IMG/VR virus record: IMGVR_UViG_3300006794_000002 | Strand: one strand, 5' to 3' | From: a virus | Lineage: Duplodnaviria; Heunggongvirae; Uroviricota; Caudoviricetes | Length of the DNA: 64,000 nucleotides | In this document: positions 1-64,000 of the stretch, piece by piece | Position numbering within the stretch: the stretch's first letter is position 1 | How the letters are laid out: the number at the start of each line of letters is the position of its first letter | Notes under the pieces: model-generated | Databases searched by the model: none | The model's input: the letters and a program-made list of their open reading frames with translations, nothing else | Told to the model about the DNA's origin: nothing | Made by a program: the position numbers and the translations under genes

Positions 1-14
1 ATGTTGCAAGGGTC

Positions 15-416
15 ATGATGAGCGAGTGGCACCACGTTCCAGAGGAATTACGTGCCGCTGGTGCTGTGGCGGTTAAGCAGTACGGTTGGAGTCGAGTCGC
101 CCATTGGAGCGGCAGACAGCACAACGGCCACTGCTTCCATGTTTATGCTGGAACAGCAGATCAGATTTATCGCCACAGCGCTGTGCCAGCGCCCGACGTT
201 TGGGATGCAGTAAATCGAACATGGCACTGGCGATTGATCGGCAGTGGTGGCCTTGTCCACACGAACTACAAGCGTGGTTCAAATGTGGGGTGTGCCGCTG
301 ATGCAGGACGACAACTCTTTGCAAGAAGCGCTACCAGATGCGCCTTGCGTGGTTGGAGTGCTGAGCAGATTCTTGAACGGTACTATAGGCACAGAGAGGC
401 GAGGCTGATAAGGTGA
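15..416 (+). CDS. hypothetical protein (His/Trp-rich, 133 aa)
   Basis: ORF in six-frame track. Tightly packed with the next ORF (4-nt overlap at 413–416). Confidence 0.35.
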   Translation: MMSEWHHVPEELRAAGAVAVKQYGWSRVAHWSGRQHNGHCFHVYAGTADQIYRHSAVPAPDVWDAVNRTWHWRLIGSGGLVHTNYKRGSNVGCAADAGRQLFARSATRCALRGWSAEQILERYYRHREARLIR

Positions 417-670
417 TAGGATTGATCGCAGTAGCGGTGTACTTGATTCTACTAGCGTTCTTCGTTGGCGGTTGCGTCTTCGATGAACTAGAGAGCAACA
501 CGATAGACCTTGGAAAGACAATGGCCGCTGGCCGGTCAATTTTCAGCAATCCGATTCACGTTCGAAAGTTTCGGACATGGACGTACTTCTGGAAAGACAT
601 AACTTGGTTTGTGTTCTGGCCTATTAGCCTTCCTGCTCTTTTCATTTATTCGAAATGGAGACACAGGTGA
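413..670 (+). CDS. small membrane protein (2–3 predicted TM helices)
   Basis: Hydrophobic stretches LIAVAVYLILLAFFVGG and WFVFWPISLPALFIY. Start overlaps the upstream stop. Confidence 0.35.
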   Translation: MIGLIAVAVYLILLAFFVGGCVFDELESNTIDLGKTMAAGRSIFSNPIHVRKFRTWTYFWKDITWFVFWPISLPALFIYSKWRHR

Positions 671-843
671 ACTGCGACTGCGACAAGCATGATGGAAGAC
701 ACGGACAATGTATCAATTGCTCCTGTAAAACAGGAGACGCAGCCGTATACTACGATACTGATGCACCAACGTTTATCGCCCTTGCTGCATTAGCCGTGGT
801 GCTGGTTCCGCTAGTATTTGCAGTGTTTATAATTCTGAGTTAG
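655..843 (+). CDS. small Cys-rich protein with C-terminal TM helix
   Basis: CDCD…CINCSC cysteine cluster, then a hydrophobic C-terminus (ALAALAVVLVPLVFAVFIIL). Confidence 0.3.
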   Translation: METQVNCDCDKHDGRHGQCINCSCKTGDAAVYYDTDAPTFIALAALAVVLVPLVFAVFIILS

Positions 844-1145
844 GTGGACTCTCGCGGGTGCGGTATACACTTCATTAAGGGAGCGCCCCAACGGTCTTTG
901 AATCGTGGCGCGTTATAACCTTGGGTCGAGGGGAACTAGACGCATCTGAGGAAGTTCTCGGCAACTACGTCAGCCTAGTGGGTTAAATCCCATCCGTGGT
1001 GACACGAGTGACGAGTACAGGGACGATCCGGTTAAGTCCGGGGTGAAACGACTGACAGCGTAGGTGGTTGCAAGCGCAAATAGGCCAAGTGGACCGACGT
1101 TCCTATACTTGGCGGGTAGCGTGCATAGTCGGATGAGGGTCTTCA

Positions 1146-1349
1146 ATGACAGAACCGGGGCTACAGCCTAACTCAGAACTAGAAACCTATAGACGAGCGC
1201 TGAACTTTTGGTACTTCAAAGCCATAGAGCAGCAAAAGCAACTACGAGACGCCACCAACCAGTTTCCGTGCGGCCAGTGTGGAAATAGCCATAAGCCTCA
1301 CGAGGAATGGTGCGCCTTCTTGCACCTTGGAGAAGATGACGAACCGTAA
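1146..1349 (+). CDS. hypothetical protein (67 aa, CxxC motif)
   Basis: ORF with a CGQCGN motif. Follows a ~300-nt noncoding stretch. Confidence 0.3.
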   Translation: MTEPGLQPNSELETYRRALNFWYFKAIEQQKQLRDATNQFPCGQCGNSHKPHEEWCAFLHLGEDDEP

Positions 1350-1369
1350 AGAGCGTATGCGCTGGCACT

Positions 1370-2065
1370 GTGATTGGTGCCGCAAACATCCCGGTTGGGG
1401 AGACAAGGACAGGATTGTTGGTAATGACCCAAACAGAACAAAGCACTCCGACCGGCTTCGACTGGAAGAGTTTAAAACTCGACACGATGATTATGGTAGA
1501 CACGGAAGCGAGTGGTCAGAGTCCTAGTGTCGGAAGCCTGATCGCTATTGGTGCTTGCGTTGTTACTGATCCTAGCAAAGTGTTCTACAAAGAGATTCAA
1601 CCTGAGGCCGACAAGCCTTGGAGCATGGACGCTCAGAAGGTTCACGGCTTGACGCAGGGACATCTTGCCAGAAATGGTGAGTACCCAAAGCAAGCGATGT
1701 GGGACTTTGAGGGCTGGCTGGATAGCGTTAAGGGTGAAACCCGCCTGACGTTTGTCGGCTGGAACGCGACCTTTGACTGGATGTGGATCGAAGATTACTT
1801 CCGTAAGTATCTCGGTCGAAATCCCTTTGGTATCAGCGGGCTAGACCTGAAGGCTTTCTATCTTGGGAAGCACTGGCCGGAAACCTACAAATGGTCTGAC
1901 ACAGCCAAGCGTCCAGTCTATGACAGATACCCTGTCGGTTCGCCTCACACCCACAACGCTCTTGACGACGCAATCGAGCAAGCAGAGTTGGCGCGGCGTC
2001 TGATGGAGATTGGAGAATTCCAAGGTGTCAAAGCGCTCCCGCTCGACCGCAAGAAGAAAAGGTAA
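1370..2065 (+). CDS. DEDDh 3'-5' exonuclease (DnaQ/epsilon-like)
   Basis: Exo I motif MVDTEASG, Exo II WNATFDW and Exo III HNALDDA are all present in the translation. The true start may be an internal Met (MIMVDTE…). Confidence 0.6.
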   Translation: MIGAANIPVGETRTGLLVMTQTEQSTPTGFDWKSLKLDTMIMVDTEASGQSPSVGSLIAIGACVVTDPSKVFYKEIQPEADKPWSMDAQKVHGLTQGHLARNGEYPKQAMWDFEGWLDSVKGETRLTFVGWNATFDWMWIEDYFRKYLGRNPFGISGLDLKAFYLGKHWPETYKWSDTAKRPVYDRYPVGSPHTHNALDDAIEQAELARRLMEIGEFQGVKALPLDRKKKR

Positions 2066-2312
2066 GTACTGGAAGAAGTTCTACCACTATTTCTGCTCTG
2101 ACTGTCGAAGGGAGCGCGTCTTCGTCAAGAGGATAGACATTGAAGCCCGACCAAGACCCGACAATTACTACGAGAGACACGAACTCATAGACAGTTGGGA
2201 CTTCTGTGAGATGGCTGGTTTCAAACGGTCCTTCTCCGCGCCATTTTACAAACGCAGAGATTTAATTAGAAAGATGATAGATCGACACGAAAGGAAAGTA
2301 AAGCATGAGTGA
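2010..2312 (+). CDS. hypothetical basic protein
   Basis: K/R-rich ORF. Overlaps the exonuclease end by ~55 nt, so the start is uncertain. Confidence 0.25.
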   Translation: MENSKVSKRSRSTARRKGKYWKKFYHYFCSDCRRERVFVKRIDIEARPRPDNYYERHELIDSWDFCEMAGFKRSFSAPFYKRRDLIRKMIDRHERKVKHE

Positions 2313-2751
2313 CGGCGCTAACTACGGCATTGGTGCCGAAAGAGCAATCGACACGATCCTCGGCGGCAAGCCCTCGCCTAAAGAAGATGAGGGAATGACG
2401 CCACAAGAAATGTACGACATGCTCATGGAGGCTACCGATCCACCTACTGAGTGGAGTTACGGCAGCACGGCGAACGTAGCAGCCAAGCGGGTACTGAAGT
2501 TCCTGATCGATCATCCAGAGTATCGTGATCTGCCAGCGGACGGCGACTACGACTGGACTGACCGTGAAAACTATACTGGTTTTCATCTGGTCAAGCCGGG
2601 TCTTTCAGAGACGATGAAGGAGCATGGTGTAGACGTGGACAAAGGTCTTGGCCTGAGCGGATTCCAGTACGGTTGGGCTGTCAACGCAGCCAAGTACGCA
2701 ATCGGCGCTCCACCTGTCGCTAACCCCGCCCTTTTGACAGTCAAAGGGTAA
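2305..2751 (+). CDS. hypothetical protein (148 aa)
   Basis: ORF ending just before a strong terminator hairpin. Confidence 0.4.
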   Translation: MSDGANYGIGAERAIDTILGGKPSPKEDEGMTPQEMYDMLMEATDPPTEWSYGSTANVAAKRVLKFLIDHPEYRDLPADGDYDWTDRENYTGFHLVKPGLSETMKEHGVDVDKGLGLSGFQYGWAVNAAKYAIGAPPVANPALLTVKG

Positions 2752-2756
2752 CAAAA

Positions 2757-2800
2757 AGAAGCCCCCTTGGTCTTGTGACCTTGGGGGCTTTTCTTTATTC
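2757..2800. terminator. bidirectional rho-independent terminator between convergent gene blocks
   Basis: GCCCCC–ttGGTCttgtGACCtt–GGGGGC nested hairpin followed by TTTTCTTTATT. Confidence 0.6.
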
Positions 2801-2812
2801 CAATACAGGATA

Positions 2813-3004
2813 CTAGTTGACGGCTCTTCCGCCTTTCTGCCGAACATCCTTCACGAGAAGTCCTGCCGCCTGATACGTTAAGGCGAGTTTCCTGACATGG
2901 GACTCAATCTTCTGAGCCTTTAAAACCGCAACTTCAGTGCGTGCGTCTTTCACGTCGTCTTCCTCTAACTTGTACCAAGGGAGTAGTTTACTCAAAAGTG
3001 ACAT
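2813..3004 (-). CDS. hypothetical small protein (last gene of the lysis cassette)
   Basis: ORF with a charged coiled-coil-like sequence. Overlaps the upstream ORF by 17 nt. Confidence 0.3.
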   Translation of the reverse strand: MSLLSKLLPWYKLEEDDVKDARTEVAVLKAQKIESHVRKLALTYQAAGLLVKDVRQKGGRAVN

Positions 3005-3233
3005 ACTTTCCTCCCTTGTTGTAGATTCTAACCTCAGTGGTTAGTTTTTCTATGGCATCGGTCTGCGATTCCAGTACCTCAACTGCCTTGTCACCACGGG
3101 CGACCGCTTTGTCGTAGATGAATCGCGGAACGACCCATCCCTTAACAAACGCCCACACCGACAGCGCCAAGTACGCCACAAGCAAAGCGATTGCTGGTGG
3201 TGCAAGGAACTGTAGTGGATCAATAGGTGGCAT
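2988..3233 (-). CDS. membrane protein, holin/antiholin-like
   Basis: One N-terminal TM helix (PPAIALLVAYLALSVWAFV). Adjacent to the holin-like and endolysin genes. Confidence 0.35.
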   Translation of the reverse strand: MPPIDPLQFLAPPAIALLVAYLALSVWAFVKGWVVPRFIYDKAVARGDKAVEVLESQTDAIEKLTTEVRIYNKGGKYVTFE

Positions 3234-3236
3234 GGT

Positions 3237-3572
3237 CTACCTCTCTAGTCTTCCAGTCAGGTACATCCATTCCCAAACGACTGCCGGAACAGCGAACATT
3301 ATCAAGGCAATTACCAACAGCCAAAGACTGATCGGAGATGCTACAGGTATAGCAGCCCATCCTAAAAGCCTGTTTAAACCTAGAAACCCAAGGATGGTTG
3401 AACCGATTGCGCCTGTAGAAGCAACGATTAGCCTCTCCCTGATAGCCCCGGATACGAGATTCGTTTTCTCAGCATACCTTCTAGCCTTGTTGAGAACGTA
3501 GACTGCGTGCCATCTGAATAGCGGTATTGTCATAAAGACAAGTACCAAAATTGCTAGAATATAGTCTTCCAT
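3237..3572 (-). CDS. holin-like membrane protein (3–4 TM helices)
   Basis: Multiple hydrophobic helices. ATGA overlap with the upstream endolysin-like gene. Confidence 0.4.
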   Translation of the reverse strand: MEDYILAILVLVFMTIPLFRWHAVYVLNKARRYAEKTNLVSGAIRERLIVASTGAIGSTILGFLGLNRLLGWAAIPVASPISLWLLVIALIMFAVPAVVWEWMYLTGRLER

Positions 3573-4645
3573 TAGTGCCTCGCTACAATTGCCTGAGCAT
3601 CTGCTACGTCTGCATCAGACTTAGCCTTTAAGTCAGCAAGGTCGGCTTGTGCCTTGTCTAGAACTGCCTGAAGTGGTGCAAGTAGATCGACGTTGTGGAC
3701 ATCTGACACTAGGCTAGCATCAACTAGGGCAATCTTTGGGTTGGTTCCAGCGATCTTACTTGTCCTTACCAGAACCCCACGGTACTTACCGTCAGGCGTG
3801 ATTCCGAACAACTTGACCTCGCCGGGACCAATGTTGAACATCTTTGTCAGAGTCTCAGGATGAAGTACGGGCGTCTTTGCCCCTACAGTGCCCCTAGACA
3901 GTTCTACAACGTTCGAATAAATCATTTCCGTGTCTCCGGTTGGTTCTTCAATAATAGGTGGTACAGCGGCGCTCTTATAGCCGAAGGCAACATGGATTCC
4001 ATCAGCGCCACGGTCGAGGATTCCCGACACATCACTCCACTTGATCCACTCGCCAGCGTATCGAACACTGCCGTCTTTCTTTAGAGGCTTGCCGAATGGG
4101 TCAAGCCAGAATACTTCCTGAACACCAGCCGTCACGCGAGCGCCGATGATGGCAAAGGCGTGACCGCCGTTGTACGAACCCACCCATCTTTTCAGATGTG
4201 GTGTTAGTTTCTTGCACTTTGCTGTGACACGCACCGCTGCTCCGTTATTCAGAAGATCGATCACTTCATCCGGAGTGCCCGACCCAAAGAAGATCGGCGC
4301 TTCAGGGAGCAACTTCTGTAGCGCTCTCTGGCTACCGGCTGTCGTGGTACCGTGCATCTGAGTCTGACCTGTGGCTTCCCACAGAGTCTTCACAAAGTTT
4401 TCGGGTGGCGTGTCTTCTATCTTTCTCGGCAGAGGCATGTCGTAACCTGTCCATGCTAGTACCATGGCTAGGCTTGCTAACATGCACTGCACATGAGGCG
4501 GTGCGAAGTAACCGCGTTGAGTTATGAATTGAAGGCGACCTTCGGGAAGGATTGATACGCCATCAGGCAATGCCGTCATCGTCTTCGTCCTCGCTGTCGT
4601 CGCGCTTGTCGTTGTCATCCTCAGGTTCGTCACTGGTGTCAGCAA
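3572..4645 (-). CDS. putative endolysin, papain-fold cysteine peptidase (CHAP/NlpC-P60/C39-like)
   Basis: Cys…His pair (QCMLASLAMV … NGGHAFAII) in the N-terminal two-thirds. Sits immediately downstream of the tail genes and upstream of the holin-like ORFs. Confidence 0.45.
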   Translation of the reverse strand: MLTPVTNLRMTTTSATTARTKTMTALPDGVSILPEGRLQFITQRGYFAPPHVQCMLASLAMVLAWTGYDMPLPRKIEDTPPENFVKTLWEATGQTQMHGTTTAGSQRALQKLLPEAPIFFGSGTPDEVIDLLNNGAAVRVTAKCKKLTPHLKRWVGSYNGGHAFAIIGARVTAGVQEVFWLDPFGKPLKKDGSVRYAGEWIKWSDVSGILDRGADGIHVAFGYKSAAVPPIIEEPTGDTEMIYSNVVELSRGTVGAKTPVLHPETLTKMFNIGPGEVKLFGITPDGKYRGVLVRTSKIAGTNPKIALVDASLVSDVHNVDLLAPLQAVLDKAQADLADLKAKSDADVADAQAIVARH

Positions 4646-4694
4646 TGTCCTTTGGAAGTTTGTCGTTTAGTTTGTAAATCTTCATTTCTTCTCC

Positions 4695-5363
4695 TTAGAA
4701 GATGCCGGGATTTTGATGATTAACAACACCCCTTGGTGTTCCGCTGCGAACGCCGATTGTCAATGCGGCGCTGTTCGGAGTGCCTGAGGCCCAAGTGACA
4801 GCAGCAGGGTCGTCCGAAGCAGCGGTAACGATCTTGTAGTAAAGCATGGCACCCGTAGATGTACCTTCGTCGGTAGCCAACTGCGTGTATCCAGTCGGTC
4901 CAGACGATGCCGGTGTTGCGGTTGCTGCGTTAGCGCACGCCCATGCAAATGAGATGTAGGTAGTTACTCCCCAACCAGTTGTAAGGTTGGGTGGATTCAT
5001 AGTTGCTGTTGATGCTGTAGCGGCATAACCCGATGAAACCGGGGTGCCGGTAAAGCCACGTATGACAACGCATATCGAAACGGCGTTGTCTGAACCGCTA
5101 GAGAAGTGGCAGACGTTAACCGTTGTTCCGGCTTCACTGTTATCGGCTGCTATCTTATATAGACAGCGCATACCAAGGTTTGTACCCGATCCACTGTCGA
5201 GCGTTGCGAAGCCGTTGTCTTCGTTACCGGCGTTTGTGGTACCACCGGATCGGAACCAGAAGACGAGTATCAGATCACCAGTCTGTGTTCCGGCAGGAAT
5301 TACCGCCTTTTGCTGGTTGACATTGCCTGTCCATGTTCCGGTACCAACTATATACGACTGCAT
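4695..5363 (-). CDS. minor tail protein (Gly/Thr/Ser-rich)
   Basis: Low-complexity G/T/S-rich 222-aa ORF. Start overlaps the collagen-like fibre gene stop. Confidence 0.4.
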   Translation of the reverse strand: MQSYIVGTGTWTGNVNQQKAVIPAGTQTGDLILVFWFRSGGTTNAGNEDNGFATLDSGSGTNLGMRCLYKIAADNSEAGTTVNVCHFSSGSDNAVSICVVIRGFTGTPVSSGYAATASTATMNPPNLTTGWGVTTYISFAWACANAATATPASSGPTGYTQLATDEGTSTGAMLYYKIVTAASDDPAAVTWASGTPNSAALTIGVRSGTPRGVVNHQNPGIF

Positions 5364-7153
5364 TACGACCTCGTGTACGTTATCATCACGCCAAGTAGGT
5401 AGACTGTGGTCGCTGTCATTGTGTCCGAACCGTTACCACCGACACGAGCAATACGGAAGTTGACAAGATCACCGGCTGCTGGCGTTCCTGAAATCGTACA
5501 AGCACCAGTAGCGGCAGAAATGTTGTTCTTACCCGATCCGTTATTGGCGTCGGTAACTGTTTGTGGAGTACCGTAGGCTAGGTCTAGGGCTTCGTTGTCT
5601 CCCCACGCAGCGCCTTCTATCTGCCACACCACTGCGTTACCAGATGCGTTAGCAATTTCCCAATAGAACTTCGCGGTGACTGTACCCGCGTTCCAATCGG
5701 AAGGCATTGCAACCGTACACTCTAGATAAGAGGTAACTGCGTCAGCAAATGAAGCGCCCCAAACAGTGTTCTTGTTTGTCGCCATTTCTATCAGTGTCGG
5801 ATATCCAGCACCGTTCGTAATAGAAGGCCACATGCCAGCGGTAGAGAGCCACAACTGACCAGCGGGAGCGGGACCAGTTGCTCCGGTTGCACCGTTCGAA
5901 CCGTTAGTGCCCGCCGCGCCTGTCGCTCCAACATCTCCTGTCCTAGCAACTGTGATAATGAACACATCGTTGTTAGACCAAGTTCCGGCAGAAGCAACGT
6001 GTGTAACTGTAAATGTGTCCCAAGTACCGTTGTCTGTCAGCGTTGCGCTGAACGAGAAGATACCAAACGTTGCCGGTGTTCCTTGCTTGACGAATCGAAT
6101 GTATCCCTTGACAGAAGTGTTTGTCGAGTCGTCCCAAGTTGCGATCCATGCTGCAACGTTGTTGGCGTTGTTGTCTGTCTCAGAGATATATAGTGCTGTT
6201 GCCGATGCTATGGTCGCGTTGTTAAGGCGGAAGAAACCGGCAGTAGGATCGGCGTTTGTAGTTGTGGTGCTGTACTTCCAAGGAATACCCGAATCAGCAC
6301 CAGCCGCTCCTGTCGAACCTGTTGATCCTGTCGAACCCGTAGCACCCGTGTCACCCTTGTCACCAGTTCTTGATCCAGCGATATACACAGTGTCATCGGC
6401 GGAGAACGTACCTGTTCCTGTTACCCATGTGACCGTCAATTGATCCCATGAGCCATTGTCCGTAATCGCCGCTGATATCGAGTAGGTGTGGCGAACAGAA
6501 CCAGATGAGTTTCTGATTGTAATGTATGATCTTAACGTGCTGGTTGAGTCGTCCAGTGCGCTCAGGAATCCAGAAGCATCAATGCTATTAGCATCTGTTT
6601 CGTAAATAGCAATGGCTGTGACGCTTGCCGGGGTCGCGTTGTTGTAGCGCATGTTGCCGGTTGACGGGTCGGCCATGGTGGTACTTGACTTCCATGTGTA
6701 CTTGTGGCCGCTTGGCTCGCCGGTCGCTCCTGTTGCTCCGGTAGAGCCAGTAGCGCCGGTTGCTCCCGTTGCGCCTGTGGAACCCACTAGGCTGACCTGA
6801 CCTGAAGCGTTGTAAATAGACCACGCATTGCCATCGTAGACCGCAGTGCCGTCAGCAGGGATCGTGAACTTAGCAATCGAGTTAGCCGCTGCTGTTCCGC
6901 CGATGAACAACTCAAACCATTTAGTCGCACCAGCGTTAGTGTTACGAACCGTGATGGTCTTAACTAGAGCAGAGTGGCTCGCTGGCGCAGTGTAAAGTGT
7001 TGCGGCGGCAGCGGCTAATTGGCCCTGATAAAGAGTCTTGAAATCCTCCGCGCTTCCGCTAGTGTCAGACTCATCGCCTAGTACTGTTATTGTGACTGTG
7101 GTTGCCGATTCAGCGACACCCCTCAGTGTTTGTGTTGCTTCAAGTGTTAACAT
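5363..7153 (-). CDS. tail fiber protein with collagen-like Gly-X-Y repeats
   Basis: Three Gly-X-Y tracts: GSTGATGATGATGSTGATGATGEP, GDKGDTGATGSTGSTGSTGAAGAD and GDVGATGAAGTNGSNGATGATGPAP. Confidence 0.6.
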   Translation of the reverse strand: MLTLEATQTLRGVAESATTVTITVLGDESDTSGSAEDFKTLYQGQLAAAAATLYTAPASHSALVKTITVRNTNAGATKWFELFIGGTAAANSIAKFTIPADGTAVYDGNAWSIYNASGQVSLVGSTGATGATGATGSTGATGATGEPSGHKYTWKSSTTMADPSTGNMRYNNATPASVTAIAIYETDANSIDASGFLSALDDSTSTLRSYITIRNSSGSVRHTYSISAAITDNGSWDQLTVTWVTGTGTFSADDTVYIAGSRTGDKGDTGATGSTGSTGSTGAAGADSGIPWKYSTTTTNADPTAGFFRLNNATIASATALYISETDNNANNVAAWIATWDDSTNTSVKGYIRFVKQGTPATFGIFSFSATLTDNGTWDTFTVTHVASAGTWSNNDVFIITVARTGDVGATGAAGTNGSNGATGATGPAPAGQLWLSTAGMWPSITNGAGYPTLIEMATNKNTVWGASFADAVTSYLECTVAMPSDWNAGTVTAKFYWEIANASGNAVVWQIEGAAWGDNEALDLAYGTPQTVTDANNGSGKNNISAATGACTISGTPAAGDLVNFRIARVGGNGSDTMTATTVYLLGVMITYTRS

Positions 7154-7573
7154 CTAACTCACAAAATAGGCGAAAGCGCGACTACCAGAGCCGCCACCCT
7201 CACCCGGAACAATCGGAGTGCCTTCTGAGTCGCCGTCACCGACGTAGAGCATTCCAGTATTTACATCAATACTCAACTTAGCGTAGAGACTGTTTGGAAG
7301 AATCTCGACCACCCACTTTCCACCAGTACCATGGTCAACTGCGAAGAAGCCGTAGTCCCCGGCACTTACGTGCATAAGCGCAGGAACCCTAAAGCCTTCA
7401 GATGCGGCCTCATAGTTGCTGTTTAGGTAGGCGCTTGCCTCGACAAATACATCGCCCTCAACGACTTCCGCAATCTCGCCGTACTGGTACTCGATCTGAG
7501 CGCCAGAGTGCATTCCCTGAGCCGTGGCTTTTCGGATGACATCTATAATTCTCTGTGCGTCACCGTGGCCCAT
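7154..7573 (-). CDS. minor tail protein
   Basis: ORF packed between tail genes. Gly-rich C-terminus. Confidence 0.35.
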   Translation of the reverse strand: MGHGDAQRIIDVIRKATAQGMHSGAQIEYQYGEIAEVVEGDVFVEASAYLNSNYEAASEGFRVPALMHVSAGDYGFFAVDHGTGGKWVVEILPNSLYAKLSIDVNTGMLYVGDGDSEGTPIVPGEGGGSGSRAFAYFVS

Positions 7574-8772
7574 TAGAAGTCAGTCTCCTTTCTGATGTTC
7601 GTAACCTGTATCGTCTGTCGAGAACTGACAAGAGGGACCGTGAAACGAGAAAGCCTGTACTGGCTGTCGATCTTGGCGTAGTCCTTTTCAGTGATGCGAA
7701 TAACGTCATCGCCCTCTAGGGCAGGATTGCAGATCGTATCGCACTGTACCGTCTCTGTGATCTGGAAGCGAACGTCCCAAGCCTTGTTCAATGCCTTGTC
7801 TGCCTTGGCTCCGCTATCAATCTTGTCGTCTTTAATCATCCAAACCCTGTCGCCAATTAGATCAATGTTGGTCTTTGACGATGGGTTTGTGTCTACCCTT
7901 TCCCTTCTGATCGGATTGTCTGCGCCGCCACCAATCACAATGACGTGGTTGTAAAGGTTGTCGTCTGTGAACGAGCGCCTTACGTTGGTCAACATTCCAG
8001 TCCTGTCTTCCGAAGAGTAAAAGTGCCATACTTGTGCTTTGTCCCTCGCAGCCTTGCGATCCTGAACGATGAACCGACCCATAGGGTCGAAGTACGCATC
8101 AATGTCCCATTCCGCGCAGCGCTCTTTCAGCCAGTCACCGCGAGACGTTCCTTCTTCAATTGTTAGTTTCTTGGCAAGCGTCTTCTCGTCGTCGCTTCTT
8201 CCGTCTAGGTTGTCTATGATCGGAGCAAGAGGCTGATCCACACCAGTGTCAGCGATGATGTCGCGGACGATCAACATATACGGTGTGCCTATCGGATAGT
8301 TGACCGGCTTCAACGTGTAACTCTTGGAAATCTTCTTCCAAAGATCGCTCATTGTTAGAACGACAAGGCTCATGTTGCGCTCAACAAGAATCTCGGCGTT
8401 ATCAATCATGAACGTTCCCACAGGCACGTAGGTTGGCGTTCCAACGATGTAGAGTCCCCTGTAGAGCCTGACTACTCGATTGAGATAAATCTTTCCAACC
8501 CACGGGCCTTCCGGGTCAAAGTCTTCCGTTGCCGGTGTGAACTCTGCCGTAGGATTCAGCAAAGTTAGTTCTGAGGTTCGTCGCGTTCCTCTAGTGGTAT
8601 CAACATCTACGTTTCCATCAGAGATGAAGTTAGAGATGTTGTTGGTCTGGTTGGCGCTGAAGATTGTGCCCCCCTCTACCTCTTGAAAATCGGTATCGAG
8701 AAGCACAGCCTTACATGCGTACTGATGTTCTTGTCTTAGAGTCTGCTTGAAGATATCGCTGACTTGCCACAT
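7573..8772 (-). CDS. minor tail / baseplate-like protein
   Basis: 399-aa ORF directly downstream of the large tail protein. ATGA-type overlaps on both sides. Confidence 0.4.
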   Translation of the reverse strand: MWQVSDIFKQTLRQEHQYACKAVLLDTDFQEVEGGTIFSANQTNNISNFISDGNVDVDTTRGTRRTSELTLLNPTAEFTPATEDFDPEGPWVGKIYLNRVVRLYRGLYIVGTPTYVPVGTFMIDNAEILVERNMSLVVLTMSDLWKKISKSYTLKPVNYPIGTPYMLIVRDIIADTGVDQPLAPIIDNLDGRSDDEKTLAKKLTIEEGTSRGDWLKERCAEWDIDAYFDPMGRFIVQDRKAARDKAQVWHFYSSEDRTGMLTNVRRSFTDDNLYNHVIVIGGGADNPIRRERVDTNPSSKTNIDLIGDRVWMIKDDKIDSGAKADKALNKAWDVRFQITETVQCDTICNPALEGDDVIRITEKDYAKIDSQYRLSRFTVPLVSSRQTIQVTNIRKETDF

Positions 8773-11700
8773 TAGATAGACACCATACTTGTCTCGCCAG
8801 TCTCAGTCCAGTTCAGATCGACATTTAGGTTGCCACCTTGCTGCCACTTATACTGTGGGCCTTCGAACTCGGCATCCCAAACATCACCGAACGGTGACTT
8901 CAAGATGTGCGGTCCCTTGTTTTTAGTCAAGTAGTCCAGAATCCTTCGGCCAAGAATGGTTTCGTTGATCGTTACCTGTGGGTCTTCAGGCGAAGGAACC
9001 TCTTGGTTTATGTAGACCATAGAAATCGTTCCTTCATTTCCTAGGACGAACCCTCGGATAACAACCTTTCTGTCTGAGCCAAGCGTTTCGAATGACTCCT
9101 GCTGAACGATTCTCTGGTGAGACTCATCGCTTACAGGAAGTTCTTGGATATGCTCTTCGTTCCTGTCGGCACCGACGAACATCCACACATCACTCGACAA
9201 CTGCGTTTCCGCAATGTTACCGCCATCGGGATCGTCGCCAGATTCAAGTTCAATACCCACGCCTGTCTTAGTGGTTACGACGGTCAATTTGTACTCGTAT
9301 AGAACGCCTTGACCCGCGTACCAGTCGTCGTATGTGGTGAGCGTTCTTCCCGAAGTAGAGCCAATGTAAGTCCATTCGTCGTCCCCGCTCAGCCTCTTGT
9401 AGACGTTGTATGCGACGAAGGTGTGATTGGTCTTCATTGTCGCAGCGGTCCAGTTCAATTCAATAACAGACCTGTCTTCAACAGCGGTAGGCGAAAGGCC
9501 AGTGATAGGATCAGGGGCGTCTAGCAAGACCCACACGCGGTTTGTTTGTGGCGTTGGGTCTTCTAGGTTGTCCGCGTTAATTACGGCCAGTCGTATCTCA
9601 TAGACTTCATTGTTCTGGAAGTAGTTGCTTTCAAACTGGTAGTCGAAGCCACTGCTTCCCATTATCTTGTAGACATTAGCAATAGGTGACAGAATTTCAC
9701 TATCTGTTCCAGCGAGTTTCTCTTCAGCGGTAGCCGTGTTGTCTACCACCTTAAAGACCAATAGGCGAATAGCGTACTGATCCGAACCACTCTGAGCGTC
9801 ATACGTCCATGTTACTGTAGGACGAACCACGTTTACAGTAGAACCTTCTGATGGTGTCATCCCGGTTGAGTTAGGCTGGATCGCGGCGCGGAAAGTTTGG
9901 TAAGAACTATATGCTCCCCACTCTCCCTTCGAATCCATGAACCTAGTCTTCCATCGATAATCGACCGCGTAAGACAGCGTGTTCTGCGTGCCAAGCGCAA
10001 GGTTAGACCTGTACGTGTAACTGTTAACTCCAACAAGAAGTCCGGAAGTTACCGTGATAGTCGCCTTGTTTGTGTAAGGACTGTCATTCAGTTCGACAAC
10101 AATCTCCCATTCTGTAGGGTAGTCACCGACAACAGCGATATCATCGTCATTAAAGCGTGCTTCGAAAACAGGCAGTAGGCTTTCCACAAGAACCTCGCCT
10201 TGATCCGGCTTCAGTTCTGTCGGTACGCTAGGCACACTGTTCAAGCGGAATCTCTTCTTGCTAGCCCAATTGCCAATAGGCCCGTTGGTCGTCTTCTGGT
10301 ATCTTGCCTCCCACCAGTAGTAGCCTCCGGTAAGCGCTGTTCCGGCGTACGTGATCGTTCCGGTTGTAGCATTGGCTACGTTGGTCATGGTTGAATCCCA
10401 AATCAACGTAGTACCGTTTGAGGCGTACACTCTCACTTGCATCTGATCGATGGTGTCAGTGCCAGCGCGAGTGATTGTGAAGTCAGGAGTGCTGTCTGTT
10501 ATCCACTGGTCATTTGTAGGAGTTGTTAGTGTTGGCGTGCCAGCAGAGTCCATCGTGAACGATGCAAGACCAGACCAGTCAGACCAGATTGAGCCAGCAG
10601 TCACGAAGACTCGCGCTCTCCACTTGTATGTTGTGTTCCACTCTAGGGCTGTAACAGTATCAGCGGCCAAGGTAAATACCCAAGGACCGGAACCAGATAG
10701 AGTTGCGGTCTGTGTTCCAGACGAGTAGTACGGAGTGCCTAGGTTAGCCGTTGTTGCTGTGCTAGGATAAACCTCAATCTGGTAACTGTTAAATGCAGAC
10801 GACGTTCTCTGGCCGACAAACGCAGGACGCAGAGGGTTTGATCCTCCACCCTGAATTCCAGTTCCCAAAGGAGAAGTCTGAGTAGGAACCGTAGCGTCAG
10901 ACTGAACCTTGAATCGCTTCAAAGCGCTGTAGGCAGATGTTCCTCCGACAGACGAAGTGATCCTTGCTTTCCACTGGTAGAATGCACCCGTAGACAGAGC
11001 AGAACCAGAGTAGACCTTTGAGAACGTAGCACCACTGCTTATTCCGGTGGTAAGCGTTCCTGAGTCCCAAATCTGAGTCAGGCTGTCGTCATATAGGATG
11101 ATCTGGTAACTAGTTATAACGTCTGTAGAGTTTGCCCTGTTACCCGTCAATGTTGGGGTAGTCGTAGGCGCTACTTCGTCGTCAGCCGGTGCAAGGCTGA
11201 TAGGCGCACCAGCCGCGTGAGTAGTAAACGTAACCCAACCCGAATACGAACCCCAAGCATTGTTCGCATCCTTTGTACGTGCCTTGACTCGGAACGAAGT
11301 TCCCCAAGCGTTTGCATCATCAGGGTCGGTCAGTGTGGCAAGAGCAATTTGCTTTGTGGTCGCCCATTCACCAGATGAAAGGTCAACTGCACCAGAGTCG
11401 TAGACCTGAGTGCTGCCTACCTTTTCAACGATGATCTGGTAGCCGTGCTGAACGGTATCACCCGGATCGGGATCGTTGTGGGTAATAACCACAGTAGGTG
11501 TTAACGTTCCGACATCTGTACTTGGAGTTTCTAGGATTGAGACAGTCGGTGCGTTAGGCGGAGTGTTAGGTAGGAAGTAATCGTACTGGTTCCAAGGACT
11601 CCACAATCCACCGCTATCCATGACCAAGCACGCCCAATGGTACTTCGTGTTTCCAACCAGCGCTACCGGGGGAGTAATGAGTTGTGTTGGTGTCGCGGCA

Positions 11701-12596
11701 TACTGATAGTTAAACGTTGTCGGATGACCTGTAGGAGCAAACTGAGCATCCCACATGGTTACACCATCTGATGATCGGTAGACCTTTATTGCCACGCGAG
11801 TGATGTAGTCGCCAGCATCAGGATCGCTTATCTGTCCAGAGAAAGTAGGAGTAAGCGTATTGACAATCGTAGGTGAACCGGACGAACCGCTAGGGCTTCG
11901 GCCAGTTTCAGGTACGGCATTCGGTCTGGTGTTTGAGTTGTATGTAACGACAATGTATGGTGTTCTACCAGAGGTATAGTCTCGGCTGTAGATGTCCACA
12001 CCCTTTGCCGATGAAGTCTCGTTAGTGTTAACAAAGATCACACCATAGTTAGGCGCGTCACTTCGAACACCCTTAGAGTGATTCCACCAAGCGGTAACTA
12101 TGTCGGTAACATCAACTGTTTCCCAATGGTCGTCGGCCTGAGTAAACGAAGCCGTGGCCGATCCCTCTGTAACCCAATTTGTTTGGCTGCTGCCGTTAAC
12201 CTGAAGAGCATTCTTGTTGAAAGCATAAGTTCCGCCACCAGTCCAAGTGTTCTCAGCGGGGTGAGGCGTCTCGCCCCAATCCCGAACCATGCGGTAGATG
12301 TCGAACGACAATGCTGTTCCGCCTGTCGGCTTGCAGTGTGCAACGCTGTTGGATATATCGTTGTCTCGCTGCATGAAGTGAAGAACGGCGCTTTCGATTG
12401 TGGTCATGCCGGTAAAGGAGATGGGGAAGTAGGCAAAACTTCTACCTACTGCATCCCAAACGCTTGATCCGAACTTACCTATAGGGCCGTGTTCTTCTTC
12501 TCCGTTCCAACCACTAAAGGTTGTTGCAGCATCCAAATCTGCTGGTGCGCGAGTTGCGCTGGCGTCTTTAGTTGACGTTACTGTTACTGTAGGCAT
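8772..12596 (-). CDS. large minor tail protein (1274 aa; possible central fibre / host-specificity protein)
   Basis: Immediately downstream of the tape measure. Long Thr/Ser/Gly-rich β-repeat-like sequence. Confidence 0.5.
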   Translation of the reverse strand: MPTVTVTSTKDASATRAPADLDAATTFSGWNGEEEHGPIGKFGSSVWDAVGRSFAYFPISFTGMTTIESAVLHFMQRDNDISNSVAHCKPTGGTALSFDIYRMVRDWGETPHPAENTWTGGGTYAFNKNALQVNGSSQTNWVTEGSATASFTQADDHWETVDVTDIVTAWWNHSKGVRSDAPNYGVIFVNTNETSSAKGVDIYSRDYTSGRTPYIVVTYNSNTRPNAVPETGRSPSGSSGSPTIVNTLTPTFSGQISDPDAGDYITRVAIKVYRSSDGVTMWDAQFAPTGHPTTFNYQYAATPTQLITPPVALVGNTKYHWACLVMDSGGLWSPWNQYDYFLPNTPPNAPTVSILETPSTDVGTLTPTVVITHNDPDPGDTVQHGYQIIVEKVGSTQVYDSGAVDLSSGEWATTKQIALATLTDPDDANAWGTSFRVKARTKDANNAWGSYSGWVTFTTHAAGAPISLAPADDEVAPTTTPTLTGNRANSTDVITSYQIILYDDSLTQIWDSGTLTTGISSGATFSKVYSGSALSTGAFYQWKARITSSVGGTSAYSALKRFKVQSDATVPTQTSPLGTGIQGGGSNPLRPAFVGQRTSSAFNSYQIEVYPSTATTANLGTPYYSSGTQTATLSGSGPWVFTLAADTVTALEWNTTYKWRARVFVTAGSIWSDWSGLASFTMDSAGTPTLTTPTNDQWITDSTPDFTITRAGTDTIDQMQVRVYASNGTTLIWDSTMTNVANATTGTITYAGTALTGGYYWWEARYQKTTNGPIGNWASKKRFRLNSVPSVPTELKPDQGEVLVESLLPVFEARFNDDDIAVVGDYPTEWEIVVELNDSPYTNKATITVTSGLLVGVNSYTYRSNLALGTQNTLSYAVDYRWKTRFMDSKGEWGAYSSYQTFRAAIQPNSTGMTPSEGSTVNVVRPTVTWTYDAQSGSDQYAIRLLVFKVVDNTATAEEKLAGTDSEILSPIANVYKIMGSSGFDYQFESNYFQNNEVYEIRLAVINADNLEDPTPQTNRVWVLLDAPDPITGLSPTAVEDRSVIELNWTAATMKTNHTFVAYNVYKRLSGDDEWTYIGSTSGRTLTTYDDWYAGQGVLYEYKLTVVTTKTGVGIELESGDDPDGGNIAETQLSSDVWMFVGADRNEEHIQELPVSDESHQRIVQQESFETLGSDRKVVIRGFVLGNEGTISMVYINQEVPSPEDPQVTINETILGRRILDYLTKNKGPHILKSPFGDVWDAEFEGPQYKWQQGGNLNVDLNWTETGETSMVSI

Positions 12597-15500
12597 TTAA
12601 CTTACTGTTACCATATGTTCGATATCCGCCAGAACGAGAGCGTCCATTACGCCCTTTCTGATTGCGGCCTGTGTTACACGGTTGACGCTTCCATCCTTGC
12701 TTTCAACGTCAATGTGGATTTCAATCTTTCTCTTTGTGACATCTGTTACTGTCGCGTCTCCGCGAGTGTCTCCTTCGTTCGGGCCATTACCGTTGCCATT
12801 ACCGTTTCCGTTTCTGCCGTGGCGACCAGTGTGGATATGGTCGATCTTCCACTTGTAGTCAGAGATGTACTGCTCAAACTCGCGCTTGCGTAGTTTCTCT
12901 TCCTCAGTTAGACCACCAACAAGAAGTCTGCGAATCTTTTCCTTCAACTGGCTGATCTTTTCTCGCCACTCACGAATGGTACCTAGGAAATTGTCAACCG
13001 GCGTGTTGCCCTTTCCGGGCTTGCCGTTCTTTCCAGTCTCGCCACCAGTCGTTCCCTTGCCACCGTTGTTGCCAGTTCCGGAGCCATCCTTTCCGCCCTT
13101 GCCATCCTTTCCGCCCTTGTCGTCCCTTCCGTTCAACTTTCGAACAAGTTTATCGATGCGGTCTTGCTGACGCTGTATCTGTCGTTCGTAATAACCGTAG
13201 TCGTCTGGACGATTAAGTTTCTGTAGATGCACTAGCCACTTGCGAGCCGCAGCCAGTTCCTTACGAATCTTTTCTAGTGGGTGCTTGGTCTTCTTGGTTG
13301 TTTCGTCAACAGCCTTAGCCAGCGCCGTACCCCATGTATCACCAATAGATTGACCACCGCGATCAGGGTGCTGTAGCGGGCCAGCCTCAGGAAGAGAACC
13401 ACCTAGTTGCGCGTGAACATTATCTAGTTTGGTTGTAAAGGCACTCCACTTGGAGTTGATGCCAGCAATGATTCCCATCATCCACGAAGAACCGATTGAA
13501 TGACCACCGTTGTAAGCGGTAGAGATTCCATCGTCTGTTTTTCCAAGGATGGTGTTCATGGTGTTTGTGAAGTTAACCGTTGCAGTGTTTATACCGCTAA
13601 CGATACCGTTAACTATCGCGGTGCCAATAGGCATCGACAAGCCCGGAATTGCAGGGAGCGCGTTAGTTATTCCTGTCTGAACTACGTTCGTAACACCCTG
13701 CTTGATTTGATCCGCTGTTGGCGCACCGGGCGGAAGAACAGGCCCACCGCCATTTCCTCCACCACCGCCACCCGGCCTAGTTGGATCGATACCATTCTTC
13801 CAGTCTTGGAACCACTCGTTGTATAGTTGGCGGTTCTGCTGTGGAGTTACCTGAGGCGGCTTGACCCCCTCGACGCTACCGTTAATGGCAGTCTGTAGAA
13901 GAGCGGTAATAGCATCAATATCTTCCTGAGGAATGTTCAACTGAGACTGGCTCTGAATCCACGAAAGGATGCCCTGAGCGATGGTAGGGTCTAGTTGAGC
14001 AAAGTACGCGGGATCGACTGAAGTGACATCATTAATGAATCCTTCAAGTTCGTTCTGCGCCCGCGTGGTATCGCCGTTCTTAATTGCTTCCTGAATACCA
14101 CCGATAACCGGAGTAACGAAGTTGTTGGTGTACCAATCGAAGGCCATTTGACGGGCAACAGTGTCGTCTGTCTGGTGCATGGCGAACAGTATTGTCGGAT
14201 CAGCGGCTTGCTTAATCAACTTGGTAATCGAAGCCTTGTCGCCAAACTTGGCAGGATTGTCCAGACGCTTCTGAAGTTCCTTGGTTAGTTCCTTGAAACT
14301 CTTTCGGATGCCGCCAGTGACAACGCTGATGAAGTTCTCACGGGTACTCTTTAGGAAGTCCGAGAATGCAGTGTCTAGGTTGTCGCCGGTCTTGTCACTT
14401 GCGTTTAGGATGTCTAGCATAGACTGAGCATCCAGCGATCCCAACTGAGCCAACTGCTCTAGCCATGCCTTCCAGCCTTCTTGCAGCGCCTTAGGGTAGG
14501 TGCCGAAGTCCCCGTTCTTGATTGCGTTTTCAAGGTTGCCCGAATCAAGACCATTTACCTGACTCTCAAAGATCAGTCTGTAGATTTCGTCAGGTGTCTT
14601 GTTCTGGCCGAGCCTTGTAGCCATCTCTAGTTGGTTAGCAATCTCGTCCCACTCAGGAGCAACCTGAGCGAACGTGTCACCGATGAATCGTGTTAGTAAG
14701 GCACTGAACTTCTTAGCAGTGTTGCTGATAAACTCAGAACTCTGCGATCCAAGTTCGATTGCGGCAATCGCATCCTCTTGTGCTTGGAACACTCCGTCAG
14801 TAAGAGCCTTAATCGTTTCATCTGATAGTAGACCCTTAGCAACAAGGTCAGCAATTGTAGTACCGAACGGGCCAACCTGAGCATTGATGATTCCTTCCCA
14901 ATCCCCAACGCTCTGAGGGTTGACGGAATCAATTATGCCTTGGACTAGCGGTGTCCAGAACTTTTGAGCGTTTAGGCGCTCAGCCTCTTGCTGCGCGGCT
15001 TCGCTGAAGAAGGTGTTCTTGAACTCGTCAAGGGTTATGCCCCAATCGTCTGCAAGGCTTACTCCTAGTTTAGTTCCTAGGGTCTTGTACGCTGCTTCGA
15101 TTGCGCTATCGCTTAGGCCCGGATCAAGTTGTGAGACTTCAGCAGCGAACGACTTCATCAGTTCGTCACTGCCAGTCAGCACACTGTTAGCAATCGAGTT
15201 TGTCTTAGACATCTCTTCGAAGAACAAGTCGTACTGAATCTGGTAGTCGCCGCCGTTCCTAATGATTTCAGCGTTTACCTTGTCAACGTAGCCCTTCCAG
15301 CCGTCAAGAATGGTCTTGCTGGTTTCTTCAAGCAACTTGTGGTATGCCTCGTCGGTCATACTGTTGATCTTGTCTATATCGTTAGCAATGCTTAGGCGCG
15401 AAGGCAGACCCGGAACTAGTGAGATGCCGTATGACTCAGCCGTTCCCGGTGCAGGAGCCTGTGTGTTGTCTAGGAAGTTCTTAGCCTGTGCGCGTTGAAT

Positions 15501-18500
15501 TGCGGCCTGTGCGTCGATCTGCGCTGCTGCGACACGACGAGCCATCTGCTCCGCTGCATCTGCTTGCTCACCGAAGGCGGCGGCTGAAGCCTTAGTCGTT
15601 GCGATAAGGTCATCCATTGACTTGTTTGCATTGCCGATCCACTCTACCAACAACGACAAACCGACCACTACCAAACCAACGCCGGTAGCAGCCCAAGCCG
15701 CTCTTGCCGCTGCCGCTATTCCACGGAAGCCTGTTGCGATTAGTCCCTGTATAGCGGGGATCACACCCATGGCGGCGCTCGTACCTGAGAACTTAATCAT
15801 CTCGATACGCGCAGCCAGCACTGCTAGTTGAACCTTTTCAACGATGCCCTTTATCAAGCCCCACTGAGTAAACATTCTGATTAGGGACGTTAGGATCGCT
15901 GCCCCAAGAATGATACCTAGAATCTTGCCTAGCCCACCAAGAGCGTCGGACACACCGCCTATGCTATCAACGATCTTTCCGAATCCATCTACCAGTTGGG
16001 CGGTGACAACAATCGCGTCAGCAACGCGCCGAACCATAAGGTCGAATACGGTGTTAACTCCGTCCTGAATGTCGCCTAGAACCTTTACTATACTGTCAAG
16101 AACCTTGTTAGCGTCTGAGGCTCCATCAGTCATGATCTTCCAAGCGTCCGTCACACGGACCTTGATGTAGTCAAAGTTCCTCTGAATGGCCTCTAGGATG
16201 GCTATAACGGCCCCTAGAGCGCCGATAAATACCTTTACGCCTCCACGGGCCATGGCAGCGAAATTAGCCTCTGCTGCGCCCGCTTCTGTGCCTACGGCCT
16301 TGATCGACTTGCCAACATCCTTTGCCGAAACAACGATGCCGTCTAGAACGTTTTTGTACTTGCCACCGTCGATGATTGCGTTCTTGAAGACGTAAGTTAC
16401 AGCGCCAAGTCCCATGACCGCGCCAGCAGCAGCAAGAAGGGCACCGGCTATTCCTGTGACAACGGCGACAAACGCTGCGAACTTAGAGAAGCCCTCGATA
16501 ACCTTTGGATTAGCCTCAGCCCACTGTCGAACGTTATCAACAATCTTGCTTAGGTACTCGATCACTGGCTTAGCCCAATCCGCTATTCCCGAACCGATAG
16601 ATACTTTCAAGCCTTCCCATGTGCGCTGCATTCCGCCGACTACAGCCTTCCACGAGTCTGATATGCCCTTCCAGTTTTCCTCAAAGTACTTATGTGGGTC
16701 GCCGTGGAATAGGTCGAACTTCGCTAGGTCAGGCATTCCGGTCTGGATGCGGCGAATCTCGCGGTCAACCAAGGCCAGTAGAACAGGAACAGAGTTAGCC
16801 GTTGACATCACGCCAAGAAGATTCTTGCGCTGAGCATCACCCAAGTCCATGGTCATAGCGGCCAGAACGTGAATCTGATTCTTTATACCGGCGTACTTGC
16901 CCTCAGGGAAAACGGCCTCGTAGTACGATCCGTATTTAGTTACGTCTTGGATTCTTGCCTGAACAGCGTCGTCCATCTCGCTGAAGCCAGCAAGGAATCC
17001 TTGGAAGGTGCCCTCTAGCGCTTCCTTTGCTTGCTTGCTTGGCTTAACCAACTGAATGAAGATTTGTCGGATGGCTCGACCCGCCATCGTTCCTCGCATA
17101 CCAAGGTCAGCAAGATCGCCAAGTTGCTGTAGGACATCTTCGAACTTAACGCCTAGCGATGCGGCGACAGGACCAACCATCTTGAAGGACTGGATTAGGT
17201 CGCCAAACTCGGCAGCGGTCTTCTGAGTTGCGTAGAACAACTTCTCTACAACGTCAGTCGTCTTAGATAGGTCGCCATGGTAGAATTGTGTGATGACCGA
17301 GTACACGCCCTTTAGAGCAGCCTCAAAGCCAACCTCTGTCATTGTTGCAGCCTTTAGGACTGCTGTGTGTCCCTTAACTAGTTCGTTAAGGTCATCCATA
17401 CTATTGACGACAACACCTGTCATCGATCCCCAATAGTAGAAGCCCTGAGCGATATCCGCGACTGGCAGTAGTTTGATGTCACGCGCAACGTTTAGCGCTG
17501 CGGTTGACAAGGCGCTCAGCCTGTTCTCTATTCCGTTCTCGCCACGACCAAGGAATCCCTTCTGTGCCGCCTCGTCAAAGAATCCGATAGAACCAGCGGC
17601 CCTGCGAATAGCGAAGTCGAAGTCACCGAAGGTCTGCATGACGCTCTTGAATCCATTGAAGATTCCACGAGCAAACCTTTCTAGGTCAGCACCAGCAGCC
17701 TTGAATCTATATGAGGCACGGAGAACAGCGTCCATTTGCTGTTCGAAGAAGGTCAGCCTTCCGGAGACTCGCTGCATGTCTTCGCCCCATCTCTTCTGAG
17801 ATGAGTCGGCGCGGTCAACGGCGGAAGCGTATGACTTGATCTTGCCAGCATCAAGCGCCTTGCCTGTCCTGACTGCTTCAGCAGCGGTCTTAGATAGACC
17901 ACCCTGAAGGCTCTTCAACTCACTATATAGCGCTCTGAATCCTGAGAACTGGTTGCTGTTCCACAGTGTTGAATTCTTTCGCAGAACCTCTAGACGAGCG
18001 ATCAGTGTATCGAGTGCTGCGCGTTGCTGCTTCTCCATAGAGATAGCATCACGAGCGCCAGATACCCACTGCTTAGCAGCAGCAGCCTTAGCAGCAGCCT
18101 CTTGCTTTGACTTTACGATCTGGTCCTGCATCAACTTTGCCTGACGCTCCATCTCCATCTCGTCTGCGACACGAGACTTTACTTGCTTCAGGATTGCGTC
18201 AGTAACCTTAGGGCTGTTGCGTAGGTAGTCGTTTACGCGAGCGGTTAGTTCTTTTTCGTAGGCGGTCGCTGTCTGAGTGACCTTAGAGTATTCAATGCGG
18301 GCACCCTTAGCACCCGAAGTTGCGTTCTTTAGTTTGTCTGTCTGCTGAGCAGTCTTAGACTCTTCCTGTCCGAGTTTCTCAATCGCTTGAAGGGCACGGT
18401 CAAGTTGAGCCTTGGTGTCTGTTAGTTCGGTCTGAAGTTTCTTGAAATCATCAATCAACTTCAATTTGCCAGCAGCACCCTTTCCGAATTCAGCAAGGGT

Positions 18501-18602
18501 GGTCTTCATGTCGTTCAGTTGACGAACAACACCACTCCATGCCTCATCATCGGCAACGGCTAGTCGTAATGTAATTGTTGCGGTACTACTTGCAGCGACC
18601 AT
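12597..18602 (-). CDS. tail tape measure protein (2001 aa)
   Basis: Very long ORF. Coiled-coil N-terminus, central hydrophobic helices, glycine-rich segments and GNGNGNGNG / DGKGGKDGKGG repeats near the C-terminus. Position follows the chaperone ORFs. Confidence 0.8.
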   Translation of the reverse strand: MVAASSTATITLRLAVADDEAWSGVVRQLNDMKTTLAEFGKGAAGKLKLIDDFKKLQTELTDTKAQLDRALQAIEKLGQEESKTAQQTDKLKNATSGAKGARIEYSKVTQTATAYEKELTARVNDYLRNSPKVTDAILKQVKSRVADEMEMERQAKLMQDQIVKSKQEAAAKAAAAKQWVSGARDAISMEKQQRAALDTLIARLEVLRKNSTLWNSNQFSGFRALYSELKSLQGGLSKTAAEAVRTGKALDAGKIKSYASAVDRADSSQKRWGEDMQRVSGRLTFFEQQMDAVLRASYRFKAAGADLERFARGIFNGFKSVMQTFGDFDFAIRRAAGSIGFFDEAAQKGFLGRGENGIENRLSALSTAALNVARDIKLLPVADIAQGFYYWGSMTGVVVNSMDDLNELVKGHTAVLKAATMTEVGFEAALKGVYSVITQFYHGDLSKTTDVVEKLFYATQKTAAEFGDLIQSFKMVGPVAASLGVKFEDVLQQLGDLADLGMRGTMAGRAIRQIFIQLVKPSKQAKEALEGTFQGFLAGFSEMDDAVQARIQDVTKYGSYYEAVFPEGKYAGIKNQIHVLAAMTMDLGDAQRKNLLGVMSTANSVPVLLALVDREIRRIQTGMPDLAKFDLFHGDPHKYFEENWKGISDSWKAVVGGMQRTWEGLKVSIGSGIADWAKPVIEYLSKIVDNVRQWAEANPKVIEGFSKFAAFVAVVTGIAGALLAAAGAVMGLGAVTYVFKNAIIDGGKYKNVLDGIVVSAKDVGKSIKAVGTEAGAAEANFAAMARGGVKVFIGALGAVIAILEAIQRNFDYIKVRVTDAWKIMTDGASDANKVLDSIVKVLGDIQDGVNTVFDLMVRRVADAIVVTAQLVDGFGKIVDSIGGVSDALGGLGKILGIILGAAILTSLIRMFTQWGLIKGIVEKVQLAVLAARIEMIKFSGTSAAMGVIPAIQGLIATGFRGIAAAARAAWAATGVGLVVVGLSLLVEWIGNANKSMDDLIATTKASAAAFGEQADAAEQMARRVAAAQIDAQAAIQRAQAKNFLDNTQAPAPGTAESYGISLVPGLPSRLSIANDIDKINSMTDEAYHKLLEETSKTILDGWKGYVDKVNAEIIRNGGDYQIQYDLFFEEMSKTNSIANSVLTGSDELMKSFAAEVSQLDPGLSDSAIEAAYKTLGTKLGVSLADDWGITLDEFKNTFFSEAAQQEAERLNAQKFWTPLVQGIIDSVNPQSVGDWEGIINAQVGPFGTTIADLVAKGLLSDETIKALTDGVFQAQEDAIAAIELGSQSSEFISNTAKKFSALLTRFIGDTFAQVAPEWDEIANQLEMATRLGQNKTPDEIYRLIFESQVNGLDSGNLENAIKNGDFGTYPKALQEGWKAWLEQLAQLGSLDAQSMLDILNASDKTGDNLDTAFSDFLKSTRENFISVVTGGIRKSFKELTKELQKRLDNPAKFGDKASITKLIKQAADPTILFAMHQTDDTVARQMAFDWYTNNFVTPVIGGIQEAIKNGDTTRAQNELEGFINDVTSVDPAYFAQLDPTIAQGILSWIQSQSQLNIPQEDIDAITALLQTAINGSVEGVKPPQVTPQQNRQLYNEWFQDWKNGIDPTRPGGGGGGNGGGPVLPPGAPTADQIKQGVTNVVQTGITNALPAIPGLSMPIGTAIVNGIVSGINTATVNFTNTMNTILGKTDDGISTAYNGGHSIGSSWMMGIIAGINSKWSAFTTKLDNVHAQLGGSLPEAGPLQHPDRGGQSIGDTWGTALAKAVDETTKKTKHPLEKIRKELAAARKWLVHLQKLNRPDDYGYYERQIQRQQDRIDKLVRKLNGRDDKGGKDGKGGKDGSGTGNNGGKGTTGGETGKNGKPGKGNTPVDNFLGTIREWREKISQLKEKIRRLLVGGLTEEEKLRKREFEQYISDYKWKIDHIHTGRHGRNGNGNGNGNGPNEGDTRGDATVTDVTKRKIEIHIDVESKDGSVNRVTQAAIRKGVMDALVLADIEHMVTVS

Positions 18603-18695
18603 CTTTACCTAGGCACGAAAAAAGAGGCCCACACCAAGACTGCACACATTTAACATCTAGTGTTAACCTTGTGTAGTCCTAGCATGGGCCTCCTG

Positions 18696-18959
18696 TTATT
18701 GCTTCTTTTGAAGCCGGGTGTAAAAGCCCTGTTCGTCGCCCTGTAGGAACGATTCGAAGTAGGCCATTATCCTTTCTGGCTGATCCATGACGCCGCCTTC
18801 GAAGGGCAGCACGGATAAGCCGGTGGTATACATAAGCAACATGCGCCTTCCCTTGCCGCTCTGCATGAACTCGTACTCATATGGAACTTGGTTCCGACAG
18901 AGAACGTAGAGTGAATATGCATCAGCGATTTCGGGATGCTTCTCCATGAAGGAGCGCAT
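18696..18959 (-). CDS. tail assembly chaperone, downstream (T-like) segment
   Basis: Small ORF between the G-like ORF and the tape measure. Its frame stays open upstream to 19028, overlapping the 118-aa ORF end. Confidence 0.45.
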   Translation of the reverse strand: MRSFMEKHPEIADAYSLYVLCRNQVPYEYEFMQSGKGRRMLLMYTTGLSVLPFEGGVMDQPERIMAYFESFLQGDEQGFYTRLQKKQ

Positions 18960-18981
18960 GTTAATGTTCGGAAGCGAAAGG

Positions 18982-19338
18982 TTACTTGCTAGTTCTTTTG
19001 CTTTTAGAACGTTCGTCTTGCGTTGGTGTTAGTCCGTTGAAGTGTTCAATCAATGCAACATCAACTACGGCAGCAGCGCCACGGTCTAGTTCTTGGTAGT
19101 TTTCCGGAGTTGCCGGAACATCCAAACTCCAACCAGTGACAATCATCTCAAACAATGCAGTTGAGAAGTCATCTGCCTGACCCGGCGTGAATCCCTTATC
19201 GGAATCCCAATCAGCCGGTAGTTTGTCTAGAAGCGTTCGGAACTGCTTCTTAGAAACGCCCTGACGGACCTCTAGGTAATCACCCTCGCCTAGATCGAGT
19301 TTGGTGGTTTCGTTTCCCACCAGTTTTAGAACACCCAT
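18982..19338 (-). CDS. tail assembly chaperone (G-like)
   Basis: Acidic 118-aa ORF between the major tail protein and the tape measure. Lys-rich C-terminus (SKSKRTSK) in the overlap zone. Confidence 0.5.
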   Translation of the reverse strand: MGVLKLVGNETTKLDLGEGDYLEVRQGVSKKQFRTLLDKLPADWDSDKGFTPGQADDFSTALFEMIVTGWSLDVPATPENYQELDRGAAAVVDVALIEHFNGLTPTQDERSKSKRTSK

Positions 19339-19418
19339 TTAAGTTTTTCCCTTCTGTGAGGTTAAGTGAGGGGAGCGGCAGCGGCAAGAAGTCACTCCCC
19401 TCAGAGTCAGTAATTCTC

Positions 19419-20375
19419 TTAGAACGCCGTTGACTCGTCAGTGACGAGTGTCAGATCGAAGATCGGATCACCGTTAAGCGGACGAAGAATCGTCGCCTCG
19501 ACAGACTGCTCGATGTAGTCGCCAGCGTTTAGCGGCGCACCGATCATGTTCCATCGAACGCGAGGAATATCAATCGTCAACTTGTGCTTAAAGCCTCCGC
19601 CGATTGTCTCGCCTTCAAGGTCAAGACTTACTGCGAACTCGCTCTCATTCAAGAACAAGTCGAAGTCATCGTCGTCGGTGAAGTCCATTGTCAACGACAG
19701 GCCAACATCACGTACGCCAAGGGCGGTTCGCTTCCAAGAACGAGTCTTGCGAAGGGTACCAATCCTTTCTACGTTGTTGCCAAGAGTGAACGTGAAGTTC
19801 TTTACGTTCCCAAGGTCAACGCTATCTCGTGAGACAGACGCGCCTGTGAAGTGGAACGGTAGAACATCATCGTAAGACTCAGATGACGTTGATGAGCCAC
19901 GGCTTTCTCGTGTCGTACCTTCTAGTCCCCAAGAAGCGGTGACAATTTCGTTGAATGCTGCGCTGATGTCCAAGGTGTTAATTCGGATACCACCGTAACG
20001 CATTACCAAAATGTCGCCAAGGCTACTTTCGAACGTGAAGGTCGGAGTGCTGGCATTACCCGGCGTAAACGTTGCTGAATACGCGCCGCTTCCAAGGCTG
20101 GAAGGGGTAATAGTGCCAGAGTGAGAAACCGCGCTCTTTAGGAGATTTCTGATTCCTGTTGGAACCAACTCCATATCCATCGAACCTGAGACAGAGTATG
20201 CACTAGGCATAGCAACTGATCGGTCGCGTGATCCACGCAACTGCTCAGGAATGATGTAGTCCCAAGTGCTGTCTACGTTGAAAGCACTTGCGGGTAGGAA
20301 GATAGTTGGGGCAACGGTCGTACCTTCTGTAGATTCGATACCGTAACCAACATATCCCACTGAGGAAAGAGTCAT
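19419..20375 (-). CDS. major tail (tube) protein
   Basis: 318-aa ORF upstream of the chaperone pair. Position is typical of a siphovirus major tail subunit. Confidence 0.5.
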   Translation of the reverse strand: MTLSSVGYVGYGIESTEGTTVAPTIFLPASAFNVDSTWDYIIPEQLRGSRDRSVAMPSAYSVSGSMDMELVPTGIRNLLKSAVSHSGTITPSSLGSGAYSATFTPGNASTPTFTFESSLGDILVMRYGGIRINTLDISAAFNEIVTASWGLEGTTRESRGSSTSSESYDDVLPFHFTGASVSRDSVDLGNVKNFTFTLGNNVERIGTLRKTRSWKRTALGVRDVGLSLTMDFTDDDDFDLFLNESEFAVSLDLEGETIGGGFKHKLTIDIPRVRWNMIGAPLNAGDYIEQSVEATILRPLNGDPIFDLTLVTDESTAF

Positions 20376-20387
20376 ATTTACTCCGGT

Positions 20388-20864
20388 TTAATCCTGATGC
20401 TGATATTGCCTTTCGACTATCAGCGTGGTGACTGCCGACCTTACGAATGCATCGCCTCGCACATCCGGCACAAAGTTAGTGGACTGAACGGTAAGATTGC
20501 GAACGCCCGACAGACCATCAAGTTGGCGCTTCCCTAGCCTACGCAAGTGGGCGCGTAGAAGGCTGGAAGCCCGGACCAACTCACGGGAGCCAGAGACTTC
20601 CGAAACGAGTGGGTCAAAGTAGTCGGACTGGTTGATAACGAAGACGATGTTAATAACAAGATTGCGGACATCGTATCCGGCTCTACCGACAGTTTCTAGT
20701 TTTGGCTCGTCTACTACGGGAGCGACGAATGCATACGGATACTCATCTACGAGTACCAAGCCCGGATCGTCCCACTTGACATCCGTTAGCGGCAGAAAGT
20801 CCTGAAGACTATCATCGTTGAGAGTCCTCACTTCTTCTATCAATTTGTCAATAACTTCTTCCAC
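20388..20864 (-). CDS. head-tail connector / tail terminator-like protein
   Basis: 158-aa ORF in the head-tail joining module. Called on position only. Confidence 0.35.
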   Translation of the reverse strand: MEEVIDKLIEEVRTLNDDSLQDFLPLTDVKWDDPGLVLVDEYPYAFVAPVVDEPKLETVGRAGYDVRNLVINIVFVINQSDYFDPLVSEVSGSRELVRASSLLRAHLRRLGKRQLDGLSGVRNLTVQSTNFVPDVRGDAFVRSAVTTLIVERQYQHQD

Positions 20865-21553
20865 TACAGTCCTGCCGTTCTTCCTGCTGACATAGAGTAC
20901 ACTGACGTTACCGTACTCTCAGGCATTCCTTCGAATATGTTGGCAACAAAGTACTTACTAATCTGCTCTAGTGCGCCATCCAAGCCTTCCTGATCGAAGA
21001 ACCAGAAAGGTCGAGCGGGCATGTTAACCCATCCCGAACCGGATGCAAACCGCACAGGACCACCGATCTGATTCATGGCCTTAGCGCCCTGAATAGATGC
21101 GGAGAACGTGCGGGAATAAGTTTGACCACTTACATAAGTTTCCCCTGAGTAACCAGCCTCACCCAAGTCACCGCCGCCATATGGCGACTTGTTACCTGTG
21201 CGAAGCGGTGTAGGGTCAATACGGACAGAGAGGTTATTTTTATTCAAACCCCACTTGATAAAGGAGTCGATAGCGCCCCGATAAAGAGCGCCGCTCTGAC
21301 GGAGAATGGGATGGTCAGCGCCGTATCCTCGATCCTGTCGAACCCTCTGAGTATAGGCAGACAGAGGTTTCCATCCACCGACCAGAGAGCCACCAGACGT
21401 GAAGTTGGTTGACCATCTACGTGCTATCGGTGAAACACCAGCAGCCATCAAGAATGGCGAATTGAGTGTCTCATAGGTTCGTCCAAGACCTTTCGCTATG
21501 CTGTTGAATTGAGTATCGACCCAACCCATTCGGTCAACCGTTATCTTGAACAC
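20864..21553 (-). CDS. head-tail connector / tail completion protein
   Basis: 229-aa ORF. ATGA overlaps with both neighbours. Confidence 0.35.
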   Translation of the reverse strand: MFKITVDRMGWVDTQFNSIAKGLGRTYETLNSPFLMAAGVSPIARRWSTNFTSGGSLVGGWKPLSAYTQRVRQDRGYGADHPILRQSGALYRGAIDSFIKWGLNKNNLSVRIDPTPLRTGNKSPYGGGDLGEAGYSGETYVSGQTYSRTFSASIQGAKAMNQIGGPVRFASGSGWVNMPARPFWFFDQEGLDGALEQISKYFVANIFEGMPESTVTSVYSMSAGRTAGL

Positions 21554-22110
21554 TACCCGATCCTGTTGCGCTTATACTTGTACAGAAGATCGACAATCTG
21601 CTCATCGATGTCTTCCACAAGGGCGACTTGATTGAAGTTGGTTCCGCCCCTGAAGAGAGGCTGAAGCAACTTGATAGTCTCTAGTCCGGTTGCGTGTTTA
21701 ATAGGGCCGGGGATCGTGGCGTAGCCAGCGGTGTAGGTCACGGTCCAGATGTATTCTCTGAACCACAGGTTCCTAAACTTGTCTACCCACTCAACCAGTC
21801 CAGCCTTGCCATCAACGATAAGGCCAGAAGGCTCTACGGTTCGAATGTTCTGGTAGACATCAGTACCGTAGATTTCAGAGATTTCAACAACCGGGTACTC
21901 ATTCAAGTACAACTTGGCACGATTGTTTCCTTGAATACGTTCAGTGTATTCAGTAAGTTCGAAATCGTGTTCGGTGTAGTCCTTGATGTTCTGTGTGGCC
22001 GTCTCGATAAAAGTGTCGATATAGGCACCGGCCCCTTCAATCAACTGCCACTGCTTGTCCGTAACAGGAAGAGGCCAGTTCTTTAGTTCTGCGGCTGTAA
22101 TAAATGCCAT
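21553..22110 (-). CDS. head-tail adaptor-like protein
   Basis: 185-aa ORF translationally coupled (TAATG) to the upstream basic ORF. Confidence 0.35.
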   Translation of the reverse strand: MAFITAAELKNWPLPVTDKQWQLIEGAGAYIDTFIETATQNIKDYTEHDFELTEYTERIQGNNRAKLYLNEYPVVEISEIYGTDVYQNIRTVEPSGLIVDGKAGLVEWVDKFRNLWFREYIWTVTYTAGYATIPGPIKHATGLETIKLLQPLFRGGTNFNQVALVEDIDEQIVDLLYKYKRNRIG

Positions 22111-22331
22111 TATGCTGACCTTCTCTTCTTCTTACGCTTCCTATGCCATAGGTTAGTGCGGCGAGCCTTTAACATGGCTACCTTTGCCTTGCCGCGTAGA
22201 CTAAAGTTCACCGTCTTGTATCGACGCTTCGCCGCTGCCGACTTGATTAGGTCGCCCTGCGCCGTCTTCTTCTTGCGGTCTTGGATCAGACGCTTCCGCG
22301 ACTGTGTTGCTGCTTTGATCGCCATTAACAA
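22110..22331 (-). CDS. small highly basic (Lys/Arg-rich) protein
   Basis: 30 of 73 residues are K/R. Its stop overlaps the downstream start (TAATG). Its 5' part overlaps the glycosyltransferase C-terminus, so the start is uncertain. Confidence 0.3.
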   Translation of the reverse strand: MLMAIKAATQSRKRLIQDRKKKTAQGDLIKSAAAKRRYKTVNFSLRGKAKVAMLKARRTNLWHRKRKKKRRSA

Positions 22332-23502
22332 CTTCCTCGACCTTGTTGATAACCATGGTCCTGAAGTTTGACCACTGGTAGTCCTGAACGCGGCTTAGAC
22401 CAGCCTTAGACATTCGCTGAGCCTCGTTAGGGTTTCTTTTGATACGCAGGATAGCCTTCGCAATATCCTGTGGATCAACGTTGCCGTAGCGCGTAGACGA
22501 TTTGTGGACTTCCCAATCTATGATCGGAAGACCAACACCGGCTGGTGATGCTACCTCCCAACCGGCTGCGTATTTCGGAACAACTACCGGAACTCCGCAA
22601 GCCATCGCCTCAGCAGTTGGAAGACCAAAGCCTTCAACCTGAGAAGCGCTGACGAACAGATCGAGCGAATTGTAAATCTCTGCTAGGCCGGGATTCTTAG
22701 GCTCTCCCGTTAGTTCGGGAACGTTAGCGTTAAACTTGTGCATCAACGGGTTGAAGAACGTAATGTCCTGAACTCCGTACATTTCAGCAACCTCTGGAAG
22801 ATTCCAGCCGTCCAGCCAGTAGTGCTGGTAAGGTACCGTGTGCAGATACAGAACAATGTCCTTCTGCTTGTACTGGTGCTTTAGAATGCTCATCGCTTCG
22901 ATGATACGCGGAATCTGCTTGCGACGAACGTTGGTCGCAACGACTCCTACCACGAACTTGCCTTCCCACTTCATCTGCTTACGGACTGCATCGCGCATCC
23001 CGTTGTCTCGTGGAGCGGTGTTGAATACCTCGTGATCTACGCCGTGATAAACGTAGTCAACGTTCTTGCCTAGGTAACGCTTGACAACCTTGGTACCATA
23101 ATCAGTACAGGTAAAGAAGGGCAGGATGCCAAGCATCTTGCGCCAGTCTCTCTGCGCTATCGGCTCTCCCTCAATAGGTACGTATCCGAGAAAACGGTTC
23201 CCATCTGGTATAACGGAAGAGGCCGTGACGAAAGTGCCCGGATCGCACGTCGTATAAACGACATCCGGCCTGAAGTCTTCGATGACGCCGGGAGCGTCGT
23301 GGAAGCCCCAAACGTCGCCATTGTAGCCTGAGGGTGCATAAAAAGCCCCATAATCACTAGTTGGAGTGATGCTTCCGTCAGTTAGACCACCTAGGGAAGC
23401 AACCTCCCATCCTTTACTTTGAAACGCTAGGGCTGCTTCGGCGTTGACTCGTCCGAACCCCGTCTTTAGCATCGGGCTGTCGCCCACTATCAACACGCGC
23501 AT
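22201..23502 (-). CDS. glycosyltransferase, GT-B fold family 1/GT4
   Basis: N-terminus MRVLIVGDS… and the C-terminal GT1 signature VSASQVEGFGLPTAEAMACGVPVVV. Confidence 0.7.
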   Translation of the reverse strand: MRVLIVGDSPMLKTGFGRVNAEAALAFQSKGWEVASLGGLTDGSITPTSDYGAFYAPSGYNGDVWGFHDAPGVIEDFRPDVVYTTCDPGTFVTASSVIPDGNRFLGYVPIEGEPIAQRDWRKMLGILPFFTCTDYGTKVVKRYLGKNVDYVYHGVDHEVFNTAPRDNGMRDAVRKQMKWEGKFVVGVVATNVRRKQIPRIIEAMSILKHQYKQKDIVLYLHTVPYQHYWLDGWNLPEVAEMYGVQDITFFNPLMHKFNANVPELTGEPKNPGLAEIYNSLDLFVSASQVEGFGLPTAEAMACGVPVVVPKYAAGWEVASPAGVGLPIIDWEVHKSSTRYGNVDPQDIAKAILRIKRNPNEAQRMSKAGLSRVQDYQWSNFRTMVINKVEEVVNGDQSSNTVAEASDPRPQEEDGAGRPNQVGSGEASIQDGEL

Positions 23503-23749
23503 TCTTTTCTTCCCTTTCTGTAGCCTCGACCGATTCCTGTACGTACTTGTTTAGATCATTCTCTGTGAAGAGTTTCTTGCCGTCAACGGTTTCATTGAAA
23601 CCCTTGAACCAAGATCGTCTGATCCAATTCTTCTTCTCTACAGGGATTGTCAGCAGCCCACCTTCTGCAACAAGAAGACCGTCGTAGAAGTAAACGATCA
23701 TCTTGGCGTCCATACGACGCTGATGCTTTAGCGTAACTGTTTTGCCCAA
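23414..23749 (-). CDS. hypothetical protein (head module)
   Basis: ORF whose C-terminus overlaps the GT start by ~89 nt, so its end is uncertain. Confidence 0.3.
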   Translation of the reverse strand: MGKTVTLKHQRRMDAKMIVYFYDGLLVAEGGLLTIPVEKKNWIRRSWFKGFNETVDGKKLFTENDLNKYVQESVEATEREEKNARVDSGRQPDAKDGVRTSQRRSSPSVSK

Positions 23750-23761
23750 TTGTTTCTCCTT

Positions 23762-24184
23762 TTAGAAGAACTTCTCTCCGGTCTTCTTTGATGCTTCCAC
23801 CAAGAACATCGGATCAACGCCTTCTGCGAGACTTGATGCATCCTCATAGTCGGTAGGCGGAACCTGACCGGCTGTTTCGAAGATATCACCAGCATCGAAG
23901 GCGTCTCTTACGAGCGTGTCCATTTCTAGCGGTGAAACATCATTCACAATGTTGCCACCAGTATAGACATCGAAATCTCCACCCGCCACCTGAACGGTGT
24001 CGTGGTTTAGTTCGGTAGCCAACTCGTCATTATCAACGTCGTCATGTGACTCTTCGGAAAGAGCGACACGAGCATCTTGATCGTCCTGAACTGGCATTCC
24101 TTCAGCACCGTGTAGGTACTGCTCACTGGCTCGCTCTAACTCAGCGTCATTGCGATCCTGTACATCAACCATTAGTCTCTCCAC
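23762..24184 (-). CDS. acidic protein (possible head decoration / head completion)
   Basis: Asp/Glu-rich 140-aa ORF immediately downstream of the major capsid gene. Confidence 0.35.
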   Translation of the reverse strand: MERLMVDVQDRNDAELERASEQYLHGAEGMPVQDDQDARVALSEESHDDVDNDELATELNHDTVQVAGGDFDVYTGGNIVNDVSPLEMDTLVRDAFDAGDIFETAGQVPPTDYEDASSLAEGVDPMFLVEASKKTGEKFF

Positions 24185-24230
24185 ATGGGAGTAAAGGGGC
24201 CAAGCCGAAGCCTAGCCCCTTCCACTCACC

Positions 24231-25148
24231 TTAAATATCCGGCGTTAGGGTGAAGTTCTGTAGCAACGATGCTGCACCTTCAAGAGCGAAACCGAAGTAG
24301 CCCTTGATGAAGTAGTCAACGCTGTCACGAGTCTTCGCCAGTTCCTCGTACGTCCAATCCTTGTGGACAAGCAAGGTTGCCTTCGAAGCATCGAAGAACA
24401 GAATCTTGCTGTTGTCGCGCCAGTGATTGTCAAGCACGAACGGAAGACTGTCATAAGTCATTACCCGGAAGCCAGCGGCGATTTCCGTCGAGTTGACGAA
24501 TTGCTGCTGAGCCTGAAGCAATGAGTTAATCATCCTCATGACTGGACGAGTTGCAACCGCCATCGTAGCGCCCGCACCAACAACTCCCGTTCCTGATGCT
24601 TCGGCTGCGGCGTCGATAGCCTTGTCTAGCCACTTTAGGCTTAGATAGTCTCCACCAGCATCGACAACCTGACCGGGACCGCCATCGGCGGTGTACAGGC
24701 TAGAGTCGTCGGTAATCTGGTACAGAATACCCTTAATGTCATTGTTACCACCGTTAGCGGTAGCAATGTCCGTAGACAGCCTTTCTACGATTGCTTGCTG
24801 GTGTTCCTCAATGCTTAGCGCCAAAGCGTCAAACGTTGATCCAGCGGCCTCTTGCATAGGGCCAGTGACCTCTCCACGAGTGTACAAGTACTTCATCGTG
24901 TTCGAAACCTTACCGTAAGTGCTGTCCGTAGCAGATGGTAGCGGACCACCATCAATGCTCCAAGATGCACTAGGAAGGCTCAAACGCTGTCGAATGAAGT
25001 ATGTAGCCGTAGCCCATGGTCGCTTGTTGACCGCGTTGTACAAAGTCGGAGACTTTGAAGCGAAGTCACGAATAGCGCCATCGACTACCTCAGGGATAAG
25101 GTACGTGGCAGCGCTTGATGCAAGATCAAGTGCCTTACGAATATCCAT
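24231..25148 (-). CDS. major capsid protein
   Basis: 305-aa ORF after the scaffold/protease gene. Gene order matches an HK97-type capsid module. Confidence 0.55.
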   Translation of the reverse strand: MDIRKALDLASSAATYLIPEVVDGAIRDFASKSPTLYNAVNKRPWATATYFIRQRLSLPSASWSIDGGPLPSATDSTYGKVSNTMKYLYTRGEVTGPMQEAAGSTFDALALSIEEHQQAIVERLSTDIATANGGNNDIKGILYQITDDSSLYTADGGPGQVVDAGGDYLSLKWLDKAIDAAAEASGTGVVGAGATMAVATRPVMRMINSLLQAQQQFVNSTEIAAGFRVMTYDSLPFVLDNHWRDNSKILFFDASKATLLVHKDWTYEELAKTRDSVDYFIKGYFGFALEGAASLLQNFTLTPDI

Positions 25149-26227
25149 TATCTCTTTTTGGTTTCCTCTGCGAGACGAAGGCCAAAGCGCAACTTATCTG
25201 AAGGCGACATGCTCTTCATAAGTTCTGAGAACTCTTGTTCCTCAGCCTTCTTAACTAGAACGTCAGGAGCCGGTGTTGCCGGAATTCTCTCCCTTAGTTC
25301 GTTAATTTCTGCCCGCAACCCGGCAATCTCGCTTGCAGCCTTCTCCAAGATGTCGCTAGCAACTGTCTGAGTATCCTCTGACTTGGTAACGACCTTCTCT
25401 GAAGACTCGGCTGAGGCCGTGTCCGTTGCACCCTCATCATCGCTCAGAACCAACTCAGCGATAAGTGAGGACATTTTTCGATGCATACCGACCAGTTCCC
25501 TGATCTTCTTAGCATCTTCCTTAGTACGCGATGACAGTGCCTTCTCGACAACCTTATCTTCGGCAGTAGTGACTTCTGGTTCTGAAGTTTCCTGTCCTGA
25601 AGCGGCTGCTTCCTTGGCGCTCTCTACGCTCTTCTCTTCTGCTACCTTTTCATCGGTAACGTTCGGAGTGTCTTGTTCTGACATATCTCCCTCGGATGCC
25701 GCATCAGCGGCTTTCTTTAGAACGGTCCCGAATGACGGTGTGTAGATAGGCTTAGTAGTTAAACTTACCTCTTCTAGTGTCGCATCATAGAATGTGCGAA
25801 CACGACCAGCACTCTTTTCGTACTCGTCCTTATAGTCATGGACCTTACCAAACACGCTCATGCCATACTGATAAGGCTTGCCCGTTCTAGGGTTAACCGT
25901 ATCTAGTTTACGCCATAGTTTCTGTGCGCGGTAGTCATCCTGATCCAACTCGACCTCGACACCCAAATCGAAATTCGGTGTGACCCAAGCCTTTACGACC
26001 TCTCCCATTTCTGCGAGAGCGTCGTTCTTGTTGTGCCAGTTCAAAAATGGAACTGGTTGCTGCGCTATTTGCGCGGCGAACTTTGTGACAAGTTCCGGCG
26101 ACAAGCGCTCATTTTGTAGGTCGATCCCTGTTCCGGCTGCTACGCCTTTCAGAATCCATCGGCCATCTTCGGTTGTCGCCTTTTCAAGCGGCATCTCCAA
26201 ATCGAAATCAAACTTTTTCATATCCAC
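25148..26227 (-). CDS. prohead protease / scaffolding protein
   Basis: Globular N-terminal domain, then a long acidic and helical Glu/Lys/Ala-rich region. Sits between the portal and the capsid genes. Confidence 0.5.
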   Translation of the reverse strand: MDMKKFDFDLEMPLEKATTEDGRWILKGVAAGTGIDLQNERLSPELVTKFAAQIAQQPVPFLNWHNKNDALAEMGEVVKAWVTPNFDLGVEVELDQDDYRAQKLWRKLDTVNPRTGKPYQYGMSVFGKVHDYKDEYEKSAGRVRTFYDATLEEVSLTTKPIYTPSFGTVLKKAADAASEGDMSEQDTPNVTDEKVAEEKSVESAKEAAASGQETSEPEVTTAEDKVVEKALSSRTKEDAKKIRELVGMHRKMSSLIAELVLSDDEGATDTASAESSEKVVTKSEDTQTVASDILEKAASEIAGLRAEINELRERIPATPAPDVLVKKAEEQEFSELMKSMSPSDKLRFGLRLAEETKKR

Positions 26228-27618
26228 TATCTGTCACCCTGTTTCGATTGATCCGCCTGATTTGGCGATAACTGCTTGGTCGGAGCGGCGTTCGAAGGGT
26301 TGCGCTGACCAGTGGCAGTCGTTCCGACTCCACTGATTGGTTCAGCCACCATCTGTTGCTCCGCTAGTTTTAGTACCATGTCAATCGGCATGATTCCAGC
26401 AGGAGTCCAGATCATTGGCTTAGAGCCAAGTCCATCTGGAAGGGCTGGCCTACCCATCTCGTTCAAAACGTCATCGATAGTCATTCGACCCATCTTCTGG
26501 TGCTGATCCCAAATGTCAACTTGTTCACGGCGGCGGCGAAGATCGGCTTCGACTGACTCGACAGCGATATCCTCCCATCCGAAGATCGTTTCTAGAAGTT
26601 TGAAGTTAATCTCGTCTTCTATGATGATCTGACGCGGGCGGATAGATTCTGAATGGAAGGCTTCGTTCTGCTCTTTAGAAACAGCGCGGCCTGAGTTTTC
26701 GTGGATACCTAGTTTCTCTAGGTCCACTTCTAGAACCATTGCTATTTCTTGGCGCAGGAACTTACGTCCCTCCATGAACTCCATTTCGACACGAGTAGAC
26801 ACGCTTTTCTCGACCGACACATCTCCTTCGATAAAGAGCGGTCGGTGTGCGTTCTCTGGCCCGGTGTAGTTGGCCTCGATCCATTCGCGTGCGCGAGCGG
26901 CTTCCGCTGCGTCAGCAGTCTTAGCCACGAAGATCGTACCTGTTTGGGCTGCGTTCTTAAAGAACGACTCGTTGTACTCCATTGCGAAGATATCCTGAGC
27001 AACGGAACGCTGTAGGGCGTACAGCGGGCTGATGCCCGTCACATCGCTTTCAGGGTCTTCAAGAGTAAAGTGGAGTATCAGTTCATCTGGATACTCAATG
27101 GCATCGTTATCATTTGCGACAGGACCGTAGCGCCAACGCACTACCTCTCCGCCAATGATGATCGGAGTCATGAATCGAGCATTCAACCGTCGCGCCTTCA
27201 TAGGCGTCCCGTTCAGGCTAAGGATGATGACCCAATAAGACTCACCAAAGATATCTAAGTCCTTGTACGTAAGGCGCAGCAACTTGCGGTACTGCGACTT
27301 TCGGAAGAAGGACATCAGGGCAGCAGACTTAGACTTGTCTACCGCGATAGTTTCTTGCGGATTCGAAGAAACGATGTTGAATCCGCCTGTAGAAAGGAAG
27401 TTAGCCTTGCGGTCAACTGCTGAGCGAATAACAGGGTGCTGTCGGTACATCTCGTAAAAGATGCCCATCTGCCCCTTCTTCTCGTGAACCGCAATGTCGT
27501 TGAATACAGACTTAGCGTTACCAAGTAGAGCAAACTTAGGTCCAAGGCCCGGTGGCGTTATTGTGACTTGCGCCTTTTCTAGTACGACCTCATCGGCCTT
27601 TTTTCTACGTGCTGCCAT
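26227..27618 (-). CDS. portal protein
   Basis: 463-aa ORF directly downstream of the terminase region. Start overlaps the upstream stop. Confidence 0.6.
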   Translation of the reverse strand: MAARRKKADEVVLEKAQVTITPPGLGPKFALLGNAKSVFNDIAVHEKKGQMGIFYEMYRQHPVIRSAVDRKANFLSTGGFNIVSSNPQETIAVDKSKSAALMSFFRKSQYRKLLRLTYKDLDIFGESYWVIILSLNGTPMKARRLNARFMTPIIIGGEVVRWRYGPVANDNDAIEYPDELILHFTLEDPESDVTGISPLYALQRSVAQDIFAMEYNESFFKNAAQTGTIFVAKTADAAEAARAREWIEANYTGPENAHRPLFIEGDVSVEKSVSTRVEMEFMEGRKFLRQEIAMVLEVDLEKLGIHENSGRAVSKEQNEAFHSESIRPRQIIIEDEINFKLLETIFGWEDIAVESVEADLRRRREQVDIWDQHQKMGRMTIDDVLNEMGRPALPDGLGSKPMIWTPAGIMPIDMVLKLAEQQMVAEPISGVGTTATGQRNPSNAAPTKQLSPNQADQSKQGDR

Positions 27619-27818
27619 TAGAGCCTCTTAAACGAGAACGACATCTTTACAGGAAGTCCTCTGACCGTATCAAAAGAAACGGACCACGCGGTTCGACCGA
27701 CCTTAGGATCAGTCTCGATACCGCTCTGAACGATTCTTCTAACCTCTTTCAGCGCTCGCTTAGACGCGGGCGTGATTTCGGTTTTTGTGACCAGCCTATC
27801 CAACTCCTGAACTGTCAT
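27618..27818 (-). CDS. hypothetical small protein
   Basis: 66-aa ORF packed between neighbours. Confidence 0.3.
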   Translation of the reverse strand: MTVQELDRLVTKTEITPASKRALKEVRRIVQSGIETDPKVGRTAWSVSFDTVRGLPVKMSFSFKRL

Positions 27819-28004
27819 TTATCGGGTATCCTTGGCCTTCTGTGACGCCCTCACGGGCCATTCCACTTCGTTGCCACACCCACGGCATGGCCCCCATACC
27901 CTTCCTTCTGCGGAACGGTACAAGTCGCGGTACTTGATGGACAGAATGCCTTCGCTTTCTTTTCCAAAAAGCGTTCCGCAATTCTGACACTTTATATCCT
28001 TCAC
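27819..28004 (-). CDS. zinc-ribbon protein
   Basis: CQNCG…CRGCGNE forms two CxxC pairs. Confidence 0.35.
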   Translation of the reverse strand: MKDIKCQNCGTLFGKESEGILSIKYRDLYRSAEGRVWGPCRGCGNEVEWPVRASQKAKDTR

Positions 28005-28436
28005 CTATATGGCCCCTAGAGCCTTGGCTTCATCGCCCGTGTCGCACCATTCCTCACAGAATCGGTTCCACAGCGGAAGGCCCATGGCATAGCGGAGTTG
28101 AAAGGGATAAACCTTAGTTAAAACCCTTATGTAGTCGTGTGCGCGTCGAGCAAGTGCTTTCGGCATTGAGCGACTATGCTCATACGGAAACACGCCAAAG
28201 TCGATTCGACCGCCCTTGTTGTCCTCTTTCGGGTGGCGGTACTTGTCTTCGTCTCGATTCCAGTTTTCTAGAACCTGACTTCTGAACTTAGCGTCCAAGA
28301 CTAGTGAATCTGACTGGTACACGTTCTTCTCCGTAAAGCGCCAGCATTGCCGACCAGAAGAAGTCGTCGGGATCGCCAGCGAATTTGAAACGCCCTGTCT
28401 CAGTTCTCTTTCGTTTGATACCGTGAGTCTGAGCAA
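28005..28436 (-). CDS. hypothetical protein
   Basis: ORF overlaps the TerL 3' end by ~150 nt. The real start may be the internal Met (MPKALARR…, ~28166). Confidence 0.25.
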   Translation of the reverse strand: MLRLTVSNERELRQGVSNSLAIPTTSSGRQCWRFTEKNVYQSDSLVLDAKFRSQVLENWNRDEDKYRHPKEDNKGGRIDFGVFPYEHSRSMPKALARRAHDYIRVLTKVYPFQLRYAMGLPLWNRFCEEWCDTGDEAKALGAI

Positions 28437-42854: not shown

Positions 42855-43460
42855 TTGAAGACAATGCAACCCGTAACACCTAGCACGCTTTTGACTATGA
42901 AAGCGATGCGTACCAACATATTCCGAATGATCGCTAAGGATAGGCGAAAAGCGGAGACAGAACGAGCATGGTATCGACGTGCTTATAAATGGGCGAGACT
43001 GCTATCCGAACGCTCAGGATTAAGCATTGAATTGATCGCTGCCGTTACTGCGGCGCTTTCACCTAATACCGAGTGGCGCGACAATAGGCGAATGGTGCTA
43101 GCGCTTATTCGAAACGCTAATGCGGACACCTATCTAAATCGCAAGGGGAATCGCGTTCGTTTCGGTGGATACGGATTCAATGTCCGCAAGGCTAGGTTGA
43201 TGATGGCAACTAAGAATCCGGACCTATTGAGCGGACCTAAAGTTGAACGATTCCGAGATGCGATTTTAGGGATTGATGCGTGCGTCGTTGACATTCACGC
43301 AACTAATATCGCAATGGGTACTGTCAACGTATATTCCGGACCTAGCAAGGCCGCATATTCGATGATCGAAGAAGCGTATAGAGAGGTTGCGAAAATGATG
43401 GGTTGGCAAGTATGCGAAGTGCAATCCGCAACATGGGTTATCTACAAGGCAACTAAGTAA
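42855..43460 (+). CDS. hypothetical protein (201 aa), first gene of the rightward block
   Basis: ORF. The start may be TTG or the ATG at 42864. Confidence 0.4.
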   Translation: MKTMQPVTPSTLLTMKAMRTNIFRMIAKDRRKAETERAWYRRAYKWARLLSERSGLSIELIAAVTAALSPNTEWRDNRRMVLALIRNANADTYLNRKGNRVRFGGYGFNVRKARLMMATKNPDLLSGPKVERFRDAILGIDACVVDIHATNIAMGTVNVYSGPSKAAYSMIEEAYREVAKMMGWQVCEVQSATWVIYKATK

Positions 43461-43479
43461 TTAGGGAAGGGAATCCGAA

Positions 43480-43857
43480 ATGCAATCGCGCAGTCTATTC
43501 AATCGCACTATTTCGAATGGCGGTGGCACGTTCGAAATGCACGCTGATAACTTCAATCGTCAGGACATTAAATCCGGCTATACAGTCGGCCTAGTGGAAG
43601 GGACATTCGCCTATTCGCCTACCGACAATAAACGCATCTTCAATTACGGCATTGCTCGTGCCATTGAAAAGCATCCTGAAGCGGATGCGATAGGGACGTG
43701 GGTTAATGGTGATCGGATTCACATTGATCCTGTCCGCATCTTTCAGGACTTCGACTCAGCGCTTAAATTCGCAAGGGAGAAAAAGCAAATCGCGTTCTTT
43801 CATCTCGATACCTTCACTGAATATACCGTCGCTGACTACGACGAGAAGGGACAGTAG
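43480..43857 (+). CDS. hypothetical protein
   Basis: 125-aa ORF. Confidence 0.4.
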   Translation: MQSRSLFNRTISNGGGTFEMHADNFNRQDIKSGYTVGLVEGTFAYSPTDNKRIFNYGIARAIEKHPEADAIGTWVNGDRIHIDPVRIFQDFDSALKFAREKKQIAFFHLDTFTEYTVADYDEKGQ

Positions 43858-43859
43858 CA

Positions 43860-44258
43860 ATGTTCACATTCAAATCCGATTACGTTGATGTCGCTTGTGG
43901 CTGCTACCAGTCCAGCGATTCATTTCACAACGGTCAGGTGATTAAAGAAGCGGTCTGGTCTGACTGCTTTATCGACAACGATGGCAACCAGATTTTCGTT
44001 CAGCACCAAGAGCATTCACATGTGGCAGCGTGCCATATCGGTGACAATTCGTACAACGATTATCCGGATGACTTGGAGAAGTTGGGATGGGTACACTTCT
44101 CATTGTCTTATCCGACACCGGCTCGCAATTACTTTGGCAAGCGCTTTAATCAGAAGCAGAAGGATCGCCTATTCGATATCGCAATGGCTGGTCGTGGTAT
44201 CAATGAAAATCAGGTAGCCAACATCATGGCTGCAATCGAGAAGGGAGAGCCGCTCTAA
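43860..44258 (+). CDS. hypothetical protein
   Basis: 132-aa ORF. Shares a WVHFSLSYPTPAR-like motif with the paralogous 45371 ORF (WIHFSLAFDTPIV). Confidence 0.4.
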   Translation: MFTFKSDYVDVACGCYQSSDSFHNGQVIKEAVWSDCFIDNDGNQIFVQHQEHSHVAACHIGDNSYNDYPDDLEKLGWVHFSLSYPTPARNYFGKRFNQKQKDRLFDIAMAGRGINENQVANIMAAIEKGEPL

Positions 44259-44435
44259 TGCTTCATCTCATCCTTGCTATCGCTGGTCTGTTCTTCAATG
44301 TGCAATCGTTTGAGGATGGCAGTGCCATACTTACTAACGATGCCATCACCATTAATGTGCCAGCGTTTGATTCTTCAAACGATGTCATCACTATCACGCT
44401 GAACTAGGAAAGGGAACTAGGAAAGGGATAATCAA

Positions 44436-44696
44436 ATGGCTAAGGCTAAGTTCTCAGGTAACTTCACACTCGACCACGTTGATCCTGTTAACGGTGAGGT
44501 TTATATTCGGCCTGATGGTGTGAAGGTTCTTGTATGGTGGGACTACAACACCAAATTGTGGGCTGTGTATGCAGTCGATAACAACACATATCAGATCAGC
44601 GATTCTGAATATGTGGTCAGGTCTGATGTGCCGTGGGCTATCGAGTCTCGTGTTGCCTTCGACATCTACCCATTTCGTGCGGTCGTGACAGACTAG
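44436..44696 (+). CDS. hypothetical protein
   Basis: 86-aa ORF preceded by an AAGGGA RBS. Confidence 0.35.
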   Translation: MAKAKFSGNFTLDHVDPVNGEVYIRPDGVKVLVWWDYNTKLWAVYAVDNNTYQISDSEYVVRSDVPWAIESRVAFDIYPFRAVVTD

Positions 44697-44882
44697 GTGG
44701 CACGACGCACTGGTATGCTGGCCTGTCCAGTAGAAAGGGATGCAATGAAATCAGTATGGGTTCTCGTTCGTAATGGCAAGGATATCTCCACGCCATTCGA
44801 TAATCCGCAGTCTGCAATTGCGGCTAAGTTCAAGCATTTGAACTACCGCTCCATCGTAGTAGTTGAAAGGAAAGTCAATTGA
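44697..44882 (+). CDS. hypothetical protein
   Basis: 61-aa ORF. Confidence 0.3.
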   Translation: MARRTGMLACPVERDAMKSVWVLVRNGKDISTPFDNPQSAIAAKFKHLNYRSIVVVERKVN

Positions 44883-45052
44883 ACAAGTACCATCTCACCA
44901 TCTACTTGAATACAGGTCGGGTTGTAATCGAACGTACATTCGCTGAGGATCGTAATCATGCGATCCGCATTGCTAAGGCAATGTACGTTGGTGTCAACCG
45001 TGTTAGTGCGGTGAAGATCGGCTAGCCTGTTACTGGCCGCGCTGCTCTGCTT

Positions 45053-45340
45053 TTGAATTTCATCCGTGTACGGGAAGGAGCGAAAATCGCCCACACTTGC
45101 ACATGGCTGGTATCATTGATGGCATCGAACGCAACAGGAGATTTGAACGTGGATCACACAATCGAGCCGCAATTCGCCTTCGAATCAATCGACACGATTA
45201 ATGAGCCGGATGAAATTCCTGCTCGCTGGACATGGGCTAATGACAGCGTGTACCAGTGGATAAATCCGCGCTGCTCATATTGCGGTGAGCCTATCGAATC
45301 GAATGATCCTGATGACATTTGGTTCCACGTCGGTCAGTAA
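45053..45340 (+). CDS. hypothetical protein (CxxC motif)
   Basis: 95-aa ORF containing RCSYCGEP. Confidence 0.3.
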   Translation: MNFIRVREGAKIAHTCTWLVSLMASNATGDLNVDHTIEPQFAFESIDTINEPDEIPARWTWANDSVYQWINPRCSYCGEPIESNDPDDIWFHVGQ

Positions 45341-45370
45341 TTTCGTAGCAGTTACGAAAGGGAATTTGCA

Positions 45371-45844
45371 ATGAGCGTCAACGTCAATCTCGATTGCGGT
45401 ACTGACGAAGACAACAGTTGGTGCAAGGGCCGCGCCAAGACATTCAGGGCCGGTGATCGGCTGGAAGAAACGCTTCGGCCATCTCAGGCTGCAAAGAATC
45501 CTGTGTGGGGCGATGCCTATATTTCGCCTAGTGGCAAGCAGCATTTCGTAGGCTCTTGCGGTCATTCGCATTTCGCCTATGAGCATACGAATGCTCGTGA
45601 TCGTGGCTACTATGCTCAGGAGATTCTGGAAAACGAAGAGAAGTGGATTCATTTCTCGCTGGCGTTCGATACGCCAATTGTGAATTCCGGAATCATTCCT
45701 ACTCAGGCTCAGCGAGATACGCTGTTCGACATCATGATGGAAGGCAACAGAATCGCTGATGCGATGGAATTTGGCGGGCCGCGTGATTACGTTGGCATCC
45801 AGATCATGTCAATTCAGTCGTTCATTAGCGGAGAGGATCGTTAA
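45371..45844 (+). CDS. hypothetical protein, paralogue of the 43860 ORF
   Basis: Shares the HFSLAFDTP… / RDTLFDIMMEG… motifs with 43860–44258 (RDRLFDIAMAG). Confidence 0.4.
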   Translation: MSVNVNLDCGTDEDNSWCKGRAKTFRAGDRLEETLRPSQAAKNPVWGDAYISPSGKQHFVGSCGHSHFAYEHTNARDRGYYAQEILENEEKWIHFSLAFDTPIVNSGIIPTQAQRDTLFDIMMEGNRIADAMEFGGPRDYVGIQIMSIQSFISGEDR

Positions 45845-46288
45845 TTGATAACCAGAGACACAGATTCAGGCCAGTTGGTCGAATTGACACCATCAATTCG
45901 TCGGCTGGTCATTGATGACTATCGAACATTCGGATTTCCGAATGAAGACCCGATGGCAACAACCTACGTTCGAACGAATGATGCGGCTCGTATCGCATTG
46001 ATCGACGGACATTGGGATGAGGTCTGGTTCGATCACGACATGGGTTTGCCATTGCCGTTGGATGCAATCATTCAACTTCGCACTGCTCGTGAAATTAAGG
46101 CAGTGCTGAAGGATGCAACGACTCAGCCGTTGGCAAATGAAATGGAAGAGCATCCAGAAAGGTACGATATCGACAAGATTTACATTCACACTTCAAATCC
46201 AGCCGGTGCCATTCGACTGGCAATGGCACTGCGGAATTGGAATCCGATCCGGATCATGCTTCGCCATAGCGGTGATGACGACGAGTAG
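45845..46288 (+). CDS. hypothetical protein
   Basis: 147-aa ORF. Confidence 0.35.
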   Translation: MITRDTDSGQLVELTPSIRRLVIDDYRTFGFPNEDPMATTYVRTNDAARIALIDGHWDEVWFDHDMGLPLPLDAIIQLRTAREIKAVLKDATTQPLANEMEEHPERYDIDKIYIHTSNPAGAIRLAMALRNWNPIRIMLRHSGDDDE

Positions 46289-46333
46289 GCCAGCAGTGTT
46301 TGACAATGGCCTGTATACTCAGGTCCGGACCAG

Positions 46334-46657
46334 TTGAGAAGGAGACAGACCACGATGCACGAAGTATGGATTTGGTCAGACTTGCAGGGCGATTTCGTTC
46401 CTGCTCGTGATGGCAAGGGCAAGGTCGTCCAGTACGACGATTACGCTGCGGCTCAGGTCGTAGCCATGAAGTACTTGGCCGATGGCGTTCAGGCTCGTGT
46501 CGAATACATCCGCAAGCGATTCGTGGAGAAGAAGAATCGCAAGACCATGAAAAGCGGTCGCATCTTTCGGTCGCGCATCGTTGATTTGGGCGATGGTCCT
46601 GCGGTTATCTCAGCGTTCTACAGCAGCACTGGTCGAAAGTTGAAGGGTGGTTTCTAA
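46334..46657 (+). CDS. hypothetical protein
   Basis: 107-aa ORF. Confidence 0.35.
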   Translation: MRRRQTTMHEVWIWSDLQGDFVPARDGKGKVVQYDDYAAAQVVAMKYLADGVQARVEYIRKRFVEKKNRKTMKSGRIFRSRIVDLGDGPAVISAFYSSTGRKLKGGF

Positions 46658-46943
46658 AATGGCGAATCATCGTTTCGTTGGTCGTCTTGATCGCTGGTGC
46701 GAAATTTGTGATCGGCCAAGCGATCATCCAATTCATTCGGTCGGCGCTTCGAAGAACGAAGCACTGATCGCTGTTGCTAGGGCTGCGAATCTTCGGAATC
46801 GCAACGTCGAACGCAATTTCTTTTTCAACAGCAACGACACCATTGAATTGGTGAACACTGCTCGCTGCAATTGTGGCAACATCCTGACAATTGAAGACGG
46901 CGCTCGCTGCCGCCAGTGCGTTCTTGACGAGAGGATGGCGTAA
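46647..46943 (+). CDS. zinc-finger protein
   Basis: CEICDRPSDH … CNCGN … CRQC. Confidence 0.35.
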   Translation: MVSKMANHRFVGRLDRWCEICDRPSDHPIHSVGASKNEALIAVARAANLRNRNVERNFFFNSNDTIELVNTARCNCGNILTIEDGARCRQCVLDERMA

Positions 46944-47219
46944 ATGTTTGAGAAGCGTGTGTTCGATCCTTCAACGCCAGTCGGTTCAAATCCGTGGCGG
47001 TTCGAATCCGTCAACGGTGTCGATTCAATTGAGGATGGCATGACGTTCATTCCAGACACCGATGAAGACATCCATACGGGCAAATTCATTTGCCATCACA
47101 GTCAGGTGCTTGTCGATCATCGCCATTGCATGAACCACTACGATTGCAGTTGGTTCTGCGATGCCAATCAGGACGACGAGACGGACGACACGGAGTACGA
47201 CTTGGGCGGTGAAGGCTGA
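46944..47219 (+). CDS. acidic Cys/His-rich protein
   Basis: 91-aa ORF containing HHSQVLVDHRHCMNHYDCSWFC. Confidence 0.35.
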   Translation: MFEKRVFDPSTPVGSNPWRFESVNGVDSIEDGMTFIPDTDEDIHTGKFICHHSQVLVDHRHCMNHYDCSWFCDANQDDETDDTEYDLGGEG

Positions 47220-47274
47220 AGTCGATTACTGGCCGCGCAACCCAACCCTCAGAACAGGAGTGTGTACGGTGAAA

Positions 47275-47460
47275 ATGGAAATTGCGGAATTGATTTTGCT
47301 GGCTGGAACGCAACGACGGGCTAGGGCGCGTGTTCTGCGTCGGATGCAGGATTACGGTCCACGGCATCGCCTGACGAATCAGGCTACTCGACTGTCCATG
47401 AAAATCACCAACAAGATTCGTGAGAACAGCGTGGAGATGCTTTACAATGAAGATCGGTAA
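47275..47460 (+). CDS. hypothetical small protein (MEIAELILLAG…)
   Basis: An internal Met with an upstream AGGAG is preferred over the listed 47161 start. Confidence 0.25.
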   Translation: MEIAELILLAGTQRRARARVLRRMQDYGPRHRLTNQATRLSMKITNKIRENSVEMLYNEDR

Positions 47461-47591
47461 ATACCGCATCGGGTTTGCGTTCTACAGCAAGCCTAGCAAA
47501 TTTGTGAAGTGGAATTTCTTCACGCACCAGCGTTTCCACTACGTCGGTTTCGAATTCATGGGTGTCGCCATCAATCTCATTAAGGAGCGAT
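47447..47591 (+). CDS. hypothetical small protein (48 aa)
   Basis: Hand-translated MKIGKYRIGFAFYSKPSKFVKWNFF…. Stop overlaps the next start. Confidence 0.2.
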
Positions 47592-47592
47592 A

Positions 47593-48882
47593 ATGAATTA
47601 CCTAGTCGATACGTTCGTCCCCGTTGATGCGAAAGAGGAAATTCAGTCTCGCTTCGACAAGATGGTGAAGCGTGCAATTCGAATCGGATTTCCTACGCCA
47701 TCGATTAAATGGGGCCAGATTCAACTTGGCAACCTTCAGGGGCCATTTGCTGAGGATGCTGAGGGCATCATTCAGGATGCTGGTACGACGAACGTTCTTC
47801 AGTGGCAGAAACTTCAGATCACTGGCGAACCGCTGAAGTTGGGCGACTGGACGCTCGTGGCGTCGATTGATCCGCTGACCATAGAAAATGATGAGGTCGC
47901 ATATTTCCGGCCCGTACCGGGCGCTACAGTGCCTCAGGAGTGGCGTCAGACCGATCCACGCAAGTGCGATCACTGCAAGGCGCTTCGATATCGCACCGAG
48001 ACGTTCCTAATCACTGACGGTACCGAATTCAAACAGGTTGGCCGTCAATGCATTCGGGACTTCTTGGGCCACAGTCCTGATGTCATTGCGAATTACATTC
48101 GCTTCATCATGGAAATGTATGGCTGGTTCAATTCACAGGACGAAGGCGGCTGGCTAGGATTCAAAGAAGCGACCCGCTGGCTACCTGATAGCGTCATTCG
48201 TGTCACTGCTCGTGTCGTGGCCTTCGATGGCTTCTTTGTCAGCCGCAAGAAAGAACGTGAAGCGCACGACGAAGGAAATTTCTCTGTCGTTGCCACTGCG
48301 TCAACTGTTCTGGACATTTTGAATCCGCCATCAAATCAGTACGGAAAGGAACTGATTCAGAAGTACGCTGCTGCAAATCAGGAGCGGGTCGATCATCTTT
48401 ATGAATTGACCAAGACCGAATTGAACAAGTTGCAGATGTACGACGACAACGACTGGAAGGCCAACCTGTACGTTGCGTCCCATGCAAATACAATCGGCTT
48501 CAAGCAGATCGGTGTTCTCGTTAGCGGAATTCTCTTGGGAATTCGCAAGGACGAGCAGATGATTAAAGAGCGCGAAGACTACCTTCGCAACAAGGCTGAA
48601 GGAAAGCCTGAATCTAATTACGTTGGCAGCGTCGGTGAGCGTGTCACTGTTGAAGTGACAATCATGGATGTGAAGGAAATAAATGCTGACGGTGCCTACT
48701 TCGCAACATCGTATCTGGTTTCGATGATTGACAGCGCTGGAAATACACTGAAGTGGTTCGCTTCAAATCCACCGGCTGCGGTTGAGAAGGATGCAAAGTT
48801 GACACTGGTGGGTACAGTTAAGAAGCACGACGAGTGGAAGGGCCAGAAGCAAACGCTCCTGACCCGCTGCAAGGTGAAGTAG
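47593..48882 (+). CDS. hypothetical protein (429 aa)
   Basis: Long ORF preceded by an AAGGAG RBS. Confidence 0.45.
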   Translation: MNYLVDTFVPVDAKEEIQSRFDKMVKRAIRIGFPTPSIKWGQIQLGNLQGPFAEDAEGIIQDAGTTNVLQWQKLQITGEPLKLGDWTLVASIDPLTIENDEVAYFRPVPGATVPQEWRQTDPRKCDHCKALRYRTETFLITDGTEFKQVGRQCIRDFLGHSPDVIANYIRFIMEMYGWFNSQDEGGWLGFKEATRWLPDSVIRVTARVVAFDGFFVSRKKEREAHDEGNFSVVATASTVLDILNPPSNQYGKELIQKYAAANQERVDHLYELTKTELNKLQMYDDNDWKANLYVASHANTIGFKQIGVLVSGILLGIRKDEQMIKEREDYLRNKAEGKPESNYVGSVGERVTVEVTIMDVKEINADGAYFATSYLVSMIDSAGNTLKWFASNPPAAVEKDAKLTLVGTVKKHDEWKGQKQTLLTRCKVK

Positions 48883-48898
48883 GAAGGAGAGAGAGAGG

Positions 48899-49189
48899 AT
48901 GACTGTAGGCCGAGTCTCAGCAGAAGAGCGTAAGCGTGTCGAGAAAACACGAGTGAAGACTGACGAGAAGGCTAAGGCTGGTCATTCTGTTCTTCAGGAT
49001 GGCGAGTGGATATTTGTGCCTGACGTTATAGTTGAACTGCCAGCAGTTAAACGTGAGCGTTCGGATTTCACGTCATCAGTTGAGCCAGCGACTTGGGGAA
49101 CGTGTATGTTCTGTTCCAGTCCATTTGCAAACCTACGTTTCAAGAACGACGACTCCGTTCGTCTGTGTGTTAATTGCGTGAGGAATTAA
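48899..49189 (+). CDS. zinc-ribbon protein
   Basis: CMFCSSPF…CVNCVRN. Confidence 0.35.
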   Translation: MTVGRVSAEERKRVEKTRVKTDEKAKAGHSVLQDGEWIFVPDVIVELPAVKRERSDFTSSVEPATWGTCMFCSSPFANLRFKNDDSVRLCVNCVRN

Positions 49190-49190
49190 A

Positions 49191-49481
49191 ATGCCAGTTG
49201 CACCTACGCGACCGTGGCGCGGACCACGATCAGTCAACAATTCGCCGGATGAAGATTGGGGTTTTCATGAACGGCTACCGCATGACGAAGACCAGCGTAT
49301 CACCATTTACTACAACCTGACTGACGCAGCCGAAGTTGTGCTGGAAGTCTGGTCAAAGCGTGCGACTACGGCTGTGTCCCTGACGGCTGAGCAGCGAGAC
49401 GAATTGGTGCGGCTGCTCTTGGGTATTGACACAGCCCCTTATAGTGAAGGTCCAACGTACAGCGAAGGAGACAACCTGTGA
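49191..49481 (+). CDS. hypothetical protein
   Basis: 96-aa ORF. Confidence 0.35.
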   Translation: MPVAPTRPWRGPRSVNNSPDEDWGFHERLPHDEDQRITIYYNLTDAAEVVLEVWSKRATTAVSLTAEQRDELVRLLLGIDTAPYSEGPTYSEGDNL

Positions 49482-49632
49482 TCGGACTCAGCGATGCTGA
49501 ATCACGGATCGCCTACGTCCTGACCTATGCACTGGTCATGGTCGTGGCGCTCATCATGGTCGTGATCGACCCGCTGCATGACGTGAGCCATGCGCTTGCG
49601 GCGGCTGCTGCTGGCATCTTTCTTGGAGTGGA

Positions 49633-50574
49633 GTGGAAATCCTGATGCCTGACACGAAGAAGTCGGTCTACCAAATCGTCACCGATAAGATCATCGCGCT
49701 ACTGGATGCTGGTACGGTGCCGTGGCGCAAGCCGTGGCGCTCAACAGGTCTGGTCATGCCGGTGTCATCTCGTGGCTATCGATATCGGGGGATCAACGTC
49801 TTCATTCTCGCTGCCACTTCGATGGCTAATGGCTATCGTTCACCAGTCTGGTTGACATTCAAGCAGATCAACGAACTTGGTGGCAAGGTAAACGAGGGCG
49901 AAAAGTCAACGCTCGTTACCTACTGGAAACTTCTGGAAATTGAAGAGCGTGATGCAAATACAAACGAGTTGAAGAAGAAGAAGATTCCGCTACTGCGATT
50001 CTATCTCGTCTTCAATCTCGACCAGACAACTGGCGTTAAGTTGTCGAAGGCCGTTCAGAAAATTCAAGACGCTGCCACCGACGAAGGCACCTACAAGGGT
50101 GGCGTTCGTGAGGAAGACGCTATTGAAGCGGCTGAAGCAATCGTCAAGGGCTACGAGAATGGGCCGCTTGTTCGATTTGGTTCCAACCGCGCAGCCTACA
50201 GTCCAACACTCGACGTTATCGGAATGCCGGACAAGACCGACTTCGATAAGATCGAGGAATTCTACGCCACTGAATTTCACGAGTTCGGTCATAGCACCGG
50301 CCACTCTTCTCGTTTGAATCGTGCTGGCATCACGTCGTTCGACCACTTCGGGTCAGGCCAGTACGCTGACGAGGAACTGATCGCTGAATTGACAGCCGCT
50401 ATGCTCTGCGCTGAAGCAGGGATCGACAACACAATCGAGAACAGCGCGGCTTACATCGCTTCGTGGAAGGCGAAGTTGACAGCCGACCCTAAACTGATCG
50501 TACAGGCCGCTGGCAAGGCACAGAAGGCCGTTGACTACATCACTGGCAAGCAATTTGAAGGAGTAGATGCGTGA
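49633..50574 (+). CDS. ArdC-like antirestriction protein (ssDNA-binding N-domain + zincin metalloprotease-like C-domain)
   Basis: N-terminal ArdC hallmark …GTVPWRKPW…. HEFGHSTGH (HExxH) motif in the C-terminal half. Confidence 0.55.
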   Translation: MEILMPDTKKSVYQIVTDKIIALLDAGTVPWRKPWRSTGLVMPVSSRGYRYRGINVFILAATSMANGYRSPVWLTFKQINELGGKVNEGEKSTLVTYWKLLEIEERDANTNELKKKKIPLLRFYLVFNLDQTTGVKLSKAVQKIQDAATDEGTYKGGVREEDAIEAAEAIVKGYENGPLVRFGSNRAAYSPTLDVIGMPDKTDFDKIEEFYATEFHEFGHSTGHSSRLNRAGITSFDHFGSGQYADEELIAELTAAMLCAEAGIDNTIENSAAYIASWKAKLTADPKLIVQAAGKAQKAVDYITGKQFEGVDA

Positions 50575-50810
50575 TCGTTGATGAGAAGGATGTCCCTCAG
50601 GAATTGAGGAAATTCTTGGTCAATGTTCAAATGGAAATCACAGCGAAAGACCTTGATACTGCTACGGAGTATGCAGATCAGGTTCTCTACGTTGGCAGTC
50701 ATACTGCTGATGATTCTGTCTATGGCTATGGCGATCCGTCACGCGATTACGACGGCTCCAACGTCACGGAATACGACGTTGACTTTCGCAGTGCAAGGGA
50801 GATTGCGTAA
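50571..50810 (+). CDS. hypothetical protein
   Basis: 79-aa ORF. Confidence 0.3.
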   Translation: MIVDEKDVPQELRKFLVNVQMEITAKDLDTATEYADQVLYVGSHTADDSVYGYGDPSRDYDGSNVTEYDVDFRSAREIA

Positions 50811-51217
50811 TGCCGAAGTTGTACGTTCGCAACAAGATTCAGGCGGCTCTATTCGAAATGGAATTGAAGGGCCAGATCAGCGACGGTCATTGGGAGAATG
50901 ATCCACGTTCTGATTGGCCTACATGGTGCGATGCTGAGGTAGTTGTCGGCACGACTACGCTAGGCCGAACCTTCTACTCACCACGCAAGACATTCAATTT
51001 CGCAGACAAGCGATTGACTGACGTTGTTGGTGAGCGCATGAAGGGTATCGTCCTTGACGCAACCGGCATCATGCTTTCAGATGCCAGCCTTCGGGCTGAA
51101 CTGAACGATCTAAAGCAGATCGCTGGTCAGTATCCAGCGCAGCCGGTTACGTTCCAGTACCCGCCCTTCTACTCAGTTCGTGAGCAAGAGGAAGCGCGAG
51201 CATGGCGCAACCGATAA
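50810..51217 (+). CDS. hypothetical protein
   Basis: 135-aa ORF. Confidence 0.35.
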   Translation: MPKLYVRNKIQAALFEMELKGQISDGHWENDPRSDWPTWCDAEVVVGTTTLGRTFYSPRKTFNFADKRLTDVVGERMKGIVLDATGIMLSDASLRAELNDLKQIAGQYPAQPVTFQYPPFYSVREQEEARAWRNR

Positions 51218-51417
51218 CCTGTGAGGATGCCTACGAGTGTGCGTACTGTCCGCTCGTAGGCATTGACACGGCTGTTATGGTTGATGGGTTCCCTGCTCAT
51301 CCCGAATGTGCGCTGGCCGTGGAGACACTGCCTAAGCGCGAACGGTTCCAGATCAGGGCATACGTGGCACTGAACACGAAGGAGATAGATGTACCAGCAC
51401 AAGGTTCCGCAGGATAA
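51202..51417 (+). CDS. hypothetical Cys-containing protein
   Basis: 71-aa ORF. Confidence 0.3.
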   Translation: MAQPITCEDAYECAYCPLVGIDTAVMVDGFPAHPECALAVETLPKRERFQIRAYVALNTKEIDVPAQGSAG

Positions 51418-51574
51418 TCTGGATCACGAGGTCAGCATGAAGTTGATCGAGCGTGTCAGTCCATACTCACGAGTCGTGGAGTTCTATGAGGTCTGCTCGA
51501 CTTGCGAGAAGCCTGTCAAGAAGGTGCCTTTGAATGAAGGACCGGAATCCTTGAAGGCTCTACTTAGATTTTAA
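51389..51574 (+). CDS. hypothetical protein (CxxC)
   Basis: 61-aa ORF. Confidence 0.3.
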   Translation: MYQHKVPQDNLDHEVSMKLIERVSPYSRVVEFYEVCSTCEKPVKKVPLNEGPESLKALLRF

Positions 51575-51586
51575 GGGAGAAAGAAA

Positions 51587-51973
51587 TTGCCTAGAGTTGA
51601 GGGCATGGCCCGTTACGGGCGACCAACATATATCAACGTTGAATCATACGGTCGGACTCGGACGGATAGACTTCGGATCGAGGTCTACGAGAATGATGAT
51701 TCGACCGGCAACTACGGTAGCACAGACATCACGCCAGAAAGCGCGATGACTCTGGCTGTTGAACTTCATCGTCTAGCAACTACCGCCTTCCGTCAGCGCC
51801 GCGAGCAGGAAGAGCGTGAGCGATTGCGGGCTGAGCAAGACGCTCAGCGTAGCCTTCAAATTACCAACGCACAGATCAACAGCACCAGAACGAGAGGAAG
51901 CAGCGATGCCTACTGGCAATCGGTACTCAGTGATGAGGACTACCGACGCATCTTCAGCGTCACCAACAGTTAG
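51587..51973 (+). CDS. hypothetical protein
   Basis: 128-aa ORF. Overlaps the listed start of the next long ORF. Confidence 0.35.
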   Translation: MPRVEGMARYGRPTYINVESYGRTRTDRLRIEVYENDDSTGNYGSTDITPESAMTLAVELHRLATTAFRQRREQEERERLRAEQDAQRSLQITNAQINSTRTRGSSDAYWQSVLSDEDYRRIFSVTNS

Positions 51974-53066
51974 AATTCAGCGCTGCGATACTGCGGGCTG
52001 CTCGATCTGCGGGCCGAACGCTGAGGTTCCGTGGTACAATCCGCTGCCTAACCGTCGTGGTTCAGGCGATGCGCTGCGTCGTATCCGCGCTCGCTTTACA
52101 CGGCGAGAGCGTGAGTTCGAACAGGCCAATCGTGACGAGAACGACGAGACGCATGATAAGCCGACGAACTGCTATTGCGAGGCGTGCAAGTTGGCTCGCT
52201 TCGAAGGTTCGAAGTTGCGTCATGCTGTCATCGAAGGCTACAGTTACGAGCCGCCCGGTGGATACAAGTATCATTCGGTTCCGGATGATCCGTTCAACTA
52301 CTACTTGGGCGTTGAATTGGAGACTGATGCTAACGGTCCTCTGTCTGCTGAGGTAGGCGCTGACATTCGCCAGCCGAAGCAGTTCTGGATCGCCAAGCAT
52401 GACGGCTCTGTGTCTGGTCCGGAGTTTGCTTCTCATCCGGCAACGTTGTCGTGGTGGCGTAAGCACGCTGCTGATTTGGAAGTGATGTTCACCACGCTGC
52501 TGCATGGTGGCTTCTCGTCTCACAACGGGAATCACTGCGGTATGCACGTCAACATCAGCCGTAATGCGTTCGACAACAGCCGCCATTTCTATCGCTTCCT
52601 GAACCTGATTCATGGTCAGCCGAAGTGGTCAATCAAGATGTCTCAGCGAACGCAGTCAACTGCTACGCAGTGGGCTGTAGTTGGTGCCGACAAGCGGACG
52701 CTGAAGCGCATCTCAGTCGGAGACGAGACGGACAAGTACGTTGCACTGAACGTGCCGTACAGCGAGCGTCGTATCCGGCGTGCTGGCTACTATGATCGCA
52801 ACGACAACTGGATTGCCGATCAGTACGAACCTGAAGAGCGTGATCCGTCACGCCTTCGCTACGAGTTCCGGCTTCCCCGTGGTACGCTGCGTATCGACCG
52901 CTTCTTCAAGAACTTGGAGTGGACTGTTGCGATGATCGAGTACACTCGTACTCATACTCGCGTGTCTGATGCCACTCCTGCTAAGTTCATGAAGTGGGTG
53001 GCTGACAACGAGAAGAAGTACCCGTATCTTGCGGGCTTCATCTCTGAGAAATTCGGGGTGAGTTAA
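51906..53066 (+). CDS. amidoligase (COOH-NH2 ligase, glutamine-synthetase-like fold; PF12224-type)
   Basis: Motifs YYLGVELETDANG…WIAKHDGSVSGPEFASHP…GMHVNISRNAF match phage amidoligase family signatures. The start is set to an internal Met because the listed 51816 start overlaps the previous gene. Confidence 0.5.
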   Translation: MPTGNRYSVMRTTDASSASPTVRIQRCDTAGCSICGPNAEVPWYNPLPNRRGSGDALRRIRARFTRREREFEQANRDENDETHDKPTNCYCEACKLARFEGSKLRHAVIEGYSYEPPGGYKYHSVPDDPFNYYLGVELETDANGPLSAEVGADIRQPKQFWIAKHDGSVSGPEFASHPATLSWWRKHAADLEVMFTTLLHGGFSSHNGNHCGMHVNISRNAFDNSRHFYRFLNLIHGQPKWSIKMSQRTQSTATQWAVVGADKRTLKRISVGDETDKYVALNVPYSERRIRRAGYYDRNDNWIADQYEPEERDPSRLRYEFRLPRGTLRIDRFFKNLEWTVAMIEYTRTHTRVSDATPAKFMKWVADNEKKYPYLAGFISEKFGVS

Positions 53067-53318
53067 GTGCCACGCATTACTAGGGCTGCACGAGATGGCA
53101 ACGGCCAAGCGGTCGAGGCTTACATATCCGCTTGGCGTCCCAACGATTGGGCCGACTCAGGTGGCCGAGAGGATACAGCGGTAACGCTGGAACTGTACTC
53201 TAACGAGGCATCCTCAGGCCGCAGCCTTAACCATGTTCTTTACATCAAGCGCGACGAGGCATTGCTGCTCGCTCGTGCTATCCACGACTCAGCAATTTAC
53301 TACAGGAGTGATGAATAA
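53067..53318 (+). CDS. hypothetical protein (83 aa) between the amidoligase and the amidotransferase
   Basis: Tightly coupled ORF (GTG/ATG start straight after the upstream stop). Confidence 0.3.
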   Translation: MPRITRAARDGNGQAVEAYISAWRPNDWADSGGREDTAVTLELYSNEASSGRSLNHVLYIKRDEALLLARAIHDSAIYYRSDE

Positions 53319-54347
53319 ATGTGTTTGATTGTACACCGGCCAACGGCTGGTGCCCATCTTCCGAACGCCATCATCGACAGTAACCTGTCGTACAATGATG
53401 ACGGCTTCGGACTTGCTTGGCGAGAGGGCGGACGACTGCGCTACCGCAAGTTCGGTCCCGCCGATCATCAGGCATTCAAGGCGTTCTTGAAGAAGATCGA
53501 CCAGACCGATAACGAGTACATGGCGCACTTCCGGATGACGACTCACGGGCCGTCGAACAAGGACATGGCGCATCCGTATCTTTACTCTGATGAAGAGTTC
53601 GGTGATGTTCTCGTCTTCCATAACGGCATCATCCCGATCAGCACTCCATCCGACAAGAGCGACACGCTGGTGTTTGTCGAGAGCGTGCTTTCGCAACTGC
53701 CATCGAAATGGTGGGAGCAGCCAGCGCTGAAATATCTGGTCGAGTCGGGCATCGGTTATTCACGGCTTGGCATCATGACGGGCGAAGAGTCGATCCGTAT
53801 CACGGGCGACAACAAGTGGGTCTTCCAGAACGGCATCTACTACAGCACTACGCCGATGCGGTCTACTACCACGAGTTGGCAGTACAATGGCGGCTGGAAC
53901 GATGAGGACTGGTACAAGACGTATCAGAGTAACTCCGCCCCAAAAGCGAGCAGCGCCGCGTCCGGCGCATCAAGCGAAAAGAACAACGACAAGCAAATCG
54001 GCTTCTCCAAGCCCACCGCAGGACAGGGCACCGTTGGTAAGTCTTGGATTCATGTAGGCCACACTGTTGAACCTACGGATGAGCCTGAGATTGTCGAAGG
54101 TGAAGCCTACGGTGAGGCATGGTGCCGCAACTGCGACACGTTGGGCGAGTACTACATCATTGACAACAAGGTGTACGTTGAACTGTCGCACAAGGTCGAG
54201 AAGGATGACGACGAGGAATATGCTCAGAGTCTAACGCATTGCATGGACTGTGGGCTATTCTTTCCTTCAGCCGAGGAACACACTTGCGACCCAAAAGTGT
54301 TTCTCCTGCCAGAGACAGCATCATCGTCAGTAGCGTCAAAGGCGTAA
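53319..54347 (+). CDS. class II (Ntn-type) glutamine amidotransferase-like protein
   Basis: Starts MCLIVHR…, so Cys2 would be the nucleophile after Met removal. …DDGFGLAW…HFRMTTHG… pattern. Cys-rich C-terminal tail (CRNCD…CMDCG…C). Confidence 0.5.
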   Translation: MCLIVHRPTAGAHLPNAIIDSNLSYNDDGFGLAWREGGRLRYRKFGPADHQAFKAFLKKIDQTDNEYMAHFRMTTHGPSNKDMAHPYLYSDEEFGDVLVFHNGIIPISTPSDKSDTLVFVESVLSQLPSKWWEQPALKYLVESGIGYSRLGIMTGEESIRITGDNKWVFQNGIYYSTTPMRSTTTSWQYNGGWNDEDWYKTYQSNSAPKASSAASGASSEKNNDKQIGFSKPTAGQGTVGKSWIHVGHTVEPTDEPEIVEGEAYGEAWCRNCDTLGEYYIIDNKVYVELSHKVEKDDDEEYAQSLTHCMDCGLFFPSAEEHTCDPKVFLLPETASSSVASKA

Positions 54348-54460
54348 AGGAGACTCAGGTACTACAGGACGAGCAGGAACTACAGGATTCAACGCGCTGG
54401 AAGGCGCTGATCCTACTTCCGGAAGGAGTTAACATTGTTGCAAATCGAGGATGATAACCC

Positions 54461-54787
54461 ATGGCTGGATTTAGGTGGGGAAGGGTAACTCAATACCGAC
54501 CCTACGCTAGACCGCCTAAGACGGTTAAGCAACGGTTACTTGCGAACTGCACAGATGAAGACAGGGGCTACGATAGTCCCTGTCTAATCTGGAATGGCGA
54601 GAAGGACCGTAATGGATACGGTAGAATCAAGCGTGATGGGCGCAGGGTGATGGCACACTGGATTCTCGTAGGCGACCCGCCTGAGGGAATGGAAGTTGAC
54701 CATCTCTGCAAGCAGCGTGATTGCGTGCGGCCCGACCATCTGGAATTCGTTACACGTCAGGAGAATCTAAGGAGACGAGATGAGTAA
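54461..54787 (+). CDS. HNH endonuclease
   Basis: CLIWNGEKDRNGYGRI…VDHLCKQRDCVRPDHLEFVTRQEN shows an HNH motif with zinc ligands. Confidence 0.6.
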   Translation: MAGFRWGRVTQYRPYARPPKTVKQRLLANCTDEDRGYDSPCLIWNGEKDRNGYGRIKRDGRRVMAHWILVGDPPEGMEVDHLCKQRDCVRPDHLEFVTRQENLRRRDE

Positions 54788-54955
54788 GTTCGTTGTCAAT
54801 ATGGATATCGAGGTAGAGGCGACCAGTTGGTTCGAAGCCGAGAGCATTGCTCGTGCTGCGCTGGAACGCTTTGAGCCTAGTACCATCCGAGAGATTTGGG
54901 GTGGCGAACAGCAGATCATCAATTGGGAAACACTGAGCGTTAACGAGAAGACCAA

Positions 54956-55165
54956 GTGAAGCGCAAGTTCCTGAACATCATAGTCGAATGGTGGGACGAG
55001 GACACCAGTACTGGCAATGTTGGCGCGTTCGACTCAACCGACATGACTCTTGACATCACCGATAGTCTGGACTCAATAGAGGACATATCTCTGAGCGCAA
55101 CCAAAGCGCTCGTTCACAAACTCTTCAAGATTCCAACCAGCGTACAGGAAGGTGGCCGAGGTTGA
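54956..55165 (+). CDS. hypothetical acidic protein
   Basis: 69-aa ORF. Confidence 0.3.
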   Translation: MKRKFLNIIVEWWDEDTSTGNVGAFDSTDMTLDITDSLDSIEDISLSATKALVHKLFKIPTSVQEGGRG

Positions 55166-55473
55166 GTGGTACCAGCGTTAAGGGGATCATGGAGCGCTAC
55201 GGAGACGTAGCGGTTTTGATCGCTGGCGAACTGGCAAAGAAGAACGCTGAGCGCAAGATGATGCACGAGATGTTGAACGAGGCGGGTGTGCCCGCTAACA
55301 GTGCGAACGGAGAGGCGATGTGCCTTCTCAATCGTGTCAACTATCTGGCTGATCTGTATGCCCGCATTCACGCAGTAGGGCGTCACGCTGTTACCGGCCC
55401 GACGCCAACTTTTCAAAACGATGATGTTTCAGATTTTTCCGAAAAACCACTGTCAAAGGCTGATTGTGAGTAA
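55162..55473 (+). CDS. hypothetical protein
   Basis: 103-aa ORF. Confidence 0.3.
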   Translation: MSGTSVKGIMERYGDVAVLIAGELAKKNAERKMMHEMLNEAGVPANSANGEAMCLLNRVNYLADLYARIHAVGRHAVTGPTPTFQNDDVSDFSEKPLSKADCE

Positions 55474-55494
55474 AACGAAGGGGGTGGGTAGGCT

Positions 55495-55764
55495 ATGCGA
55501 TACAACGTCTTCGTAAAGACACGGACAAATGCAAACGAGCCTCATATTCACCTTCGGAACGCGGGTATCAAGCCGTCGAAGGTCGAGCGGGTGTTCCGCG
55601 AGACGCTTCTGGACGAGTATGAGCGCCTGAATCGCGCTATGGTGGGCGATGATTGGGCTGAGATGTCAGGCCACGGCACTATCGAGGCTCTTGACGTGAC
55701 TGGTAGAGTTAAATTGAGCGATGGGACGGTTCTGGTGAGCCGAATTTACGCAGAAGAGGTCTGA
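55495..55764 (+). CDS. hypothetical protein
   Basis: 89-aa ORF with a GGGTGGGTAGGCTATG RBS. Confidence 0.35.
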   Translation: MRYNVFVKTRTNANEPHIHLRNAGIKPSKVERVFRETLLDEYERLNRAMVGDDWAEMSGHGTIEALDVTGRVKLSDGTVLVSRIYAEEV

Positions 55765-56100
55765 ATGAAGTTTGAAACGCTCTACAACTACCTGAAAGAG
55801 AAGAATTTCGTAGTTGTGGACATGAAATCGGGAAATGTGACGAAAGATGGCTTCATTTACGACATTGACTTCAAGTGGACCGTATCTGGCGACCTTTCGG
55901 ACACAGAATCGTTCGATTCTTCTGTCGAACGCTTTATTTCGCAGATGCCACGTCGATTTATGGTCGTGCGGCTCGTAGGAAACATGTATCAGGTAATTCC
56001 AGCGCAAATCGGCACTCAGTCGTTCGTTGCGGGCTGGATGAAGCGTGGTGGTGATGAAATCATGGTTTCTGCCACCGGAAGGGAAATTTTTCTCCGATGA
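55765..56100 (+). CDS. hypothetical protein
   Basis: 111-aa ORF. Confidence 0.35.
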   Translation: MKFETLYNYLKEKNFVVVDMKSGNVTKDGFIYDIDFKWTVSGDLSDTESFDSSVERFISQMPRRFMVVRLVGNMYQVIPAQIGTQSFVAGWMKRGGDEIMVSATGREIFLR

Positions 56101-56306
56101 TGAAGTTAGAAATTGATCGCAGCGAGAAGAACGGCTTCCAGTTCACTCTGGACGGCGGAATGCTCGTAACACTGCGTACTGACTCGCCTCAGGGCATTCA
56201 GGGCAGCGTTGCGAAGGCTGTTCGCGGTGGGAAGATCGAGATTGTCGAATTCCATCAGCGCGAGGGCGGCTGGACAATCCATGAGCCTACAACGTTGGAG
56301 ATGTAG
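56097..56306 (+). CDS. hypothetical protein
   Basis: 69-aa ORF. Confidence 0.3.
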   Translation: MMKLEIDRSEKNGFQFTLDGGMLVTLRTDSPQGIQGSVAKAVRGGKIEIVEFHQREGGWTIHEPTTLEM

Positions 56307-56481
56307 GAATGCCGAAGGTATCTGAACTGATTGACCAACTATACGCGATGGATCACGAGGCCGAGGTCGTAATCGTTGACGACAACTACAATTTCTTTGA
56401 AATTGAGGACGTTGATTACGAGGGTGATTCTGTGGCGCTGTTCATCGGCCAGCCAGAGCAAGGCGGAGTTGAGTTTTAGAA

Positions 56482-56754
56482 ATGGCTATCCGAGTTAGGC
56501 TAGCAATCGAACCTCACGGTGACTCGATCTTCACGATGCCAGCGGGCGAGATTCATATCTGGAACGCTCGTCGTGAGTCTGAGGACGGCACGAAGGGTGT
56601 CTATGGCTATGCTCTCACCGGAGACTGGAAGCACTTCGAACAGCGTATTGACAAGGGTCTGTATGCTGGTGGTAGCGTCGAAATCGACCGAGTGAACGAA
56701 GGCGCTTGGCAAACTGTTGCTAAGGTCATACAGAAGGTGTTCGAAGATGCCTAA
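56482..56754 (+). CDS. hypothetical protein
   Basis: 90-aa ORF. Confidence 0.35.
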   Translation: MAIRVRLAIEPHGDSIFTMPAGEIHIWNARRESEDGTKGVYGYALTGDWKHFEQRIDKGLYAGGSVEIDRVNEGAWQTVAKVIQKVFEDA

Positions 56755-56986
56755 GAACTGGCAAGCACGAGAGAAGAAGGTTCAGAAGCGCCAGAATGGG
56801 ATGCGAGTCTCAGGACGCTCGATCTTCGTCGTTCGTGACTCGCAACGTAAACGAGACAAGGAGAAAATCGGTGATTCGCTATTGGAGAGTCCTGAGAGAT
56901 GGGACAGTGACTCGCGGAGTTAAACTCTGGCGAATCACGCTTCTCTTTACTACCGTTATGACTGGACGCAAGACGCTTCAGGTCTG

Positions 56987-57190
56987 GTGGATTTGATGGA
57001 GATGTGGACTAAATCGCAGTTCCAGACCATTATCAAACTGCTAGAGTACGGCGGATGGGTGCAGAAAATGGAGCCTTCAGAATTCGAAGGCGTCTTGCGT
57101 GTGAGCATCAAGCACTCCGAGCAGCGCGACGGTGACTGGACCGAAGTGTACCTTATTGGACGCGACGGCGACAAGATAAAGGTGAATTGA
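56987..57190 (+). CDS. hypothetical protein
   Basis: 67-aa ORF. Confidence 0.3.
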   Translation: MDLMEMWTKSQFQTIIKLLEYGGWVQKMEPSEFEGVLRVSIKHSEQRDGDWTEVYLIGRDGDKIKVN

Positions 57191-57191
57191 T

Positions 57192-57497
57192 ATGGGCGCT
57201 GATCTTTATTTGCTAGAGCGCGAACTTCGTGCGAGCGGCAAGATGATTGATCCTGACGACTTCGGACATGACGTGAACGTTGCCGAGTACAGCATTCACG
57301 AATGGTTGAAGTCCGATCAGGCTCAGGAGTTCTTCAGCGACTATCTTGGCTGGTACGACGGATACGACAACTGGCACGAGAACTTCGACGGCGAAGGCCA
57401 CAACATGTATCAAGTCAGCGCCGAGAATATGCTGGCGGCAGTGGCTAAGAAATACAAGGAAGCGTCAGAGACGCTGAAGGGTAGAAAGAAGAAGTAA
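57192..57497 (+). CDS. hypothetical protein
   Basis: 101-aa ORF. Confidence 0.35.
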
Positions 57498-58297
57498 TGA
57501 TTTCAGTATTCGTCAACTCGCAGAACAGCGAAGCGACGAAGCGCAACTACCAGTACGACCTAGATACGTGGTTTCGATATCTCAACGGAGTCCAACCCGA
57601 CGAGAGCAGCGCCATCCAGTACCGAAACTGGCTGGAACTAAACTACGCTCCCTCTAGCGCGGCTCGTATGTTCAACACCGTGAGACAATACTATCGCTTC
57701 ATGGGCGGCGCAAATCCTTTGGAGAGAATCAAGTCCCCAAAGACCGTGAAAAATCGGGTGCCAAAAGTCCCTAGCGATAAGGTTGTCGAGGCGATGTTGC
57801 GGCTTTGCCGTGACCCGCGAGACACAGTTGTTCTGGCGTTGCTACTGAATGGCCTACGGAGTGAAGAGGTTACGCGACTGACGGCTAACGACTGGCAGTA
57901 CGAGCCTCTTTACTCCGCATGGGTAATCAGCGTCATTGGGAAGGGCAACAAGGCCCGTAGAGTCCCTGCAACGGCTGAAACTGTTCAAGCAGTCTCCGGA
58001 TACCTATCTAGGAGAAATCAGTCGTCTGCGTGGCTTGTACAGGCCCGTGGGGGCAATCGAATGTCCACCCGACAGGTCCAGTACGTTTGTGAGAAGTATT
58101 CGGGCGGCAAAATCCGCCCTCACGCCCTTAGGCACCACTATGCTACCCGCTTGGTACGGGCTGGCGTAAACCTAATTGCGGTGCGTGATCTGCTAGGTCA
58201 CGAGGATGTACAGACCACACAGATTTACACTTCCCTTGACTTGGCCGGTATAATTGAAGCAGCAAGGGCAGACCCAAGAAACGAGGTTGGTAAGTGA
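57497..58297 (+). CDS. int: tyrosine recombinase / integrase (XerD-like)
   Basis: C-terminal catalytic signature [39 protein letters not shown] (R…HxxR…Y). The N-terminal SAM-like core-binding region is present. Confidence 0.7.
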
Positions 58298-58983
58298 AAG
58301 CGGTGTTCAATCAAGGTCTTCGACGTATTGGCAAGACGATGGAAACGCCGAGCCAAGACGTGATCGAGGCCACACTTAATCTGAGACAGGTGAGCCTAGA
58401 AGACGCCGCTAAGTACGGCGGTCCTGTGGTCCGCGCTGCTCTGGACATCTTTGAACCTCATGGGTACCGCAACTACATCACTGTTGACACTAAGGTTAAC
58501 TTCCTGATGGCGGGTATGATCCCTGCAATTCCGGGCTGGCACACCGATGGCGTTCCGCGTGGTGACTCCTTGCGGCCCGATTCTCGCGGCAATCCGCGTA
58601 TCGCAGCACAGATCGACGGCACTCACGTCTCTCGCAGTTTCTATCATCTGGTAGAGGTTGGCGGGCACTCCAAGACAGAGTTTTTGACGGATCGTAACGT
58701 TGAACTGGAAGTAGTTGACGACGACCGCGCTCTGTATGAAAATGTGAGCCGACAGGTCAGCGAAAAACTCAACGTGTACGAACTTTCCCCGTGGAGCATC
58801 CGTGAGGGCGAGATGGTACAGTGGGATTGGTGGGAACTGCATCGTGCTGTCCCTGCATCCGCCGCTGGCTGGCGAGCGCTTATCCGGTTTACCGAGAGCG
58901 ATTACATCAAGCCGCGCACAGACCCAAGCGACTTCATCCGCACGCAGACGCAAGTCTATGTGCCAACACAGTTTGGATGGTAA
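58294..58983 (+). CDS. hypothetical protein (229 aa)
   Basis: ORF containing a [10 protein letters not shown] segment. No confident family assignment. Confidence 0.35.
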
Positions 58984-58985
58984 AG

Positions 58986-59308
58986 TGAAACTGGTTTACA
59001 TTGGCGATACGTTCTACGATAACACATCGTCGTACATGAGCAGTATCTACACCGAGGACGGTCAGCGGTCTGATTGGGGCAAGGTCAGCATGGCTCTACG
59101 TGCTGGCGACAGCGTTCAGATACGTCCTGCCACTAAGGAAGAACTGGATGTGTACTACTCTCATGCAGACAAGATCATAGATGGCTGGAATAGCCCGGAT
59201 TCAACGTTCATGCCCGGACTTGGTAACTTCGACAAAGGTGACTATAGTCCAGCACAACTAACCATGGCCGCACTAGCGACCAAAGCAAGGATAAGAGGTA
59301 TCAAGTGA
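58986..59308 (+). CDS. hypothetical protein (probable GTG start)
   Basis: The listed Met start at 58802 overlaps the previous gene by 180 nt. A GTG straight after the upstream stop is preferred. Confidence 0.25.
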
Positions 59309-59526
59309 AGTTCGTAGTTAGTTTCAACTGGTCCTTTGAGGACTGGAAGAAGTACGTTCAGGGCGAGTTCGGTGAGAAGAGCGGCAACGGCGCTCTGATG
59401 AAGGCGAAGTTGGCTGAGTACCCTACGCTGGAAGATGCGTACAAGGCTTTCGCTACCTTTGACCTTTCAAGTGTTCTTAGCACCACCTACGGCGACTACA
59501 CAATCGCTGAAGTCTTGGAGGACTAA
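59305..59526 (+). CDS. hypothetical protein
   Basis: 73-aa ORF. Confidence 0.3.
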   Translation: MKFVVSFNWSFEDWKKYVQGEFGEKSGNGALMKAKLAEYPTLEDAYKAFATFDLSSVLSTTYGDYTIAEVLED

Positions 59527-59885
59527 TGGGCGACCGAGGAAACATCGCAGTAAAGCAGTGGGACGGCGATGCCGTCTTCCTGTACACACATTGGGGTGGC
59601 TCAGAGATTGGCAGCGTGCTTCAGACAGCACTTCGCAAGCACTGGCGATGGGATGACCCCGCCTACCTTACGCGCATCGTGTTTGATGTGTTGACGGCTG
59701 GCGAGACTGGCTCTGAGACAGGCTACGGTATCTCAACATCACCGCCTGATAATGAACACCCGATCCTGACTGTTGACACGAAGGCTCAAACTGTGTCGGC
59801 AGAGGGCATCAAGTCTTGGACCTTCGAAGAGTTCATTGCTCTTGAAGACGCTAACGAGGCTGTAAATGACAAGGACTACGACTAG
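59526..59885 (+). CDS. hypothetical protein
   Basis: 119-aa ORF. Confidence 0.35.
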   Translation: MGDRGNIAVKQWDGDAVFLYTHWGGSEIGSVLQTALRKHWRWDDPAYLTRIVFDVLTAGETGSETGYGISTSPPDNEHPILTVDTKAQTVSAEGIKSWTFEEFIALEDANEAVNDKDYD

Positions 59886-60174
59886 TTATAAGGCTCGCCG
59901 CGCTGAGTGGGTCAAGAGCGCTATCAAGTCTCATACAGACAACGGATGGCGCTCACCTGACCAGACAATTCTGGTTGTAGCGTGCGATAGGTATGACTAC
60001 GAGGACTACCCTGTATTCCTAAGGCCACTTGACGTGGCTGATAGGATTGAGGAACTGCAAAACAGCAGCATGTCTAGTGTCCACGAGGTCTTCGACCTTG
60101 AAGGGGACATTGACTCGCAACTGGAAAAGTCATTCGTTTGGATGGTTCCAGATCGTCCTGATCTATGGGAGTGA
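59866..60174 (+). CDS. hypothetical protein
   Basis: 102-aa ORF. Confidence 0.3.
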   Translation: MTRTTTSYKARRAEWVKSAIKSHTDNGWRSPDQTILVVACDRYDYEDYPVFLRPLDVADRIEELQNSSMSSVHEVFDLEGDIDSQLEKSFVWMVPDRPDLWE

Positions 60175-60177
60175 GCA

Positions 60178-60399
60178 GTGCCAAAGAAATGGGGAAGCCT
60201 TGAAGCAGCGCGGAAGGCTGTGCTAGGCAAAGAGAAGAGAAAGCGAGGACGCCCACCGAAAGACCCTAACCGTAAAGTTTGGAATACCAAACTCACTAAC
60301 AAAGGTCTAGACCCATGCCCTAACTGCGGATTCCCTGAGGCATATGGCGGATACTGCGAAGAGTGTGGGTGGATGGAAAAGGTTAAGTTCTCAAACTGA
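60178..60399 (+). CDS. zinc-ribbon protein with basic N-terminus
   Basis: KRKRGRPPKDPN then CPNCGF…CEECGW. Confidence 0.35.
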   Translation: MPKKWGSLEAARKAVLGKEKRKRGRPPKDPNRKVWNTKLTNKGLDPCPNCGFPEAYGGYCEECGWMEKVKFSN

Positions 60400-60414
60400 G
60401 AGAAAGGTAATTAG

Positions 60415-61338
60415 TTGTTAGGATTGATTTTCCTAGTCGTCGGTGTTGTTCTCATCATCGGCGCATTTGTCCCCGCGTGGATTTCTAGCGAGCGGGCGAC
60501 TGGTCCCTCTGCTAAGTCCGTTGGCGGTGGCTGTCTTCTGGCGATTGTAGGCGCACTCGTGATCCTGTTTGGCTTGGGCTTCGCTGAAGTTCCTGCCGGT
60601 CAGGTCGGTGTGGTCACGTCGTTCGGCCAGATTCACAACGAAACACTTGGTCCGGGCCTTCACTGGTTCCCGCCATTCCTGAATAACGTCACCCTGATGG
60701 ATGGTCGTGTTCAGGTCTATGAATTCAAGGATATCTCCGGTGCGTCAAGCGACCTTCAGGAAGTTACCCTGACAGGCATCGTGAACTTCCACCTTGATGC
60801 TGCGAAGGCGTCTGAGATTTATCAGACAGTCGGCGTGGACTACAAGGAGAAGGTCTTCACCCGTCCTGCTGATACGATCCTGAAGAGCATTACGCCTAAG
60901 TTCAAGGCGCAGGATATCGTCGGCCAGCGTGTCACAATCGGCGCTCAAACCGCTGAGGCACTACAGGCTGCGGTCCTTCGTTATGGCATCGTGGTTGACA
61001 GCGTTAACATCTCCAACATTGGCTTGTCGGCTGACTTCCTACAGGCAATCGAGGACAAGGTTAAGGCTGAGCAGGAAGCACAGCGTCAGGAGACGCTCAT
61101 TCGTGTGTCTGAGGCTGAGGCTAAGCAGCGTATTGCTAAGGCAAACGGTGAGGCTGAGGCTACCCGCATCGCGGCGCAGGGCCAAGCGGATGCTAACGCG
61201 CTTTTGAATAGCAGTCTTACCCCTGAACTGATTCAGTGGTCGAGCATTCAGAAGTTGAATCCGAATGTTCAGGTCATCTATCTTCCAAGCACCGGCTCGT
61301 TCATCCTGCCGTTGCCATCGACTGGTGGAGGTCAGTAA
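60415..61338 (+). CDS. SPFH/band-7 (stomatin/prohibitin/HflKC-like) membrane protein
   Basis: N-terminal TM helix, then EVPAGQVGVVTSFGQI…GLHWFPPF… (SPFH core) and a long Ala/Glu/Gln-rich coiled coil. Confidence 0.6.
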   Translation: MLGLIFLVVGVVLIIGAFVPAWISSERATGPSAKSVGGGCLLAIVGALVILFGLGFAEVPAGQVGVVTSFGQIHNETLGPGLHWFPPFLNNVTLMDGRVQVYEFKDISGASSDLQEVTLTGIVNFHLDAAKASEIYQTVGVDYKEKVFTRPADTILKSITPKFKAQDIVGQRVTIGAQTAEALQAAVLRYGIVVDSVNISNIGLSADFLQAIEDKVKAEQEAQRQETLIRVSEAEAKQRIAKANGEAEATRIAAQGQADANALLNSSLTPELIQWSSIQKLNPNVQVIYLPSTGSFILPLPSTGGGQ

Positions 61339-61436
61339 ATGAAGCGACTCATCGCGGCCCTCTTGGTCGCGCTCGTGCTGGTCACGGGTTGTTCGCAAAG
61401 TGCAAGTAGTTCGGGCGGTTCTCCTGCCCCCACGAC

Positions 61437-61649
61437 TTGCGTAAGTGGAATGTAGCCATGCTGAAAGCACTTGTTGTCGGCCTAGCGCTGGCGCTTCTAG
61501 TGTCGGCTGGCTTCTCGCTCCTTACAGTGGCTATCGGATTCACCACCACTAACTTCGGAGTACTGGCGTTCATCGTCAACTTCGTTGGCGGCATGGTGGT
61601 CGGATTCCTCTGTATGAGTTGGGCCTTAGACCGCTACTGGAAGTACTAA
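61437..61649 (+). CDS. small membrane protein (2 TM helices)
   Basis: Hydrophobic 70-aa ORF immediately after the SPFH gene. Confidence 0.35.
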   Translation: MRKWNVAMLKALVVGLALALLVSAGFSLLTVAIGFTTTNFGVLAFIVNFVGGMVVGFLCMSWALDRYWKY

Positions 61650-61654
61650 AAAGA

Positions 61655-61695
61655 AAAGCCCCCGACCCGCAAGGGAAGGGGGCTTCTTTTATTTG
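61655..61695. terminator. bidirectional rho-independent terminator
   Basis: AAAAGCCCCCgacccgcaagggaaGGGGGCTTCTTTTATTT hairpin plus T-tract between convergent genes. Confidence 0.6.
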
Positions 61696-62126
61696 CCTTC
61701 TAGTTCTGCGACTCGCAGTTCCAAAAAGTCTCGTTGCTTCTCGGCTTCTAGCAGTTCTGCGTGTCGGGCTTCCGTTAGCATATGGATGGACGGCACTTTC
61801 TTGCGAAGTTTCAGCGGCACACCAAGATCGATATTGGTAGGCTCGATCCTGAGTAGTGCTTCTTTGTTCTGCGTAGCGGCTACGTCAAGTATTTGCTTCC
61901 ACCATTTCCACAGTCGAGCAGGAACTTTGACTTGCTTGTTCTCGGCGGCATAAGTCTTGCTGATGACATCAAACTGTAGGCCCGTGATATGGCCCACACG
62001 TCCTGTGCTGGACGCTATGCCCTTGAATCGTAGGTCTGGTGCGTCATGCTCTAGCAGCCAGTGTCCTAGATCGCGCTCGCTCTGCTTGGAGCGCTTGATA
62101 CGTAATTGGGATTCTGACCTAGGCAT
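61689..62126 (-). CDS. hypothetical protein (145 aa; possible nuclease)
   Basis: ORF with basic and acidic segments. No confident motif. Confidence 0.3.
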   Translation of the reverse strand: MPRSESQLRIKRSKQSERDLGHWLLEHDAPDLRFKGIASSTGRVGHITGLQFDVISKTYAAENKQVKVPARLWKWWKQILDVAATQNKEALLRIEPTNIDLGVPLKLRKKVPSIHMLTEARHAELLEAEKQRDFLELRVAELEGK

Positions 62127-62208
62127 CTACCATCTCTCCACAGTGGATGCATTTGCCCTTGTAGGCCATTGCTCCGTCTTTCGGACAGTACACCATGCCG
62201 TTACTCAT
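62119..62208 (-). CDS. small zinc-ribbon ORF (29 aa: MSNGMVYCPKDGAMAYKGKCIHCGEMVDA)
   Basis: Hand-translated. GGAG lies 9 nt upstream. Stop overlaps the downstream ATG (ATGCCTAG). Absent from the ≥60-aa ORF track. Confidence 0.3.
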   Translation of the reverse strand: MSNGMVYCPKDGAMAYKGKCIHCGEMVDA

Positions 62209-62257
62209 CCACGGCTCCACTGGTGGGAGATGCCCGACCGGATCGTTCAGATCGTCA

Positions 62258-62800
62258 TCAGTTGGTTCGCTTACTACTTCCTTCGGTATGTCTGACAAAG
62301 GGATACTCCAACGGCATTAATTCGGGAAACCTGTTAGGATACCCGTCGATTAGTTTCAAGTGCTGTGCGTTGTCCGTAACGGCTACAGAGGCAAGCATGT
62401 CCCTGTGTTCGGCCTTCACGTCCTTAAAGGCGTACACCTTGTACTTGATCGAGAGGAATGCGTGATCCTCAAACGACAGGTAGTTAACCTGTCCAGCACC
62501 AACGCCCATAGACTTCCACTTCCATGTTCGTAGGGTGTTTACTTCAAATTCAATAACCGGCTCACGGTTTGATACGCGGACGGCACTTTTATCTCTTCCC
62601 AACTTCCACGAAATTGCAGCCTCGGCCTTGTCAATTAAAACCTGAGCGGTCCAATCGATATCACCCCACACTGGATATTCGTATACGGCATAGAGTTGAT
62701 CTATGTAGTACGTTACTGTCGGAAAGAGGTAGGGACCAACGGCATAACCGCTGGCCCCACCCTGAGCAATATACTTTTCGATTTCAGGGTTTGTTACCAC
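62258..62800 (-). CDS. hypothetical protein (180 aa)
   Basis: ORF packed next to the exonuclease gene. Confidence 0.35.
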   Translation of the reverse strand: MVTNPEIEKYIAQGGASGYAVGPYLFPTVTYYIDQLYAVYEYPVWGDIDWTAQVLIDKAEAAISWKLGRDKSAVRVSNREPVIEFEVNTLRTWKWKSMGVGAGQVNYLSFEDHAFLSIKYKVYAFKDVKAEHRDMLASVAVTDNAQHLKLIDGYPNRFPELMPLEYPFVRHTEGSSKRTN

Positions 62801-62807
62801 TTGGTTC

Positions 62808-63578
62808 CTATCTGTGAATGTTCTTCACGTTCGGGCGTAGCCCCTCAAAGGTGCGGCGCAGTAGCAGAACGTCCTTCTCGCAGTGATCCACGATGAAGTT
62901 AAGGGCATCATTGTCGCCAGCGTTAGCCAGCGCCCAAATGCGCTTATCGAATTTGGTCTTGTGAACGTCTCCGTCCTGTACGCGCAGCGCACGAGACACG
63001 TTATCCAACGACCTTCCCATGGTTCCCTGAGGAATCAGGTAGAAGGCGTCGAGATGCATCCGTAGATCAAGCGGCTTCTCGCCATGCTCAACTGTTAGTC
63101 GAGTGTTCACGAACGGAACATCGAATATCTTGCCGTACCACGTAACCACAATGTCGAAGTCAGACTCTAGATAGTCTCGCAAAGCGATCAACAACTGCTT
63201 GTCATCAAGCAAGTGTTCCTGTTGGAACTCATCTCTCCTGAACGTCTTGACATTGCCGAATCCGTCAGCCACCGACGCACATAGTACTGTGCCGAAGTCG
63301 GCCTTTAGGTCACTGGTTTCGATATCAAAGTAGGCCATCCTTAGACCCACGTAGCCATCTACTGGCTCTTTGTTCTGTTCGAACTGTCTTTTCTTGAAGA
63401 GTCGCAACGAGTCTGCGTTACGGTCTTCGTACTTCTCTAGGAAGTCCTCTTCTTCAAGATGTAGGGCGTCATACGCCTCTTGTCCTTCCCACTTTTTGCG
63501 GGATACGGTAGGCACATAACTATCTGTTGCCGTTGTTGGCATTACGCTTCCTTTCAATGACGCTGAAGGGTATCTCAC
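62808..63578 (-). CDS. RNase H-fold 3'-5' exonuclease (PolB-exonuclease/YprB-like DEDD family)
   Basis: Exo I MAYFDIETSDL. Exo II-like VVTWYGKIFDVPF. Conserved downstream Asp/His positions. Confidence 0.5.
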   Translation of the reverse strand: MRYPSASLKGSVMPTTATDSYVPTVSRKKWEGQEAYDALHLEEEDFLEKYEDRNADSLRLFKKRQFEQNKEPVDGYVGLRMAYFDIETSDLKADFGTVLCASVADGFGNVKTFRRDEFQQEHLLDDKQLLIALRDYLESDFDIVVTWYGKIFDVPFVNTRLTVEHGEKPLDLRMHLDAFYLIPQGTMGRSLDNVSRALRVQDGDVHKTKFDKRIWALANAGDNDALNFIVDHCEKDVLLLRRTFEGLRPNVKNIHR

Positions 63579-63958
63579 GCTTCCGGATCAACCATTGTCG
63601 GCGCTCGTCCAGAATCCCCTCTCGATAGAGAGTTGTGTGATTCTGCTTTGCGTCCAACGCTAGCATCTCCGTCGCTTGTTCTTCCAGCGCCTTCGATTCC
63701 TGCGGGCTTAGTTCCATTAAGTTTCCCCACTAGACGCTCCATGGCTCGCTGCCATCGTTTCCGGATGGTAACGCCACCACGAGCATTCAGGTAGTAGGCC
63801 GCTTGCTGGCTGTTCATCCCATCCATGTAAGTAAAGAGTACGTCAACGTCGCCCTTCGGGAGAAGGGAGAGTTGCTCTTCAACTTCCATCAGATCGAGAT
63901 GAAACGAATTCCCGATTTCGGAACTGTACTCAATTCCACCGCGTTCAAAGTCGGGCAA
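63575..63958 (-). CDS. sigma-factor-like protein, region 4 HTH (possibly truncated by the window edge)
   Basis: C-terminal LSLLPKGDVDVLFTYMDGMNSQQAAYYLNARGGVTIRKRWQRAMERL resembles sigma70 region 4 or an ECF sigma factor. The ORF may start upstream of 64000. Confidence 0.4.
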   Translation of the reverse strand: MPDFERGGIEYSSEIGNSFHLDLMEVEEQLSLLPKGDVDVLFTYMDGMNSQQAAYYLNARGGVTIRKRWQRAMERLVGKLNGTKPAGIEGAGRTSDGDASVGRKAESHNSLSRGDSGRAPTMVDPEA

Positions 63959-64000
63959 TGCCGATGCGGTTAGAATGATAGAGCCACCCGGATTTTCCAG

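Follow-up and report, generated by a model that had tools for sequence, protein, structure and literature searches.

A conserved GT4-family glycosyltransferase and an overlapping polybasic gene in the head–neck operon of an uncultivated siphophage lineage

Glycosyltransferases (GTs) encoded by the mycobacteriophages Che8, Corndog and Myrna glycosylate capsid and tail tube proteins, as this work is summarised in papers that cite it (Freeman et al. 2023, Cell Host Microbe 31:1216; cited in PMC11256854, PMC11600133 and PMC12619734). A further virus-encoded, GT4-like enzyme with a GT-B fold is known from the chloroviruses (NY-2A B736L / PBCV-1 A546L; PDB 3OY2/3OY7); B736L binds GDP-mannose, does not need a metal and has a long C-terminal helix that spans both domains, and its acceptor may not be a capsid protein (PMC9614988). 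The Microcystis phage Mae-JY09 and the Pontimonas phage phiPsal1 both carry GT4 genes, predicted only, as far as their records show, in a gene order that runs from the major capsid protein (MCP) through an optional small ORF and the GT4 to the neck or adaptor genes. Overlapping and embedded genes are likewise familiar in phages, as in lambda Rz/Rz1 and the tail chaperone G/GT frameshift products, while small, very basic proteins thought to bind encapsidated DNA include the T4 internal proteins IPI-III and the adenovirus core proteins VII and mu. Here we describe a locus in which a GT4 gene overlaps a small polybasic gene. It lies in a 64,000-nucleotide stretch of IMG/VR record IMGVR_UViG_3300006794_000002 (the window), which represents most of the roughly 78-kb genome of an uncultivated siphophage.

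The glycosyltransferase gene and its place in the operon

The GT gene, the basic ORF and their flanking genes are all found on the minus strand, in a late structural operon (also minus strand) with the order terminase, portal, protease/scaffold, MCP, a very acidic protein (p140), a small ORF (p111), GT, basic protein, adaptor, neck, tail tube and tape measure. Upstream of the GT, the MCP (305 aa; 24231-25148, minus strand) matches PF17236 SU10_MCP (E = 2.2e-12). It is followed by p140 (140 aa; 23762-24184, minus strand), which has a net charge of about -28 and a conserved C-terminal TGEKFF, and by p111 (23414-23749, minus strand), which contains an FYDG motif and overlaps the start of the GT with its last 89 nt in a different frame. 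The p111 ORF is kept in loci L001 and L003 and is detectable by tblastn in most loci; p140 had no tblastn match in many loci, where the MCP and p111 matches lie about 70 nt apart. Neither small protein had a credible match in Pfam, PHROG or PDB profile searches. Downstream of the GT are a head–tail adaptor or head completion protein (185 aa; 21553-22110, minus strand; phrog_442, E = 1.6e-15, with homologues marked PF24163 HCP), a Neck1-like protein, the tail tube protein (318 aa; 19419-20375, minus strand; PF18906 Phage_tube_2, E = 5.5e-35) and a 2001-aa tape measure protein. With capsid, adaptor, neck and tube families on its two sides, the GT gene is located inside the head–neck module, as the first-pass annotation had proposed from the DNA alone. 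The accompanying premise that only virion components are encoded in this slot was too strong, since Mae-JY09 and phiPsal1 have a GT4 gene right after the capsid gene. A scan for promoters and terminators revealed no internal excess within the operon, so that the GT shows no sign of being an autonomous moron cassette, and an Rfam scan of the window detected tRNAs only, none of them in the GT/basic region.

The GT coding sequence (433 aa plus stop; 22201-23502, minus strand) contains SQVEGFGLPTAEAMACGVPVV, and the earlier assignment to the GT4 family with a GT-B fold was borne out by profile searches, invariant motifs and structural comparison. Pfam PF00534 (Glycos_transf_1) matched with E = 5.7e-15 and 55.7 bits (cut-off 26.4), PF13692 with 42.7 bits (cut-off 27), and the glycosyltransferase family PHROG 2170 (phrog_2170) with E = 5.6e-32 over residues 1-392. 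An AlphaFold 2 (AF2) model (pLDDT 84.7, pTM 0.83) consists of alternating beta/alpha elements in two halves, with pLDDT high to about residue 395 and a last helix at residues 377-393; the folded catalytic part (residues 1-395; 22318-23502, minus strand) is thereby predicted to comprise two Rossmann-like halves and a C-terminal helix. When this model was compared with the PDB using Foldseek, 348 matches were returned at E <= 0.001, headed by 3oy2_A (E = 2e-19) and next by MshA, BshA, PimB' and WaaG; the matches listed are GT-B glycosyltransferases, nearly all of GT4 type. Both glutamates of the E-x7-E signature of retaining GT4 enzymes (E290 and E298 in EGFGLPTAE; 22609-22635, minus strand) are invariant in 31 homologues of about 48-70% identity, as are N191, V192, R193, R194, K195 and Q196 of an NVRRKQ motif (residues 191-196; 22915-22932, minus strand), an N-terminal glycine loop and many pocket residues. 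R193, R194 and K195, at the start of the C-terminal domain, are presumably placed like the donor-diphosphate R/K pair of other GT4 enzymes, and by analogy the NVRRKQ motif likely touches the nucleotide-sugar diphosphate. Judged from its sequence and model, the GT is an intact GT4/GT-B enzyme, predicted to be retaining, in which the catalytic motifs are invariant.

At least 623 metagenomic homologues of the GT were found, and about 60 related public contigs extend far enough to show the position of the gene, which in all of them lies between those for the MCP and the head–tail adaptor. A GT-based search defined 43 IMG/VR loci. A search based on the MCP yielded 57 loci with an MCP at least about 50% identical, with the GT present in each one that has downstream sequence; at about 30% identity, the MCPs recovered were those of unrelated modules. 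The adaptor-based search recovered only contigs already known to carry the GT and a single further one, L058, whose upstream sequence is too short to show whether the gene is there. No lineage member lacking the GT was found in the adaptor and MCP profile searches. Among relatives, identity to the window ranges from 41 to 70% for the GT, 49 to 83% for the MCP, 43 to 74% for the tube, 36 to 66% for the portal and 25 to 58% for the adaptor. In a collection of 50,697 phage records, there was no match to the region by blastn or to the MCP by tblastn, and GTDB representative genomes contained generic GT4 proteins only (<=31% identity), with no prophage and no clue to the host. Taken at the level of sequence, these comparisons indicate that the GT is a core gene of this lineage, held in a fixed slot and conserved on a level with the capsid and tube proteins.

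The polybasic gene and its overlap with the glycosyltransferase frame

The basic ORF, listed as 73 aa (22110-22331, minus strand, with a TTG at 22331), is present as the first-pass annotation described it, with a lysine and arginine content of 37% (27/73) in place of the 40% given there; its pI is about 12 and its net charge about +25. The most likely start is the ATG at 22325, which gives a gene of 71 aa (22110-22325, minus strand) in the +1 frame relative to the GT. The overlap of the listed ORF with the 3' end of the GT ORF is 131 nt long, or 125 nt if counted from ATG 22325. A Shine-Dalgarno-like GAGGAAG (22332-22338, minus strand) is found 6 nt upstream of this ATG, within the GT codons V-E-E, and most homologous loci have an equivalent GAGGA(A) ahead of a TTG, GTG or ATG start. 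At the other end of the gene, the reported TAATG coupling to the next head–tail gene is present (22112..22108, minus strand), with the TAA of the basic gene sharing its A with the adaptor ATG, and across about 35 loci the stop of the basic gene falls within -8 to +3 nt of the adaptor start.

While a word-indexed protein search with the 73-aa ORF alone returned nothing, an HMM of the ORF run against all six-frame ORFs gave exactly one match per related locus, always at the GT/adaptor junction. The ORF is found in the +1 frame at this same junction in L001, L003 and every overlapping locus (40+ distinct loci), and 40 distinct versions of it were collected, including divergent copies in L031 and L118. 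In a further locus, L074, a 392-aa GT (74% identical) stops 2 nt before a called 65-aa basic gene, so that the two genes do not overlap and stand in a different relative frame than in the overlapping loci. Gene callers have produced only 14 protein clusters for the basic gene versus at least 623 for the GT. Nearly all protein predictions thus miss a gene that belongs to the universal core of the lineage, because the neighbouring GT ORF reads through it.

The first-pass annotation had singled out the conservation of both frames in the overlap as a check on the basic ORF. We counted synonymous and nonsynonymous differences at single-change codons between close pairs, which are not phylogenetically independent. 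Within the overlap there were 57 synonymous and 20 nonsynonymous changes in the basic frame, as expected under purifying selection, and 10 and 66 in the GT frame, which is not the pattern of purifying selection and speaks against a dual-coding gene pair. Downstream of the overlap, the basic gene had 122 synonymous and 22 nonsynonymous changes. In a control taken from the catalytic region, the counts were 1669 and 354 in the GT frame and 283 and 1920 in the +1 frame; the GT-frame ratio in the overlap therefore equals that of the out-of-frame control.

At its C-terminus the GT has an acidic tail (residues 396-433 plus stop; 22201-22317, minus strand) that is predicted to be disordered, with pLDDT below 50. 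The tails of GT homologues are anywhere between 0 and about 70 aa long and cannot be aligned with one another, the length of the overlap drifts among relatives from 0 to about 300 nt, and the basic sequence can be aligned across loci in which the GT tails cannot. By these sequence and model criteria, residues 396-433 appear to be a disordered read-through over the basic gene, free of protein-level constraint, so that it is the GT tail, and not the basic gene, that constitutes the overprint. Of the two possibilities that had been raised for the basic ORF, a genuine gene is supported by the single HMM match per locus, selection in its frame and the non-overlapping copy in L074; an overprinted gene is not, the relationship being the reverse. 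The acidic composition of the GT tail, together with an 'EGQGE' sequence that recurs in database homologues, is a frame shadow, produced by the basic gene's Lys/Arg codons and its 'LRGKAK' motif. A synonymous-recoding simulation suggests that the overlap length is mostly expected from composition: GT tails average 39 codons where 25 were predicted (P = 0.03 for the window), and there may be weak selection for an open GT tail.

Two other accounts of the overlap were weighed against these data. If the basic ORF were no gene at all, and simply a chance Lys/Arg-rich shadow of an acidic, functional GT tail, a compositional mirror would be expected, as GAA/GAG is read as AAG/AGG in the +1 frame, and the near-complete failure of gene callers to call the ORF would be natural. 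We regard this as scarcely credible, as it is already contradicted computationally: selection leaves its signature in the basic frame, and the GT frame lacks it, alignment of the basic sequence holds where that of the tails fails, about half of the ORF extends past the GT stop and is equally conserved, the basic gene persists without any overlap in L074, and its stop is locked to the adaptor start. It is similarly hard to believe that a programmed +1 frameshift of the prfB type (CUU UAG U) fuses the GT to a polybasic, nucleic-acid-binding C-terminus. The GT in the window does end in CTT TAG T, the +1 frame runs from there straight into the most conserved motif, SLRGKAK, and all overlapping loci have the basic ORF in this same +1 frame. 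However, CTT TAG T occurs in the window only among 33 GT stops, which differ in sequence and position, with no shifty codon or stop context conserved, and a conserved frameshift site at the GT stop was rejected on these grounds. In addition, the GT stop precedes the end of the basic gene by anything from 2 to 82 codons, the two genes of L074 are separate and in another relative frame, and most loci have a plausible Shine-Dalgarno sequence and start. Thus, on the sequence evidence, the basic ORF appears to be an independent, conserved and translated-looking gene, with its own ribosome-binding site and start inside the codons of the last GT helix.

Possible roles of the two proteins

Across loci, the basic protein is about 65-95 aa long, with a charge of about +25, and is predicted to be helical; a single-sequence AF2 model is one long helix (pTM 0.36), which is weak evidence. 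Several versions were compared with Pfam, PHROG and PDB profiles, and none had a credible match. These properties, together with its gene position, are consistent with a polycationic, nucleic-acid-binding neck or head factor. Such a factor would be produced with the head-completion proteins and would most likely bind DNA at or near the portal or neck, or be co-packaged at low copy, with bulk neutralisation of charge being less likely. The weak TTG/GTG starts and occlusion by translation of the GT point to a low copy number.

We consider it reasonably probable that the two genes together provide a virion-protein glycosyltransferase made late in infection and a basic nucleic-acid-binding head or neck factor, with the GT tail as read-through. 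The GT would be made alongside the structural proteins, take a nucleotide-sugar from the host and use it to glycosylate a conserved acceptor encoded by the phage. The likeliest acceptor would be a virion protein, for example the capsid, the tube or a head accessory protein. The putative role of the GT in virion glycosylation, suggested previously from its position, gains plausibility from the universal presence of the gene in one and the same slot, from a conservation like that of the capsid and tube proteins, and from its translational linkage to the neighbouring genes. The MCP and tube have short C-termini of hydrophobic or acidic character that lack a Ser/Thr-rich acceptor tail of the mycobacteriophage style, and an NFT sequon at the MCP C-terminus is present and not conserved.

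This lack of a recognisable acceptor motif in virion proteins would be natural if the GT instead acted on a glycan of the host envelope (LPS core, teichoic acid or exopolysaccharide), masking receptors late in infection and thereby either keeping progeny from being wasted on debris or preventing superinfection. Homologues are annotated as 'glycosyltransferase involved in cell wall biosynthesis' or RfaG, and WaaG, PimA/PimB' and MshA are among the structural neighbours of the GT. However, receptor-modifying GTs are normally accessory and host-specific whereas this one is universal and fixed in its slot; its conservation resembles that of the MCP and tube, with the adaptor and neck diverging more, which is a better fit to a phage-encoded acceptor; its gene shares sequence with structural genes at either end; and the AF2 model shows no evident membrane segment. 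We therefore view an envelope substrate as unlikely, though worth bearing in mind. Glycosylation of modified bases in the phage DNA, as a means of evading restriction, is improbable. Phage GTs of diverse folds hypermodify DNA, according to the account of Pyle 2024 given in PMC12619734, and the window codes for the nucleotide-metabolism genes ThyX and RNR. Yet Pfam scans of 20 further large ORFs identified no hydroxymethylase-type gene and no other sugar gene, the GT gene belongs to the late head–neck operon and not to a replication module, and its best structural relatives are GT4 enzymes, not DNA glucosyltransferases of the T4 type. Finally, the location in a structural operon and a conservation comparable with that of structural proteins would fit an enzyme recruited as a structural or decoration protein and no longer catalysing any reaction, but the invariance of E-x7-E, NVRRKQ, the glycine loop and the pocket residues is the pattern of an active enzyme, making this very improbable.

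If the GT does modify virion proteins, glycosylation would be a core trait of a large uncultivated phage lineage and not a mycobacteriophage curiosity, with consequences for particle stability, adsorption and recognition, and the lineage would offer a clean system for study, with one enzyme in a fixed context. Virion glycosylation would then reach well beyond the actinobacteriophages. More tentatively, and we hold this to be possible more than probable, this widespread group of environmental siphophages may combine an obligatory, lineage-defining particle maturation by one GT4 enzyme with a new neck- or DNA-end-binding polycation. Independently of function, the 'C-terminal domains' and 'EGQGE' motif of hundreds of database GTs are frame shadows and not functional sequence, making the overlap a concrete case for better gene calling and for care in reading disordered tails of phage proteins.

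Comparison with described systems

Like B736L, the GT described here is a virus-encoded GT4-like enzyme of GT-B fold, and B736L is its best PDB match both by sequence profile (E = 6.4e-11, residues 1-303) and by fold (Foldseek E = 2e-19, TM 0.70/0.77). The two are only 17% identical, however, and B736L comes from a eukaryotic giant virus in which it is not part of a head–tail operon. The mycobacteriophage GTs are the functional precedent for a particle-modifying enzyme, and differ in several respects, as far as the citing papers describe them: their genes are remote from those for the head and, in F1 phages, map close to the 3' genome end; cluster O phages have three tandem GTs and an O-methyltransferase, in place of the single GT between MCP and adaptor found here; and their glycans are carried on subunit C-termini, whereas comparable C-terminal tails are absent in this lineage. 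A tblastn search with the GT against the 50,697 phage records (E <= 1e-5) gave 8 records, with no mycobacteriophage among them.

In gene order there is a parallel in Mae-JY09 and phiPsal1, which have a GT4 gene in the same slot. Their GT4s are distant homologues (26.7% and 28.7% identity, respectively), and the basic gene has no homologue in either phage. There are also a methyltransferase and a GT2 in phiPsal1, and three more ORFs before the adaptor in Mae-JY09. For the basic protein, the T4 internal proteins IPI-III and adenovirus VII and mu are comparable in charge and gene position, being small, very basic and encoded with head genes; no sequence or profile similarity was found. The arrangement of the two genes recalls Rz/Rz1 and G/GT, in that two frames are used on the same DNA in a tightly packed late operon. 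Unlike those cases, only one frame is constrained here, the overlap drifts in length and there is no conserved frameshift signal: the overlap of the glycosyltransferase and basic genes is a terminal read-through overlap, and not a dual-coding or recoding device.

Gene order around the glycosyltransferase

Every gene in the region surrounding the GT4-family glycosyltransferase (GT) lies on the minus strand. In transcription order there follow the portal (26227..27618), a 359-aa protease/scaffold-like protein, the major capsid protein (MCP, SU10_MCP; 24231..25148), a strongly acidic 140-aa protein directly after it (p140; 23762..24184), a 111-aa ORF (p111; 23414..23749), the GT itself (22201..23502), a 433-aa ORF containing SQVEGFGLPTAEAMACGVPVV, a 73-aa basic ORF (22110..22331), the head-tail adaptor (phrog_442; 21553..22110), a Neck1-like protein, a 158-aa protein (p158), the tail tube (Phage_tube_2; 19419..20375) and a 2001-aa tape measure. 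The basic ORF (37% Lys+Arg, pI ~12, net charge ~+25) shares 131 nt with the 3' end of the GT gene in the +1 frame, and its TAA stop shares one base with the adaptor ATG (TAATG, 22112..22108). The first-pass annotation had described both ORFs accurately, bar a rounding of the Lys/Arg content to 40%, and its observation is confirmed here; there is good support both for the GT assignment and for the basic ORF being a real gene.

The two small ORFs that precede the GT have features of their own. p140 (26% D+E, with a conserved C-terminal TGEKFF) carries a net charge of about -28, close in magnitude to the charge of the basic protein and of opposite sign; it has no tblastn match in many related loci, where the MCP and p111 matches lie only ~70 nt apart. 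The p111 motif FYDGLLVAE...WIRR.W..G is kept across the lineage. In most loci this ORF extends 59-173 nt into the GT start in another frame (there is no overlap in locus L006), and its C-terminal residues merely shadow, out of frame, the conserved N-terminus of the GT. Gene callers missed p111 in loci L001 and L003 and gave it 99 aa in locus L074; it has no family match.

A conserved late gene of the lineage

The GT matches the Pfam families Glycos_transf_1 (E 5.7e-15) and Glyco_trans_1_4, both above gathering score, and PHROG 2170 'glycosyltransferase' covers residues 1-392 (E 5.6e-32). An AlphaFold 2 model based on 31 homologues was confident (pLDDT 84.7, pTM 0.83), and consists of two beta/alpha halves and a long C-terminal helix, with residues 396-433 below pLDDT 50. 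The Foldseek PDB matches listed are GT-B glycosyltransferases, nearly all of GT4 type, led by chlorovirus NY-2A B736L (3oy2_A, E 2e-19, TM 0.70/0.77) and followed by MshA, BshA, PimB', WaaG and glycogen and sucrose-phosphate synthases. B736L, which binds GDP-mannose and whose acceptor was not identified (PMC9614988), was also the top PDB match by sequence profile (E 6.4e-11). Among homologues of 48-70% identity, E290 and E298 of the E-x7-E signature, N191-V-R-R-K-Q196, G15, H153 and many further residues are invariant. Judged by its sequence, the GT is almost certainly active as an enzyme.

At least 623 homologues were found in the protein database, nearly all unnamed or with generic names; many lie on 50-85 kb contigs, and one, 100% identical, on a 78.5-kb contig. 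A GT-profile search of IMG/VR yielded 43 loci. Every locus preserves the order portal, scaffold, MCP, (p140), p111, GT, adaptor, neck, p158, tube. An adaptor-profile search for members lacking the GT returned only contigs already known to carry it, save L058, in which the upstream sequence is too short. An MCP-profile search gave 57 loci with an MCP at least ~50% identical, and the GT was present in each that reached far enough downstream; the next MCP relatives (~30% identity) have nothing of the module in common. Identity of the GT to that of the window (41-70%) is comparable to that of MCP (49-83%) and tube (43-74%), and exceeds that of portal (36-66%), adaptor (25-58%) and neck (23-31%). 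Promoter-like and terminator-like sites are not enriched near the GT. The possibility that it is a moron was ruled out; it is a late core gene embedded in the operon.

Since a search of GTDB representative genomes with the GT gave only generic GT4 proteins (at most 31% identity), there is no prophage copy and no clue to the host. No related prophage was found among these genomes despite a 266-aa tyrosine recombinase in the window (57497-58297, plus strand; Phage_integrase with an N-terminal SAM-like domain), which may point to a temperate or Xer-like function. Just upstream, in transcription, of the terminase and structural operon lie 33 tRNA genes (30313-34453, minus), 25 of them confirmed by Rfam, a set unusually large for a ~78 kb siphophage; it covers 20 amino acids, including 4 tRNA-Arg, 2 Lys, 3 Thr, 3 Leu and 2 Met. 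Near the array, a 534-aa TROVE-domain protein (Ro60-like, RNA-binding; 38609-40213, minus; Pfam E 6.4e-19, phrog_850) adjoins the ribonucleotide reductase large subunit (36544-38541); Rfam gave no Y-RNA-like family above its gathering score. The window also encodes ThyX (35346-36131), an anti-restriction type ArdC-N and zincin metallopeptidase protein (49633-50574) and an SPFH/Band 7 protein (60415-61338).

The basic gene beneath the glycosyltransferase tail

Clear homologues of the basic ORF, left uncalled by gene callers, span the GT 3' end in the +1 frame in L001 and L003 (GT 70% and 57% identical), sharing the core FSLRGKAK..M...RRT.L..RKR.K with the window. A +1-frame basic ORF was also found in all other loci, and the family, with 40 distinct versions, can be aligned end to end. 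Searched against all six-frame ORFs of the loci, the family HMM gave exactly one match in each locus with a match, always at the GT/adaptor junction, where two loci without a match have divergent polybasic ORFs. In ~35 loci the stop of the basic gene falls between -8 and +3 nt relative to the adaptor start, the exceptions being loci with an extra inserted ORF. Such insertions, a Cys-rich 157-aa ORF in L012 (3197-3670) and a 121-aa ORF with a YNRAYY...RR motif in L035/L036 (6427-6792), disrupt this otherwise universal coupling and may be homing endonucleases. In most loci a GAGGA(A) Shine-Dalgarno sequence, supplied by GT codons F-E-E or V-E-E, precedes a TTG, GTG or ATG start by a few bases. 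Because the window has GAGGAAG (22338..22332) 6 nt before ATG 22325, its product probably has 71 aa rather than 73. The two genes do not overlap in L074, where the GT (392 aa, 74% identical to that of the window) stops 2 nt ahead of a separately called basic gene (65 aa, database protein P0121, 56% identical) that ends on the adaptor start.

The first-pass annotation had left open whether the basic ORF was a genuine basic protein gene or an overprinted one. We counted codons with a single change between loci differing by 1-30% in nucleotides; these pairs are not phylogenetically independent and the counts are descriptive, the contrast being large all the same. Within the overlap, synonymous and nonsynonymous changes numbered 57 and 20 in the basic frame and 10 and 66 in the GT frame, and beyond the GT stop the basic frame gave 122 and 22; in the GT catalytic region, used as a control, the GT frame gave 1669 and 354 and the +1 frame 283 and 1920. 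The signature of purifying selection is in the GT frame up to the exact point where the GT fold ends, and in the +1 frame from there on. The basic gene is therefore real, and the overprinting is reversed, in that the GT tail overlies the basic gene.

The tails themselves fit this reading. GT homologues vary from 387 to 465 aa, and past the last helix are acidic, Gln/Ser-rich, variable in length and not alignable. The 'EGQGE' that recurs in them arises when the basic gene's conserved 'LRGKAK' codons are read in the -1 frame (in L003, GT '...AEGQGQD' against basic '...SLRGKAKIS'). The tail is thus read-through into the downstream gene, its acidic composition mirroring Lys/Arg codons. A conserved-looking '(I/L)xEGQG(E)' at the end of, or within, database GTs (P0007, P0013, P0020 and others) was ruled out as a GT feature, being these same codons out of frame. 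When each basic protein was kept and its synonymous codons redrawn, the GT frame stayed open for a mean of 25 codons, whereas the observed mean is 39; the outliers on the long side include the window (P = 0.03) and L003 (P = 0.004), and most loci are not outliers. Composition would account for much of the overlap, and weak selection could conceivably help to keep the tail open. A programmed +1 frameshift joining the GT to the basic frame is unlikely. The window GT does end in a prfB-like CTT TAG T (22198-22206, minus), from which the +1 frame runs into SLRGKAK, the most conserved basic motif; however, this context is absent from 32 other loci and is probably a coincidence, no shifty context is conserved, GTs stop 2 to 82 codons before the basic gene ends, and in L074 the two genes stand in another relative frame.

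This gene has largely escaped annotation. A word-indexed search with the window ORF had no match, an exhaustive HMMER search of 1.84 billion cluster representatives gave one true homologue, and a family-profile search of 5.77 billion clusters gave 14 proteins, unnamed or 'hypothetical protein'. Loci in which it was called have a short GT overlap (32-50 nt). Compared with the GT, which has at least 623 homologues, most copies of the basic gene are left uncalled.

Possible functions and known counterparts

The GT is presumably co-expressed late with structural proteins, and is universal in the lineage, fixed in its slot and as conserved as MCP and tube, which argues for a conserved, phage-encoded acceptor, likeliest a virion protein. 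The donor would be a host nucleotide-sugar; Pfam scans of 20 further large window ORFs revealed no sugar-activation gene. No acceptor signature was found on virion proteins; the C-termini of MCP and tube are short, and an NFT sequon at the MCP C-terminus is not conserved. Virion glycosylation, as the first-pass annotation suggested, is plausible and unproven, and modification of a host glycan and glycosylation of DNA remain its rivals.

The basic protein has no membrane segment and no family match in profile searches; three homologues of low sequence identity retain the ~+25 charge, and a single-sequence AlphaFold 2 model, weak evidence in itself, is one long helix. That its start codons are weak, and that ribosomes reading through the GT tail would occlude the gene, suggests that little of the protein is made. 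Each copy brings 25 charges, so that thousands would be required to neutralise ~156,000 DNA phosphates in bulk. For both reasons we favour, with modest confidence, a low-copy nucleic-acid-binding role tied to head completion, for example DNA-end binding at the portal/neck, or co-packaging.

The premise that only virion parts are encoded in this slot proved too strict, since it recurrently holds a GT4 gene directly after the capsid gene in two isolated phages with distant homologues, Microcystis phage Mae-JY09 (26.7% identity; MCP, 132-aa ORF, GT) and Pontimonas phage phiPsal1 (28.7%; MCP, GT4, methyltransferase, GT2, gp6-like neck protein). The homologue of Tetrasphaera phage TJE1 (25.5%) lies within a nucleotide-sugar gene cluster preceding the terminase. 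None of the three phages has a match to the basic-family HMM. Mycobacteriophages encode GTs that glycosylate the C-termini of their capsid and tail tube subunits (work of Freeman et al. 2023, summarised in PMC11256854, PMC11600133, PMC12619734); according to these summaries their genes sit elsewhere in the genome, unlike the window GT, to which they have no detectable similarity. Taken together, the locus combines features of known kinds, a phage GT4 that may act on virions and an overlap at gene ends, with one unannotated protein family and a useful lesson for annotation.

What the first reader, a model, noticed from the sequence alone, without database searches (positions are those of the whole stretch)
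51587..54347. Amidoligase + class-II glutamine amidotransferase gene pair (a predicted peptide/metabolite-modifying system)
The 51.8–53.1 kb ORF carries motifs of the glutamine-synthetase-like 'amidoligase' family found sporadically in phages (ELETDANG…KHDGSVSGPEFASHP…GMHVNISRN). Two genes downstream lies an Ntn-hydrolase-type amidotransferase-like protein that would have Cys as its N-terminal nucleophile (MCLIVHR…). It also has a Cys-rich C-terminal tail.

Such pairs have been predicted to ligate amino groups onto carboxylates of peptides, proteins or small molecules. Their phage function is unknown.
Basis: partly seen in the sequence, partly recalled or inferred. Interest (0 to 1): 0.6.

Follow-up and report, generated by a model that had tools for sequence, protein, structure and literature searches.

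The report
Phage amidoligase plus glutamine-amidotransferase-like gene pair
This phage carries a divergent copy of a two-gene enzyme module already catalogued in many phages: an ATP-dependent amide-bond ligase followed by a cysteine amidohydrolase that resembles a glutamine amidotransferase.

Summary
The observation and the interpretation both hold.

**Amidoligase.** The gene at 51906-53066 (386 aa; the true start is not 51816) encodes a glutamine-synthetase-fold amidoligase.
- The protein itself misses Pfam.
- 27 of 42 homologues hit Amidoligase_2.

**GATase-like gene.** The gene at 53319-54347 encodes an Ntn class-II glutamine-amidotransferase-like domain.
- It keeps Cys2 and the equivalents of GlmS Arg73, Thr76, Asn98-Gly99 and Asp123.
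- Its family profile matches GlmS (E = 5e-5), and Foldseek gives 2e-6.
- It also carries a small conserved His-Cys-Cys-His domain.

**Linkage.** In about 25 independent related contigs the GATase-like gene always follows the amidoligase. No third gene is conserved.

**Two small ORFs.** ORFs 51587-51973 and 53067-53318 are confined to this lineage.

**Prior knowledge.** The module was predicted by Iyer et al. (2009) and is annotated in LUZ24-like, Marvin-like and OM43 phages. I found no experiment.

**Likely mechanism.** The most likely mechanism is ligation and cleavage of a gamma-glutamyl-type amide. A related phage fuses the GATase-like domain to a gamma-glutamylamine cyclotransferase, which supports this. 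The substrate is unknown.

**Verdict.** This is a new, divergent member of a known kind, of moderate-to-low interest.

The parts
51587..51973 (+). ORF A, a 128-aa small protein with a TTG start. It is lineage-specific, of unknown role, and overlaps the amidoligase start by 68 nt.
   Evidence: A GGGAG Shine-Dalgarno sequence lies upstream. An orthologue sits in the same position in the closest relative, L006/L018 (45% identity over 115 aa, E = 3.7e-27). It is absent from all other related loci. It has no Pfam, PHROG or NCBIfam hit. The gene caller did not call it on the source contig.
51906..53066 (+). GS-fold ATP-dependent carboxylate-amine ligase, a divergent subfamily of Amidoligase_2 (386 aa).
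52170..52190 (+). CxCxxCK motif (C89, C91, C94, K95) ahead of the catalytic domain. C27, C32 and C35 lie further upstream. Possibly a metal-binding module.
   Evidence: The motif is nearly invariant (>= 90%) across 42 homologues. More distant members carry several CxxC pairs in the same N-terminal region. Metal binding is inferred, not tested.
52308..52892 (+). Catalytic core motifs of the ligase: GVELETD (E137, E139), KHDGSVSGPEF (D166, S168, G171, E173), GMHVNIS (H214), QR (R248) and YEFRLPRG (R318, E320, R322, R325).
   Evidence: The residues are invariant across 42 homologues. Most are also invariant in an alignment with Marvin gp105 and with the canonical PF12224 member of phage C75C1.
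53067..53318 (+). ORF C, an 83-aa small protein with a GTG start, inserted between the two enzyme genes. It is lineage-specific and of unknown role.
   Evidence: It has zero-base junctions on both sides. The only orthologue is in L006/L018 (44% identity, E = 6e-15). A search of 5.8 billion proteins found only itself. Its similarity to ORF A is weak (BLASTP E = 0.012; hhalign probability 8.7%).
53319..53867 (+). N-terminal Ntn class-II glutamine-amidotransferase-like domain (residues 1-183), with Cys2 as the nucleophile after Met removal.
   Evidence: Invariant residues: C2, D28, G29, G31, H70, R72, T75, G77, H85, P86, H101, N102, G103, D115. The family profile matches the GlmS glutaminase domain 1xff (E = 4.9e-5), with HFRxATHG...HNGII...SDT aligned to AHTRWATHG...HNGII...TDT. 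NCBIfam glmS scores E = 1.6e-5. Model pLDDT is above 90 in this region. Foldseek matches 1xff (E = 1.9e-6), PurF, EgtC and 1te5.
54045..54194 (+). Conserved small beta-rich C-terminal domain with a His-Cys-Cys-His tetrad (H248, C269, C272, H291). Probably zinc-binding.
   Evidence: pLDDT is 83-88 and six strands are predicted. H, C, C, H plus G and Y are invariant in 9 diverse sequences. The domain occurs in only 25 of 1.84 billion representative clusters, almost always at the C-terminus of proteins of about 260-390 aa. Zinc binding is inferred.
54240..54287 (+). Window-specific extra Cys/His insertion, HCMDCG...HTC, in a low-confidence tail.
   Evidence: It is absent even from the 63%-identical closest relative P0122 (alignment). 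pLDDT is below 50.

Best explanation
**Shown.** Four tightly packed, co-directional early genes sit at 51587-54347. The evolutionarily conserved core is two of them:
1. A glutamine-synthetase/glutamate-cysteine-ligase-fold amidoligase. It retains the full invariant acidic/His/Arg motif set of its family.
2. An Ntn (Cys1) class-II glutamine-amidotransferase-like enzyme. It retains the nucleophile, the oxyanion-hole Asn-Gly, and the Arg and Asp that hold the alpha-carboxylate and alpha-amino group of glutamine in GlmS. A small His-Cys-Cys-His domain is attached.

**Inferred.** The two enzymes work on the same gamma-glutamyl-type amide bond.
- The ligase uses ATP to form an acyl-phosphate on a glutamate gamma-carboxyl and couples it to an amine. 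The amine is not identified; candidates include a polyamine, a cell-wall precursor or another metabolite.
- The Ntn enzyme binds the resulting glutamine-like gamma-glutamyl head group through its free alpha-amino and alpha-carboxylate groups. It then cleaves or transfers it through a Cys thioester.

This is a make-and-release (or writer/eraser) logic. It resembles EgtA/EgtC in ergothioneine synthesis and GmaS/N-methylglutamate synthase.

The two small ORFs A and C are lineage-specific add-ons, not core parts.
For: **Family and fold**
- establish the ligase.
- establish the Ntn enzyme.

**Linkage**
- The GATase-like gene follows the amidoligase on the same strand in all 11 loci.
- The same holds in 22 of 22 informative metagenome loci.
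- Only these two genes are conserved across loci.
- The junctions are tight and there is no internal promoter or terminator signal.

**Gamma-glutamyl chemistry**
- The Arg72, Thr75, Asn102-Gly103 and Asp115 equivalents of the GlmS glutamine pocket are invariant. The bound group should therefore carry a free alpha-amino acid head.
- Phage C75C1 has a canonical Amidoligase_2 (E = 3.5e-30). It lies a few genes upstream of a protein whose N-terminal half is homologous to this GATase-like domain. The C-terminal half of that protein is a GGACT gamma-glutamylamine cyclotransferase (E = 2.7e-21).
- EgtC, a gamma-glutamyl-conjugate hydrolase, is among the structural matches.
- From established knowledge: every characterised GS-fold ligase activates a glutamate gamma-carboxyl, and no GS-fold ligase is known to receive channelled ammonia from a GATase subunit.
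Against: - No substrate or activity was tested. The mechanism rests on family analogy.
- The same conserved glutamine pocket would equally serve plain glutamine hydrolysis to supply ammonia.
- I could not model the complex, so an ammonia tunnel is not excluded.
- A fusion of GAT-II with GGACT puts two gamma-glutamyl-cleaving domains in one protein, and the simple ligase/eraser scheme does not fully explain that.
- The window's own proteins fall below the curated Pfam thresholds.
Confidence: 0.5

Rival explanations
1. The pair is a true two-subunit glutamine-dependent amidotransferase. The Ntn protein hydrolyses free glutamine. The ammonia is channelled to the amidoligase, which uses ATP to turn a carboxylate into a carboxamide. 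The target could be D-isoglutamate or diaminopimelate of a peptidoglycan precursor, by analogy with MurT/GatD or LtsA. This would alter the cell wall and block superinfection.
For: - The catalytic and glutamine-binding residues of genuine class-II amidotransferases are intact.
- Gene adjacency is strict, as expected for subunits.
- Two homologues of the amidoligase carry CBM_5_12 carbohydrate-binding modules. This would fit a glycan or cell-wall-related substrate.
- Later papers attribute a cell-wall-modification and superinfection-exclusion role to Iyer et al. 2009.
Against: - From established knowledge, no GS-fold ligase is known to take channelled ammonia.
- The GGACT fusion in a related phage has no role in a pure amidation scheme.
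- The CBM fusions are rare: 2 of the 120 homologues listed.
- The source phage shows no other cell-wall-modifying genes next to the pair.
Confidence: 0.27
2. The pair belongs to a phage DNA base hypermodification pathway. It would add or trim an amino-acid-derived group on hydroxymethyl-pyrimidines to evade restriction.
For: - Lee et al. 2021 (PMC8989533) report Pfam amidoligase and glutamine-amidotransferase genes co-located with 5-HMUDK/aGPT-Pplase thymidine hypermodification genes in viral contigs.
- The pair lies in an early region that also holds an ArdC-type anti-restriction gene.
- Both proteins carry Cys/His modules that could bind nucleic acid.
Against: - No 5-HMU DNA kinase, aGPT-Pplase, dUMP hydroxymethylase or TET/JBP gene was seen in the window or in the precomputed Pfam of the source contig region. 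The phage has an ordinary ThyX and a thymidine kinase.
- No such gene is conserved next to the pair in relatives.
- About 14.5 kb of the 78.5-kb contig lies outside the window and was not examined.
Confidence: 0.06
3. The pair is an auxiliary metabolic gene pair that boosts host nitrogen, glutamine or glutathione metabolism during infection, as proposed for Phage-ZRK32. Alternatively it is a Pup-like protein-tagging system that uses the small neighbouring ORFs as tags.
For: - The eLife 2024 paper interprets amidoligase, GATase, GGCT and glutathione synthase phage genes as nitrogen-metabolism genes.
- ORF C ends in Asp-Glu.
Against: - Pattern-based scanning found no relative of this subfamily in 185,579 species genomes. 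That argues against a borrowed host metabolic gene.
- The nitrogen claim in that paper rests on annotation only.
- The small ORFs occur only in the window lineage.
- The C-terminus of ORF C is not conserved in its one orthologue.
- The invariant Arg/Asp pocket implies a free alpha-amino acid head, not a protein-embedded residue.
Confidence: 0.07

Closest known systems
Phage Amidoligase_2 (PF12224) + class-II GATase-like gene neighbourhoods. They were predicted by Iyer, Abhiman, Burroughs & Aravind 2009 (Mol Biosyst 5:1636) and are annotated in LUZ24-like Pseudomonas phages (UFV-P2, tf), mycobacteriophage Marvin (gp105/gp106) and OM43 phages MEP401/402.
   Same: - The same two domain families appear in the same order and on the same strand, in the early region of tailed phages.
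- An HNH homing endonuclease lies beside the pair, as in UFV-P2.
- The function is equally untested.
   Different: - The sequences are very divergent: 27% identity to Marvin gp105. The window proteins fall below Pfam thresholds and match only 'unknown function' PHROGs.
- There is no COOH-NH2 ligase, ATP-grasp or GGCT companion of the kind found in LUZ24-like cassettes.
- The GATase-like protein is short and carries a subfamily-specific His-Cys-Cys-His domain.
Phage C75C1-type module: a canonical Amidoligase_2 plus a GAT-II::GGACT fusion protein.
   Same: The ligase family is homologous, and the N-terminal Ntn domain is homologous (tblastn E = 5e-9 over residues 1-176).
   Different: The C-terminal partner domain is a gamma-glutamylamine cyclotransferase rather than the His-Cys-Cys-His domain. 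Several small genes separate the two enzymes.
EgtA/EgtC of ergothioneine biosynthesis, and GmaS/N-methylglutamate synthase. In both, a GS-fold gamma-glutamyl ligase is paired with a class-II GATase-fold enzyme that acts on the gamma-glutamyl conjugate.
   Same: The two folds are combined in the same way. EgtC (4zfj) and GmaS (9qur) are among the structural matches. The glutamine-type head-group pocket is conserved.
   Different: There is no detectable sequence-level membership. The surrounding pathway genes, such as EgtB/D or the MgsB/C subunits, are absent. The setting is a phage rather than a cell. The functional parallel comes from established knowledge and is not tested here.
PafA/Dop pupylation system.
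   Different: - The opposing enzyme here is an Ntn Cys hydrolase, not a second GS-fold protein.
- There is no Pup-like tag with a conserved C-terminal Gly-Gly-Gln/Glu.
- There is no proteasome context.

Membership tests
Pfam PF12224 Amidoligase_2 (GS-like amidoligase) | The protein itself matches the family HMM above the curated cutoff. | tested here: not met
   There is no PF12224 hit at E <= 1 for the 416-aa or the 386-aa form. It matches only PHROGs 16683 and 22302, both of unknown function.
Pfam PF12224 Amidoligase_2 (GS-like amidoligase) | Homology to bona fide members, by transitive or profile evidence. | tested here: met
   27 of 42 aligned homologues hit PF12224, best E = 3.3e-7. Precomputed PF12224 hits appear on several homologues. 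The motifs align with the C75C1 amidoligase, which hits PF12224 at E = 3.5e-30.
Pfam PF12224 Amidoligase_2 (GS-like amidoligase) | Glutamine synthetase / glutamate-cysteine ligase catalytic fold. | tested here: met
Pfam PF12224 Amidoligase_2 (GS-like amidoligase) | Conserved acidic/His/Arg residues that would bind metal and ATP: ExE, DxSxxGxE, GxH, ExR. | tested here: met
   E137, E139, D166, S168, G171, E173, H214, R248, E320 and R322 are invariant, including in distant canonical members. Their roles are inferred by analogy with GS.
Pfam PF12224 Amidoligase_2 (GS-like amidoligase) | ATP-dependent carboxylate-amine ligation activity. | not testable with these tools
   This needs enzymology.
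Pfam PF12224 Amidoligase_2 (GS-like amidoligase) | Conserved neighbourhood with a GAT-II-like thiol hydrolase or an AIG2/GGCT protein. | tested here: met
   A GATase-like gene lies downstream in every informative related locus, and in Marvin and C75C1.
Class-II (Ntn) glutamine amidotransferase superfamily | Cys directly after the initiator Met. | tested here: met
   The gene begins ATG TGT at 53319. C2 is invariant in 17 sequences.
Class-II (Ntn) glutamine amidotransferase superfamily | The protein itself matches the family HMM above the curated cutoff. | tested here: not met
   GATase_4 scores E = 0.015 and 14.7 bits against a cutoff of 23. The NCBIfam glmS N-terminal match is E = 1.6e-5, far below the equivalog cutoff. 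The homologue L010 passes GATase_4 with 26.7 bits.
Class-II (Ntn) glutamine amidotransferase superfamily | Ntn four-layer fold similar to known glutaminase domains. | tested here: met
   pLDDT exceeds 90 over residues 1-180. Foldseek matches the GlmS glutaminase domain (E = 1.9e-6), PurF, EgtC and 1te5.
Class-II (Ntn) glutamine amidotransferase superfamily | Oxyanion-hole Asn-Gly, and the Arg/Thr/Asp that bind the glutamine alpha-groups. | tested here: met
   R72, T75, N102-G103 and D115 are invariant. They align with AHTRWATHG, HNGII and TDT of GlmS/GFAT.
Class-II (Ntn) glutamine amidotransferase superfamily | Coupling to a synthase domain through an ammonia channel, which would make it a true amidotransferase rather than a hydrolase. 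| not tested
This feature separates the best explanation from its main rival.
Thymidine hypermodification gene clusters (5-HMUDK / aGPT-Pplase) | Presence of a 5-HMU DNA kinase, an aGPT-Pplase, or a dUMP hydroxymethylase / TET-JBP near the pair. | tested here: not met
   None was found in the window ORFs scanned, in the precomputed Pfam of the source contig, or in the conserved neighbours. Not every small ORF was scanned.
Pupylation-like protein tagging | A small tag protein with a conserved C-terminal Gln/Glu next to the ligase. | tested here: not met
   ORF C ends in ...RSDE, but its only orthologue ends in ...NGESI. ORFs A and C are absent from all other loci.

The most novel reading that the evidence does not exclude
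This subfamily may be a phage-encoded reversible gamma-glutamylation system, with a writer and an eraser/transferase. The zinc-type modules would target the enzymes to a specific host macromolecule or to polyamines. These modules are the CxCxxC region on the ligase, the His-Cys-Cys-His domain on the Ntn enzyme, and a separate Cys-rich protein inserted between the genes in some relatives. The system would act as an early counter-defence or host-takeover function and not as a metabolic gene.
Probability: 0.15. Interest if true: 0.7.

Novelty: new member of a known kind. Interest (0 to 1): 0.3.

Why it matters
Amidoligase plus GATase-like or GGCT modules are among the most widespread phage enzyme pairs that still lack an experimentally known function. 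They occur in Pseudomonas, Mycobacterium, marine OM43, crAss-like and jumbo phages.

This window adds a compact two-gene version from a divergent subfamily that standard Pfam and PHROG annotation misses.

Its invariant glutamine-type pocket, together with the GGACT fusion in a relative, narrows the chemistry to gamma-glutamyl amides. That makes a focused substrate screen feasible.

The finding does not change the existing picture.

Tried and rejected
- **Direct family scans.** Pfam, NCBIfam and PHROG scans of the window proteins gave nothing or sub-threshold hits. I had to work through homologues and structure instead.
- **Amidoligase profile against PDB sequences.** No hits, even at E <= 10.
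- **Megablast of the region against 50,697 phage records.** No match.
- **Pattern scan of 185,579 species genomes.** No relative was found, so there is no host clue.
- **ORF C homologue search.** It found only itself.
- **ORF A/ORF C paralogy.** It is suggested by a shared (I/L)E(V/L)Y-N...G...A..LA..(L/I)H..A pattern. Support is too weak to claim it (E = 0.012; hhalign probability 8.7%).
- **ORF A/C as Pup-like tags.** Rejected, because they are lineage-restricted and the C-terminus is not conserved.
- **DNA hypermodification.** Considered because of Lee et al. 2021, but no companion genes were found.
- **The GATase C-terminal domain.** A search on its own showed it is essentially confined to this protein family. 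It has no Pfam match.
- **Cys-rich proteins between the two genes in L010, L036, L038 and L043.** They have no significant Pfam match.
- **Iyer et al. 2009 (PMC3268129).** The paper is not in the library. Its predictions are cited second-hand from papers that quote it.
- **Literature searches.** Five searches found no experimental characterisation.
Full report
**What is in the sequence**

Between 51587 and 54347 there are four co-directional ORFs on the + strand.
- **ORF A**, 51587-51973, 128 aa. It has a TTG start preceded by GGGAG.
- **ORF B.** The ORF listing reports 51816-53066. The database copy P0001 is 386 aa and 100% identical. The gene call on the source contig starts at the position equivalent to ATG 51906. 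That ATG has a GAGG 8 nt upstream. I therefore take 51906-53066 as the gene.
- **ORF C**, 53067-53318, 83 aa, GTG start.
- **ORF D**, 53319-54347, 342 aa. It begins ATG TGT.

The B/C and C/D junctions have no intergenic bases. No promoter-like or terminator-like excess lies inside the block.

**Source of the window**

The window comes from a 78.5-kb metagenomic contig, ENA ERZ28573795 scaffold_37. It is a tailed phage:
- Terminase, portal, major capsid and tail genes lie on the minus strand.
- It also carries a ribonucleotide reductase, ThyX, thymidine kinase, a TROVE/Ro60-like protein and 33 tRNA genes.
- A plus-strand block of small early genes holds an ArdC-type anti-restriction gene, the four ORFs, an HNH endonuclease and a tyrosine recombinase.

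**ORF B is a glutamine-synthetase-fold amidoligase**

Direct scans fail. There is no Pfam or NCBIfam hit, and only two PHROGs of unknown function match. Deeper evidence is clear:
- The protein has 181 homologues.
- In an alignment of 42 of them, 27 hit PF12224 Amidoligase_2 individually.
- The AlphaFold model built on that alignment has mean pLDDT 83.4, and above 90 across the catalytic core.
- Against predicted viral structures, 48 proteins match at E <= 1e-3. Most are named 'Amidoligase enzyme' and come from many phage groups.
- The invariant residues E137, E139, D166, S168, G171, E173, H214, R248, E320 and R322 are shared with Marvin gp105 and with the canonical PF12224 protein of phage C75C1. 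This is the pattern expected for the metal- and ATP-binding strands of the GS fold. The residue roles are inferred.
- Ahead of the catalytic domain lies a nearly invariant CxCxxCK motif. More distant members carry multiple CxxC pairs there.

**ORF D is a class-II (Ntn) glutamine-amidotransferase-like enzyme with an extra domain**

- Pfam GATase_4 is sub-threshold (E = 0.015). NCBIfam glmS matches the N-terminal part (E = 1.6e-5).
- A profile of 17 family members matches the GlmS glutaminase domain (E = 4.9e-5) and PurF. The motifs align in register: HFRxATHG with AHTRWATHG, HNGII with HNGII, and SDT with TDT.
- The model is very confident over residues 1-180. Foldseek matches the GlmS glutaminase domain (E = 1.9e-6), PurF, the ergothioneine Ntn hydrolase EgtC and the YafJ-like 1te5.
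- Cys2, Arg72, Thr75, Asn102-Gly103 and Asp115 are invariant. In GlmS, by established knowledge, the equivalents are the nucleophile, the oxyanion hole, and the residues that hold the alpha-carboxylate and alpha-amino group of glutamine.
- After a disordered linker comes a six-stranded domain (residues about 243-292, pLDDT 83-88). Its His248, Cys269, Cys272 and His291 are invariant.
- An exhaustive HMMER search of 1.84 billion representatives found this domain in only 25 clusters, almost always at the C-terminus of proteins of this size.
- The further CMDC...HTC stretch is an insertion specific to the window's phage.

**The pair is a conserved two-gene module**

- In 11 related loci from viral contigs and encoding contigs, the GATase-like gene follows the amidoligase on the same strand.
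- Of 27 metagenome loci, the 22 whose contig continues past the amidoligase all show the same arrangement. The other five end at or inside the amidoligase. Allowing for duplicates, that is about 25 independent loci.
- All-against-all clustering of neighbouring ORFs shows that only these two families are shared by all loci. The other large clusters are antisense shadows of the same two genes.
- ORFs A and C have orthologues only in the closest relative, L006/L018. ORF C has no other relative among 5.8 billion proteins.
- A resemblance between ORFs A and C is not statistically secure.
- In four more distant loci a different, Cys-rich gene occupies the position between the two enzymes.

**Comparison with what is known**

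The module is not new as a kind.
- Papers on LUZ24-like Pseudomonas phages list Amidoligase_2 (PF12224), an HNH endonuclease and a class-II glutamine amidotransferase in a row. A COOH-NH2 ligase and an ATP-grasp enzyme lie nearby.
- OM43 phages MEP401/402 and more than 30 related viral genomes carry both genes.
- Mycobacteriophage Marvin has gp105 (an amidoligase, annotated as a GATase-domain protein) followed by gp106 (a GATase).
- These papers trace the functional ideas to Iyer et al. 2009: cell-wall modification to prevent superinfection, or synthesis of secondary metabolites. I could not read that paper directly.
- Lee et al. 2021 note amidoligase and amidotransferase genes beside thymidine-hypermodification genes in some viral contigs.
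- One paper interprets such genes as nitrogen-metabolism AMGs, on annotation alone.
- Five literature searches found no biochemical or genetic characterisation.

**How it most likely works**

Three lines of evidence point to gamma-glutamyl amide chemistry.
1. By established knowledge, all characterised GS-fold ligases activate a glutamate gamma-carboxyl as an acyl-phosphate. This holds for GS, GCL, PuuA, GmaS, and PafA acting on the C-terminal Glu of Pup. The structural neighbours found here are exactly these enzymes.
2. The Ntn partner keeps the pocket that recognises a free alpha-amino acid head group. It should therefore bind glutamine or a gamma-glutamyl-X compound, not an ordinary peptide bond or a protein-embedded side chain.
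3. In phage C75C1 the homologous Ntn domain is fused to a GGACT gamma-glutamylamine cyclotransferase and sits near a canonical amidoligase.

Precedents that pair a GS-fold ligase with a class-II GATase-fold enzyme acting on the gamma-glutamyl product are EgtA/EgtC and GmaS/N-methylglutamate synthase. These come from established knowledge, and EgtC and GmaS appear among the fold matches.

I therefore favour this reading, at about 0.5. The ligase makes a gamma-glutamyl amide of an unidentified amine. The Ntn enzyme then cleaves or transfers it.

The main rival, at about 0.27, is a genuine glutamine-dependent amidotransferase that amidates a carboxylate such as a peptidoglycan-precursor carboxylate.
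- It uses the same conserved residues.
- It is favoured by the strict adjacency and by rare CBM_5_12 fusions.
- It has no precedent for the GS fold, and it does not explain the GGACT fusion.

DNA hypermodification is unlikely here, because no kinase, aGPT-Pplase or hydroxymethylase companion was found. Metabolic-AMG and Pup-like readings are also weak.

**Verdict**

This is a divergent member of an already catalogued phage module whose function remains experimentally unknown. Three features go beyond the standard description, and all three are modest increments:
- standard annotation misses it;
- it is the bare two-gene form;
- the ligase carries a Cys cluster and the Ntn enzyme carries a His-Cys-Cys-His domain.

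Interest is 0.3.

Noticed in passing
window 30313-34453 (- strand): A dense array of 33 tRNA genes (ARAGORN; 25 reach the Rfam gathering score). It covers almost all amino acids and sits between the structural module and the nucleotide-metabolism genes.
   Followed up: partly
window 38609-40213 (- strand): A 534-aa protein with a TROVE domain (Ro60-like RNA-binding protein; PHROG 850). It lies next to the ribonucleotide reductase and a few kb from the tRNA array. No Y-RNA-like family reached the Rfam gathering score.
   Followed up: partly
window 22201-23502 (- strand): A GT4-family glycosyltransferase gene, which also matches the 'GT4-conflict' Pfam family. It is embedded in the virion structural module, downstream of the capsid gene.
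   Followed up: no
window 54461-54787 (+ strand): An HNH_3 homing-type endonuclease lies immediately downstream of the GATase-like gene. The closest relative L006 has the same arrangement. In Pseudomonas phage UFV-P2 an HNH_3 gene sits between the amidoligase and the GATase.
   Followed up: partly
window 49633-50574 (+ strand): An ArdC-N plus zincin-like metallopeptidase (MPTase-PolyVal) anti-restriction protein (PHROG 7245, E = 1e-80) lies 1.3 kb upstream of the module.
   Followed up: no
window 47593-48882 (+ strand); L005 8564-9748; L007 9028-10206: A 429-aa protein of unknown function (PHROG 2319) lies 3 kb upstream of the pair here. It has homologues within about 1.5 kb downstream of the GATase-like gene in two related phage contigs.
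   Followed up: no
L010 7377-7904; L036 1184-1993; L038 1069-2022; L043 595-1386: In four more distant loci, a Cys-rich protein is inserted between the amidoligase and the GATase-like gene. It shares the N-terminal motif (I/V)AY(T/A)YDA(D/G)THCPxC ... D(S/R)EGN ... C..CG..(I/M).EH. It has no significant Pfam match.
   Followed up: partly
window 51587-51973 and 53067-53318: The two lineage-specific small ORFs that flank the amidoligase both begin MPR(V/I). They share a loose (I/L)E(V/L)Y-N...G...A..LA..(L/I)H..A pattern. They may be paralogues, but the statistics are weak (E = 0.012; hhalign probability 8.7%).
   Followed up: yes
window 57497-58297 and 60415-61338 (+ strand): A tyrosine recombinase (Phage_integrase) and a Band_7/SPFH-family protein lie among the small early genes. 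A related 77.7-kb phage contig (L004) also has the recombinase at a similar distance downstream of the pair.
   Followed up: no
L016 3282-4643 (Mycobacterium phage Marvin gp105): GenBank annotates gp105 as a 'glutamine amidotransferase domain protein'. It is in fact the amidoligase partner (weak PF12224 hit, 27% identity to the window ligase). The true GATase-like protein is gp106.
   Followed up: yes
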